Origin: a virus
Taxonomy: Duplodnaviria; Heunggongvirae; Uroviricota; Caudoviricetes
IMG/VR virus record: IMGVR_UViG_2778261424_000010
Coordinates: 1-41,171 of that record
Reading direction: 5' to 3' (one strand)
DNA length: 41,171 bases
Shown: positions 1 to 41,171 of the stretch, piece after piece
Layout: each line of letters opens with the position of its first letter
How positions within the stretch are numbered: the stretch's first letter is position 1
The notes under the pieces: model-generated
Database searches by the model: none
Told to the model about the DNA's origin: nothing
The model's input: the letters and a program-made list of their open reading frames with translations, nothing else
Position numbers and translations under genes: made by a program

Positions 1-1194
1 ATGATCACCGACACAAAGCTCAGGAAGGCGCTCGGCAAGAAAAGAGATGATATCGAGATTATTTCTGATTCGCACGGGCTCAACGCCAGAATCAGCCAGG
101 CCGGAAAAATATCATTTTTCTATCGGTATCGCTGGGCCGGTAAAGCGGTAAAACTCAATGTTGGTGATTATCCTGCAATGAGTATCACCCAGGCAAGAGA
201 GCGTCGCCAACAATTCAGAAACTGGTTAACTGAGGGACTGGATCCGCGAGAGCAGGTGAAGCTGGATAAGCAGACCCGACAGGAAGCGATGTCCGTTGCC
301 GAAGCGTTCAATTACTGGATTGAAAGGCACTGTATCGCTAACGGGCTAGTTAAAGTCGATTACTATCGCCAGGTGTTTGAGAAACATATCGCCGAACCGA
401 TGAAGAATGTCAAAGTCGATAACACAGCGAAAATGCACTGGATCAACGTCTTCGATTCTATAGAAAGCAGGGTGATGGCTCATTACATGCTTTCGCTGTG
501 CAAACGGGCGTTTAGGTTCTGCGTTAACAGAAGTGTGATCGCCTCAAACCCACTCGAGGGATTACTGCCATCTGATGTCGGGCAAAAGCCTAAAAAGAGA
601 ACTCGCAGGATGGACGATGACGATCTGCGCAAAATCTATCAGTGGTTGAAAAGCCATATGTCGATAGAGTCCGTTTTCCTGGTGAAATTTATTATGCTTA
701 CCGGATGCCGTACGGCTGAGATTCGACTTAGTGAGAGATCATGGTTTCGATTGGATGATAATGAGTGGGTCGTGCCTGCGGGCAGTTATAAAACTCGGGT
801 ACATATTAGAAGGGGACTCTCAGACGCCGCCGTTAACCTGGTCAGAAATCACCTCAAGAAAATAAACACCAATCACCTGGTGACTTCACAACGTAAAATT
901 GATGGCGGGATCAAAGATTCGCCCGTTCATTCACCTGTGGCATCCAATTACGCCCGTTCTATTTGGAATGGAACAGGTATGGCAGAGTGGTCGCTTCATG
1001 ATATGAGGCGGACGATAGCCACAAATCTCTCTGAGTTAGGTTGCCCGCCGCACGTAATTGAAAAGCTGCTCGGGCATCAGATGGTGGGGGTTATGGCGCA
1101 TTACAACCTTCATGACTATATCGATGATCAGAAACACTGGCTCCGCGTTTGGCAGAGCCATCTTGAAGAGATCATCGGAGAGCCCTTCAGTTAA
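1..1194 (+). CDS. int: Tyrosine recombinase / phage integrase (P4-type)
   Basis: 397-aa ORF; C-terminal catalytic region with R..H..R..Y pattern (HDMRRT, LLGH, YNLHDY); ORF begins at window base 1 so 5' end could lie upstream. Confidence 0.88.
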
Positions 1195-1433
1195 TTTATC
1201 TTCTTTTTATCCTCCCACTCTTTGATTGACTCAGAGCGCCAGCGGTTAGGGTTGCCGGGCCAGTCAGGGGGTGGGAACGGGCATACGAAGCCCCGAGGCA
1301 TTGTGTCTGCACTTTGCCATGACCAAAGGGTTTTGCGTGAAATTTTGTAGCGACTGGTCAGGTCTGACGTTACCAAAATATCATCCATAGCTCTCTCCAG
1401 TTGCCCGTTCGGGCCATTCAAAATCTTTTTCAA
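1191..1433 (-). CDS. AlpA-like DNA-binding protein / putative excisionase
   Basis: Small ORF convergent on int; sequence [22 protein letters not shown]...MPRGF resembles AlpA/Xis-type HTH; TTG start overlapping stop of upstream ORF (alternative ATG at 1388). Confidence 0.55.
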
Positions 1434-1672
1434 CCAACCTGCCCGGGCAGGGAGCGGAGACGGCGCATGCCGGTCATCGCTGTGGCCACGTAGCTCGCCT
1501 TTCGGTTCACCACCTCCACCCAGACTTTCACGCCTTCAACCTTCACCGTATAAGTCTCTTTCATCTTGCTTCGCCCATAGTCGCCATATGTTTGCAAGTG
1601 AGCCGCCAGCGCAACATCGCAAGCGCGGCGACCAATAGGTGATTGCTTACTGCGATTAATCAGCTTCATCAT
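1430..1672 (-). CDS. Hypothetical small phage protein
   Basis: ORF translationally coupled to downstream xis-like ORF; no motif recognised. Confidence 0.3.
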   Translation of the reverse strand: MMKLINRSKQSPIGRRACDVALAAHLQTYGDYGRSKMKETYTVKVEGVKVWVEVVNRKASYVATAMTGMRRLRSLPGQVG

Positions 1673-1777
1673 CACTGCACTCCCAAAGTGGCTACGACAT
1701 CACTCGCTGTTTCGCGGGTACTGCCTTTGCTGGATATAGCCCGGTGCGCCCTGGCCTGCGGTAAAATGGTGTGCGTT

Positions 1778-2395
1778 TCATGCTGCACGCTCTGTGATTT
1801 TCTGAATTTCCGATTCCAGATCTGCAAGGAAGCTCTTAACCTCAGATTCGATTTCGCGCGCCAGCTCTTCATCGAAATGAATCCGCTTCTTGAAATAGGC
1901 GAGGTCAGGCGGCAGGCGATCATCGAAACTAACGAAATCACACCATTTCCGCCCGGTGCACATCATCTGTGCATGCATTTGCAGCATGTACTGGCGCTTT
2001 GGCTCACCAGTTTTCAGCGTTTCAAGATGGGTCCAGGTGTTGGGGCATTTGATTTCGATAAGCCCGTCGTCGTTGACAAGTCCGTCCGGGCTGGCTGCGA
2101 ATCCGGGTATGGTTGGGTGATCGATGAGCCCAACTTCAGTGATTGCCGCATTGAACTCATTCAGCGCGTACATTTCGCGTGCCACTGGCTCAAGTTCAGT
2201 GCCGCGCATCATCGCGGCATTCGAAAACCCTTCCTCCAGCTTCCCGGTCAGCCGTTGGCAAATCAGCTCGGCCATGTAGTTCTGGCGGCTGGTGGAGTAG
2301 CCCGACTTAGTCCGGGCCATGACATCAGCCAGGCGACTGGCTGTGACCTTGCCGCAGCGCGCAGCAAACCATTCAGGGGTGCGTTGCTCTATCAT
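1778..2395 (-). CDS. YqaJ-like viral recombinase exonuclease (lambda Exo-like)
   Basis: 205-aa ORF beginning MIEQRTPEWF..R, typical YqaJ/PD-(D/E)xK exonuclease N-terminus; directly upstream of and overlapping recT. Confidence 0.75.
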   Translation of the reverse strand: MIEQRTPEWFAARCGKVTASRLADVMARTKSGYSTSRQNYMAELICQRLTGKLEEGFSNAAMMRGTELEPVAREMYALNEFNAAITEVGLIDHPTIPGFAASPDGLVNDDGLIEIKCPNTWTHLETLKTGEPKRQYMLQMHAQMMCTGRKWCDFVSFDDRLPPDLAYFKKRIHFDEELAREIESEVKSFLADLESEIQKITERAA

Positions 2396-3153
2396 TCAGC
2401 CTCCGTCTCTGCGACATTGACAGGTTCGGCGTTGTCGACAGCAAGACTCATGTCATACATGCGTCGTTTCTCAACTGCGCCGATCACCTGTTTCTCTTCG
2501 GCGCTCAGCGCCACCCAGAACTCCTGATACTTAACGGTTCCAAGGCGCGCGGCGGACTCACCTTTTGCGATCAGTTCCGGGCGGCGGCTATCTGATTCAT
2601 GGCCCGCATGAACCTCTGCCGTTGTTCCTTCAATTACTCGCTCTGCCTCGTCCTGGTCGAAGATGCCAGCGAAACCAAAGGCCAGACGCGCGCACTGGAT
2701 CAGCGTCTTGTGGCGAAGCATGCGGGTAGGGTGGGACTGCCATGGCTGAGTGTTGCGTTTGCACTCTCCCATGTACTCGGTGACGATGGTCGGGTGCTTA
2801 CGGTCTTTGCGGTAAATCTTGCAGGTACACGCGCCTTCCTCCTTGTCGTAAGAGAATTCCATGCCGTCAAACTGAGGATGTTCGTTGATAATGCGAGCCC
2901 ATCCATCAACGCCGACGACCGGGACAATCCCGCCTTTATCTGGAAAGGCATAAATCTCTTTGGTCCATGGGTTCAGGCCGTACTGGTTGGCGACGATTAG
3001 CAGGGCTGTAAATTGCTCGTCCGTGACGTTGCCACCTTTGAACGCTGTATTCTTCAGCGTATTCATCAGGTCTGTACCGGCATCCATGCCGAGGCGTGCG
3101 GCCAGTTTCCCGGCCATGGTGGAAAGTGCAGTACTCATTGTTAAATCCCTCAA
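2392..3153 (-). CDS. recT: RecT-family single-strand annealing recombinase
   Basis: 253-aa ORF with RecT-like core (GLNPW..., VPVVGVDGWARI); paired with exonuclease. Confidence 0.8.
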   Translation of the reverse strand: MRDLTMSTALSTMAGKLAARLGMDAGTDLMNTLKNTAFKGGNVTDEQFTALLIVANQYGLNPWTKEIYAFPDKGGIVPVVGVDGWARIINEHPQFDGMEFSYDKEEGACTCKIYRKDRKHPTIVTEYMGECKRNTQPWQSHPTRMLRHKTLIQCARLAFGFAGIFDQDEAERVIEGTTAEVHAGHESDSRRPELIAKGESAARLGTVKYQEFWVALSAEEKQVIGAVEKRRMYDMSLAVDNAEPVNVAETEAE

Positions 3154-3156
3154 AAA

Positions 3157-3441
3157 TTAAAACGGGCAGCCGGTACGGTGTTCCCAGTCGTATTCCGCCT
3201 GGGCGTAAGCAACTACCGAAATGAAATCGTTGTAGGCCTCGCCAGCTTTATCGCTGCGAAGCCCTTCGTATGGGCTGGAGTCTATCGGGATCGTGAAGTG
3301 GAAGAGGCCGGACGGCTCTTTAGGCATCATGTCGATGATTTTCTGCGCCCGGTCGTCGATCCACTTCTCTTTCTCGTCGGTGATCTGCTGCTCAGCCCAG
3401 CGCCGATCTTCGATGCGGTCGTAAGTGAGGTATGCGTTCAT
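3157..3441 (-). CDS. Hypothetical early protein
   Basis: 94-aa ORF in early-left operon; no motif recognised. Confidence 0.4.
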   Translation of the reverse strand: MNAYLTYDRIEDRRWAEQQITDEKEKWIDDRAQKIIDMMPKEPSGLFHFTIPIDSSPYEGLRSDKAGEAYNDFISVVAYAQAEYDWEHRTGCPF

Positions 3442-3448
3442 GGTTGCC

Positions 3449-4420
3449 TCAGTAATGAATTTTCGCGCAGGGGATCAGGTCATCTTTCAGAGCGGTAAGC
3501 ACTTCGATAGCCTGCTCGCGGGTTAAGCTGGTTTGGCTGGTGAGCGCGTTAACGATGTTGGTGCCGACCGTCTTGCGGTGCTTAACGTCAGCTTCACGCT
3601 TTGCCTGCTCATCGGCGAGGCGCTTCTCTTCGGCCAGGCGGGCATCTTCGGCCTGTTTGGCCTTCAGGCGCTCGGCTTCAACCGCCGCGGCTTTTTCGCG
3701 TTCCGCCCTGGCTTCCGCTTCCTGCTTCTCGCGATCTGCACGCTGTTCCGCTTCGACGCGCTGGCGCTCCGCCAGTTCAGCGCGGGCTTTCTCTTCGGCT
3801 TCACGGCGCGCTGCGGCTTCAATCTCCGCTTTGTGCTTCGCTTCGGCATCGCGGCGGGCTTGTTCTGCCGCTTCCTGTTTCAGCCGCTCATCACGTTCAC
3901 GCTGAGCCTGTTCCGCCAGACGGCGCTGCTCTTCGCGGTCACGGTCAAAATCCTTGTTCATCAGTAGAGCCATTTCGTGGTCCGCTTCGAACTTGGCAGC
4001 CAGCTCCTGATCGAACCTGATGTTCATCTCCAGCGCTTCGGCGTGCATCGCGTTCATGGCTTCTTCAGCCTTAATGCGTTCCTGCTCGGCTTCCCATTCG
4101 GTGAGTGGGCGGCGGGTCGCATCGCGCAGCTCGTCGCAGGCATCAACGAATCGCTTAATTTCGGCCTCAGCCGGACGCACAGCCTCTTTCAGGCGCTTCA
4201 GGTACTCACGGCCCGGCTTTTCGATTGCCGTCTTGCTGCGGGACACCTGCGCTGCCAGAGAGGCAACACGGTCACGGCCTTTCTTCGTGGACAGGTCCGG
4301 CACTTCGTTTACAGCCTGGCGGATTTGCTCAAGGTACGCGTCAAGGCCGCCCGCTACGTAAAGCACTGGGGCCTGTTCCGGCTTGATTTCGATGACAGTT
4401 AAGTCCGTTACTTCGCTCAT
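3449..4420 (-). CDS. Hypothetical protein with long charged coiled-coil (E/A/R/K-rich) region
   Basis: 323-aa ORF; central region is low-complexity AEEKARAELAERQR-type repeats; opposite strand shows multiple shadow ORFs. Confidence 0.5.
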   Translation of the reverse strand: MSEVTDLTVIEIKPEQAPVLYVAGGLDAYLEQIRQAVNEVPDLSTKKGRDRVASLAAQVSRSKTAIEKPGREYLKRLKEAVRPAEAEIKRFVDACDELRDATRRPLTEWEAEQERIKAEEAMNAMHAEALEMNIRFDQELAAKFEADHEMALLMNKDFDRDREEQRRLAEQAQRERDERLKQEAAEQARRDAEAKHKAEIEAAARREAEEKARAELAERQRVEAEQRADREKQEAEARAEREKAAAVEAERLKAKQAEDARLAEEKRLADEQAKREADVKHRKTVGTNIVNALTSQTSLTREQAIEVLTALKDDLIPCAKIHY

Positions 4421-4490
4421 GGTTTCTCCTGAAATTTGGATGTGCAGATCCCGCCCGCGTAATGCCAGGCCGATCGGTTGAATAGGGTGG

Positions 4491-4688
4491 TTACTGCTGC
4501 GCGATGGATTTCGCCGGGAACTCGCCGTTGCGGATGATGCTTTCTACCGGCCAGCACTCAGCTGACACTTTCTGCTCTGTAGCTGCCAGGCTGCATTCCT
4601 GCTGGCTGTCGTAAACGCCGAGAATGACATCCTGATAATCACCGTTGGTCATTGCCACGGTCAGGACGAGTGCGAATAAAGTTTCCAT
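4491..4688 (-). CDS. Small hypothetical protein (hydrophobic N-terminus)
   Basis: ATG at 4688 overlapping stop of upstream small ORF (TGATG); N-terminal METLFALVLTVAM hydrophobic stretch. Confidence 0.35.
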   Translation of the reverse strand: METLFALVLTVAMTNGDYQDVILGVYDSQQECSLAATEQKVSAECWPVESIIRNGEFPAKSIAQQ

Positions 4689-4816
4689 CAGTGAAGAGTC
4701 CTCCCGATGGCGACGGCGTAAAGGCGTTTTGCTTCTTCCCACGCCGGAGCATTGCGATGGAGCACCGCGAACGACGCGAGCCGTTGGGCCTCTCTGATCT
4801 GCTGCTGGTTTACCAT
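4688..4816 (-). CDS. Small ORF (42 aa), hypothetical
   Basis: Hand-translated MVNQQQIREAQRLASFAVLHRNAPAWEEAKRLYAVAIGRTLH; below ORF-track size cut-off; coupled to next ORF. Confidence 0.25.
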   Translation of the reverse strand: MVNQQQIREAQRLASFAVLHRNAPAWEEAKRLYAVAIGRTLH

Positions 4817-4956
4817 GATTTCCTCTTGGCCTTATCGCGGCGAACGGAACGGTTAATACAAGACTTCAACGCATTTATTCAGTGTTTCAATGGGCGGTGG
4901 ATGGCCGCCGGTTGTCATAAATGGGCAGACTCGAAAATCTGCCTATGTATGGCCGA

Positions 4957-4977
4957 TAAAAAACCCGCCGGAGCGGG
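4957..4977 (-). terminator. Rho-independent terminator downstream of orphan 222-aa gene
   Basis: Minus-strand hairpin CCCGCTCCGGCGGG followed by U-tract (plus strand AAAAAACCCGCCGGAGCGGG). Confidence 0.55.
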
Positions 4978-5646
4978 TCATTCATTCTTTGGTATGCCGC
5001 AAAGGGCGTTTAGCGTTTCAACGGGAATGGCAAGTGCGGTGCTGGTCGCTTCACGGCGTTCCACCTCAGGCAAATATGGCACTGCCTCAGGCCACATCTC
5101 AGCCAGTTTTTTAACAGTTGAGACTTTGGTTAGAGCACCTTTAACCTGCAATTGGAAGGCATCAACTTCATCGTAAAGAACGTTGATGGTTACCGTCGAT
5201 TCAGTGAGTCGGTCGTGTAATTTTCCAACTTTCTTCAGCGTGCTGTAACTTTCAGGAACGAAACCCGAATCAATTACAGGCGCGAAGGAAGCTCCGAAGA
5301 ACAGGTCGCTTTCAAGATCGTGCTTACCAATATGTTTTCCACGGTGGCGATAGCGATGATCCAAACCGTTCCTGGCTAATTCGTGATACTCACCATTAAT
5401 AATGACCTTTAAAATTGCAGTTTTAGCGCCGACCTTCATCTTGATGAAGGAGTTATCTTTGAAATCTTCCCGAGCCTTAGTTATTTGCTCATCGCTAGTG
5501 TTTTCCTGCTTGAGCAATGCCTGTCGAATTTCTTCAACAATTTTCGCCCTCTCATTAACCGCAGCTTTCGCTTTCTCAAACAATGGGGATGCGAGAAGCA
5601 GGTTATGGCATAGCTGATTTTTAATTTCGTTGTTAAGACGAATCAT
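4978..5646 (-). CDS. Orphan 222-aa protein of unknown function in immunity-region accessory slot (candidate exclusion/defence gene)
   Basis: First ORF leftward of OL-like operators; SD GAGGGT upstream of ATG; followed by terminator; soluble, not Arg-rich; R-x4-H spacing (RNGLDH) present. Confidence 0.6.
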   Translation of the reverse strand: MIRLNNEIKNQLCHNLLLASPLFEKAKAAVNERAKIVEEIRQALLKQENTSDEQITKAREDFKDNSFIKMKVGAKTAILKVIINGEYHELARNGLDHRYRHRGKHIGKHDLESDLFFGASFAPVIDSGFVPESYSTLKKVGKLHDRLTESTVTINVLYDEVDAFQLQVKGALTKVSTVKKLAEMWPEAVPYLPEVERREATSTALAIPVETLNALCGIPKNE

Positions 5647-5692
5647 TGACTTACCCTCTGTCGTTACCCGCTGATGCGGGAGAAATGCTTTG

Positions 5693-5722
5693 TGGTGGAG
5701 TGCTACGGATTCGAACCGAAGT
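5693..5722 (-). other. tRNA 3'-end-like fragment (T-arm GGTTCGAATCC plus ...CTCCACCA); no complete tRNA
   Basis: Minus-strand reads ACTTCGGTTCGAATCCGTAGCACTCCACCA; no matching 5' acceptor strand found within 80 nt. Confidence 0.3.
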
Positions 5723-5918
5723 TTTCATGGGTGATCAGTCCATGCAGGCCCAGCCACACCCCATTACAAAACATTCCAGTTACGCACCATTGCCGCTCTC
5801 CCTGAGCCCGCCGGGCGTCCGACGCATGGTTTACTGTCGCGCCGTTCGACTGACCGAATCTCCACTTCGCCGCTGGCTAACTTCGCTCAGCTGTCGATGT
5901 TTCGTTTCGATGGGGTAA

Positions 5919-5999
5919 ATTTAGCGTGATGCTAAATTATGCGCAATAGCAAAATGCTAAATTGTTGAATGGTTTTATTTAGCGTATTGATTAATAAGC
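5919..5999. promoter_or_regulatory. OL-like operator cluster (TTTAGC-N5-GCTAAA inverted half-sites)
   Basis: TTTAGCGTGATGCTAAA at 5919-5935 plus TAGCAAAATGCTAAA and TTTAGCGTATTGATTAA nearby; same motif recurs in cI-cro intergenic region. Confidence 0.5.
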
Positions 6000-6033
6000 G
6001 ATTAAAAATTTACAGCGAAGGAATTCGGGACGT

Positions 6034-6058
6034 AAAAAAGCCCGCGCGATGGCGGGCT
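6034..6058 (-). terminator. Rho-independent terminator downstream of repressor gene
   Basis: Hairpin GCCCGC-GCGAT-GGCGGGC with U-tract on minus strand. Confidence 0.5.
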
Positions 6059-6077
6059 TGAGGGGTTTTGCGTGAGG

Positions 6078-6755
6078 TTATGGGATGTTTAGTATTTTGG
6101 CATCAACCACAACGCCGATGATTTTGCAGTTTCCATTAATTTCTAGCATTGGATATGCGGGGTTAAGGGGCTTTAGGAAGCGTCTGCCGGCATCGATTAC
6201 AAGCTTCTTAAAGGTCGCTTCGTTATCGCCTTCTAGCTTCGCGACAACCAGCTTTCCGTTGCGCGGCTCGACTTCAGGATCAACAAGTATCGCTGCTCCC
6301 TCGGGTATGCTCAGTCCAGCCGGGGAGGTCATAGAATCCCCTTTAACGTCCAGCCAGAATGAATCTTCTGAGCAGTCAACAGTCGTGTCATACCAGCGAT
6401 CTATCGCTCTTCGGTGATAAGGTTCTACAGCTTCCATCCATTGCCCCGCGCTTACCCAGCTGATTACAGGATAACTTCCTTTTGTCTCGTTCAGTCCTCG
6501 AAATGCAACGTTCGAAGGTTCTTCACTGGCGTGTAAAACATCCATCCAGCCAAAAGGCAGATCAAGCGCAGTTTCAATTTTGCGAGCCATCTTATCGCCG
6601 ATATTGCGATGAGGGTTTGGTCCCAGTAGCTGGCTAAGCGCAGCCGGACTTGTCTCGATGAGCTCGGCAAACTGCGCTTTGGTCATTCCAGACTCGTGCT
6701 GACGCTTCTCGTACAGCGCTTCCAGGTTGGCTTTTCTGATTTCTTTATTTTCCAT
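6078..6755 (-). CDS. CI-like prophage repressor (HTH plus LexA/S24 peptidase-like C-terminal domain)
   Basis: Start at internal ATG (MENKEIRK...); HTH region AQFAELIETSPAALSQL; C-terminal LVDPEVEPRNGKLVVAKLEG..ATFKKL typical of S24 autocleaving repressors; divergent from cro. Confidence 0.8.
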   Translation of the reverse strand: MENKEIRKANLEALYEKRQHESGMTKAQFAELIETSPAALSQLLGPNPHRNIGDKMARKIETALDLPFGWMDVLHASEEPSNVAFRGLNETKGSYPVISWVSAGQWMEAVEPYHRRAIDRWYDTTVDCSEDSFWLDVKGDSMTSPAGLSIPEGAAILVDPEVEPRNGKLVVAKLEGDNEATFKKLVIDAGRRFLKPLNPAYPMLEINGNCKIIGVVVDAKILNIP

Positions 6756-6770
6756 ACCTGCATTGTTACT

Positions 6771-6840
6771 GCTTTTAGCAAAATGATAAATGTGCAAATT
6801 GCTAAATGATGCTTGCGTAGTATTTAGCATAACGCTAAAC
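6771..6840. promoter_or_regulatory. OR-like operator cluster between repressor and cro
   Basis: TTTAGCAAAATGATAAA, TTGCTAAATGATGC, TTTAGCATAACGCTAAA (6823-6839) in the 116-bp divergent intergenic region. Confidence 0.55.
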
Positions 6841-6871
6841 TCCAAATCAAACGACTCACCCGGAGACACCA

Positions 6872-7105
6872 ATGAGCACTGAACTACACCGCTGGCGCAA
6901 GGCCGCCACTACCGACGAATGGGCGCAGCTCGCAAAGTTGGCTAACACGACGCCAGGTTACCTGGACCAGATCGCCTACGGAAATCGCCGGGCATCTCCA
7001 GAAATGGCATCTGCTATCGAGAAAGGCACGAAGAATTTTCACCGCCAGGCTCCGGTCCTAAAAGAAAGCCTGGTATTCGCATCGCCGCGTGATACTGCGG
7101 CCTAA
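6872..7105 (+). CDS. Cro-like HTH regulator
   Basis: 77-aa ORF divergent from repressor; HTH-like AQLAKLANTTPGYLDQIAYG. Confidence 0.6.
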   Translation: MSTELHRWRKAATTDEWAQLAKLANTTPGYLDQIAYGNRRASPEMASAIEKGTKNFHRQAPVLKESLVFASPRDTAA

Positions 7106-7122
7106 CCACGAAAGGGAAAGCA

Positions 7123-7665
7123 ATGCATTCACTTGCGTATCAACACAATACCGGAATACACCCGGGAGCGATGATAAACCGCGCTCAACCTAAGGCGGCG
7201 CCAGACCACGAAAAGATCCGCGATGCGGTCCGGGCATGGTCTTCGGCGCTGGACAATCAGGACGTCGTTTCGGCACTGATCATCAACGAATACCGGGAGC
7301 AGGGCGGTACCGCCATCAGCTTCCCGGAAGACATCAGCCGGGCGCGCCAGAAGCTGTTTCGCTTCCTCGATAACCGTTTCGACTCTGAGCAGTACCGCGA
7401 GAACGTGCGCCAGCTGACACCCGCAATCATGGCGGTCCTGCCGGTTGAGTATCGCACTCGCCTGATCGGTGCCGATTGCAAAATGTCTCGCCTGGCTGAG
7501 GCCGAGAAAGAACTCGCAGAGGCTAAACAGGCAGTGCTGCTGGACGCTCCAGAGCATCAGAAGCTGAAAGAGGTAAGCGAGGGTATAGCGTCGCTGTTCC
7601 GCCTCATGCCTGAGCAGGTAGGGCCGCTGATGACGATGGTTACGTCGATGCTGGGGGCTATGTGA
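7123..7665 (+). CDS. Early regulatory protein in cII position (YdaT-like, tentative)
   Basis: 180-aa ORF immediately after cro; family assignment by position and memory only. Confidence 0.35.
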   Translation: MHSLAYQHNTGIHPGAMINRAQPKAAPDHEKIRDAVRAWSSALDNQDVVSALIINEYREQGGTAISFPEDISRARQKLFRFLDNRFDSEQYRENVRQLTPAIMAVLPVEYRTRLIGADCKMSRLAEAEKELAEAKQAVLLDAPEHQKLKEVSEGIASLFRLMPEQVGPLMTMVTSMLGAM

Positions 7666-7901
7666 TGGGAAGTTTCAAAAATGGCGAAAGCCAGTCTGCG
7701 CTAACAGAACTGGCCTTCAGATGCAAATCGTGTGCACTCATTGCAGGAGGAATAATGGCAAAAAATCCACGCTATTACCATACCGCTGTACATAAAAACA
7801 TAACCCGCGACCGCTTCATCCGCTCGGTTAACCCGATTGTGGCAGAGAAGATGCGCGCCATCCTGGAAGAACTGAAACGTAAGGAGAGTGGCCGTGGGTA
7901 A
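7665..7901 (+). CDS. Hypothetical small protein
   Basis: ATG overlapping upstream stop (ATGTGATGG). Confidence 0.3.
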   Translation: MGSFKNGESQSALTELAFRCKSCALIAGGIMAKNPRYYHTAVHKNITRDRFIRSVNPIVAEKMRAILEELKRKESGRG

Positions 7902-8790
7902 CGTATCTAATTTAGCCGAAGCCAGAGAGGCCAGAAGGCTCCAGAAACCGCGCACGAATGACGGTAAGGGGTTTGCCTTGCTGCACCGTAAAATTATGGA
8001 TGTGCCGTTCTACAAGGATGCTGAGGCGGCTCATTTGTGGGTTCACCTGCTCCTGCGTGCCAATCACGAACAGACACTGGTATCCACGGATGTCGGCGAT
8101 GTGATCTGTGAACGCGGAGAGTTCATCACCGGGCGCAACACACTGGCAATGGAAACGGGTTTGACCGCTGATCGCGTTAAATCACTGCTCCGTAAATTCC
8201 AGAACCTGGGCATGATCACCACCAAATCGAACAACCGTTTTACTGTTCTAAAAGTGGTCAAATATGACGAATATCAGTCAAATTTTTGTCCAGCCGATGC
8301 CCAGCCAGTGTCCAGCGCAAACGCAGTTATATCAATGCCTGCGGAGGTGGAGTGTCCAGCCGATGTCCAGCCAGTGTCCACAGATAACAATATATTAAAT
8401 AACTCTCTTACTAACGTAAGAGAGTGTGCATCAGCAGCAGAAAAACCAGAGCAGAAAAAACCTTCTCTCAGCTGTGAGCAGGTAGTCGAGGTTTACCATC
8501 GCGTACTGCCTGAAGCCCAGAGCATCAGGATACTGACTGACAAGCGCCGTGCTCTGATCCGCACCTTCTGGCAGAAGGCCGGGAAAGTAACTCAGCAGCT
8601 CGACGGCCATAAGTTCACCTTGAGCGACTGGGAATCGTATCTGAGCTACATCGCCACTAACTGCCGCTGGATGCTGGAGAACCGCCCAGACCAGCGCACG
8701 GGACGCACATGGCGCCGCAAGGCTCTCGAATACTTCCTGAACGTGGATGTGTATGCCAAGACGCGCGAGGGGGCCTGTGATGACCTCTGA
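7894..8790 (+). CDS. Replication initiator (lambda O-like) containing origin iterons
   Basis: GTG start 7 nt after AGGAG; internal direct DNA repeats plus AT-rich tract; followed by overlapping DnaB-like helicase. Confidence 0.6.
   Translation: MGNVSNLAEAREARRLQKPRTNDGKGFALLHRKIMDVPFYKDAEAAHLWVHLLLRANHEQTLVSTDVGDVICERGEFITGRNTLAMETGLTADRVKSLLRKFQNLGMITTKSNNRFTVLKVVKYDEYQSNFCPADAQPVSSANAVISMPAEVECPADVQPVSTDNNILNNSLTNVRECASAAEKPEQKKPSLSCEQVVEVYHRVLPEAQSIRILTDKRRALIRTFWQKAGKVTQQLDGHKFTLSDWESYLSYIATNCRWMLENRPDQRTGRTWRRKALEYFLNVDVYAKTREGACDDL
8287..8381. repeat. Iteron-type direct repeats (putative ori) inside initiator gene
   Basis: TGTCCAGCCGATG(C/T)CCAGCCAGTGTCCA(G/C) at 8287-8315 and 8353-8381, followed by AT-rich segment. 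Confidence 0.5.
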
Positions 8791-10213
8791 AATCCTGACC
8801 GTACCCCACAACGTCGAAGCAGAGCAGAGCGTCATCGGCGGACTCCTGCTGGACGATGACAACAGCGAGCGTGTTCAAAAAGTGCTGGCAATGCTCAAGC
8901 CTGAGTCGTTTTACATCCGGGTTCATCAGATCGTCTTTGCTGAATTACGTGACATGTTCCGAGCTAACAAGCCAGTCGATGGGTTGACGCTTTTCGACTC
9001 TCTGGAAAGCAAAGGACTTACGGAGCAGATCGGCGGTTTCGCCTACATCGCGCAGATCGCAAAAAACACACCGAGCGCTGCAAACATCGTGGCATACGCT
9101 GCATCAGTCCGCGAAGCCGCAATGGAGCGCTATGGCATCAGCCGACTGACCGAAGCTACTGAGCTGCTGTATTCCCGCAATGGCATGAGCGCCACGCAGA
9201 AGTACGAGGCAATTCAGGGTGTTTTCACCCAACTCGCAGACCATTCAAAAACCGGAAGTCGTCGTGGGTTGCGGTCGTTCGGCGAGGTTATGGATGACTG
9301 GGTGGCAGATCTGGAGAAGCGATTTGACCCTTCAGGCGAACAGCGCGGAATGAGTACCGGAATCCCGTCACTCGACCGACTGCTGGCGCCGAAAGGTCTG
9401 GTTAAAGGCTCTCTGTTCGTGATTGGCGCAAGGCCAAAGATGGGCAAGACAACCCTATACGGGCAGATGGCGATCAACTGCGCGGTTCGTGAGAAAAAGC
9501 CAGCGCTGATGTTCAGCCTGGAAATGCCAGGCGACCAGATCCTCGAAAAACTGGTTGGTCAGAAGTCGGGCATTAACCCGAGCATTTTTTACATGCCCGC
9601 CACGGATGATGCCGATGACCAGTACCAGGGCGACTACGACGGCGACTTTAAGAAAGCGATCGCCACAGCCGGTCGGTTGAGTGAAATCGACATGCTATAC
9701 ATCGACGACACTCCAGGCCTGTCACTGGCGCACATCGTTAGCGAAAGCCGCCGAATCAAGCGCGAGAAGGGCTGCGTAGGAATGATTCTGGTTGACTACC
9801 TGACGCTGATGACCGCCGAAAAAGCCGACCGTAATGACCTGGCCTACGGGATGATCACCAAAGGTCTGAAGAATCTCGCAAAAGAGCTTGGCTGCGTCGT
9901 CGTGCTGCTGACCCAGCTCAACCGCGAACTGGAGAAGCGAGTGAATAAACGCCCGTTACCGAGCGATTCCCGCGACACAGGACAGATTGAGCAGGACTGC
10001 GACTACTGGGTTGGTATCCACCGGGAAGGTGCTTTCGATGACAGCGTGCCGCCGGGAGAAACCGAGTTAATCCTGCGACTCAATCGCCACGGCAGTACCG
10101 GAACGGTTTATTGCAATCAGATCAACGGGGCAATTTACGACACAGACCAGCAGGCCGCCGCCGCAGAACGCCGCGGGCGTGAGCAGCAGCCGAAAAAGAA
10201 AGGGGGATTCTGA
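8780..10213 (+). CDS. dnaB: Replicative DNA helicase (DnaB family)
   Basis: N-terminal EAEQSVIGGLLLD and Walker A GARPKMGKT; RecA-like C-terminal domain. Confidence 0.85.
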   Translation: MTSEILTVPHNVEAEQSVIGGLLLDDDNSERVQKVLAMLKPESFYIRVHQIVFAELRDMFRANKPVDGLTLFDSLESKGLTEQIGGFAYIAQIAKNTPSAANIVAYAASVREAAMERYGISRLTEATELLYSRNGMSATQKYEAIQGVFTQLADHSKTGSRRGLRSFGEVMDDWVADLEKRFDPSGEQRGMSTGIPSLDRLLAPKGLVKGSLFVIGARPKMGKTTLYGQMAINCAVREKKPALMFSLEMPGDQILEKLVGQKSGINPSIFYMPATDDADDQYQGDYDGDFKKAIATAGRLSEIDMLYIDDTPGLSLAHIVSESRRIKREKGCVGMILVDYLTLMTAEKADRNDLAYGMITKGLKNLAKELGCVVVLLTQLNRELEKRVNKRPLPSDSRDTGQIEQDCDYWVGIHREGAFDDSVPPGETELILRLNRHGSTGTVYCNQINGAIYDTDQQAAAAERRGREQQPKKKGGF

Positions 10214-10557
10214 TGACCATAACAATCCACGGGCAGATTCATGCAGCCCTGCGTAACAACCCGGGCCTGAACAGTGCTCGTATTGCCAGCATGATCGGCA
10301 TGACCACCAAAAAGATTTCCGGCCCGTTAAGCACGTTGTTTGCAGACGGCCTGATCGAGTTCGAAGGTAAGCATGGCCAGCGGCTGTATCGGCTGACCAG
10401 CTACGGAATGAAATACGCACCGGAAACCATACCTGCCATGCCGAAGGGTAATTCGAAGCTGGTGCAGCGCACAGAGAAAAACGTGATCTGCCAGGAGTGC
10501 CGCAACAGCGCGGCTATGAAGCGAGTATTGATGGTTTGGGGGAGGGCAGGGGTATGA
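10213..10557 (+). CDS. Hypothetical protein (possible winged-helix)
   Basis: 114-aa ORF coupled to neighbours; ends GRAGV with 18-bp junction repeat. Confidence 0.4.
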   Translation: MTITIHGQIHAALRNNPGLNSARIASMIGMTTKKISGPLSTLFADGLIEFEGKHGQRLYRLTSYGMKYAPETIPAMPKGNSKLVQRTEKNVICQECRNSAAMKRVLMVWGRAGV

Positions 10558-10802
10558 GCGAATGGAGTGATTATCGCTGGATGGTTAGGACCATGGCGAA
10601 GGATAACGGTGTAACGCTCATCAGCATCGCCAAGCACTGCGGCGTATCGAACAGGAAACTTAATCAGATTCTCCAAGCGGGGCCATCCAAAGAACAGGAA
10701 GAACTCATAGCCGAAGCTCTGGGCTGCGCAGGGTGTGACCTTGCGGAAATCCACAGGCAAATGGGCGAGTTATCAGACAAGTACGGGAGGGCAGGGGTAT
10801 GA
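10554..10802 (+). CDS. Hypothetical protein
   Basis: ATG inside GGGAGGGCAGGGGTATGA junction; ends GRAGV again. Confidence 0.4.
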   Translation: MSEWSDYRWMVRTMAKDNGVTLISIAKHCGVSNRKLNQILQAGPSKEQEELIAEALGCAGCDLAEIHRQMGELSDKYGRAGV

Positions 10803-11095
10803 AAATTTACATCGCAGGACCAATGACAGGTTACGAAAATTACAACCGTCCGATGTTTAACGCAGTAGCACAGCAGATGTTATCAGGTGGTCATGTGGCA
10901 TTAAATCCGGCCACGCTCCCGGATGGTTTATCTCAGCGTGAGTATATGGACATCTGCCTGGCGATGCTTCGCTGCGCCGACGCCATTCACATGCTGCATG
11001 GGTGGCAAGAGTCGGAAGGTGCCGTCGCTGAGCATGCCATGGCTAAAAAGCTGGGAATTAAAATTTCTTACCAATTTGAAGGAGCTGCCGCATGA
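10799..11095 (+). CDS. DUF4406-like / nucleoside 2-deoxyribosyltransferase-like small protein
   Basis: 98-aa ORF MKIYIAGPMTG...; resembles DUF4406 family by memory. Confidence 0.45.
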   Translation: MKIYIAGPMTGYENYNRPMFNAVAQQMLSGGHVALNPATLPDGLSQREYMDICLAMLRCADAIHMLHGWQESEGAVAEHAMAKKLGIKISYQFEGAAA

Positions 11096-11388
11096 AACCA
11101 ACATACGAAGAACTTGAAGCCAAGTGCGCGGCTCTGGCTGCGGAGAATGCGGGGCTGAATAACTTCATTAAGGCTGATTGCTGGGTCTGGGATGACAAAG
11201 CCGAAGAATATATCGACGCAGTTGATTGTATGCCAGAAATCCCGGCAACAGACGCTTTCCTGGCTGAAGTGCGGGCCAGCGGTGTGGAGATGCTTGCCAG
11301 AGAAACAGAAAAACTCGGATGGCATGAATCAACAGTAAGATTTGTGCTGAAGTTCGCTGCCCAAATTCGTAAAGGAGCGCAGTCATGA
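11092..11388 (+). CDS. Hypothetical protein
   Basis: 98-aa coupled ORF. Confidence 0.35.
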   Translation: MKPTYEELEAKCAALAAENAGLNNFIKADCWVWDDKAEEYIDAVDCMPEIPATDAFLAEVRASGVEMLARETEKLGWHESTVRFVLKFAAQIRKGAQS

Positions 11389-11570
11389 AAAACCGTAAAG
11401 CCAAAATCATCGTTCTTCGCGCTCTGAAAAACTGCTACCCGCGCCAATGGCTGAATGTAAGCAATCGACGCATGGTTCTCTTCACGCTCGGTGGTGTTAG
11501 CCGTGAAGGGCATCAATTCAAAAAGAGCGCAGCACAGAATCGCTGGAAGAATCATGTGAGGTTCCAATGA
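11385..11570 (+). CDS. Hypothetical small basic protein
   Basis: 61-aa coupled ORF. Confidence 0.3.
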   Translation: MKNRKAKIIVLRALKNCYPRQWLNVSNRRMVLFTLGGVSREGHQFKKSAAQNRWKNHVRFQ

Positions 11571-12322
11571 GCAACATCGACAAACATGCCGTCCAAGCAG
11601 TTGCCGATTTGAAAGCTGGTTACACCCTCGGTCACGCTGATGTGGCAATCCTGAACGAGTTGGCGCGTATCGCGCTGGCATCGCTCGAAGCGGAGGCTGT
11701 GGCTGATGTTGTCGCATGGTCTTCGCCAAACGAAGAGCGAACCTGTGATATCCGTATGCGTCGTCATGATATCAAGCCTGGCTCGCTCTACACCGCACCG
11801 CCAGCGCCGGAATTCTACAAGATAGGTGACGCCACCATGCGCCACATCTTCACGCCCGCTGTCATAACTGATGTTTCTGACATGCAGGCTGTGTTTGACC
11901 AGATTGAAACCGTGTTGGCAGGAATGTGGCAGCCAGCACCGGTATCTGTGCCTGATGAGCTAACCCGCGAAGAGTACAAGCGTCGGTTCATGGAAGATGA
12001 CTCTTTTGATGACACTTTCCGAGGTGGCTGGAACGCCTGCCGCGCCGCCATGCTTCATGGTGCCGAACCTGTAAGTAATCGTGATGAGTTGACAGACGGT
12101 TGGGTGGCTTGCAGTAAGCGGATGCCAAGCCCATCAACAGGTGTGATAGTTGCTGCGCCATGGCAATCAGCTCCTGGCGGCTATGCAATGAAGTGGGCAA
12201 CAAATTGCCCTGGGCATCCGGATGCAGATATAGATGGCTGGATTATACCAGGAGCATCATGGAGCCCAACCCACTGGATGCCGCTGCCGGCAGCGCCGCA
12301 GCAGGAAGATATTATTTGCTGA
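11567..12322 (+). CDS. Hypothetical protein with DUF551-like C-terminus
   Basis: 251-aa ORF; C-terminal W/P-rich segment (WIIPGASWSPTHWMPLP). Confidence 0.4.
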   Translation: MSNIDKHAVQAVADLKAGYTLGHADVAILNELARIALASLEAEAVADVVAWSSPNEERTCDIRMRRHDIKPGSLYTAPPAPEFYKIGDATMRHIFTPAVITDVSDMQAVFDQIETVLAGMWQPAPVSVPDELTREEYKRRFMEDDSFDDTFRGGWNACRAAMLHGAEPVSNRDELTDGWVACSKRMPSPSTGVIVAAPWQSAPGGYAMKWATNCPGHPDADIDGWIIPGASWSPTHWMPLPAAPQQEDIIC

Positions 12323-12323
12323 T

Positions 12324-12761
12324 CTAAGATGGTCTGTATGTAACAACCACCCCTAACTTACTGCCTACCGCATTGAGAGAATTAGAAATAGTTGTATAGG
12401 TTTCTTTGGGGGTGGTGTTTCTTCCTTCTTCTAAAATAGACGCAATAAGATTCAGATTCCACGAGGCCTTAAGGACATCTTTGTATCGAGGAAGGAGACG
12501 TAAAGTAGCCAACATTCCATACAAGGGTATGGCATTAGATTTTGACAACAGCAAAGCTGACGCCTGTTTGATTTCGTTTATTACTTCGCTTTTCGCATTG
12601 ATGCTAAGGATTTTATTTTGCTCACGCAGGAGAATGGCCGAAACCATCCCCAAATGTTCCTTGAATGAAATGTAAGGATCAAGCATGGATTTTACAAATA
12701 TCTGACCCAACACAAACACTGAAACACCAGTAATGACGGTAGTAAACACCCCATTATTCAT
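12324..12761 (-). CDS. Antisense cargo gene: N-terminally membrane-anchored 145-aa protein, unknown function
   Basis: AT-rich ORF on opposite strand to flanking nin genes; N-terminal TM VFTTVITGVSVFVLGQIFV. Confidence 0.5.
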   Translation of the reverse strand: MNNGVFTTVITGVSVFVLGQIFVKSMLDPYISFKEHLGMVSAILLREQNKILSINAKSEVINEIKQASALLLSKSNAIPLYGMLATLRLLPRYKDVLKASWNLNLIASILEEGRNTTPKETYTTISNSLNAVGSKLGVVVTYRPS

Positions 12762-12821
12762 AACCAGGCCATCCCTTCTGTTTTTTATCCCGATATCATA
12801 ATCTACGGATTGTTTAACAAG

Positions 12822-12959
12822 CTAGATCAAATCCAGCCTTCCCTGAAGTACTAATTGCAAATGTATTTTGTGAATCATCCCGGCGGGTAGAGATTTATAA
12901 ACCAGCATCAAGACACCAATGGCCTCTTCGAAGGCCTTTCTCTTATGTTGATTTTCCAT
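12822..12959 (-). CDS. Small hydrophobic ORF (about 45 aa) upstream of antisense cargo gene
   Basis: MENQHKRKAFEEAIGVLMLVYKSLPAGMIHKIHLQLVLQGRLDLI; same strand, 60 nt upstream of 12324-12761 gene. Confidence 0.3.
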   Translation of the reverse strand: MENQHKRKAFEEAIGVLMLVYKSLPAGMIHKIHLQLVLQGRLDLI

Positions 12960-13129
12960 AATCAACCAGCCATAATTTAACCGTCGTCGGAGTTGAACGC
13001 CCGACGGTAAGACTTCTGCGCATTTAAGGGGACTTAAATGCGACCACAATATGAACTTCTCACCTTGTCACAGATGCAGAAATGCACCTGCGATTTTCTG
13101 TATTCTGCGTTACCTCTCGGAGGTGGCGT

Positions 13130-13567
13130 ATGAAACAGCCTGTTTTCTACCTCCGCGACGAACGCGTTCGCGATAACCTCATCGACTACATCAGGAAGCT
13201 GCCTGTTAACGACGCTCTGCCGCTCGTGGTGAAGTTTTCTGAGGCTGACCGCACTCTCGCCCAAAACGACCTCTTCCACGCTCTCTGTGGCGATACAGCG
13301 AAGCAATTGCAATGGGCTGGCAAGTCGCGCGACCTCGCTTCATGGAAAGTCCTGTATGTCTCAGGCCATGCCATTGCCACCGGTAAGCCTGGTGAAGTGG
13401 TGCCGGGTCTGGAAGGGGAGTTCTGCGCCATCCGGGAAAGCACTGCGAAGATGGGCATCCGTCGCATGACCAGTCTCATCGAATACAGCCAGGCATTTGC
13501 TGTGCAAAACGGCGTGCAACTCCGTGAAGTTCGCTACTCAGGTGATTACTTCGGGAGGGTTGCGTAA
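13130..13567 (+). CDS. ninB: NinB (Orf-family recombination protein)
   Basis: MKQPVFYLRDERVRDNLIDYIRKLP... resembles lambda NinB; nin-region context. Confidence 0.7.
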   Translation: MKQPVFYLRDERVRDNLIDYIRKLPVNDALPLVVKFSEADRTLAQNDLFHALCGDTAKQLQWAGKSRDLASWKVLYVSGHAIATGKPGEVVPGLEGEFCAIRESTAKMGIRRMTSLIEYSQAFAVQNGVQLREVRYSGDYFGRVA

Positions 13568-13737
13568 TGGCTAGCCCTCTCGCTCGCATCATCACCAACG
13601 AAATCTACCGGGTCCGGACACGCACTAAGCGCAAGCCTGAACTCAAGCCATCCGAAATCCCATCACTGCTCGGCTACACCGCGCGACTGACCCAGGTGAA
13701 ATGGGATCGCCTGAAAGCGCGGAGGTCACATGGCTAA
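13567..13737 (+). CDS. ninE: NinE-like small basic protein
   Basis: 56-aa hand-translated ORF (…KRKPELKPSEIP…VKWDRLKARR) between ninB and ybcO-like gene. Confidence 0.45.
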   Translation: MASPLARIITNEIYRVRTRTKRKPELKPSEIPSLLGYTARLTQVKWDRLKARRSHG

Positions 13738-14020
13738 TTTATGCAAAGCGGCACGCGGCCGCGATTGTCAGGTGCGGATCCCCGGCGTATGCAACGGCAA
13801 TCCTGAAACCTCAGTACTGGCTCACATACGTCTTGCTGGTCTATGCGGGACCGGAATCAAGCCGCCTGACCTGATCGCCACCATCGCATGCAGCAGTTGC
13901 CACGACGAGATTGATCGCCGCACCCGTCTGGTCGATGCGGAATTTGCAAAGGAGTGCGCGCTGGAAGGCATGGCTCGCACGCAGGTCATCTGGCTTAAAG
14001 AGGGGCTCGTGAAAGCATGA
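13730..14020 (+). CDS. YbcO-like (DUF1364) putative metal-dependent nuclease
   Basis: 96-aa Cys-rich ORF ([11 protein letters not shown]..., [11 protein letters not shown]) upstream of rusA. Confidence 0.5.
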
Positions 14021-14379
14021 ATGAATACCGCATTAGCCTCCCGTGGCCGCCGAGCAACAACCGCTACTACCGGCATAACCGCGGGCGCACGCACATCAGC
14101 ACAGAGGGGCAGGCGTACCGCGACAGTGTCGCCAGAATCATCAAAGACTCAATGCTGGATATCGGCCTGGCTACACCCGTGAAAATCCGCATTGAGTGCC
14201 ACATGCCGGATCGCCGTCGCCGTGACCTGGATAATCTGCAAAAGGCCGCTTTTGACGCACTCACCAAAGCAGGTTTCTGGCTGGACGATGCTCAGGTCGT
14301 TGATTATCGCGTTGTGAAGATGCCCGTTACCAAAGGTGGAAAGCTGGAACTGACAATCACCGGGCTGGAGGCCGTATGA
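14017..14379 (+). CDS. rusA: RusA Holliday-junction resolvase
   Basis: 120-aa ORF; [11 protein letters not shown]... and [13 protein letters not shown] motifs typical of RusA. Confidence 0.85.
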
Positions 14380-14512
14380 CATTTGAATCCTGTTTTTCCG
14401 ATCACCTCCGCGTTCGCTGGCAGCGGCTTCGCTTATACCACTTTCCCGGCTCTGTGCTAACGGACTACCGGATACTGAAGAATTACGTGAAAACTTATGC
14501 TGGAGAAGCGCT

Positions 14513-15295
14513 ATGAACCTTGAAAACACAGTGAAATACCACTTCGCTAAATCCACACTGATTAGCGATTCTCCGCGCGCTACCGCCTCCGATTCACTGA
14601 CCGGTACCGACATAATGGCTGCCATGGGCATGACGCAGGAACGCGCCGCAATGGGTTACAGCGCCTTCCTCGGCAAGATGGGCATAAGCAATAACGACCG
14701 GGATCGGGCGATCGGTCTGCTGGCTGAGTACGCGATGACAAAATGCGACAAGGTTGCCGCACTGCGTAAGCTCGGTGCCGCGGTTAAACCTCAGGTGATG
14801 CACCAGTTGGCCACCTTCGCTTTTGAGGACTATTCCCGCAGCGCTGCCAGCGTGAAGCAGTGCGATTGTTGTGACGGTCAGGGCTTCATTGAGGCTGACG
14901 TGTTTACCAATAAATTCCGTAAGCCAGAAGGGAGAATGACCGTGTCCGGGATGGTGAAGGTCAAAGAATCCATCAAAGTGCTATGCAAAAAGTGTAATGG
15001 CTCTGGTGTGGTTAGTGCTTCTTGCAGTGATTGCCATGGGCGCGGCAAGGCAGTGAACCAGGCTCTTACTGAGAAACAGGGCGTTCCTGTTCTGGCTGAC
15101 TGTAAGCGCTGCGGAGGGCGTGGGTATGAACGACTTCCGTCGACTGAAGCCTATGCTGCTGTATGCCAGATTACTGACGCCATTAGCCTGGACACCTGGA
15201 AAAAGTCTGTTAAGCCATTCTACGACCTGCTGATCACGAAATTTGATATCGAAGAGTCCTGGGCCGAAAAACAGCTTAAGCAGATAACGCGGTAA
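14513..15295 (+). CDS. Putative late-gene antiterminator (Q-like) with four CxxCxGxG zinc-finger repeats
   Basis: Position between rusA and lysis cassette; followed by terminator; CDCCDGQG, CKKCNGSG, CSDCHGRG, CKRCGGRG repeats. Confidence 0.5.
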   Translation: MNLENTVKYHFAKSTLISDSPRATASDSLTGTDIMAAMGMTQERAAMGYSAFLGKMGISNNDRDRAIGLLAEYAMTKCDKVAALRKLGAAVKPQVMHQLATFAFEDYSRSAASVKQCDCCDGQGFIEADVFTNKFRKPEGRMTVSGMVKVKESIKVLCKKCNGSGVVSASCSDCHGRGKAVNQALTEKQGVPVLADCKRCGGRGYERLPSTEAYAAVCQITDAISLDTWKKSVKPFYDLLITKFDIEESWAEKQLKQITR

Positions 15296-15394
15296 CGCCT
15301 ATAGCGATAGCCTATGATTTTGTCTTGGGCTATTTACTTTTCCCGAATCTGTGTTAATTTTGTCCCAACGATGGGTTAATGCCTTCGTTTCAAG

Positions 15395-15422
15395 CCCTGC
15401 GGATAACACCGTGGGGTTTTTT
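15395..15422 (+). terminator. Rho-independent terminator (tR'-like) downstream of Q-like gene
   Basis: CCCUGCGG-AUAACA-CCGUGGGG hairpin followed by UUUUUU. Confidence 0.55.
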
Positions 15423-15499
15423 GCGTTTCTGGAGACAGCAATACCAAGGTTCGAGACATTCAGGTAAAATTGATGCATTACAGGATGTGAGGTTGGGGA

Positions 15500-16069
15500 A
15501 TGAATAATCTACCCGATGATTACTTTTTGGATGCGGACGACGAACTCGTTGCTTTTCTGGAGAAGCAGGGCGAGGATTGTATACGCGAAATTCACCAGTC
15601 CAACGCACTAAACAAAGAAAATGGCCAGAAGTTATTGAGTATACTCATTGCTGGCGTGGGCTCGTCATTTTTGTTATTAACGCAACGTACAGGTTTTGAT
15701 TACCTCACCGCTGGAATGTCTGTTTTTTTAGTCTACTGGGCAATGTGTGCGGCTTATCTTGTTCGCTGCGTCCTCGTTGTAAGGTCACGAGCTCTCGTGT
15801 CATCGACACCCTATGCGCTTTACCATGATGGCTATAAAGGGTTTACTGAAGATGATTACACTGGTTTTGAGTCGAAAGGATTTTCAGGAAAGCGTTCAAC
15901 ATTGAACGTCTTGCGGCGCTACCGGCTTGCGGATTTAACCAGAATGGCTGAAATGAGTAAAAAAGAGAATGCCAGAATAGGCCGAGAACTAGAAAGGGTA
16001 AGGATCGCTACAATCCTCACCCCTGTTTGTGCACTTGTAATCTCAGTACTTACTTACCTTTTTTTCTGA
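15500..16069 (+). CDS. Cargo gene in Q-to-lysis slot: 189-aa predicted three-TM membrane protein
   Basis: Lies between late terminator and holin; hydrophobic segments at about aa 45-60, 73-94 and C-terminus. Confidence 0.5.
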   Translation: MNNLPDDYFLDADDELVAFLEKQGEDCIREIHQSNALNKENGQKLLSILIAGVGSSFLLLTQRTGFDYLTAGMSVFLVYWAMCAAYLVRCVLVVRSRALVSSTPYALYHDGYKGFTEDDYTGFESKGFSGKRSTLNVLRRYRLADLTRMAEMSKKENARIGRELERVRIATILTPVCALVISVLTYLFF

Positions 16070-16199
16070 TGTTTTCAGCAGAATCGGCAACAAAGGTATA
16101 ACCTGTCCTCAGATTTCTTTCGGCTGGCTGTGGAGCCGGTTTAGGCTGTGGTGCGGGTTGAGGCTTATTTTCTCCAGATGGTTTGTTTGATTCACTCAT
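16050..16199 (-). CDS. Small Pro-rich antisense ORF (49 aa), hypothetical
   Basis: Hand-translated MSESNKPSGENKPQPAPQPKPAPQPAERNL...; GGAGA SD 6 nt upstream of ATG. Confidence 0.25.
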   Translation of the reverse strand: MSESNKPSGENKPQPAPQPKPAPQPAERNLRTGYTFVADSAENIRKKGK

Positions 16200-16292
16200 A
16201 TAATTCTCCATGTTTGATAGGGTTATTTTTGGCGATTTAACGATATCAAATACAGTGATTTGCTGCTAGAGCATGCACTTATCTATAACTCG

Positions 16293-16320
16293 CCCCGGCA
16301 CCCGCTGGGGCTTTTTTATT
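16293..16320 (+). terminator. Rho-independent terminator upstream of holin
   Basis: CCCCGGC-ACCC-GCTGGGG hairpin followed by CTTTTTTATTT. Confidence 0.45.
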
Positions 16321-16433
16321 TCCGGCTCACGGTAATCATCCGCTACGTGCTTTGTTGATAAATCCAACCCGTGAAGCCTGAGCCTATTTCCCCTCATACC
16401 TGAGAGGACTCACAGCAATTAAGAGGGGGCTAA

Positions 16434-16820
16434 ATGTCCGATCCAATTTCCGGTACTGGGCTGGCTGGTGGTGCCCTGACGGGTGCCAGTGTTTATGGAC
16501 TGCTGACCGGAACTGATTACGGCGTTGTATTTGGCGCATTTGCAGGGGCTGTATTCTACATAGCAACAGCAGCGGATCTGAGCGCATCGCGCCGACTGGC
16601 ATATTTTATCGTGTCGTATATTGCCGGGATCCTTTGCTCTGGGTTGGTTGGCTCCAAGCTGGCAAGCTTGACCGGATACAGTGATAAACCTCTGGATGCC
16701 ATTGGTGCCGTAATCGTATCTGCTTTAGCCGTTAAGATCCTGACGTTCCTGAATAATCAGGATATCGGGTCGCTGGTGGCGCTCATAACGCGCCGGGGAG
16801 GTTCAGGTGGAGCTAAATGA
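16434..16820 (+). CDS. Holin
   Basis: 128-aa Gly/Ala-rich multi-TM protein at head of lysis cassette. Confidence 0.65.
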   Translation: MSDPISGTGLAGGALTGASVYGLLTGTDYGVVFGAFAGAVFYIATAADLSASRRLAYFIVSYIAGILCSGLVGSKLASLTGYSDKPLDAIGAVIVSALAVKILTFLNNQDIGSLVALITRRGGSGGAK

Positions 16821-17088
16821 CCCGACAGCAACTATAAACGCGCTGTTATGTGCTTGTGTTGTTATTACTCTGATGTTTTATCGTCGTGGTGATTCGCGGC
16901 ATCGTCCTTGGGTTTCACGTTTAGCCTGGCTGATTACTGTTACATACAGTGCTGTTCCGTTGGCCTATCTCTGTGGGATTTATCCCCATTCCTCATGGCC
17001 CATTATCGTGGCGAATACTATTTTTCTTTCCGTGCTGGTGGCCGTCAGAGGCAACGTTGCACGCCTGGTTGATCATCTGAGGCACTAA
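16807..17088 (+). CDS. Holin-like / lysis-associated membrane protein
   Basis: 93-aa hydrophobic ORF between holin and endolysin. Confidence 0.5.
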   Translation: MELNDPTATINALLCACVVITLMFYRRGDSRHRPWVSRLAWLITVTYSAVPLAYLCGIYPHSSWPIIVANTIFLSVLVAVRGNVARLVDHLRH

Positions 17089-17702
17089 TGAACCAACAAT
17101 TATTTCAAAAGGCGGCTGGTATCAGCGCCGGACTGGCTGTGCGCTGGTTTCAACCAGTAGATGCAGCGATGAAAGAATTCGGCATTACAGCACCCGCGGA
17201 TCAGGCCATGTTCATCGCTCAGGTAGGTCATGAGTCAGGCGGCTTTAGCGCTGTAGTTGAAAATTTGAACTACACACCATCTGCGCTGGTGGCGACCTTC
17301 GGAAAGAGGATCACACAGCAGCAGGCTGATGCGCTTGGCAGAACAACCGAACACGCAGCCCGCCAGGATGCTATCGCCAATCTGGTGTATAGCAACCGCC
17401 TGGGTAACAAAGCGCCCGGCGACGGCTGGAAATATCGCGGCAGAGGGTTAATTCAAATCACTGGCCTCGACAATTATCGCACCTGCGGGGCTGCTCTGAA
17501 GTTAGATTTGGTGACTTCACCTGAACAACTGGAACAGGAACTACAGGCTGCGCGCTCAGCTGCATGGTTCTACACCTCTAAAGGCTGCATGATCTACGGT
17601 GCCGATATTAATCGTGTTACTCGCATCATTAACGGCGGTCTGAACGGTATTGAGGATCGTAAGGTCCGATACAACAAGGCGCGGGCGGCGCTGCTGGTAT
17701 GA
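17088..17702 (+). CDS. Endolysin (GH19 chitinase-like lysozyme)
   Basis: FIAQVGHESGGF and GRGLIQITG motifs typical of GH19 phage endolysins. Confidence 0.8.
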   Translation: MNQQLFQKAAGISAGLAVRWFQPVDAAMKEFGITAPADQAMFIAQVGHESGGFSAVVENLNYTPSALVATFGKRITQQQADALGRTTEHAARQDAIANLVYSNRLGNKAPGDGWKYRGRGLIQITGLDNYRTCGAALKLDLVTSPEQLEQELQAARSAAWFYTSKGCMIYGADINRVTRIINGGLNGIEDRKVRYNKARAALLV

Positions 17703-18091
17703 AGATGAGTTATTGGGCGCTCATTTTAACGTTTATTGCTTGTATTGCTGGTGGTCTTGTCTGGTCAGCGAATCATTACCATGGAAAGTTTCTGGAGGAA
17801 CAGCGGCGCGCTGACGATGCAGAACAGCGCGCTGATTCCTTTGAGACCATCACCGCGAATGTCCTGCGCACCGTAGCAATAACGAACATCATTCTGGAGA
17901 CAAATCAATATGCCAGGCAGCAGATCGCACTGGAGTCACAGAGAACCGAGAACGATATCAAGGCTGCTGTTGCGGATGATGATTGTGCTGTTCGTGTTGT
18001 GCCTGCTGGCGCAGTTAAGCGGCTGCACGAATACGCGAACGGTCTTCGTGCCGGTTCCGGTAGTTCCGTTACCAGCCAGCCTGACGGCTGA
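17699..18091 (+). CDS. Rz-like i-spanin
   Basis: N-terminal TM (YWALILTFIACIAGGLVW) then coiled-coil; follows endolysin. Confidence 0.7.
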   Translation: MKMSYWALILTFIACIAGGLVWSANHYHGKFLEEQRRADDAEQRADSFETITANVLRTVAITNIILETNQYARQQIALESQRTENDIKAAVADDDCAVRVVPAGAVKRLHEYANGLRAGSGSSVTSQPDG

Positions 18092-18254
18092 AACACCCCA
18101 GCCAGATTTACCCGACCCGTTTACGTGGGGAGCAAGTCTTAACCTGAATGTCACGTTGCTGTCAGCGCTGGCGCAGTGCAACAGGGATAAGGCTGATATC
18201 AGGACTTTCGAGAACAACAGGGCAGGACAAACCGATGGCACGATTAAACGTTGA
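17976..18254 (+). CDS. Rz1-like o-spanin (lipoprotein) in +1 frame overlapping Rz
   Basis: Lipobox LLAQLSG|C and Pro-rich mature part; starts inside Rz and extends past its stop. Confidence 0.65.
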   Translation: MMIVLFVLCLLAQLSGCTNTRTVFVPVPVVPLPASLTAETPQPDLPDPFTWGASLNLNVTLLSALAQCNRDKADIRTFENNRAGQTDGTIKR

Positions 18255-18420
18255 AGTTATCCCACCAGACAGCGAGGCGCTGAACGGGATTTTTGCAGAG
18301 ATTGAGCGCAAATATGCGCGTCAGCCGCTGACACCAAAAGTAATTGATGAAATGCAACGCGAAGCGACGCGCCTTGTGCGGCGAATGATAACCACAAAGG
18401 TTACGTTCGTCCGGGACTGA
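18235..18420 (+). CDS. Hypothetical small protein
   Basis: 61-aa ORF from internal ATG (MARLNVEVIPPDS...). Confidence 0.3.
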   Translation: MARLNVEVIPPDSEALNGIFAEIERKYARQPLTPKVIDEMQREATRLVRRMITTKVTFVRD

Positions 18421-18474
18421 CATTACAGAAGCCCTTCACTGAGGGGCTTCGATAATGGAGCACTGGAATTATTC

Positions 18475-19095
18475 ATGAACAGACCACACCCACCAGCGCA
18501 TTTTACGATGCCATCTGACCCGAAGCCTTACATCAGCATAATGCCCGCCAGTGACGTTGGCCAGTGGCTGAATCAGCACATCCTGAGTGATGAGGGTGAC
18601 CTCTACAACCCTGACCACCAGCATTTGCTTGAAGCGGATCTGTGCTTTCTCTGGGCGTCGAACGCTTTCGAGAAAAAAGGGCGTTCCGTGCTGGGACAGG
18701 CGGAAGAAGTGGCAATGCGGGCTGGAGGCTGGCAGAAAGCGCGGATGGAGCAACAGATGTATGAATGGTTCGGCAGGGTGCCGCAGTTCATCATCACGCT
18801 GGCCGCCGATTACTGTTCGCAATGTTCCGATCTGGAGTTCTGCGCGCTGATAGAGCACGAGCTTTATCACATCTGCCAGGCGACAGATGAATTTGGCGCG
18901 CCGAAGTTCACGCAGGAAGGGCAGCCAAAGCTGAAGCTGCGCGGCCATGACGTGGAAGAGTTTGTGGGCGTGGTTCGCCGTTACGGTGCGAGCCGTGATG
19001 TGCAGGAAATGATTGATGCGGCGAATCAGCCAGCGGAGGTTGCTCATCTCGATATTGCCAGAGCTTGCGGGACGTGCATGCTGCGACTGGCTTAA
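18475..19095 (+). CDS. Putative HExxH zinc metallopeptidase
   Basis: HELYH motif (…ALIEHELYHICQ…); between lysis cassette and terminase. Confidence 0.45.
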   Translation: MNRPHPPAHFTMPSDPKPYISIMPASDVGQWLNQHILSDEGDLYNPDHQHLLEADLCFLWASNAFEKKGRSVLGQAEEVAMRAGGWQKARMEQQMYEWFGRVPQFIITLAADYCSQCSDLEFCALIEHELYHICQATDEFGAPKFTQEGQPKLKLRGHDVEEFVGVVRRYGASRDVQEMIDAANQPAEVAHLDIARACGTCMLRLA

Positions 19096-19125
19096 AACTG
19101 GACTGAATAAGACGAATGGTGATTT

Positions 19126-19599
19126 ATGGCTGCATTAAAACCTGATGTGAAAGCCTTCATCATTCAGTCGCTTGCGTGCTATGACACGCCGACGCAGGTG
19201 GTTGAGGCTGTCCAAAAAGAATTCGGGATCAAGATCACCCGCCAGCAGGCTGAATCTCACGACCCCACGAAGGCCAGCGGTAAGACGCTCGCCAAAAAGT
19301 GGATCGAGATGTTCCACGCTACGCGCGAACGGTTCCTGACCGAAACCAGCGACATTCCGATCGCGAACAAATCCTATCGCCTCCGCGTGCTTGACCGCAT
19401 GGCAACCAAAACCGAGGGGATGAAAAACTTCTCCCTGACGGCGCAGCTGATTGAACAGGCCGCGAAAGAGGTTGGCGACGCTTACACCAATAAGCTGAAG
19501 GTTGAAAGCACTGGCAAGGATGGCGGCCCGATCAAGACCGAGACGACCAACCTCACCGCAGATCAGGCCGCAGAGATTTACCGCAAGATGATGGGGTGA
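19126..19599 (+). CDS. Putative terminase small subunit
   Basis: 157-aa ORF upstream of large terminase; assignment by position. Confidence 0.4.
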   Translation: MAALKPDVKAFIIQSLACYDTPTQVVEAVQKEFGIKITRQQAESHDPTKASGKTLAKKWIEMFHATRERFLTETSDIPIANKSYRLRVLDRMATKTEGMKNFSLTAQLIEQAAKEVGDAYTNKLKVESTGKDGGPIKTETTNLTADQAAEIYRKMMG

Positions 19600-19624
19600 T
19601 AGCCGCATGTTGCGGCTATGGATT

Positions 19625-19837
19625 CTAGGCTTGTTTTGGTCGAGTAATACGGCCAAGAGCTTTAATTGCAGCGACTTTGACGTTGTGATTTAGATCCGAA
19701 GATAAATCAAGTAAGCGATTTACATGAGCTGGCGTTGCTGAAGCACTCTCGCCGAGAGCATAAATTGCAGACAATTTTACTTCGTTGTTAAGGTCGTTGG
19801 TTAATTCCAACAACTTAGCGCTAACTGCTGGTGTCAT
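19625..19837 (-). CDS. Antisense cargo gene: 70-aa protein of two HEAT-like repeats
   Basis: ATG with AGGAGG SD 5 nt upstream; repeats LLELTNDLNNEVKLSAIYALGE and LLDLSSDLNHNVKVAAIKALGRI; AT-rich. Confidence 0.5.
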   Translation of the reverse strand: MTPAVSAKLLELTNDLNNEVKLSAIYALGESASATPAHVNRLLDLSSDLNHNVKVAAIKALGRITRPKQA

Positions 19838-19908
19838 AAAACCTCCTGTAATTGGTACATAAACAATATCAACTTTGTTACGCAAAAACTCAATGCCTGG
19901 AATTGTTT

Positions 19909-21531
19909 ATGCCTCTTCCGTTTGAATTCGATTTCAGAAACCCTGATTACCAGATGGTTTTTGAATGGCGGATGGAGCGCTTACAGCGCATTCGCCAGAA
20001 CCCTGAAATGCTACCAGCGCTAAAGCAGTTTTATCGCACCAACCCGGCACAGTTCATCATCGACTGGGGTATGACTACTGACCCGCGTAACATCGATTAT
20101 GGCCTGCCGGTCACCATCCCTTTTCTGCTGTTCCCGAAACAGGAAGAGTGGATTCACTGGATCATGGAGCGGCGCGAACGACTGGAGAACGGCATCACCG
20201 AAAAGAGCCGCGAAATGGGGCTCAGTTGGACCGCGATCGGGCTGGCCTGCTCGCTTTGTCTCTTCAACAAAGAAATGGTTATCGGTTTCGGCTCCCGTAA
20301 AGAGGAATACGTCGACAGCACCGGTGACCCGAAGGCGCTGTTCTGGAAGGCGCGAAAGTTCGTGGAAACACTGCCCATCGAGTTTCGTGGTTCGTGGGAC
20401 GAGAAGAAGCATGCGCCGTATATGCGCGTTGAGTTTCCAGATACTGGCGCGGTTATCAAAGGCGAGGCTGGCGACAATATCGGACGTGGTGACCGTACCA
20501 CGCTCTACCTAGTGGATGAAGCTGCATTCCTCCAGCGTCCTCTGTTGATTGATGCGGCGCTGTCGCAAACCACCCGTTGCCGTATTGACCTGAGCTCGGT
20601 TAATGGCATGGCGAACCCGTTCGCGCAGAAGCGCCACGGCGGAAAGATACCAGTATTCACGTTCCACTGGCGAGATGACCCGCGCAAGGATGAAGAGTGG
20701 TATCGCAGGGAGTGCGAGAAAATCGACAATCCGGTGGTGGTGGCGCAGGAACTTGACCTGAACTACAGCGCATCTGCGGAAGGCGTCCTGATCCCGTCCG
20801 ACTGGGTACAGGCTGCCGTCGACGCGCATATCAAACTTGGTATTCAGCCAACGGGCAAGCGACTGGGCGCGATGGACGTCGCCGACGAAGGCCGGGACAA
20901 AAATGCCTTTTCGACCCGTCACGGCTTCCTTCTGGAGAACGTGCGTGAATGGTCCGGCGTTGGCAGCGACATTTACCAGTCTGTTGAGAAGGTCTTCGGC
21001 TTTTGCGAACAGGACAACCTCGAAGAGTTTCGCTTCGACGAGGACGGCCTGGGTGCTGGCGTTCGCGGCGATGCGCGCGCCATCAACGAACTGCGTTACG
21101 CAGCGCGCCGACCGTCAATACTCGCCACACCGTTTCGTGGTAGCGGCGCGGTATTTGATCCGGACGATGAAGCGGTGCGCGGGGACAACGGACAGGCCGC
21201 ACGCCTGAACAAGGACTTCTTCGCCAACGCCAAGGCCCAGAGCTGGTGGTGGCTACGCAAGCTTTTCCAGAACACCTATCGCGCCGTGGTTGAGGGCATG
21301 GCCTACAACCCGGACGAAATCATCTCAATCAGCAGCGCCATGGCGAGCAAAGACAAACTCATCATTGAGCTGTCGCAGCCGACCTACTCCATTAATGGCG
21401 TGGGGAAAATCGTTGTTGATAAACAGCCTGATGGCACCAAGTCGCCGAACCTCGCCGACTCGGTGATGATCAGCTACGCGCCAATGAATTCAGCCCTGAA
21501 CATCTGGGAGCTGCTAGGGAGACAGGCCTGA
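19909..21531 (+). CDS. Terminase large subunit
   Basis: about 540-aa ORF with ATPase and nuclease regions (LYLVDEAAF…); ORF track begins at upstream TTG 19852. Confidence 0.85.
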
Positions 21532-23000
21532 TGGCACGAAACAAGCAATCCTCTCAGCGAACGGCACAGGCCACCGCTGACGGCTACGAGAACTTCGTCG
21601 CCCGCGTTGGGATGCAGACGCCTAACCAGCATTCAGCATCGACCTACCGGGCGAACTTCACCAGCCGCAACCGCATGCTGGTGGAATGGTCATATCGCGG
21701 TTCGTGGGTTATCGGTGAAGCGGTCGACGCTATCCCGGACGATATGACCCGAAAGGGCATTCGCATCACTTCGGAGATTGACGCCAAAGACCGTGGCACC
21801 CTCGAAGCGCAACTGGATGAGTTGCAGATCTGGGATGCGCTGAACGACGTGCTGAAATGGTCGCGCCTCTACGGCGGCGCGGTCGGCTTCATCATGATCG
21901 AGGGGCAAGCACCAATGACCCCGCTGCGACTCGAAACCATTGGCGAGGGCAAGTTTAAGGGCATTCTCCCGCTCGACCGCTGGATGATTAACCCGGTGCT
22001 GACACGCCGCATTAAAGAGATGGGGCCGGACCTCGGCAAGCCTGAGTTTTACGACGTGGTGACCACCGCAACGGGCATTCCGGCCTGGCGCATCCATCAC
22101 AGCCGCCTGATCCGCTTTGATGGCGTCACGCTGCCATTCCAGCAGAAGATGACCGAAAACGAATGGGGAATGTCGGTTGTAGAGCGTATCTGGGATCGGC
22201 TTACTGCGTTCGATAGCGCTACTGTCGGCGCGGCGCAGCTGGTCTATAAAGCGCATCTGCGTACCTATAGCGTGGAGAAGTTGCGCGAGCTTATCGCGCT
22301 TGGAGGCCCGGCGTTCGAAGCGTTGCTGAAGAACATCGACCTGATCCGCCAGTTCCAGAGCAATGAAGGTATGACGCTCATGGACTCGCGGGATAAGTTC
22401 GAAACCCACCAGTACAGCTTTAGTGGTCTGGATGACATTCTTTCGCAGTTTGCTGAGCAGATCAGCGGTGCCGTTGGTATCCCGCTGGTACGCCTGTTCG
22501 GTCAATCCCCGAAAGGCTTCTCTACTGGTGATGCAGACCTCGCCAACTATTACGACCGGGTGAGCTCATTGCAGGAGCGCCGCTTACGGCTGCCGATGCG
22601 CCGGATACTGGACATTATGCACCGCTCGGAACTCGGAAAGCCGCTGCCGGACGATTTCACGTTTGAGTTTAACCCGCTATGGCAAATGTCAGACGTTGAC
22701 CGATCAACGGTGGCCGTAAACACCACCAACGCGATCAGTACCGCGCTGGGCGACGGATTGATGACGCGTAAGGCGGCGATGACCGACCTGCGCGAAAACT
22801 CTGACGTCACCGGCATCGGGGCATCCATTACCGACGAGGATATCGAGAATGCCGAAGACGAAGCGCCGCCAGGCATCGGCGAACTTGGCGACAAACCGCC
22901 AGAGCCGCCAGGCGGAGATCCGATATCGAACGAGCCTACGGCAGATAGCGCGGGCGGTCGGGGATATCGTAAATGGTCGCTACGATGGTTCAAACGATAG
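21531..23000 (+). CDS. Portal protein
   Basis: 489-aa ORF immediately after TerL; acidic disordered C-terminus. Confidence 0.7.
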   Translation: MARNKQSSQRTAQATADGYENFVARVGMQTPNQHSASTYRANFTSRNRMLVEWSYRGSWVIGEAVDAIPDDMTRKGIRITSEIDAKDRGTLEAQLDELQIWDALNDVLKWSRLYGGAVGFIMIEGQAPMTPLRLETIGEGKFKGILPLDRWMINPVLTRRIKEMGPDLGKPEFYDVVTTATGIPAWRIHHSRLIRFDGVTLPFQQKMTENEWGMSVVERIWDRLTAFDSATVGAAQLVYKAHLRTYSVEKLRELIALGGPAFEALLKNIDLIRQFQSNEGMTLMDSRDKFETHQYSFSGLDDILSQFAEQISGAVGIPLVRLFGQSPKGFSTGDADLANYYDRVSSLQERRLRLPMRRILDIMHRSELGKPLPDDFTFEFNPLWQMSDVDRSTVAVNTTNAISTALGDGLMTRKAAMTDLRENSDVTGIGASITDEDIENAEDEAPPGIGELGDKPPEPPGGDPISNEPTADSAGGRGYRKWSLRWFKR

Positions 23001-23622
23001 CGTCACCGAAATAATGGATGCGCTGGAGCGCTACAGCGAAATCATCACCCCCTGGGCGACTAAGGTTGCTGAGAGCTTCACCGCCGACATTGCGCGCCAG
23101 AATGAAAAGCAGTGGCGTCAGCACAGTCGGAACATCAGCGCAGAACTACGCAACATGGTCGACCGCGCCCCGGTAGGCCAGGTGATGAAATCCATCGTCG
23201 CCGAGCAAATTAAGTACATCAAATCTCTGCCTCTTGAGGCCGCCGATCGGGTGTATGACATTCAGAACAAGGCCATCGAGGCTGTAGTAACTGGTGGCCG
23301 CGCTGAGCCATTCGCGAAAGAGATAGCTGATTCCGGTGACGTGTCACGCTCACGAGCGAACCTTATCGCCCGGACTGAGCTTGGGCGCGCAACCGGTGCA
23401 CTGGATCAGGCGCGTGCGCTGTCAATCGGCTCGAATGGTTATATCTGGCGTACAGCCGAAGATGGCGACGTCCGGCATTCTCATCGAGAGATGGAAGGGA
23501 AGTTTGTCGAATGGGGCCGACCTCCAACGCTTGACGGCATGACCGGTCACGCTGGCGAGCTCCCGAACTGCCGCTGTTACAAAGAAATCGTCTTCCCCAA
23601 CCCTCATTCTTATCTCGCCTGA
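22849..23622 (+). CDS. Head morphogenesis protein (Mu F / SPP1 gp7-like)
   Basis: 257-aa ORF with …ANLIARTELGRA… signature; overlaps portal 3' end by about 150 nt in another frame. Confidence 0.65.
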   Translation: MPKTKRRQASANLATNRQSRQAEIRYRTSLRQIARAVGDIVNGRYDGSNDSVTEIMDALERYSEIITPWATKVAESFTADIARQNEKQWRQHSRNISAELRNMVDRAPVGQVMKSIVAEQIKYIKSLPLEAADRVYDIQNKAIEAVVTGGRAEPFAKEIADSGDVSRSRANLIARTELGRATGALDQARALSIGSNGYIWRTAEDGDVRHSHREMEGKFVEWGRPPTLDGMTGHAGELPNCRCYKEIVFPNPHSYLA

Positions 23623-23636
23623 ATCGCAGGTAAACC

Positions 23637-24869
23637 ATGAAATATTTTTTCAATACCCGGCTGGGGGAAACCCGTTATCAGCTGGCTGACGGCTCGCTAC
23701 TGTGCAAAGACGTGCCGATAGGTCGAACGGGTAAGCAGCTTTACGGCGCTGCCGATCTGCCAAACCTCAAACCCGACAAGCTCGGCGAGATAGTCGTAAC
23801 GCGCTCTCCTGATCAGGTATTCCATCCGGCCACGCTCGCCTCATTCGAAGGGATGAGCATCACGATCCTGCATCCTGAAGATGAAAACGGGAATGTGCGG
23901 CTGGTCAACCCCGAGAACTGGAAAGAGCTTGCGGTCGGGCATCTTCAGAACGTTCGGCGCGGGACTGGTGATCAGTCTGATTTGATGCTGGCTGACCTTA
24001 TCGTCAAAGACGAAAGCGCCATTCAGCTGATCGAAGATGGTCTGCGCGAAGTGTCGTGCGGCTATGACGCTGAGTACGAGCAGACCGAACCCGGAAAAGC
24101 CGAGCAGGTCGATATTACCGGAAACCATGTGGCTCTTGTCCCTAAAGGCAGAGCCGGAAATCGTTGTGCAATTGGAGACAGAGACACAATGGCAAATCAA
24201 AAGAAAAGCTGGTGGACCCGCATGCGCACGGCCATCAAAACGGGTGATGCTGACACCATGAACGAACTGCTGGACTCTGCGCCAGCGGCGGTAACGGGCG
24301 ATGAAGGGGATCTGCCGAGCGGCGTTAACCTCAACATTAATCTTTCACCGCAACAACCATTTCCGGACAAAAAGCCGGAAATGGGCGGAGAGCCAACCGG
24401 CGACGGCGAGGACGATATCAAAACCTTGCTCAAAGCCCTGCTGGCTAAGCTGGAAGGTACTGCAACGGGCGATAACGACGATAAGCCTGACGGCAAAGAT
24501 AACAAAGACCCTACCGGCGACGGTGAGGACGACGAAGAGGAAACCACGATTACCGGTGACGCTGCTTATCGTGCCGAAGTTATCGTTCCGGGTATCGATC
24601 TGAGCCGTAAGGTGAAACCGACCGCGTTCAAACGTGATGTGCTGTCCGCCGCTGACAAAACACTGGTTCGCCAGGTTGTCGGTGATGCAGATATCCGCAA
24701 ATTGCCCAAGCAATCGGTCGATATGGCGTTTAACGCCGTGTCTGAGATTGCCAAAGGGCGAAACACCCGCAGCACCACGGGCGATGCACAACGTCCAAAT
24801 ATGGGCATGACCAGCATCGCTTCCCTGAACAAACAAAACGCCGACTTCTGGTCTAACCGCAAAGGATAA
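23637..24869 (+). CDS. Putative scaffold/prohead protein with acidic linker
   Basis: 410-aa ORF; D/E/G-rich low-complexity middle; position before capsid genes. Confidence 0.45.
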   Translation: MKYFFNTRLGETRYQLADGSLLCKDVPIGRTGKQLYGAADLPNLKPDKLGEIVVTRSPDQVFHPATLASFEGMSITILHPEDENGNVRLVNPENWKELAVGHLQNVRRGTGDQSDLMLADLIVKDESAIQLIEDGLREVSCGYDAEYEQTEPGKAEQVDITGNHVALVPKGRAGNRCAIGDRDTMANQKKSWWTRMRTAIKTGDADTMNELLDSAPAAVTGDEGDLPSGVNLNINLSPQQPFPDKKPEMGGEPTGDGEDDIKTLLKALLAKLEGTATGDNDDKPDGKDNKDPTGDGEDDEEETTITGDAAYRAEVIVPGIDLSRKVKPTAFKRDVLSAADKTLVRQVVGDADIRKLPKQSVDMAFNAVSEIAKGRNTRSTTGDAQRPNMGMTSIASLNKQNADFWSNRKG

Positions 24870-24873
24870 TCCA

Positions 24874-25377
24874 ATGACTGCATATTTGTACCGGATGCCT
24901 GTTGGCATTGCCGGGGCTATCTCTCGCCCGCAGGACTTAACCGTCGAACCGGTGATCCTTAAATCCGCTAACGCCTTCGCTGCCTATGGTCTGGCTGGCA
25001 AATATGACGCTGACGGCTTTTTCGTGCCGCTGGCGGACGGTGACACCGCCGACAAGGTGAAGGGGATCTACGTTCGTCCGTATCCGACCACATCGCAGCC
25101 AGACATGGTTCGCCAGGTGGGGACGGATAAGAACTTCCCGGGTGACGCCATGAAGCGTGGCTACATGACCGTTAATCTCGGCTCTGATTTTGATGCCAGC
25201 ACCATCAAAAAAGGCGACCCGGTATACGTTGTCGTCTCCACTGATGAATCCATCAAAGTGCCGCTGGGCGGCTTCATGTCCACGTCCGTCAGTGGCAAAA
25301 ACGTGGCGCTGACCAACGCCGAATTCACAGGGGCCGGTGACGCTAACGGCAATGCAGAAATCTCCTGGAAGATTTAA
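24874..25377 (+). CDS. Putative head decoration/accessory capsid protein
   Basis: 167-aa ORF immediately upstream of major capsid gene. Confidence 0.4.
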   Translation: MTAYLYRMPVGIAGAISRPQDLTVEPVILKSANAFAAYGLAGKYDADGFFVPLADGDTADKVKGIYVRPYPTTSQPDMVRQVGTDKNFPGDAMKRGYMTVNLGSDFDASTIKKGDPVYVVVSTDESIKVPLGGFMSTSVSGKNVALTNAEFTGAGDANGNAEISWKI

Positions 25378-25388
25378 GGAACAGACGA

Positions 25389-26330
25389 ATGATTACTTTT
25401 GATCAGGCAACCGTTGATAGCTCTGGTGCCTTTCTCATCGGGGAGCTGGAGCGACTCGACCAGACGCTGAACCTGCCGCTGGTGGGTTACACCTGGACCC
25501 GCGATATTCAGCTGCGTGAAGACGTTTCTATCGCAGATGACATTTCCAGCTGGACTAACACCAGTTTTGGCGCTGCTGGTACTGGCGCAAATCCGAACGG
25601 TAAAAACTGGGTAGGCAAAGACTCCACTGCTATTGCTGGCGTGAATGTTGATATCGGCAAAGACGGCAATCCGCTGAACCTCTGGGGCATGGAACTGGGC
25701 TGGACCGTTGTAGAGCTGGCAGCAGCTCAGCAGGTAGGTCGCCCGATTGATACCCAGAAGTACGACGGGATGCAGCTCAAATGGCAGATGGACAACGACG
25801 AGCAGGTTTACATTGGCGATGATGCGCTCGGCCTGAAAGGGCTGGCAAACCTTGTCGGTGTGACGCTGAACAATGCGCCGAAGACCTGGGCGAACTCCAC
25901 CAACGACGAGATTCTCGATAGCGTGAACAGCATTCTGTCGAATGCCTGGGCAGCATCCGGTTATTCCGTCGTGCCTTCTGATCTGCGCATTCCGCCAGAG
26001 CAGTATTCACTGCTGGCGAGCCGTAAGGTTTCCGAAGCGGGTAACCAGTCACTGCTGACCTATCTGGCCGTGAACACTATCGCTTTCCACCAGAACGGCG
26101 TTCCGCTGGAAATCAAAGCGGTTAAATGGCTGAAAGGGCGCGGGGTTGGCGGTAAAGACCGTATGGTCGCCTACACCAACGACAAGAAATATGTGCGCTA
26201 TCCGCTGGTGCCGTTGCAGAGCGTTCCTATCCAGTATCGCGGTCTGTACCAGATTGCGACCTACTACGGCAAGCTCGGTGCGGTTGAGCCAGTGTACAAA
26301 GAAACCCTGTCCTACGTGGACGGTATCTGA
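25389..26330 (+). CDS. Major capsid protein
   Basis: 313-aa ORF in canonical position; strong RBS; size typical of HK97-fold capsid. Confidence 0.65.
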   Translation: MITFDQATVDSSGAFLIGELERLDQTLNLPLVGYTWTRDIQLREDVSIADDISSWTNTSFGAAGTGANPNGKNWVGKDSTAIAGVNVDIGKDGNPLNLWGMELGWTVVELAAAQQVGRPIDTQKYDGMQLKWQMDNDEQVYIGDDALGLKGLANLVGVTLNNAPKTWANSTNDEILDSVNSILSNAWAASGYSVVPSDLRIPPEQYSLLASRKVSEAGNQSLLTYLAVNTIAFHQNGVPLEIKAVKWLKGRGVGGKDRMVAYTNDKKYVRYPLVPLQSVPIQYRGLYQIATYYGKLGAVEPVYKETLSYVDGI

Positions 26331-26371
26331 TAACCAGAACGGCCCCGAAAGGGGCCAGAAGGAAACTGAAA

Positions 26372-26761
26372 ATGGCGAAAGAAAAGCTGGTTACCATCCA
26401 TGTTCACACTCCGTTTACGCTGACGCTCGGCGATCAGTCAAAACAGGAGTTTGGCCGGGGGCGGCATAACGTACCGGAAGAGGTCGCGTCTCACTGGTTC
26501 ACCCAGGCGCACTCTGAGCTTTCCGAAAGCGTGATTAGCGACACCGATGATCTGCAACCCATTATCGACAGCCTGCAAGCGCAGATTGCCGACAAAGATA
26601 AGCAGATTGTCGATAAAGATCAGCTGATTGCCGATCTGAAAGAAGCGCTGCTCAAGCTGCAAGAGCAGAACGACAGCCTGCAAGCGCAGATTGCTGCCGC
26701 CCAGACTGGCGGTAATGGGGCGAAAGATGCCAAAGAATCAAAGCCTGCCAACAGTAAGTGA
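26372..26761 (+). CDS. Hypothetical head-associated protein with coiled-coil
   Basis: 129-aa ORF; repeated QAQIA…DKDQ heptad-like segment. Confidence 0.4.
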
Positions 26762-27134
26762 TTTTCGCCGCGACTTCCCGCAGTTTGCTGACCCTGCCAA
26801 ATATCCCGAAGCGCAAATCGAGTTTCGTCTGAATCTGGCCGATGTGCTGCTAAGCGAAAAGGTCACCGGCAAAAAGTTGTTTCCGTATTTTGCCGAGTTG
26901 TTCGTTGCGCACTACATGACGCTTTGGGCGGCAGATAGCCGGGCGATGCTGGTTGGCGGCCCGGGCGGTTCAACCAATGGTGTTCAGTCCTCTAAGTCCG
27001 TTGACAAGGTAAGCGTCAGCTATGACACCAGCGCGACGCTAAACCCTGACGCAGGCTTCTGGAATAACACCCGATATGGCGCTGAATTTTATCAGCTGAT
27101 CACGATGTTTGGTGCGGGCGGTCGCCAGCTATGA
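26727..27134 (+). CDS. Head-tail connector candidate
   Basis: Internal ATG start ([13 protein letters not shown]…); position between capsid and tail genes. Confidence 0.35.
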
Positions 27135-27685
27135 GTTTCAAAAGCGGTGTGACAACGAGGGTGGATAACGCTCAGGCCATTCTGGATGCGCTCAAATCCA
27201 TCGGTAAAAAAGAAGTGCTGGTGGGCATCCCGGAAGAAGACAGCGAGCGTGAGGATGTTCCGTTTGGTAATGCCGGGATCGGTTACGTCAACGAATACGG
27301 CTCACCAGCGCAAAACATCCCCCCACGCCCGCACCTGATCCCCGGCGTTAAATCGGTAGAGGAACAGACAGTGCCGCAGCTTAAAGCAGCGGCGCAGGCT
27401 GCGCTTGATGGTAATGCGGCGGGTGCGGAAAGATCGCTCAACCGCGCCGGAACGCTGGCCGCTAATGGCGTCAGGCGTTACATGACTATTACCGGCTTTA
27501 CGCCGCTTGCTGACAGCACTGTTGAAGCCCGGGCTCGTCGGGGGCGCAAGGGGGCAACACTGGAACTTGCCCGGCGTGTTGCTGGCGAGCTCCCCGGAAC
27601 CGATCTGGTGAAACCATTAATTGACACCGGGCAATATCGCAGAGCCATTACCCACGTTGTGAGGGATAAAGATGCCGAATCTTGA
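27131..27685 (+). CDS. Head-tail joining candidate
   Basis: 184-aa coupled ORF; position only. Confidence 0.35.
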
Positions 27686-28061
27686 TGTGACGGACGTACT
27701 TTTTGACCCCGATTTTTGCGACTTCAACCTGTGGGTAACGCGTCGCGTGCAAACGGTGGACGATGACGGGATCGGCAGCGACAGTGAAGTTAAAACGCAG
27801 TTTGCCGGAGTTGTTACCGTTGACCGCTCTCTCGAAAACCGACGTATGCAGTCCGGGCAGGTTATCAGTGGCGCGATTCTCATTGTGACAACTGAGCGGC
27901 TGACGCAGGGGCAGACTGGCCGTGATGCCGATATCGTGACGTATCAGAACCGTGATTACCGCGTGACATTCGTCGACCCGTATATAGCTTACGGTGCTGG
28001 CTTTGTCCAGGCACATTGCGAACTGTTGCCGTTTGATGGGGGAACTCCCGTTGAGCAATAA
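27672..28061 (+). CDS. Head-tail joining candidate
   Basis: 129-aa coupled ORF; position only. Confidence 0.35.
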   Translation: MPNLDVTDVLFDPDFCDFNLWVTRRVQTVDDDGIGSDSEVKTQFAGVVTVDRSLENRRMQSGQVISGAILIVTTERLTQGQTGRDADIVTYQNRDYRVTFVDPYIAYGAGFVQAHCELLPFDGGTPVEQ

Positions 28062-28599
28062 CACCAGCACAGAGCGCGGCTGGCTGACACCCACCAGCGG
28101 CGATCCGGATTATGACGAAGCGCTAGACAGGCTGTTAAGCCAGTGGATGCGCAACGTTTCCGGCTTGCCAGCTGGGATGGTTCGCCCGCGCTGGCAGAAA
28201 GATCAGCCGCCACTGCTGCCCATTGAAACGAACTGGTGCGCGTTCGGCGTTACCGGATGGCCCATTGATAACAGTCCTGCATTCACCAATCAGACCGACG
28301 AGGGCGCTGAGCTCTGGCGACATGAAACGTTCGAGTGCATGGCGTCGTTCTATGGCCCGGCTGGTATGTCTTATGCGTCCCGTTTTCGCGATGGCATATC
28401 TGTCCCGCAAAACAATGCTGAGCTGAACGCGCTTGGGCTGTCTCTTGGCGACTATACCGGTCTGACCCCTTTCCCCGAACTTATCAACCAGCAATGGGTT
28501 CGCCGCTACGACATGACGGTGCGCCTGCGCCGGAAGGTTGTGCGCGAGTACGGCATCAAATCGCTGGTGGAAGCGCCAGTCACCTTTTTTGGAGAATAA
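28036..28599 (+). CDS. Tail completion/neck candidate
   Basis: Internal ATG (MGELPLSNNTS…); position only. Confidence 0.35.
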   Translation: MGELPLSNNTSTERGWLTPTSGDPDYDEALDRLLSQWMRNVSGLPAGMVRPRWQKDQPPLLPIETNWCAFGVTGWPIDNSPAFTNQTDEGAELWRHETFECMASFYGPAGMSYASRFRDGISVPQNNAELNALGLSLGDYTGLTPFPELINQQWVRRYDMTVRLRRKVVREYGIKSLVEAPVTFFGE

Positions 28600-28602
28600 A
28601 CT

Positions 28603-29763
28603 ATGACGCAGGGTTTACCTGTATCCAACGTTGTAAACGTTGATGTGATCATCTCGCCGAAAGCGGCTACTGGTCGTAACTTCGGCGCGCTGCTGATCCT
28701 CGGTTCTTCCACTGTCATTCCGGTGCAGGAGCGCGTTCGCCTTTATGCGTCCGTTGAGGACATTGGCGAAGACTTCGGTGTCGACAGCCCGGAATATAAA
28801 GCAGCGCAGGTTTTCTTCAGCCAGTCACCGAAGCCGACACAGGTTTATGTTGGTCGCTGGGCGAAGACGCTGAGTTCTTCCGAGAGTGGAGATACTGAAA
28901 CTATCGTGCAAGCCGTTAATGCCTGCCTGCAATATACCAACTGGTATGGGCTGGTTGTCGCTGATGATGTTGTCGCTGGTGGCGATGTGCTTGATGCTGA
29001 TGACGTGATTGAGGTCGCCAAACTTATTGAAGCGTCCAGCCTTAGCCGTATCTTTGGTGTGACCTCTGCCGACGCCGAGATTATCAGCACGACTTCGACG
29101 ACCGATGTTGCGTCGAAATTAAAGGCTGGCAAGTATGCCCGTACCTTTATTCAGTATTCCACCAGCAGCCCTTACGCAGCGGTTTCTGCTTTCGGTCGTG
29201 CGTTTACTGTCAATTTCAACGGCAGCAATACCACCATTACCCTGAAGTTCAAACAGGAACCAAGCGTAACCTACGAAACGTTGACGGTAGGCCAGGCGGC
29301 TGCGGTGGATACGAAGAATGCGAACGTGTTCGTGTACTACGCCAACGACACGGCGATCCTGCAACAGGGTGTCATGGCGAACGGTGACTTCTTCGACGAG
29401 CGCCACGGGCTCGACTGGTTGCAGAACTACGTTCAGACCAACCTCTATAACCTGCTTTACACCAGCACCACCAAAATTCCGCAGACTGATGCCGGTGTGA
29501 CCCGTCTGCTTTCCAACGTTGAACAGTCCATGGATCAGTCCGTCACGAACGGTCTGGTAGCTGCTGGCGTGTGGAATGGTGGACCTATCGGACAGCTGAA
29601 TTCCGGCGATACGCTGACCAAAGGCTATTACGTGTATGCGCAACCGCTGTCCGAACAGGCGCAGGCCGACCGCGAAGCGCGCAAAGCACCGTTAATCCAG
29701 GTGGCCTGTAAGCTGGCTGGCGCAGTTCATTATGCCGATGTGCAGATCAACGTGGTTCGCTAA
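28603..29763 (+). CDS. Tail sheath protein (DUF3383-like)
   Basis: 386-aa ORF followed by small tube-like ORF; family by memory. Confidence 0.6.
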
Positions 29764-29773
29764 GGAGCGATAA

Positions 29774-30214
29774 ATGGCAACTTATTCTTTTCTCGATGTA
29801 ACCGCGTCGCTCACCGGGCCGACCGGCGTTATCGATCTTGGTCAGGGTTCTGCGAACTCTGAGGAAGGTATCACCCAGACCATGGGCGGCAACAAAAACA
29901 CCATGACCATCGGTGCCGATGGCGAGGTGATGCACAGCCTGCACGCCGATAAGTCAGGCACCATTACGGTGACGCTACTCAAAACCTCCCCGGTGAATAA
30001 AAAGCTGTCTCTGGCGTATAACGCGCAAAGCCAGTCCTCTGCCACCTGGGGCAATAACGTGATCGTCATTCGCAACACGGCATCGGGTGATATTTCTACT
30101 GCGCGTTCGTGTGCATTCCAGAAACAGCCTGATTTCAATAACGCTAAAGAGGGCGGAACCGTCGCCTGGGTATTCGACTGCGGCAAGATTGACCAGCTTC
30201 TCGGGGAGTTTTAA
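29774..30214 (+). CDS. Tail tube protein
   Basis: 146-aa ORF after sheath. Confidence 0.55.
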   Translation: MATYSFLDVTASLTGPTGVIDLGQGSANSEEGITQTMGGNKNTMTIGADGEVMHSLHADKSGTITVTLLKTSPVNKKLSLAYNAQSQSSATWGNNVIVIRNTASGDISTARSCAFQKQPDFNNAKEGGTVAWVFDCGKIDQLLGEF

Positions 30215-30217
30215 CGC

Positions 30218-30643
30218 ATGGAATTCGAAATTAAAGGCGTGAAATATCGCACCGCAAAGCTCAGCGTTTTCGAACAGCTGAAGGTGTCCCGCAAGCTGTT
30301 GCCGGTTCTGGCCGGGATGGTTTCGGACTTCCGGAGCGTTCAGGAGAAGATCAGCAGCAAAGACACCGAAGGCGCGATGGCTACCATCCTGCCAAAGATT
30401 GCCAATGCTGTGTCCGATCTGAGTGATGGCGACGTGGACGCTATCCTGTTCCCCTGTCTTTCCGTTGTTTCACGCGAGCACATGAAAGGCTGGGTGCCGG
30501 TCTGCCAGCATGGCGAAATGGCGTTTGACGATATCGACCTGCTTACCATGCTGCAACTGGTGGCGCGGGTGGTCGCCGACTCTCTGGGAAATTTTTTGCA
30601 AGGACTCCCTACCAGCGAGACGCCCACCCCGCTAGCGGAATAA
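30218..30643 (+). CDS. Tail assembly chaperone (short form)
   Basis: 141-aa ORF directly upstream of tape measure; slippery heptamer near 3' end. Confidence 0.55.
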   Translation: MEFEIKGVKYRTAKLSVFEQLKVSRKLLPVLAGMVSDFRSVQEKISSKDTEGAMATILPKIANAVSDLSDGDVDAILFPCLSVVSREHMKGWVPVCQHGEMAFDDIDLLTMLQLVARVVADSLGNFLQGLPTSETPTPLAE

Positions 30644-30831
30644 CCTTCAACAGCCTGCCGGGCGGTGAAGATTTTATTCTTCGCCCGGCGCTTGCCTTCC
30701 ATATTGACCAGAAAGACCTTAACAGCGGTGCGGTAGACCTTTGCCGCATCGCGCTTCTCAATGACTACCTCGACATGCGCGAGGATAACGACGCCCGGGT
30801 AGATAAATGGAGAGCGGCCAATGAGCGGTAA
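30218..30831 (+). CDS. Tail assembly chaperone, predicted -1 frameshift-extended form
   Basis: A_AAT_TTT heptamer at 30589-30595; -1 frame open from there to TAA at 30829-30831. Confidence 0.45.
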
Positions 30832-33088
30832 CGCAGATACGATTAAAGATTTCCTTGTTTCGCTGGGATTCGATATCGATCAGGCTGGCGCTAATAAGTT
30901 TGAAGCCGTGCTGAAAGGCGTTACAGCTAACGTTCTGAAGGTCGGCGCGGTGGTGGAAGGCGCAGCGCTGAGCATTGTCGGATTTACCACTCAGATCGCG
31001 AACGGTCTGGATAAAATTTACTGGGCATCCCAGCGGACGGGGGCCAGTGTCCAGGGCATCAAAGCGCTGGGATACGCCGCATCGCAAACCGGTGCCAGCG
31101 CCGAGTCGGCTATGTCCTCCCTCGAAGGGCTGGCCGGTTTCATGCGTAGCAATCCGGGCGCGGAAGGCTTCCTGAACCGCCTGGGCGTCCAGACTCGCGA
31201 TGCCAGCGGAAAGATGCGTGATACTGCGGCCATCTTTACTGGCGTTGGGCAAAAGCTCAACAACATGCCGTATTACCGCGCGAAACAATACGCGCAGATG
31301 CTTGGCATCGATGAAAACACGCTGATGGCGATGCGGCGCGGCATGAATGGCTTTACCGCCGATTACCAGTCGATGCTGCAAAAGACAGGGTTCAACGCTG
31401 ATAAAGCGGCTGTTCAGTCCAACAAATTCATGACGTCCATGCGCGGGCTTACGTCGCTGTTCGGCATCATGCGGGACAAGATCGGCTCAAACCTCGCTGG
31501 TGGCCTGGCTGGTTCGCTGGACAGCCTGCGGCGGCGCATCCTCGACAATTTCCCGAAGATTGAAGAGACGCTGACCAGAGTTATTAAAGGCGTGATCTGG
31601 CTTGCGAACGCATTCACGAGAATGGCGTGGCGGCTGATACAGGGCGCTGGCTCTGTCATCGACTGGTGGAAGCGTCTTGACGATGGCAGTAAAAATCTGC
31701 TGAAAATATTCGGTGCTCTACTTGTCGCATGGCGTCTGCTTAATTCTGCGTTCCTGAAATCCCCGATTGGAATTATCACCACGCTGATTCTGGCGATCGG
31801 ATTACTCTATGACGATTATCAGACGTGGAAAGAAGGCGGTAAAAGCCTGATTGACTGGTCCAAGTGGGAGCCTGCAATAGAAAAGGCGAAAAAGGCAATT
31901 CTCTGGCTGCGCGATAAGCTTCTGGGGCTGAAAGATTCTGTTGGTGGATGGCAGAACTCGCTGGAAATTTTGGCTACTTTCATCGCTGGGGTATGGGTAA
32001 CAAAAGTATTGGGAGCATTCGCAAAAATATCCGGTCTTCCGATACCTCCATGGCTTAAATTATGGGGAGCGTATGCTGGTTACCTGGTTTCAGATCGTGA
32101 AAACATAAAAGCCAGTGCTAAATCATCTTTGGACTATACCAAAAGGAACATTGGTGATGCTCTTGCTACGGTTGGCATCAAAACCGACCTTGGGCGAAAA
32201 GATGTTAGCGAGGTAAGAGAATGGCCCGCATGGATGGATTGGCTGCATGGTGGCCCAGGTAAGATTATTCGTCAGGCGCAAAGCAATGGCGTCGTTTATG
32301 GCGATAATGTTCAGCCTGACATTCCCGGGGCGGAACAGCATGTTCGTAGTAATGAAATTGCCCCGCATGAAAGAGATGAAATAAAAAACCGTCAGCAGGC
32401 TGCTAATGGTTATCTTGAAAAAATCTCAGACGGGATTGCCAAAATCGGTAATTTATTTTTCTCCCCGGTTGGAGCTGCTGAAATCTCTCCAAATATATCG
32501 GGTGACCCCTCCCAGTTTGCGCAATCAGTCAAACGTCCACAGGCCACAGCCCAGGGCAAAGTATTGCTCGACTGGATGGGGCCAATGTTCAATAAACTTG
32601 AGTCGCTTTATCAACTTCCAGCTGGTCTATTGAAAAGTGTGGCGATAACCGAGTCAGGTGGTAACCAGTTCGCCATGTCCGGCGCAGGCGCGAAAGGTCT
32701 GTTTCAGTTTATGGATGGTACGGCGCGCGACATGGGCCTTCGCGGAAACGATGTATTCGACCCGCAAAAGTCAGCTCAGGCCGCAGCTAAGTACCTCAGC
32801 CAGCTGTTGCGGCAGAACGGCGGAGACCTTAGCAAAGCACTGGCATCATATAACTGGGGGATCGGGAATGTTAAGCGCTATGGCATGGGGTTAATGCCGC
32901 AGGAAACGCGTAACTACATTCCGAAAGTAATGAGCAACATGCCCACCAGCGCCCCGGTGATTCAGCAGGAAACGAATATTAACATCCACGGCGTTTCCGA
33001 TCCGCGCGAGGCTGCCCGTTTGACTGTTGATCGTCAAAAGGGCGTGAATTCACAGTTAACCCAGCAACTCCCCGCAGGACCGAGATAA
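30821..33088 (+). CDS. Tape measure protein with C-terminal lytic transglycosylase (SLT-like) domain
   Basis: 755-aa ORF; C-terminal …ITESGGNQF…GLFQFMDGTARDMG…YNWG… resembles SLT catalytic motifs. Confidence 0.75.
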   Translation: MSGNADTIKDFLVSLGFDIDQAGANKFEAVLKGVTANVLKVGAVVEGAALSIVGFTTQIANGLDKIYWASQRTGASVQGIKALGYAASQTGASAESAMSSLEGLAGFMRSNPGAEGFLNRLGVQTRDASGKMRDTAAIFTGVGQKLNNMPYYRAKQYAQMLGIDENTLMAMRRGMNGFTADYQSMLQKTGFNADKAAVQSNKFMTSMRGLTSLFGIMRDKIGSNLAGGLAGSLDSLRRRILDNFPKIEETLTRVIKGVIWLANAFTRMAWRLIQGAGSVIDWWKRLDDGSKNLLKIFGALLVAWRLLNSAFLKSPIGIITTLILAIGLLYDDYQTWKEGGKSLIDWSKWEPAIEKAKKAILWLRDKLLGLKDSVGGWQNSLEILATFIAGVWVTKVLGAFAKISGLPIPPWLKLWGAYAGYLVSDRENIKASAKSSLDYTKRNIGDALATVGIKTDLGRKDVSEVREWPAWMDWLHGGPGKIIRQAQSNGVVYGDNVQPDIPGAEQHVRSNEIAPHERDEIKNRQQAANGYLEKISDGIAKIGNLFFSPVGAAEISPNISGDPSQFAQSVKRPQATAQGKVLLDWMGPMFNKLESLYQLPAGLLKSVAITESGGNQFAMSGAGAKGLFQFMDGTARDMGLRGNDVFDPQKSAQAAAKYLSQLLRQNGGDLSKALASYNWGIGNVKRYGMGLMPQETRNYIPKVMSNMPTSAPVIQQETNINIHGVSDPREAARLTVDRQKGVNSQLTQQLPAGPR

Positions 33089-33690
33089 TGGATATTTTAT
33101 CAGCGATTTTTCGCCAGCAATCCCGGCGAATTGGCCTGCTGATCCCCAGCGTGGTCGTCTCCGAAAAGCATTCTGATGTGCTCGAAATTACTGAGCACCC
33201 GGTGGAGAAGCCAACAACGAATAGCGCTTCGGGCTTCATCGCCGATCATGCGTATAAGCGCCCCAGCGAAGTCACAATGGAATGCGGCTTCGCTGGTGGC
33301 GGTTCGTTGCTGGACTTCATTGATACATCTTCAATCGGCCTCAGCGCCGGACTTAGCCCGAAAGAGACCTATCAGCAACTACTGGATCTCCAGTCCTCTC
33401 GGGTGCCGTTCGATGTAGTGACCGGAAAGCGGGTTTACAGCAATATGCTGGTGCGAGCCATCGAGGTGACAACGGATAAAACCAGCGAGAACGTGCTGAA
33501 CTGCACGCTTACCCTGCGTGAAGTGATCATGTCGCAGACGCAGAGCGTTAGCGTTGCAGATAAATCAGATATGCAGGATGGCGTCAGCACATCGGCGGTG
33601 CAGAATTCCGGGATGAAATCCACTACACCGCCAAACGAATCCTTGCTGAGCCAGCTGGGCGGAAGCGTTACATCAGCATTCGGGGGATGA
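33088..33690 (+). CDS. Tail/baseplate assembly protein candidate
   Basis: 200-aa coupled ORF after tape measure. Confidence 0.4.
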   Translation: MDILSAIFRQQSRRIGLLIPSVVVSEKHSDVLEITEHPVEKPTTNSASGFIADHAYKRPSEVTMECGFAGGGSLLDFIDTSSIGLSAGLSPKETYQQLLDLQSSRVPFDVVTGKRVYSNMLVRAIEVTTDKTSENVLNCTLTLREVIMSQTQSVSVADKSDMQDGVSTSAVQNSGMKSTTPPNESLLSQLGGSVTSAFGG

Positions 33691-33691
33691 T

Positions 33692-33997
33692 ATGCAGTTT
33701 AACGAAATACCGCTTTCTCCTGACAATCAGCAGTTCCGCGTTTTGCTGGGCAATACCACGTATACACTCAGGATCATCTGGCGTGATGCGGCTGGCTGGA
33801 TTATGGACGTGATGGATAGCGGCGGTGCTGCGCTTCTTTCTGGCGTACCTCTCCTGACCGGCGTGAACCTATTACGACAATATCCACAGCTTGGCATTGA
33901 TGGCGCGCTGGTGGTGGCGACCGATAAGGGCGCACCAGACGAGCCCACCAAAACCAACCTCGGCACATACAGCCACCTCATTTTCGTACAGGAGTAG
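33692..33997 (+). CDS. Tail/baseplate assembly protein candidate
   Basis: 101-aa coupled ORF. Confidence 0.35.
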   Translation: MQFNEIPLSPDNQQFRVLLGNTTYTLRIIWRDAAGWIMDVMDSGGAALLSGVPLLTGVNLLRQYPQLGIDGALVVATDKGAPDEPTKTNLGTYSHLIFVQE

Positions 33998-33999
33998 AA

Positions 34000-35064
34000 A
34001 TGTCTCTTAACTGGATGCGCCATTTTGAGCTGCAACTGTTGGACCAGAACGGGCAGGGCGTTTCCCTGTCTGACTTTAAGGTCACGTTCCAGATCGAGTG
34101 GGCAGACACACGCTGGCCACGCGTGGCGAACGTGAAAATTTACAACCTTTCGACCGATACCACGAACAAGATACTGGGGCAGGAGTTTGCAAAAATTCGC
34201 ATCATTGCCGGGTATGACGGTATTGCGCCGGATGTTGATGCGAGCCAGGTTGGTGTCGCCCGGGAGATTTCACCAGACCAGGTAGGGCAGGTGAACGGTC
34301 AGAACTACGGCCTGATATTTGACGGTGATATTCGCTTCACCGTCACCGGGAAGGACAACATCACCGATTCCTGGGTGCTGATTCAGGCCATCAGTAACCA
34401 CGAAGCGTTCCTCTACGCGACTACCATCACCACGCTTGCCGCTGGTTATACCGTTGCGGACCTGCACCGGGCGACTATGCAGGATTTCAACGCGTTCGGC
34501 GTGACGCAGGGCATTACCGGTGACTTTCCTGATACCGTGTTTCCTCGTGGCCGTGCGATTTATTCATCCACCCGTAACGTGATGGATAATATTGCTGCGC
34601 AGTGCAAAGCGACATGGCAGCTGGTGGATGGTCAGGTCCAGATGGTGCCGGAGGATAAATATATTCACGAAGCCATTGTGTTGAATGCCGATACTGGCCT
34701 GATCGGTATGCCGCAACAAACGATGGGCGGCGGCGTAAACGTGCGGTGCCTGATAAACCCAAACATCCGTATTAATGGTCTTATCCAGCTCGATCAGGCT
34801 TCGGTGTACCGCGCCGCGCTCGGCAATAGCGAAATCGCACAGTCGCCCGGGCGTATCACCGAAACAGAAGAGAACGGCAACCGTGTGCTGACCGGCACGA
34901 CGTCACAGGCTGCCAGCATTGCGACGGATGGCGTTTATATCGTCAAAGCTATCGACTATACTGGCGACACCAGAGGTCAGGCGTGGTACATGGATTTGAT
35001 GTGTTTTGCGCGTGGCGCTCGTGATCTTTATAGCCCGAAAGCAATGCAAGGGACGACGAATTAG
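34000..35064 (+). CDS. Baseplate hub/late-control-D-like protein candidate
   Basis: 354-aa ORF in baseplate series. Confidence 0.4.
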   Translation: MSLNWMRHFELQLLDQNGQGVSLSDFKVTFQIEWADTRWPRVANVKIYNLSTDTTNKILGQEFAKIRIIAGYDGIAPDVDASQVGVAREISPDQVGQVNGQNYGLIFDGDIRFTVTGKDNITDSWVLIQAISNHEAFLYATTITTLAAGYTVADLHRATMQDFNAFGVTQGITGDFPDTVFPRGRAIYSSTRNVMDNIAAQCKATWQLVDGQVQMVPEDKYIHEAIVLNADTGLIGMPQQTMGGGVNVRCLINPNIRINGLIQLDQASVYRAALGNSEIAQSPGRITETEENGNRVLTGTTSQAASIATDGVYIVKAIDYTGDTRGQAWYMDLMCFARGARDLYSPKAMQGTTN

Positions 35065-35076
35065 TGAGGTGGGGCC

Positions 35077-35421
35077 GTGAGACATTTACTTTGCACTGTT
35101 ACCGTGTTCGCGGTGCTTATATCAGCACCCGCTTTTGCGGATCAGCAATGTGGTGATTTTAAAATCCATTGGGCAGATGATGGCTTAGCCAGAATCAATG
35201 GCGCAAAGCCAGAAATGCAAAAAATCACCTTCCTGAAAAACAAAGGCGATTATAACAATATCAAGATGGATTGGCGTATGGCTACCGATCAGCCTGGAAG
35301 ATGGGTTGGTCTTGAGTACATCAATCGAAACGGCAAAGCCATTCTCAACGCACAGTGGTTGCAAGCCAGCATGGATTCGCCGCGTCAGTATGCAACATAC
35401 GACTGCCGAAAAGTAAAATAG
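35077..35421 (+). CDS. Cargo gene: secreted/periplasmic 114-aa protein with Sec signal peptide
   Basis: GTG start after GAGGTGGGG; signal peptide MRHLLCTVTVFAVLISAPAFA|DQQ; two Cys; AT-rich. Confidence 0.5.
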   Translation: MRHLLCTVTVFAVLISAPAFADQQCGDFKIHWADDGLARINGAKPEMQKITFLKNKGDYNNIKMDWRMATDQPGRWVGLEYINRNGKAILNAQWLQASMDSPRQYATYDCRKVK

Positions 35422-35439
35422 CCCGCCAGATAGGCGGGC
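35411..35439 (-). terminator. Rho-independent terminator for minus-strand cargo gene
   Basis: GCCCGCC-AGATAG-GCGGGC hairpin with U-tract on minus strand. Confidence 0.45.
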
Positions 35440-35444
35440 ATGCG

Positions 35445-35735
35445 TCAAAAATATTGAGCTTTAATTATAATAAACACAATAATTACGAACAGGATGTTTC
35501 TAATTATTTTTTGCTTATGAGTAAGTTGTTTTTTTTCTGTCGATTTCCCGGGAGAGTAAAGGTTAGTGGTATGCGACAGCCCCGTGCCGGGAAGGCCATT
35601 TGTCATCTTTACGCCTTTTTTTCCGATGTTAATGGTGGAACCTTTACCACCAATTGAAGTGCTTACTCCGCTTTTACTAATGTTGATCGCGAGTCCGGGC
35701 GCAATCCGGATTCTTTTACGAAATCTAAATCCCAT
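35445..35735 (-). CDS. Cargo gene: DUF4236-like small protein with C-terminal hydrophobic anchor
   Basis: MGFRFRKRIRIAPGLAINISKSGVSTSIGGKG N-terminus (DUF4236-like by memory); C-terminal ILFVIIVFIIIKAQYF; very AT-rich. Confidence 0.5.
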   Translation of the reverse strand: MGFRFRKRIRIAPGLAINISKSGVSTSIGGKGSTINIGKKGVKMTNGLPGTGLSHTTNLYSPGKSTEKKQLTHKQKIIRNILFVIIVFIIIKAQYF

Positions 35736-35922
35736 TTGTTACTCCTGTAGTCAATAATGCGATGGTGCAGGTCCACTCTATGGCGGCTTCATGGCTGAAA
35801 TTGATTTTCAATGCTTACTTGTTGCAAACATATCCTAATACACCTTGTGAATGTGTGCCATTGCAGCGGAAAAGCCTTACTTCACACTGATGTAGCTTAG
35901 TTACTAAGAGATAATTGATACC

Positions 35923-35947
35923 AAACCAGCTTCGGCTGGTTTTTTTA
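35923..35947 (+). terminator. Rho-independent terminator just upstream of gpV-like gene
   Basis: AAACCAGC-TTCG-GCTGGTTT hairpin followed by TTTT. Confidence 0.55.
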
Positions 35948-35957
35948 TGGGGGTTTT

Positions 35958-36695
35958 ATGCCAATTCCAACTCAATCACAGATCGGGGGTGAGCAGCAGA
36001 CCGCGCAGGCCATTGCCGATTCGGTGTCTACCCAGATGCGCGTAGCGATGCCCGGCATCATTCAGTCGTTCGATCCTGACACTGTTACCTGCACAGTAGA
36101 GGTAGCGCTTCGCGGTATTGTTGGCGATGGCTCCACCGAATTAAAACCGCTGGTGGATGTGCCGGTTATCTTCCCGCGCGGCGGCGGTTGCACGCTGACC
36201 TTTCCGGTAAAAGAAGGCGACGAGTGCCTGCTGATCTTTGCCGACCGTTGCATCGATTTCTGGTGGCAGAGCGGCGGCGTTCAGGAGACCGTCGACCCGC
36301 GCCAGCATGACTTATCTGATGCGTTCGCCATCGTTGGCCCGCAGTCGAAAGCGCAGAAAATAAGCGGTATCAGTACCAGCGCCGCGCAGCTGCGCAGCGA
36401 CGACGGAAGCTCGTTCTTTGAGCTCAACCCCACTACGCAGAAAATTAAAATCGTAGCGCCTGGCGGTCTGGAAGTGGTTACCCCGCTGGCCGACTTCTCG
36501 GCGAAAGTTACCATTCACGGGCTCCTTTCCTGGCTTGGTGGAATGGTGGGTTCTGTTGCTTCTGGCGTTGCATCCAAAATCACTGGCGCTGTCGAGTTTA
36601 TCGGCACCGTTAAAGCTAACGGTAAGTCAATTGATGATACGCACACTCATGGAGGCGTGCAGCATGGCACCAGCAACACAGACGGGGTGAACTGA
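35958..36695 (+). CDS. Baseplate spike / gpV-like protein
   Basis: 245-aa ORF; position before gpW/gpJ-like genes. Confidence 0.5.
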   Translation: MPIPTQSQIGGEQQTAQAIADSVSTQMRVAMPGIIQSFDPDTVTCTVEVALRGIVGDGSTELKPLVDVPVIFPRGGGCTLTFPVKEGDECLLIFADRCIDFWWQSGGVQETVDPRQHDLSDAFAIVGPQSKAQKISGISTSAAQLRSDDGSSFFELNPTTQKIKIVAPGGLEVVTPLADFSAKVTIHGLLSWLGGMVGSVASGVASKITGAVEFIGTVKANGKSIDDTHTHGGVQHGTSNTDGVN

Positions 36696-37048
36696 TGCGA
36701 TACAGACGTGAAGACGCCGACGGTGATTACACTTTCGGGCAGGGTGACGATACTTTCCTTATCGACAGTCCGGAATGTGTCGCCCAGGCAGTAAAAACCC
36801 GCTTCGAGCTGTGGCGCGGTCAGTGGTTTCTCGATCTGACGGAAGGCACGCCGTATGTTCAGTCGGTGCTTGGTAAACAGCGATCTGACGTCTACATCCT
36901 GGCTATACGTGAACGCATACAGGACACACCGGGCGTTCTGTCGATTCTTTCCTTCGATACCAATTATGACGGCACCAGCCGTCGCGTCACCTTCACTTCC
37001 TCCATTGACACAATCTACGGCCAGACGACTGTAACAAGCGAGGCATAA
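36695..37048 (+). CDS. Baseplate wedge protein (gpW/gp25-like)
   Basis: 117-aa ORF coupled to gpJ-like gene. Confidence 0.5.
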   Translation: MRYRREDADGDYTFGQGDDTFLIDSPECVAQAVKTRFELWRGQWFLDLTEGTPYVQSVLGKQRSDVYILAIRERIQDTPGVLSILSFDTNYDGTSRRVTFTSSIDTIYGQTTVTSEA

Positions 37049-38248
37049 ATGGCTTTGAACCTCGACACGCTGGGGCTATCGGCAACGGTAACCGCCCAGG
37101 GGATTAGTGCGCCTGATTACCAGACAATCCTTGATACACTGACCAGCTATTTCAGGCAGATTTACGGTAGTGATGCCTACCTCGAACCAGACAGCAAAGA
37201 TGGGCAAATGGTCGCGCTGGTGGCTCTTGCGGTGCATGACGCTAACAATACCGCTATCGAGATCTACAACTCTTTTTCACCGACGACAGCGCAGGCCGCA
37301 GCGCTTAGCAACAATGTGAAAATTAACGGGATCACGCGAAAAGTAGCGACAAACTCTACTGCTGACCTTCTGTTAACCGGTACGGCAGGCACGACTATCA
37401 CGAATGGCTCCGCACGGGATAAAAACGGCATTATCTGGAATTTTCCAGCGAGTGTGGCGATCGGCGTTGATGGTACTGTGCTGGTGACGGCCACATGTGC
37501 GAATAGCGGTTCGGTTGCGGCGCTGGCCGGGACTATTACCACTATCAACACCCCGACCCGAGGTTGGGTGTCGGTAACCAATCCAGTTGCGGCTACTGTC
37601 GGTTCACCAGCCGAAACCGACGCAGAGCTGCGCATTCGGCAGGGGCAAAGCGTCGCGCTACCATCGATCACACCGTTTGAAGGTGTCGACGGTGCTATCG
37701 CTAATGTTGCTGGCGTGACACGTCACAAACTATATGAGAACGACACTGGGGCAACCGACAGCAACGGGCTGCCGCCACACTCTATTTCCGCCATCGTCGA
37801 TGGAGGGGATGTTACCGAGATAGCCCAGACCATCAGGGGGAATAAAGGGCAGGGAACCGCAACTTACGGTAAAACTTCTGTCACAGTGCCGGATACTTAT
37901 GGTAATCCTCACGTCATCAGTTTTTCGCGCTCTACCGATGTGCCAATTTTCGTAGCCATTACCCTGAAAGTTTTTACCGGCTATACCTCTCAAATCGGCG
38001 AGCAGATTAAACAGGCTGTTGCCGATTATATAAATGGCCTAACAATTGGCGACGACGTTCTGCTGAGCCGTATTTATTCCCCGGCAAACCTCGGCGTTGT
38101 GAGCGGCGGGAATGCCCGCTATTACGATATTACCGACCTGCTGATCGGTAAGTCGTCTGGCAGCGTATCGGCATCAAACATTGATATTGCCTATGATGCT
38201 TCAGCGTCCTGTAGCACCGCGAATATCAGTATCACGGTGACCTCATGA
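37049..38248 (+). CDS. Baseplate J-like protein
   Basis: 399-aa ORF; canonical order W-J-I. Confidence 0.55.
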   Translation: MALNLDTLGLSATVTAQGISAPDYQTILDTLTSYFRQIYGSDAYLEPDSKDGQMVALVALAVHDANNTAIEIYNSFSPTTAQAAALSNNVKINGITRKVATNSTADLLLTGTAGTTITNGSARDKNGIIWNFPASVAIGVDGTVLVTATCANSGSVAALAGTITTINTPTRGWVSVTNPVAATVGSPAETDAELRIRQGQSVALPSITPFEGVDGAIANVAGVTRHKLYENDTGATDSNGLPPHSISAIVDGGDVTEIAQTIRGNKGQGTATYGKTSVTVPDTYGNPHVISFSRSTDVPIFVAITLKVFTGYTSQIGEQIKQAVADYINGLTIGDDVLLSRIYSPANLGVVSGGNARYYDITDLLIGKSSGSVSASNIDIAYDASASCSTANISITVTS

Positions 38249-38925
38249 GCAAATACACCGAACTGATCACTAACTACCACGCTACCAAGCCACTCTTTTT
38301 TGACCATATAGATCTGAGCACCCGCCCGCTGATTGATGTGTCCAGCACTATGTCAGGGCTTATAACAGCCTTCGATATCGATACTGCTGTCGGTGTACAG
38401 CTCGACATCCTCGGTCTGTGGATCGGACGCAGTCGCATAGTCAGCCAGCCAATTGGCGGAGTTTATTTCAGCTGGGACACTGACGGGCTTGGGTATGACC
38501 AGGGCATCTGGCAAGGGCCATATGATCCTGATTCTGGCTATACGACGCTAAGCGATGAGACGTACCGCATCATTCTGAAAGCGAAAATCGCTATCAACAA
38601 CTGGGACGGTCGGAACGACTCTCTGCCTCCCATCCTTGACGCTGCTACCGCAGGCTCAGGCCTGAGGATGCAGATCGTCGACAACCAGGACATGACGATT
38701 TCGGTCTGGGTTTTCCCTGAAACTGATATTTCTGATGTGTCTCTCGAACTGATCGCCGCTATCAAACAGGGCTATCTCACCGTTAAATCAGCTGGCGTAT
38801 GGGCCGGTGATGTTGAAACGCCTTCGGTAGAAACACCGTCAGAAGGCTCTAAATTCTTTGGGTTTGATATGGATAACGAATACATCGGCGGGTTCGATGT
38901 TGGAGCATGGGGGACAATACTCTAA
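38245..38925 (+). CDS. Baseplate/tail protein gpI-like (DUF2612-like)
   Basis: 226-aa ORF between J-like and tail fibre. Confidence 0.45.
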   Translation: MSKYTELITNYHATKPLFFDHIDLSTRPLIDVSSTMSGLITAFDIDTAVGVQLDILGLWIGRSRIVSQPIGGVYFSWDTDGLGYDQGIWQGPYDPDSGYTTLSDETYRIILKAKIAINNWDGRNDSLPPILDAATAGSGLRMQIVDNQDMTISVWVFPETDISDVSLELIAAIKQGYLTVKSAGVWAGDVETPSVETPSEGSKFFGFDMDNEYIGGFDVGAWGTIL

Positions 38926-39824
38926 TGGCAATAAACAACTTTAAACCTTTCGCGCTTGATCCGAACGCTAACGTCACCTCACAAGCTGACTGGGAAGCAC
39001 TTCCGGCTCTGCTTTCAGGGTTTACGGCAGGTAAAGCATCCAGCGCACAGGTCAACAAAGCTATTCGGCAAGCCAGCTTTATCGCGGCAGCGTTGGCGCA
39101 GTACACCGCCAACAAAAGCGGGCTGGATGTGCTTGATGATGGAGACCTGAACGGGTTTATATCCAAAATGGGGACCGCTTTCGGGAAAGATTTCCAGGCG
39201 CTTGATGCCACGCTGTCGGCATTAGCTGGGCTCGCAACAGGTGCAAATAAACTCCCATATTTCACTGGAAATGATACAGCAGCGCAGACTGATTTAACTT
39301 CTGTTGGCCGTGACATTATTGGGAAAAATACTATTGCTGACATTCTCACATACCTTGGTTTGGGAGAAACGATAAATAAAGCCTCCGGAGCTATGCAGAA
39401 ATCGGCTAATGGAGCTGATATTTCTGATGTATCAGCCTTCCGAAATGCGCTCCAGTTAGGGACCGCAGCAACACGAGATGTTGGAGCAGATAATGCCTCG
39501 AAGTTACTGGATTTAGACAGCTTCAGGTCAATGATGTCAGGGAATGGCTACATCTACATTCCATGCATTGCGACGACAGGAAACCCGGTGAAACTTATGT
39601 TGCAGTGGGGAACGGTGGCAACACAAAAGGGAGCTGATGCTGGATATGCCTTACCATTTGCTTTTCCCTATGCAGGCTTATTTGCGACCGGAAACCGTGG
39701 AACATCTGGCTACAATGCCGCGATGAATGTGCGTATTGCCAGCAGAACGCATATCAGTATTCAGAACTGGTCGCCATCCGGAGAGGGCACCGAAGATTGT
39801 TGTTTTATCGCGCTGGGGTATTAA
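38925..39824 (+). CDS. Tail fibre protein (constant N-terminus, variable C-terminus)
   Basis: Start overlaps upstream stop (TAATG); C-terminal region homologous to inverted cassette at 40265-40537; followed by tfa-like gene. Confidence 0.65.
   Translation: MAINNFKPFALDPNANVTSQADWEALPALLSGFTAGKASSAQVNKAIRQASFIAAALAQYTANKSGLDVLDDGDLNGFISKMGTAFGKDFQALDATLSALAGLATGANKLPYFTGNDTAAQTDLTSVGRDIIGKNTIADILTYLGLGETINKASGAMQKSANGADISDVSAFRNALQLGTAATRDVGADNASKLLDLDSFRSMMSGNGYIYIPCIATTGNPVKLMLQWGTVATQKGADAGYALPFAFPYAGLFATGNRGTSGYNAAMNVRIASRTHISIQNWSPSGEGTEDCCFIALGY
39343..39368. promoter_or_regulatory. Candidate Hin/Gin/Pin-type crossover site 1 (inside tail fibre gene)
   Basis: TTCTCACATACC-TT-GGTTTGGGAGAA; 12-2-12 quasi-palindrome; centre TT at codon positions 2-3 of CTT. 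Confidence 0.45.
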
Positions 39825-39826
39825 GA

Positions 39827-40237
39827 ATGAATAAATTTTATAAAGGCTCTTTCTATCCGAAAGCACTAAAAGAGGTATATATCAGCGCCGGTTCATGGCC
39901 TGAAAATGGCGTTGATGTTGATGATGAAACAATGGCAATTTACACAGGCGTAGCGCCACAAGGCAAAACGCTGGGGGCTGATAAAAATGGTAATCCTGCG
40001 TGGATTGATATCCCGCCACTCTCCGCTGAACAACAGATTATTCAGGCTGAACAGAAAAGAACGGTATTGCGTTCTATGGCTGATAAGGAAATAGTCTGGA
40101 GACAGGATGCTTTTGATGCGGAAATCGCGACGGCAGAAGAAACCGCCGCGTTATCTGAATGGAAAAAATACCGGGTGCTGCTGATGCGCGTTGATACCTC
40201 AAAAGCCCCCGATATTCTGTGGCCTCCGCAACCGTAA
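39827..40237 (+). CDS. Tail fibre assembly protein (Tfa-like)
   Basis: 137-aa ORF immediately after fibre gene; AT-rich. Confidence 0.55.
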   Translation: MNKFYKGSFYPKALKEVYISAGSWPENGVDVDDETMAIYTGVAPQGKTLGADKNGNPAWIDIPPLSAEQQIIQAEQKRTVLRSMADKEIVWRQDAFDAEIATAEETAALSEWKKYRVLLMRVDTSKAPDILWPPQP

Positions 40238-40240
40238 CAA

Positions 40241-40264
40241 AAAGCCGCTGTTTGCGGCTTTCTC
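40241..40264. terminator. Bidirectional rho-independent terminator
   Basis: AAAAAGCCGC-TGTT-TGCGGCTTT with T-rich flanks on both strands. Confidence 0.5.
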
Positions 40265-40537
40265 TTATATCCCCAGCGCAAGATAGGTGTAGCTGTCAAT
40301 ATTGTTTGCCGTACCGTTTCCACCCCAGCCATAGAGACTAAACCCGGTCTGCGTGTAATTAACAGATGTTACATACCGATGGTCAGCTGTGATTTTATGC
40401 GGAAGAACGATAAATGGGGTGACATTAAACGGTTTTTTAAAGCTTACCGTAGCATTGGTCGCCTGAACCGAGCCGTGCCCCCATTGCAGCAGCAATCCTC
40501 CCGGTAATTCAAAGTACCCATCAGCCTCCAGTAACCG
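40265..40537 (-). CDS. Silent alternative tail-fibre C-terminal cassette (inverted orientation)
   Basis: Minus-strand ORF aligns with fibre C-terminus (GY…LQWG…PF…ALG end); no credible independent start upstream (stop 11 codons before). Confidence 0.5.
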   Translation of the reverse strand, partial: RLLEADGYFELPGGLLLQWGHGSVQATNATVSFKKPFNVTPFIVLPHKITADHRYVTSVNYTQTGFSLYGWGGNGTANNIDSYTYLALGI

Positions 40538-40563
40538 TTCTCCAAATCCAACCTTTTTTATAA
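40538..40563. promoter_or_regulatory. Candidate Hin/Gin/Pin-type crossover site 2 (inverted relative to site 1)
   Basis: TTCTCCAAATCC-AA-CCTTTTTTATAA; left half matches reverse complement of site 1 right half at 10 of 12 positions; centre at codon positions 2-3 of GTT on minus strand. Confidence 0.45.
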
Positions 40564-40622
40564 CCATCAAAAATCTGGTGATGCTTCGCCGTTTCTCCTG
40601 TTTTCATAACAGGAGAAATCCC

Positions 40623-41171
40623 ATGATTTACGGTTATGCCCGAGTATCAACAAACCACCAGGACACTGAATTGCAACTAACGGCGCTCAAGTCAGCGGGT
40701 TGTGAGAAAATTTTTGAAGAGCATGCCAGCGGGAGGAAATCGAATCGGCCGGTTCTAAAACGGCTGATCGCCACTATGCAGCCGGGGGATGAACTGGTGG
40801 TCTGGAAGCTGGACAGGATAGGCCGCAACGTTCTGCATGCGCTGTTGATGTTCCAGCAGTTACAGGAAAAGGGTATCAACTTCCGCAGTATTACCGATGG
40901 CGTGGATCTCAAAACAGCCAGCGGCCGCTATAACTTTCGTAACATCCTTTCCGCAGCACAATATGAATCTGATCTTAATAGCGAACGTACCTTAGCAGGG
41001 CTGGCCGTAGCCAGGGCAAAAGGGCGAGTTGGTGGTCGCAGGCCTAAGTTCACGGATGAGCAATGGCGGGAAATGGGGGAGCGGATGGCAACCGGTGAAT
41101 CACGACAAAGCGTATCAAAAACGTATGGAGTAGGGCTCTCAACTCTGTATAAAAAGTTTCCAGCTAGCTGA
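40623..41171 (+). CDS. Serine recombinase / DNA invertase (Hin/Gin/Cin/Pin family)
   Basis: MIYGYARVSTNHQ… N-terminus with catalytic Ser; C-terminal HTH; preceded by CTCCTGTT-TTCAT-AACAGGAG palindrome spanning the RBS. Confidence 0.85.
   Translation: MIYGYARVSTNHQDTELQLTALKSAGCEKIFEEHASGRKSNRPVLKRLIATMQPGDELVVWKLDRIGRNVLHALLMFQQLQEKGINFRSITDGVDLKTASGRYNFRNILSAAQYESDLNSERTLAGLAVARAKGRVGGRRPKFTDEQWREMGERMATGESRQSVSKTYGVGLSTLYKKFPAS

Follow-up and report, generated by a model that had tools for sequence, protein, structure and literature searches.

The term moron, in the definition of Juhala and Hendrix, denotes "more DNA" that is present in some phage genomes and missing from close relatives (as given in PMC3594210). 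According to the same source, further criteria are a deviant base composition, a promoter and a factor-independent terminator belonging to the element itself, and expression from the repressed prophage. An example relevant here is the HK97 gp15 moron, whose product is a YebO-like superinfection-exclusion protein of the inner membrane (Cumby et al. 2012, summarised in PMC3594210). Accessory hotspots have also been described at the Z/fun and old/tin sites of P2 (Rousset et al. 2022, described again in bioRxiv 10.1101/2024.10.15.618418).

Here we describe a site of this ordinary kind in a stretch of viral DNA 41,171 nucleotides long, the whole of which is referred to below as the window. The interval from the baseplate hub gene to the spike gene is a moron-type accessory-gene hotspot of Enterobacterales prophages. 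The clade that carries it consists of lambdoid-regulated myovirus prophages of Enterobacterales, represented here by a prophage of E. coli. Phage accessory hotspots are a productive source of new defence and host-conversion genes, and this hub-to-spike hotspot is now defined in a common prophage clade, with clear conserved borders and about 20 exchangeable cassettes.

Architecture of the hub-to-spike hotspot

A first-pass annotation of the window had noticed two AT-rich convergent ORFs interrupting a series of tail genes, one encoding 114 amino acids on the plus strand and the other 96 amino acids on the minus strand. Both are present exactly as claimed (Table 1), and they separate the genes for TMP, Dit, plug and hub from those for gpV, gpW and gpJ. 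The upstream flank comprises a TMP with an SLT domain, a Dit-like protein, a Pam3-gp18-like plug and the E217-gp41-like hub, and the downstream flank includes the gpV-type spike and a Baseplate_J protein. Two further matches of the gpV gene are weak, one to TIGR01644 and a sub-threshold one to the Apex motif (E 0.027, 15 bits vs the 20.8 cut-off). The GC content is 0.455 in the secreted-protein gene, 0.388 in the DUF4236 gene and 0.41 in the spacer, vs 0.543 in the hub gene and 0.568 in the gpV gene (flanks of about 0.54 to 0.57), and the deviant base composition of a moron is therefore evident in both genes. We judge both ORFs to be real genes rather than chance ORFs because one has a DUF4236 match in Pfam and the other matches phrog_3443 from end to end and has 86 homologues. 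The RefSeq annotation of a 99.7%-identical E. coli prophage also includes both.

Table 1. Features of the hotspot and related genes, with positions in the window
Feature	Position	Strand	Details
Baseplate hub gene (E217 gp41-like)	34000..35064	+	PF22759 E 6.6e-6, just below cut-off; NCBIfam orf58_phage_fam; left flank of hotspot
Hypervariable segment with sharp edges	35021..35320	.	Last codons of the hub gene and first two thirds of the secreted-protein gene
Gene for predicted exported 114-aa protein, phrog_3443	35077..35421	+	GTG start; fixed "anchor" gene of the hotspot
Predicted Sec signal peptide	35077..35139	+	Residues 1-21, cleavage between AFA and DQQ; by inspection
GC-rich hairpin between the convergent genes	35421..35439	.	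7 GC pairs; -16.4/-16.7 kcal/mol, z about -3.9
Gene for predicted tail-anchored 96-aa DUF4236 protein	35445..35735	-	ATG start; PF14020; cargo gene
Non-coding spacer upstream of DUF4236	35736..35922	.	Presumed promoter site; alignment of cassette variants
Terminator-like hairpin, AAACCAGC-TTCG-GCTGGTTT and T-run	35923..35949	+	Stem 35923-35942; centroid energy -11.3 kcal/mol
gpV-type baseplate spike gene	35958..36695	+	PF18352 E 1.1e-41; conserved right flank of hotspot
Lambda-type Q antiterminator gene	14513..15295	+	PF03589 E 1.9e-45

Related loci were compared for the order of the hub and secreted-protein genes (88 loci) and for the contents of the slot and its terminator (84 loci). Bounded by the secreted-protein gene and gpV, the slot ranges from 275 to 1714 bp and holds about 20 unrelated cassettes. 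Among the alternatives are a Fic/Doc gene with a Phd antitoxin (Pfam E 1.5e-11 and 1.9e-12), genes for other secreted proteins, and genes for multi-TM proteins; most of the cassettes encode uncharacterised small envelope proteins. The DUF4236 gene occurs in 18 of the 84 loci, with other cassettes in its place elsewhere, and is true, swappable cargo. The secreted-protein gene follows the hub gene in 88/88 loci and is therefore a fixed, clade-wide gene and not cargo. By presence and absence, then, one gene of the pair is a moron and the other is not, and the earlier picture of a two-gene cargo island holds for its DUF4236 half only.

The predicted exported protein

The 114-aa protein matches phrog_3443 with an E value of 6.9e-46, and all of its 86 homologues are from Enterobacterales. 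Its GTG start codon lies 12 nt past the hub stop codon and is preceded by the ribosome-binding site GAGGTGG. The first-pass annotation had proposed a Sec signal peptide and noted two cysteines, and inspection of the sequence bears this out. The N terminus reads MRH, then LLCTVTVFAVLISAP (hydrophobic core at residues 4-18, Kyte-Doolittle maximum 2.24), then AFA followed by D, which has the features of a Sec (SPase I) signal and predicts export. Across 44 homologues the n-region, the h-region and the AxA pattern are kept while the N-terminal sequence varies, a conserved D-x-Q-C-G follows the AxA, and the two cysteines are invariant. In some homologues from the same slot, a lipoprotein signal replaces the Sec signal. 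The AlphaFold2 (AF2) model of the mature protein is an eight-stranded beta-barrel (pLDDT about 90), and the protein is thus predicted to be an exported, disulfide-stapled barrel of eight strands.

Database searches gave little indication of what such a barrel might do. Pfam returned no match, Foldseek found nothing among viral models at E <=0.001, and a PDB profile search gave just weak avidin matches and chance nanobody matches. A profile search of 1.84 billion representatives recovered only 56 clusters, all of them lacking a Pfam domain, and PADLOC-DB v2 yielded a single chance-level match, to Cas11a (E 0.045). Neither an MliC family profile nor a specific structural match placed the protein among the MliC/PliC lysozyme inhibitors. 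In the Pfam, PHROG and NCBIfam searches, neither of the two proteins of the locus matched any characterised family, and fold searches gave generic matches only (Z <=7.6).

Alleles of the secreted-protein gene are deeply diverged. Phages with flanks of at least 95% identity are 36-75% identical in nucleotide sequence within the hypervariable segment. The allele types of the gene show no linkage to the types of any tail gene (AMI 0.11-0.21), in comparison with 0.84 for the hub vs gpV N-terminal types and 0.94 for the Dit vs gpJ types. In a search for a cis-encoded partner, no covariation was seen with TMP, the spike apex or the tail-fibre tip (AMI <=0.21, and about 0 for the fibre, a test of low power with 37-46 types in 49 loci). 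The dN/dS ratio of about 0.15-0.18 signifies purifying selection and offers no evidence for positive selection, and the median dS is 0.94 in this gene vs 0.24 in the hub gene. The alleles are old and not fast-evolving; their divergence could be a passive by-product of recombination at the hotspot edge. Given its tight coupling to the late operon, the gene may be expressed late and not in the lysogen.

The DUF4236 cassette and its transcription signals

The assignment of the 96-aa protein to DUF4236, proposed earlier from the letters alone, is confirmed by Pfam (PF14020, 73.6 bits vs a gathering cut-off of 27, E 1.8e-20). The match is full-length, spanning residues 3-55 of the protein and positions 1-54 of the 55 in the model, and the Pfam scan returned this family only, with no homology to YebO/gp15. 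The N-terminal domain is common to nine PHROG families. To our knowledge, no function has been assigned to the DUF4236 family, and the literature that was searched mentions it only incidentally. The AF2 model consists of a six-strand beta-meander (residues 7-60), a linker and a TM helix at residues 73-95, in agreement with the hydrophobic C-terminal anchor that had been suggested. The protein is very basic, with a pI of 11.6. From the positive-inside rule, and because only about 5 residues extend past the TM helix, the beta-sheet domain is expected on the cytoplasmic side of the inner membrane, with the C-terminal tail as the anchor. The earlier suggestion that both products reside in the envelope therefore needs adjustment: the region does seem to be non-structural and envelope-directed, but the DUF4236 protein, with its domain predicted to be cytoplasmic, would be membrane-tethered rather than envelope-exposed.

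Genes for small DUF4236 proteins recur within the tail-gene clusters of unrelated prophages. The same slot carries them in relatives from Hafnia, Klebsiella and E. coli, at 51-62% identity. Elsewhere, they lie between TMP and gpM in a lambda-like prophage of Leclercia, between gpK and gpI/J in a Pseudomonas syringae prophage, and, in a siphovirus, from tail chaperone to TMP, which is the position of the HK97 gp15 moron. In Roseburia phage Shimadzu the gene lies between repressor and integrase. This sample of contexts is small and biased to relatives of the query. The family also occurs outside tail modules and outside phages, and members in non-phage settings are fused to SH3_3, TM2 or FtsK-gamma domains. 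Recurrent insertion in tail-tip modules is a first contextual lead for the family.

Terminators had been claimed on both strands, and both hairpins exist. The one between the convergent genes has a T-rich tail, TATTTTACTT, on the minus strand only, with no T-run on the other strand, and resembles an intrinsic terminator that would act on the minus-strand transcript of DUF4236 alone. In an alignment of cassette variants this hairpin travels with the DUF4236 cassette, which thus has the own (predicted) terminator of a moron. The plus-strand hairpin, whose stem ends 15 nt upstream of the gpV ATG, was wrongly counted as part of the same unit. A hairpin and T-run stand at an equal distance before gpV in 80 of the 84 loci, and their stems differ yet stay complementary (CCCGC/GCGGG, CCAGC/GCTGG, GCCGC/GCGGC and GGTCGCA/TGCGGCC). 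The stems thus covary, and the predicted terminator before gpV is a backbone feature that marks the right-hand border of the slot with any cargo and does not belong to a DUF4236 unit.

Transcription reaching gpV would have to pass this terminator, and the proposal that Q antitermination permits read-through gains plausibility from a lambda-type Q protein (PF03589) that is encoded in the window. The Q gene has NinB, YbcO, RusA and a holin/endolysin cassette as neighbours, with holins and endolysin after Q, and Q is the likely means of late read-through of the hotspot terminators. A search for sigma-70 promoters gave no convincing match for either of the two genes. The sole candidate for the secreted-protein gene, TTTATA-17-TATACT, falls within the hub gene (34934-34962). 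The description of 35736-35920 as a promoter-like spacer was not confirmed by a recognisable sigma-70 promoter: the spacer upstream of DUF4236 contains no match of at least 9/12, the best being ATGGCA-18-TAGGAT with 8/12. Between cassette variants, conservation is seen in the distal part of the spacer (about 35810-35922).

Two other candidate features of the spacer were set aside. An Rfam match to isrK (23.4 bits vs a threshold of 50) was rejected as an sRNA and probably reflects the terminator hairpin. A 42-aa plus-strand ORF (35762-35890) was rejected as a gene; its conservation reflects only the near-identity of the cassette copies, and cassette variants L026 and L054 have lost it.

Possible roles and likeness to known systems

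By analogy with HK97 gp15, prophage-expressed exclusion or host-conversion factors are the most likely role of these genes. In the lysogen, the accessory genes would be transcribed on their own, and the terminator before gpV would stop this transcription from reaching the tail genes beyond it. In the lytic cycle, RNA polymerase modified by Q would read through both hairpins. The DUF4236 protein would exclude superinfecting phages from its place in the inner membrane, at or after DNA entry, like HK97 gp15, and the exported barrel would act in the periplasm as a binding or inhibitor protein, serving the prophage-host pair and not the virion. Taken as a whole, from the moron-type hotspot to the two protein roles, we consider this model slightly better supported than its denial.

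The view that the two genes form one co-acquired, co-functional module, such as an exclusion or toxin/immunity pair, draws on the presence of the convergent pair in Hafnia and in the distant Klebsiella phages GZ7, RCIP0034 and Wanchaivirus (amino acid identities there of 39% for the secreted protein and 51-62% for DUF4236), as well as on the hairpin common to both genes. Yet one gene is universal and the other is found in a minority of loci, and DUF4236 occurs in tail modules that lack any homologue of the secreted protein. Moreover, DUF4236 proteins with 100% amino acid identity adjoin secreted-protein alleles that are 65-99% identical, cassette breakpoints fall inside the 3' end of the secreted-protein gene, and that gene pairs with about 20 other cargo types. 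The earlier treatment of the two genes as one unit is contradicted by these patterns, and we regard a joint module as very improbable. Only a little less improbable is a role for the 114-aa protein as an ordinary component of the tail or baseplate, in assembly or structure, with a hydrophobic N terminus that is not an export signal. Its strictly conserved position in the baseplate cluster, its place on the late-operon strand just past the hub stop with an RBS of its own, and the purifying selection on it are all in keeping with such a role. Against it stand the classical n-h-c signal with an AxA end, for which lipoprotein signals substitute in some homologues, and the two invariant cysteines at the barrel ends, which suit an oxidising compartment. 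In addition, allele types are uncoupled from every structural gene while the structural genes are coupled across it, and there is no match to a baseplate Pfam or PHROG family of known function.

T4 Spackle inhibits the phage's own tail lytic transglycosylase, MliC and PliC inhibit lysozyme, and T5 Llp targets the phage receptor from the periplasmic side. That the exported barrel is a specific periplasmic inhibitor of one of these three kinds of target (the tail lytic transglycosylase of its own phage, lysozyme, or a phage receptor approached from the periplasm) seems unlikely. A stronger contender, still a minority view, is that DUF4236 is not an exclusion factor but a membrane-active toxin, an abortive-infection effector or a factor in host physiology and fitness. 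The protein is extremely basic and membrane-tethered, the alternative cargo of the slot includes toxin-antitoxin pairs, and members outside phages are fused to the domains named above. However, the DUF4236 cassette is a solitary gene with no partner antitoxin within the slot, and neither its product nor three neighbouring cargo proteins had a match in PADLOC-DB v2. The recurrence of DUF4236 in tail-tip modules suggests a link to infection, yet it does not discriminate between the readings.

The exclusion model can be extended, and we offer the following only tentatively, as a possibility well short of an even chance. Tail-anchored DUF4236 proteins may be a widespread, unrecognised prophage family for exclusion or defence at the inner membrane, repeatedly inserted in the tail-tip clusters of unrelated myo- and siphoviruses, with a cationic cytoplasmic beta-sheet that would intercept incoming DNA or the tape-measure channel. 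The phrog_3443 barrel would then be a new periplasmic exclusion or immunity protein kept as balanced alleles. Whatever its role, phrog_3443 is flagged here as a predicted exported protein that is kept by every member of the clade and is uncoupled from the virion genes.

Among described proteins, HK97 gp15 offers the closest parallel to the DUF4236 protein. Each is a small inner-membrane protein, by prediction in the case of DUF4236, and comes from an AT-rich insertion that sits in a lambdoid tail operon and has a terminator of its own; one DUF4236 relative occupies the slot of gp15 itself, from tail chaperone to TMP. In contrast, there is no sequence relationship, as DUF4236 and YebO are separate families; the DUF4236 protein has a C-terminal TM helix and a cytoplasmic beta-sheet domain (both predicted), and its gene lies on the strand opposite to the tail genes. 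The resemblance is one of position and protein type only. The 114-aa protein, for its part, shares a predicted fold, size, export signal and terminal disulfide with small periplasmic eight-stranded beta-barrels, including calycin- or avidin-like proteins, MliC/PliC and immunity proteins of type VI secretion.

The hotspot as a whole is most like those of P2, which likewise provide a fixed site by baseplate or tail genes of a temperate myovirus for interchangeable, unrelated accessory or defence cassettes, including toxin-antitoxin systems. The present site belongs to another clade, with lambdoid early genes and a Pam3/E217-type baseplate, and it lies between hub and spike with cargo consisting mostly of small envelope proteins. 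It also differs from the P2 hotspots in its borders: the hub side has a fixed secreted-protein gene, and the spike side a conserved terminator.

Two genes within the baseplate cluster

The first-pass annotation described two convergent, AT-rich ORFs that interrupt an otherwise continuous series of tail genes, and this description was borne out. The ORFs face each other across a gap of 23 nt. On their 5′ side lie genes for a tape-measure protein (TMP) with an SLT lytic-transglycosylase domain, a Dit-like protein, a Pam3-gp18-like plug, and an E217-gp41-like hub, and on their 3′ side lie those for a gpV-type spike, a gpW-like protein, and a Baseplate_J protein. GC content is 0.455 for the upstream gene, 0.388 for the downstream gene, and 0.41 for the adjoining spacer, compared with 0.543 for the hub and 0.568 for gpV.

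Both ORFs are real genes rather than chance reading frames, because the 96-aa product is a genuine member of Pfam family DUF4236 (PF14020; 73.6 bits versus a cut-off of 27), as had been proposed, because the 114-aa secreted protein matches phrog_3443 end to end (E 6.9e-46) and has 86 homologues, and because RefSeq annotates both in an Escherichia coli prophage that is 99.7% identical to the window. This identifies the window as an E. coli prophage. Among 5,426 complete E. coli genomes, 16 contain the entire island and 42 contain parts of it.

The phage is a lambdoid-regulated myovirus, in which a lambdoid early-late junction is combined with a Pam3/E217-type contractile-tail baseplate. Other parts of this baseplate are also mosaic. 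The Dit-plug patch falls into its two allele classes even in phages sharing at least 95% identity elsewhere, and these classes are uncorrelated with the secreted-protein allele. Likewise, the apex domain of gpV is modular: at an 85% identity threshold, 81 loci show 11 types of it, joined to a conserved gpV N-terminal domain. The window shares its apex type, which is not the commonest, with Yersinia phage YP3. In Escherichia phage vB_EcoM-606R2 (positions 1326-2390 of compared locus L003), the hub gene is broken into two ORFs of 212 and 139 aa, which could reflect a frameshift or a sequencing error.

Features of the window in and around the accessory genes
Feature	Position (strand)	Details
Lambdoid early-late junction	13082-18091	NinB, YbcO, RusA, Q, two holins, GH19-type endolysin
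Tape-measure gene	30821-33088	C-terminal SLT domain, residues 589-689, E 1.9e-24; likewise in several relatives
Dit-like C-terminus and plug gene	33341-33940	second mosaic patch; two allele classes, 46-80% nucleotide identity
Divergent segment (hub end and first two thirds of secreted-protein gene)	~35021-35320	36-75% nucleotide identity
Secreted-protein gene	35077-35421 (+)	GTG start, 114 aa
Hairpin between the two genes	35421-35439	-16.4/-16.7 kcal/mol, z ~-3.9; T-rich tail on minus strand only
DUF4236 gene	35445-35735 (-)	ATG start, 96 aa
Distal spacer	~35810-35922	conserved between DUF4236 cassette variants that diverge nearer the gene
Weak Rfam match to Gifsy-1 sRNA isrK	35863-35945 (+)	23.4 bits vs gathering score 50, E 0.009; ends at terminator
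Pre-gpV hairpin	35923-35942 (+)	followed by T-run; stem ends 15 nt before gpV ATG
gpV C-terminal (apex) domain	36380-36695	

The slot between hub and spike

To place the two genes in a wider context, we compared loci from eight annotated phages and 80 IMG/VR contigs, each of which encodes a relative of the 114-aa protein. The secreted-protein gene lies directly 3′ of the hub and 5′ of gpV in all 88 loci. Between it and gpV is a slot of 275-1714 bp, which holds about 20 unrelated cassettes across 84 loci and is filled by a minus-strand DUF4236 gene in only 18 of them, the window included. Moreover, DUF4236 proteins that are 100% identical occur beside secreted-protein alleles sharing 65-99% identity with that of the window, and alignments place recombination breakpoints within the conserved 3′ end of the secreted-protein gene. 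These observations contradict the proposal that the two genes form one unit. Therefore, the cargo proper is the exchangeable DUF4236 gene, and the secreted-protein gene marks the fixed left border of a hotspot. The idea of a cargo island within the tail genes thus survives for the AT-rich DUF4236 insert but not for its neighbor. Overall, a hotspot with a fixed exported-protein gene, swappable cargo, and a conserved terminator is very probable.

The remaining cargo is varied. It includes secreted proteins of 128 and 106 aa, a 116-aa minus-strand gene, multi-TM proteins (one of 185 aa), an antirepressor-like gene, and a weak EACC1-like minus-strand gene. Fic/Doc toxins with Phd/YefM-type antitoxins (Pfam E 1.5e-11 and 1.9e-12 for Fic/Doc and Phd) occupy L028, L036, L043, L049, L057, L078, and L088. 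Other loci carry a pair consisting of a 258-aa protein and a 123-130-aa protein, the latter possibly HEPN-like by motif inspection only; the pair matches no Pfam family. Two unusual compared proteins could each be a rearrangement or an assembly artefact: P0086, from one NCBI contig of 3.5 kb, joins DUF4236 residues 1-39 to the C-terminal 27 residues of the secreted protein, despite the opposite orientation of the two genes, and P0093 is a DUF4236 variant with stop-codon read-through.

The secreted-protein gene is fixed in position, and its sequence diverges sharply even where two phages share at least 95% identity in hub and gpV. Its allele types show no statistical linkage to any tail gene (adjusted mutual information 0.11-0.21), whereas structural genes remain linked across it (0.84 for hub and gpV N-terminus; 0.94 for Dit and gpJ). 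We found no allele co-variation with the TMP C-terminus, the spike apex, or the tail-fibre tip, the last being a weak test given that almost all fibres differ, and thus no cis-encoded target was detected. With dN/dS of about 0.15-0.18 and a median dS of 0.94 (0.24 for the hub), purifying selection acts on alleles that are old rather than fast-evolving. Such a pattern could arise if types were maintained over the long term, or if divergent relatives passively contributed alleles at a recombination hotspot.

Transcription signals

The first-pass annotation also gave the unit its own terminators on both strands. Because its T-rich tail is on the minus strand only, the hairpin between the two genes reads as a terminator for the DUF4236 gene, and cassette alignment shows it to be part of the DUF4236 cassette. 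Transcription along the plus strand would be hindered by it only weakly, if at all. In contrast, the pre-gpV hairpin is not cassette-specific, since a hairpin and T-run stand at equal distance from gpV in 80 of 84 loci, with any cargo on either strand. Its stems differ yet remain complementary (CCCGC/GCGGG, CCAGC/GCTGG, GCCGC/GCGGC, and GGTCGCA/TGCGGCC), and such conservation of structure argues for function.

The spacer had been described as promoter-like, but a search for sigma-70 promoters yielded no convincing match for either accessory gene. The distal spacer may have promoter or regulatory activity, or may encode a small transcript. Because a gene for a lambda-type Q protein (PF03589, E 1.9e-45) lies in the window beside the NinB, YbcO, RusA, holin, and endolysin genes, it is reasonable to infer, by analogy with lambda biology, that Q-modified polymerase reads through both hairpins in late transcription. 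Under the moron paradigm, as presented in PMC3594210, the accessory genes would be expressed independently in the lysogen while the pre-gpV terminator insulates gpV and downstream genes, and read-through would follow induction.

The encoded proteins and their possible roles

The Sec signal peptide and two cysteines noted earlier both hold. The predicted signal has a classical n-h-c form (MRH, a hydrophobic core at residues 4-18, and an AFA/DQQ cleavage site), and C25 and C110 are invariant. Among homologues the signal region varies freely and the mature start, D-x-Q-C-G, is conserved. In some same-slot homologues a lipoprotein signal, together with an additional N-terminal domain, takes the place of the Sec signal, which also argues for export. 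In these versions (P0207 at L104-L106; P0225), whose genes likewise follow the hub, a domain of ~190 aa and unknown family is fused to the barrel. An AlphaFold2 model from 44 sequences (mean pLDDT 83, ~90 for the mature part) predicts an eight-stranded up-and-down beta-barrel. The family is narrow: 1.84 billion representatives yield only 56 clusters at the 50% identity level, and named homologues in the first search came only from Enterobacterales.

The proposed hydrophobic anchor of the DUF4236 protein corresponds to a predicted TM helix at residues 73-95, followed by ~5 residues. An alignment of 51 homologues and an AlphaFold2 model (pLDDT 81) place a six-strand beta-meander at residues 7-60 and a variable basic linker before it. 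The protein is strongly basic (pI 11.6), with 13 K/R and one D/E in residues 1-72, and the positive-inside rule predicts that its DUF4236 domain is cytoplasmic and that the protein is held in the inner membrane by its tail. An SH3_3 domain, which some relatives carry beyond the TM helix, is consistent with this topology. DUF4236 also serves as the N-terminal module of larger proteins (P0097, P0107, P0143; L102 and L103 are Vibrio/Photobacterium chromosomes), including a 167-aa DUF4236-TM-SH3_3 form in Vibrionaceae and fusions to FtsK-gamma or, in Roseburia phage Shimadzu, TM2.

In a small sample biased toward relatives of the query, small DUF4236-TM genes recur within tail-tip clusters of unrelated prophages (L092-L101, L108), which is a new lead. 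They occupy the same hub-to-spike slot in Hafnia, Klebsiella, and other E. coli phages (51-62% identity), the TMP-gpM interval of a lambda-like Leclercia prophage, the gpK-gpI/J interval in Pseudomonas syringae, and the tail chaperone-TMP interval of a metagenomic siphovirus. A 401-aa DUF4236 protein is encoded 3′ of the hub in Pasteurella element Pmp3. Settings outside the tail include the repressor-integrase interval of phage Shimadzu, a position after the large terminase in a Microcystis phage, and non-phage chromosomal contexts.

By analogy with HK97 gp15, the DUF4236 protein might be a prophage-expressed inner-membrane factor that hinders superinfecting phages at or after DNA entry. Exclusion or defence is a tentative assignment, and a toxin or fitness factor is somewhat less likely. 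The barrel may be a periplasmic binder or inhibitor, a suggestion that we hold with less confidence than exclusion. No fold or homology search with the secreted protein indicates a function: a Pfam scan matched no family, no MliC/PliC chain was among the best 60 fold matches, and membership tests separated the barrel from MliC/PliC. A specific inhibitor of SLT enzymes, lysozyme, or a receptor is unlikely. A structural role is more doubtful still: the constant position among tail genes speaks for it, but the gene is unlinked to them in allele type. Least likely of all is a co-functional pair, as the convergent neighbors part company in most loci.

Two uncharacterised families are open to concrete, cheap experiments, and the hotspot is delimited well enough to serve as a source of more small envelope proteins. 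Hotspots and morons are familiar features of phages, and examples are HK97 gp15, a small inner-membrane protein whose moron lies between tail chaperone and TMP (PMC3594210), and the P2 Z/fun hotspot, which adjoins a baseplate gene (bioRxiv 10.1101/2024.10.15.618418). The DUF4236 protein falls outside the YebO/gp15 family. The present hotspot differs from these systems in phage clade and in position, and it is notable for its two borders, one formed by a fixed exported-protein gene and the other by a terminator of conserved structure.

What the first reader, a model, noticed from the sequence alone, without database searches (positions are those of the whole stretch)
39343..40563. Candidate invertible tail-fibre host-range switch with in-frame crossover sites
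The minus-strand ORF at 40265-40537 is homologous to the C-terminus of the plus-strand tail fibre (shared GY…LQWG…PF…ALG pattern) and lacks an independent start. Two 26-bp 12-2-12 quasi-palindromes resembling Hin/Gin/Cin/Pin crossover sites (recalled from memory) lie in inverted orientation: TTCTCACATACC-TT-GGTTTGGGAGAA inside the fibre gene (39343-39368) and TTCTCCAAATCC-AA-CCTTTTTTATAA at the 5' end of the silent cassette (40538-40563). The central dinucleotide occupies codon positions 2-3 in both reading frames (…LGLGE… versus …VGFGE…), so inversion of the ~1.2-kb segment would fuse the alternative C-terminus in frame. The serine invertase gene follows at 40623. Peculiarities: only one tfa-like gene is present, so the alternative fibre would lack a co-oriented assembly gene, and the variable segment is visibly more AT-rich than the constant part.
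Basis: partly seen in the sequence, partly recalled or inferred. Interest (0 to 1): 0.55.

Follow-up and report, generated by a model that had tools for sequence, protein, structure and literature searches.

The report
Invertible tail-fibre tip switch in prophage
This E. coli prophage carries a classic Pin/Gin-type flip-flop DNA segment that swaps the tip of its tail fibre.

Summary
Two 26-bp Hin/Gin/Pin-type crossover sites lie at 39343-39368 and 40538-40563. They flank a 1.2-kb segment: fibre tip Sv, one tfa gene, and an opposite-strand tip Sv'. A 182-aa serine invertase follows, 55% identical to PinE and 52% to Gin.

They are the only two hits in the 41-kb window at my scan threshold. The same scan recovers the annotated Mu G boundaries.

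An E. coli contig (L019) is 100% identical over 4,439 nt to the window inverted in silico at the central dinucleotides. The predicted 238-aa recombinant fibre and the reciprocal 161-aa ORF both exist verbatim in public E. coli proteins.

The same segment (99.6-100% identical) also occurs in P2-like and Mu-like prophages. It is found in both orientations in the P2-like one.

Sv' is under purifying selection (dN/dS about 0.1), so it is not a decayed pseudogene.

The one unusual feature is real and conserved: Sv' never has its own assembly-chaperone gene.

Verdict: a genuine, recently flipped member of the known invertase host-range switch family. A host-range effect and Fis dependence remain inferred. 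Interest is low to moderate.

The parts
38925..39824 (+). Tail-fibre gene in the orientation of the window (299 aa). The constant N-terminal part runs from 38925 to 39356. The variable tip Sv runs from 39357 to 39824.
   Evidence: The ORF is. Pfam Gp53-like_C covers aa 224-299. PHROG tail-fibre families match. The identical protein sits on 22 public contigs. The stretch after the crossover aligns with Mu fibre S/S' in PDB 8JU3.
39343..39368 (.). Left 26-bp crossover site, TTCTCACATACC-TT-GGTTTGGGAGAA. The central TT is at 39355-39356.
   Evidence: It has 1 mismatch to the Hin-family consensus, with 0.01 hits expected by chance. It scores 19/20 in the half-site scan. Its inner half plus core, TTGGTTTGGGAGAA, is identical to the e14 P-segment repeat (PMC12529663). 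Homology to other phages and genomes breaks here.
39357..40549 (.). Invertible segment of 1,193 bp between the two central dinucleotides. It holds Sv, tfa, a terminator and Sv'.
   Evidence: It is 99.7-99.8% identical to a segment in P2-like E. coli prophages, found there in both orientations. Its Sv' part is 99.6% identical in Mu-like prophages. The flipped copy in the same prophage is 100% identical.
39827..40237 (+). The single tail-fibre assembly (Tfa) gene, 136 aa, co-oriented with Sv.
   Evidence: Pfam Caudo_TAP, E 2.3e-36. phrog_188, E 3.4e-45.
40241..40261 (.). GC-rich hairpin between the convergent tfa and Sv'. It is a likely terminator that would end fibre-operon transcription in either orientation.
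   Evidence: The terminator-like scan gives 8 pairs, 5 of them G-C. Inverted repeat I10 covers it. The function is inferred.
40265..40549 (-). Alternative fibre tip Sv' (94 codons plus stop). It is promoterless in this orientation. The ORF continues to an ATG at 40567 outside the segment.
   Evidence: Pfam Gp53-like_C, E 1.3e-9. dN/dS is 0.09-0.12 with no gaps in diverged copies. It is found fused in frame to three different constant parts.
40538..40563 (.). Right 26-bp crossover site, TTCTCCAAATCC-AA-CCTTTTTTATAA. The central AA is at 40550-40551.
   Evidence: It is the second and last hit of the half-site scan in the whole window. The outer half and flank are shared with Omnitron. The HK225 invertase-locus match starts at window 40542, inside the site. 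The recombinant version TTATAAAAAAGG-TT-GGTTTGGGAGAA is seen in L021 and L022.
40592..40618 (+). Perfect 11-bp hairpin that sequesters the invertase Shine-Dalgarno sequence (AGGAGA).
   Evidence: Inverted repeat I18, 100% complementary. The fold that contains it has dG -16.0 kcal/mol. It is conserved in phi80-type loci with a T-A to C-G change of the outer pair. It is annotated as IR3 in phi80. The regulatory role is inferred.
40623..41171 (+). Serine DNA invertase (182 aa) of the PinL/phi80 subgroup. The window ends at its stop codon.
   Evidence: Pfam Resolvase plus HTH_7. It is 55% identical to PinE and 52% to Gin, without gaps. Gin structures 3UJ3 and 4M6F match at E 1e-56. The DNA is 95-99.7% identical to the HK225, mEp237 and phi80 pinL genes.

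Best explanation
This is a working Pin/Gin/Hin-type site-specific inversion switch in the tail-fibre gene of a complete-looking temperate myovirus prophage of E. coli.

Proposed mechanism:
- The serine invertase (40623-41171) binds the two 26-bp sites.
- It cuts both at the central TT/AA dinucleotide and rotates the 1,193-bp segment.
- One orientation encodes a 299-aa fibre (constant part plus Sv), followed by its Tfa chaperone.
- The other encodes a 238-aa fibre (constant part plus Sv'), with tfa and Sv now facing away from the late operon.
- A hairpin between tfa and Sv' probably ends the operon transcript in both states.

The expected result is a lysogen population that releases two kinds of virion with different receptor-binding tips.

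Shown: the anatomy of the sites, the in-frame fusion, the natural occurrence of both orientations with identical flanks, and selection on Sv'.

Inferred: catalysis by this prophage's own invertase, the switching rate, Fis/enhancer dependence, a different host range, and chaperone-independent folding of Sv'.
For: - Sites, frames and genes.
- Site statistics, and validation of the scan on the annotated Mu G boundaries and on e14.
- Same prophage in both orientations: L015 matches the window as given at 100%, and L019 matches the inverted window at 100% over 4,439 nt.
- Exact predicted recombinant proteins exist: P0023 (238 aa) and P0030 (161 aa).
- The reciprocal junction beside the invertase is 99.46% identical over 1,474 nt.
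- One P2-like prophage, with identical flanking protein ids, carries the segment in both orientations. The half-sites are exchanged reciprocally and the exchange is bounded to TTGG.
- At 100% junction identity there are 12 complete genomes in one orientation and 6 in the other.
- The invertase is intact, with the YARVST catalytic-serine motif, and aligns with Gin and PinE without gaps.
- Sv' gives dN/dS of 0.09-0.12.
- The window encodes integrase, portal, major capsid, a DUF3383 protein, an SLT-domain protein and baseplate proteins.
- Published precedent: the e14, Mu and P2-like fibre segments flip in cultures (PMC4272514).
Against: - No read-level evidence shows both orientations within one culture.
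- The recombinational enhancer could not be recognised. No pair of Fis-like motifs 48 bp apart lies in the 5' part of the gene, unlike gin. PinE also fails this crude test.
- The right site is a weak palindrome.
- The Sv' state has no co-oriented tfa, so that fibre could misfold.
- Inversion can be done in trans by other Pin enzymes of the host (PMC12529663). The observed flips therefore do not prove that this invertase is the active one.
Confidence: 0.88

Rival explanations
1. The switch is on/off rather than A/B. The Sv' orientation yields a fibre that cannot fold because no Tfa is co-expressed. Flipped lysogens would then release non-infectious or fibre-less particles, or the state is simply tolerated in the prophage.
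For: Only one tfa gene is present. By my recollection of North et al. 2019, which I did not read here, Tfa N-terminal domains are fibre-specific. No record among 50,697 phage genomes carries a close Sv' relative. In this backbone the flipped state is the minority: 1-2 contigs against 10-22, and 1 complete genome against 22.
Against: Sv' is under strong purifying selection with no indels (dN/dS about 0.1). Sv' lacks a tfa in every context seen, paired with two different Sv+tfa partners (a 136-aa and a 141-aa tfa) and in three tail backbones. That pattern looks like a design, not a loss. The Sv'-expressing 191-aa fibre of the Mu-like prophage is listed in 184 blocks of the collection.
Confidence: 0.12
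2. The element is a frozen relic. The two orientations reflect past events or action by other resident Pin/Hin-family invertases, and this prophage's own invertase or enhancer no longer works.
For: The P2-like prophage flips although its invertase is a 36-aa remnant. PinQ, PinR and PinE invert e14 in trans (PMC12529663). The enhancer was not recognisable. The invertase differs from Gin and Hin at residues that control tetramer formation (PMC4513852).
Against: The invertase ORF is intact and 95-99.7% identical to the pinL genes of isolated phages. The flanks of the two orientations have zero substitutions over 4.4 kb, so the flip is very recent. Both sites are intact.
Confidence: 0.1
3. The main selected role is for the host, not the virion. 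The ORF that starts next to the invertase (MVIKKVG..., 100 aa with Sv' or 161 aa with Sv) is expressed as a free receptor-binding domain. It would block adsorption of other phages, as reported for e14 StfE2.
For: An in-frame ATG outside the segment creates an intact ORF in both orientations. Omnitron has the same ORF start. StfE2 of e14 has the same architecture, carries a Gp53-like domain and was reported to block T2 adsorption (PMC12529663).
Against: No Shine-Dalgarno sequence precedes the ATG (seen by eye). Promoter-like sites are not above chance (3 found, 2.7 expected). The prophage looks complete, so the virion role is sufficient.
Confidence: 0.08
4. The two sites are chance look-alikes, and the flipped copies arose by general (RecA) recombination or by assembly error.
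For: None beyond the weak palindromy of the right site.
Against: The shared inverted repeat is only 14 nt with 2 mismatches. The exchange is bounded to the 4 bp around the central dinucleotide in two independent backbones. The flipped state is present in complete long genomes.
Confidence: 0.01

Closest known systems
e14 P segment with PinE (E. coli K-12 cryptic prophage)
   Same: Both have 26-bp sites with a TT/AA core. The inner half plus core, TTGGTTTGGGAGAA, is identical (PMC12529663). Both fuse alternative fibre C-termini in frame. In both, the invertase gene lies immediately downstream on the same strand, and an ORF stub next to it starts outside the segment.
   Different: e14 has two convergent tfa genes (tfaP and tfaE) and a 1,797-bp segment. 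Here there is one tfa in 1,193 bp. The invertases are only 55% identical. e14 is a defective remnant, whereas this prophage looks complete.
Phage Mu G segment with Gin (also P1 C segment with Cin)
   Same: The layout is the same: constant part, site, variable tip, chaperone, inverted alternative tip, site, invertase. The fibre sequence around the crossover is homologous to Mu S. My scan recovers the annotated G boundaries.
   Different: The Mu sites have a TC/GA core, and its 3-kb segment carries U and U'. Gin is 52% identical. The tips here are short Gp53-like_C domains.
phi80 / HK225 / mEp237 pinL locus
   Same: The invertase gene is 95-99.7% identical at the DNA level, and the same hairpin sequesters the Shine-Dalgarno sequence (IR3).
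   Different: phi80 keeps only one site plus fibre pseudogene fragments, so it is a decayed system. The window has both sites and intact cassettes, in a myovirus tail module.
Citrobacter phage Omnitron (closest sequenced phage: 95% identity over 73% of the 25-kb query, window 16200-41171)
   Same: It has the same tail module, the same right-site outer half and the same invertase.
   Different: Omnitron carries the canonical four-gene segment Sv-tfa-tfa'-Sv', with a tail-collar-type Sv'.
Programmed gene-altering inversions found by systematic screens (Milman et al. 2023, PMC9881135; Goldberg et al. 2014, PMC4272514)
   Same: Tail-fibre genes, tfa genes and, specifically, 'DUF2612 domain-containing protein' neighbours are enriched at predicted programmed inversions. 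DUF2612 is the gene just upstream of this fibre gene.
   Different: In the passages I read, those screens report categories. They do not describe this module, its single-tfa layout or its spread over three tail backbones.

Membership tests
Hin/Gin/Cin/Pin DNA-invertase switch | A small serine recombinase of about 180-190 aa, with an N-terminal catalytic domain carrying the active-site serine and a C-terminal HTH | tested here: met
   Pfam Resolvase (E 3.6e-39) plus HTH_7. The YARVST motif is present. It aligns without gaps at 55% identity to PinE and 52% to Gin. Gin structures match at E 1e-56.
Hin/Gin/Cin/Pin DNA-invertase switch | Two 26-bp sites, each of two imperfect 12-bp inverted half-sites around a 2-bp core, in inverted orientation with matching cores | tested here: met
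   The core is TT on the + strand at the left site and TT on the - strand at the right site. The right site's outer half is weak (6/10 scored positions).
Hin/Gin/Cin/Pin DNA-invertase switch | Reciprocal exchange at the central dinucleotide that inverts the intervening DNA | tested here: met
   Natural recombinants are bounded to TTGG around the core in two backbones. Both reciprocal junctions are observed. The resolution is 4 bp, not 2.
Hin/Gin/Cin/Pin DNA-invertase switch | A Fis-bound recombinational enhancer in cis, normally in the 5' part of the invertase gene | tested here: inconclusive
   The crude Fis-motif scan finds a pair 48 bp apart in gin, but none in this gene or in pinE. The Fis motif is too degenerate to decide.
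Hin/Gin/Cin/Pin DNA-invertase switch | Both orientations coexist in a clonal population (phase variation) | not testable with these tools
   Only assemblies are available. Both orientations occur in different isolates with identical flanks.
Invertible tail-fibre host-range segments (Mu G, P1 C, e14 P type) | The crossover site lies inside the fibre ORF, so alternative C-terminal tips are fused in frame to a constant N-terminus | tested here: met
Invertible tail-fibre host-range segments (Mu G, P1 C, e14 P type) | Each alternative tip is followed by its own co-oriented assembly gene (U/U', tfaP/tfaE). This is typical of the family but not strictly defining. | tested here: not met
   There is one Caudo_TAP gene only. 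Sv' has no tfa in every context examined.
Invertible tail-fibre host-range segments (Mu G, P1 C, e14 P type) | The two orientations give virions with different host ranges | not testable with these tools
   Inferred from the two different Gp53-like_C tips.

The most novel reading that the evidence does not exclude
The [Sv + tfa | Sv'] module is an asymmetric variant of the invertible fibre cassette, and Sv' is a chaperone-independent tip. The module moves as a unit between unrelated tail backbones by recombination at the crossover sites (a DUF2612-type myovirus, P2-like and Mu-like prophages). In addition, the ORF that starts next to the invertase may be expressed in both states as a free receptor-binding domain that excludes other phages, as reported for e14 StfE2. 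The invertase also naturally carries Asn at the position of Hin Phe105, a substitution reported to allow Fis-independent inversion, so this subgroup might be regulated differently.
Probability: 0.15. Interest if true: 0.5.

Novelty: new member of a known kind. Interest (0 to 1): 0.25.

Why it matters
It is a clean, fully specified example of a tail-fibre inversion switch, confirmed to the nucleotide by natural variants. That makes it useful for annotating the many 'gp53-like domain-containing protein' fragments beside recombinase genes in Enterobacteriaceae genomes. It is also useful for phage host-range engineering, because the cassette is small and portable across three tail types. The conserved absence of a chaperone gene for one tip offers a simple test of whether a Gp53-like tip folds without Tfa. 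It does not change how these switches are understood.

Tried and rejected
- One search failed because the tfa coordinates were off by one; this was fixed. One search failed because several loci share one file; this was fixed.
- The repeat finder did not report the site pair, because the longest exact seed is only 6 nt.
- A genome-contig scan for either junction found nothing; that collection has one genome per species.
- A viral-contig scan gave 6 loci. Only one remnant (L009) has the Sv'-type junction.
- tblastn of Sv' against 50,697 phage records gave only Azospirillum phage Cd, at 34% identity.
- The search for homologous proteins with Sv' returned mostly the roughly 108-aa unfused forms and missed the fused ones. 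The exact look-up was the decisive route.
- The Fis-enhancer motif test was inconclusive.
- The promoter scan was not above chance, so there is no evidence for a leftward promoter that could express tfa in the flipped state.
- AlphaFold2 of Sv' with a shallow alignment gave pLDDT 47.8. The model is unusable, so no fold search was run.
- The carotovoricin Er paper (PMC100113) is not held.
- The RecA or chance explanation was rejected (see rival explanations).
Full report
**What is there**

The window runs from the ATG of a tyrosine integrase (1-1194) to the stop codon of a serine invertase (41171). In between it encodes a portal protein, a major capsid protein, a DUF3383 protein, an SLT-domain protein in the tape-measure position and baseplate proteins. 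It therefore looks like a complete temperate myovirus prophage.

Its closest sequenced phage is Citrobacter phage Omnitron, at 95% identity over 73% of the 25-kb query, window 16200-41171. An E. coli draft genome, GCA_002521755.1, holds a copy 100% identical over window 36000-41171.

The last genes are, in order:
- a DUF2612 wedge protein;
- a 299-aa fibre (38925-39824) ending in a Pfam Gp53-like_C domain;
- one Caudo_TAP assembly gene (39827-40237);
- a GC-rich hairpin (40241-40261);
- a minus-strand Gp53-like_C cassette (40265-40549);
- the invertase (40623-41171; Resolvase plus HTH_7).

**Check of the observation**

TTCTCACATACC-TT-GGTTTGGGAGAA lies at 39343-39368 and TTCTCCAAATCC-AA-CCTTTTTTATAA at 40538-40563.

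The classical consensus with up to 3 mismatches finds only the left site in the window, against 0.01 expected by chance. I also scored both half-sites against TTCTCNNAAACC. Only these two sites in 41 kb reach 14/20, and both also reach 15/20. Shuffled sequence gave a mean of 0.12 hits at 15/20.

The same scan was checked on records, not on memory. In phage Mu it returns exactly the two annotated G-segment boundaries. In E. coli K-12 e14 it returns the two P-segment sites inside stfP and stfE. The window's inner half plus core, TTGGTTTGGGAGAA, is identical to the e14 repeat published in PMC12529663.

The central dinucleotide is at codon positions 2-3 in both frames. Inverting 39357-40549 in silico gives an uninterrupted 238-aa fibre reading ...ADILTYLGFGERLLEADGYFELPGG...LALGI.

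1. The cassette ORF does have an in-frame ATG and TTG just outside the segment, and it is annotated as a 100-aa CDS in public genomes. I saw no Shine-Dalgarno sequence in front of it.
2. The right site is a poor palindrome.
3. Direct Sv/Sv' similarity is weak, although both pass the same Pfam model.
4. The GC drop is small: 47.6% in the segment, 49.8% in the constant fibre part and 53.0% overall.

**Has it flipped?**

Yes. An exact-sequence look-up found the predicted 238-aa recombinant fibre verbatim in E. coli (WP_163450090.1 / NEY64001.1). It also found the predicted reciprocal ORF next to the invertase (161 aa, MVIKKVGLGETINK...) verbatim (WP_204251392.1).

The contig that carries the recombinant fibre (L019, GCA_011008655.1) is 100.000% identical over 4,439 nt to the in-silico inverted window, up to the contig end. 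Its site reads TTCTCACATACC-TT-GGATTTGGAGAA, the predicted hybrid.

The other junction is seen in the complete chromosome CP021535.1. There the invertase, the right site, Sv and tfa match the inverted window at 99.46% over 1,474 nt. The site reads TTATAAAAAAGG-TT-GGTTTGGGAGAA. The outer half-sites differ at their innermost bases and the inner half-sites differ from their third base. The exchange is therefore bounded to the four bases TTGG, which include the central TT.

**The segment in other prophages**

The same 1.2-kb segment (99.7-99.8% identical) sits in a P2-like prophage. Strains 005008 and Y5 carry that prophage with identical flanking proteins but opposite segment orientations. The half-sites are swapped reciprocally, and both fusions are annotated as intact genes.

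Among complete E. coli genomes, 12 have one junction and 6 the other at 100% identity. That prophage keeps only a 36-aa invertase stub, so the flipping there is presumably done in trans. PinQ, PinR and PinE do this on e14 (PMC12529663).

A third backbone also carries the module: Mu/SfV-like prophages with gp45-48 homologues, where Sv' is expressed as a 191-aa fibre. Matches to other phages and genomes start or stop at the sites. This shows that cassettes are exchanged between phages there.

**Is Sv' alive?**

Three versions of Sv', 83-88% identical at the DNA level, align without gaps and give dN/dS of 0.09-0.12. Sixteen protein versions down to 80% identity keep 55 invariant positions. This refutes the decayed-pseudogene alternative.

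**The single tfa**

This peculiarity is real and conserved. Sv' has no co-oriented tfa in any of the three backbones. The same holds in a different segment where its partner is another tip with a different, 141-aa tfa (L020). A sister segment in this same phage lineage pairs Sv+tfa with another tip, followed by a 77-aa ORF that resembles only the start of a tfa. Omnitron has the canonical four genes.

Because the partners differ, I infer that Sv' folds without a dedicated chaperone rather than borrowing its partner's. This is inference only. The structure prediction was too poor to help.

**Mechanism and membership**

The invertase aligns with Gin and PinE over its whole length without gaps and keeps the catalytic-serine motif. 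It belongs to the phi80 PinL subgroup. The features tested for the DNA-invertase family are met, except two. The Fis enhancer could not be decided. The two-chaperone layout is not met, but it is typical of the family rather than defining.

Fibre inversions of this family are known to flip in cultures (PMC4272514). A systematic screen already found DUF2612-neighbouring fibre genes enriched among programmed inversions (PMC9881135).

**Verdict**

The element is a recently active member of a textbook class. The only non-standard trait is the asymmetric, single-chaperone cassette, which is shared by three tail types. Host-range change, activity of this prophage's own invertase, and Fis dependence remain to be shown.

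Noticed in passing
window 40592-40618: A perfect 11-bp hairpin (dG about -16 kcal/mol) buries the invertase Shine-Dalgarno sequence AGGAGA. It is conserved in phi80-type loci, where it is annotated IR3, with a compensatory T-A to C-G change of the outer pair. It probably keeps invertase translation low.
   Followed up: partly
window 40623-41171 (invertase aa 103-114): Aligned to Gin, helix E reads Y103 N104 F105 R106 N107 I108 ... Y114, where Gin has F F F H V M ... M. N104 corresponds to Hin Phe105 and I108 to Hin Met109. PMC4513852 reports that F105N and several residue-109 substitutions allow Fis-independent inversion, so this PinL subgroup may be controlled differently.
   Followed up: partly
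window 40550-40570, minus strand: The flank outside the right site supplies an in-frame TTG-ATG (MMVIKKVG...). Whichever cassette abuts the invertase therefore forms an intact ORF (100 aa or 161 aa). Omnitron has the same start. The layout is the same as e14 StfE2, which was reported to block T2 adsorption (PMC12529663).
   Followed up: partly
L001 / L002 (E. coli 005008 and Y5, P2-like prophage): The same segment occurs in both orientations although the adjacent recombinase gene is only a 36-aa remnant. This implies inversion in trans by another resident Pin-family enzyme, or truncation after the flip.
   Followed up: partly
L021 / L022 and L020: Sister invertible segments exist in the same phage lineage. 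One is [Sv+tfa | 77-aa truncated tfa-like ORF + a different tip]. The other is [Sv' | 141-aa tfa + a third Gp53-like tip]. Halves of segments are reshuffled independently.
   Followed up: partly
L019 (GCA_011008655.1 contig JAAIWE010000061.1): The contig that carries the flipped state ends inside the invertible segment. A short-read assembly break there may reflect a culture of mixed orientation.
   Followed up: no
window 35077-35735: Two small genes interrupt the baseplate operon. One is a 114-aa ORF whose hydrophobic N-terminus looks like a signal peptide (35077-35421, +). The other is a DUF4236 gene on the opposite strand (35445-35735, -). They look like moron insertions.
   Followed up: no
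window 1-1194 and 41171; L015 / L021 flanks: The window starts at the integrase ATG and ends at the invertase stop, so attL and attR are not included. In public genomes the invertase end abuts the host YCII and 4HBT thioesterase genes.
   Followed up: no
L005 (E. coli ECO3183) and L006 (strain 873.10): Relatives of the prophage show decayed forms of the switch. In one, the fibre and tfa are kept but Sv' and the invertase are lost, next to an IntS prophage. In the other, the fibre gene is truncated and the invertase frameshifted.
   Followed up: no
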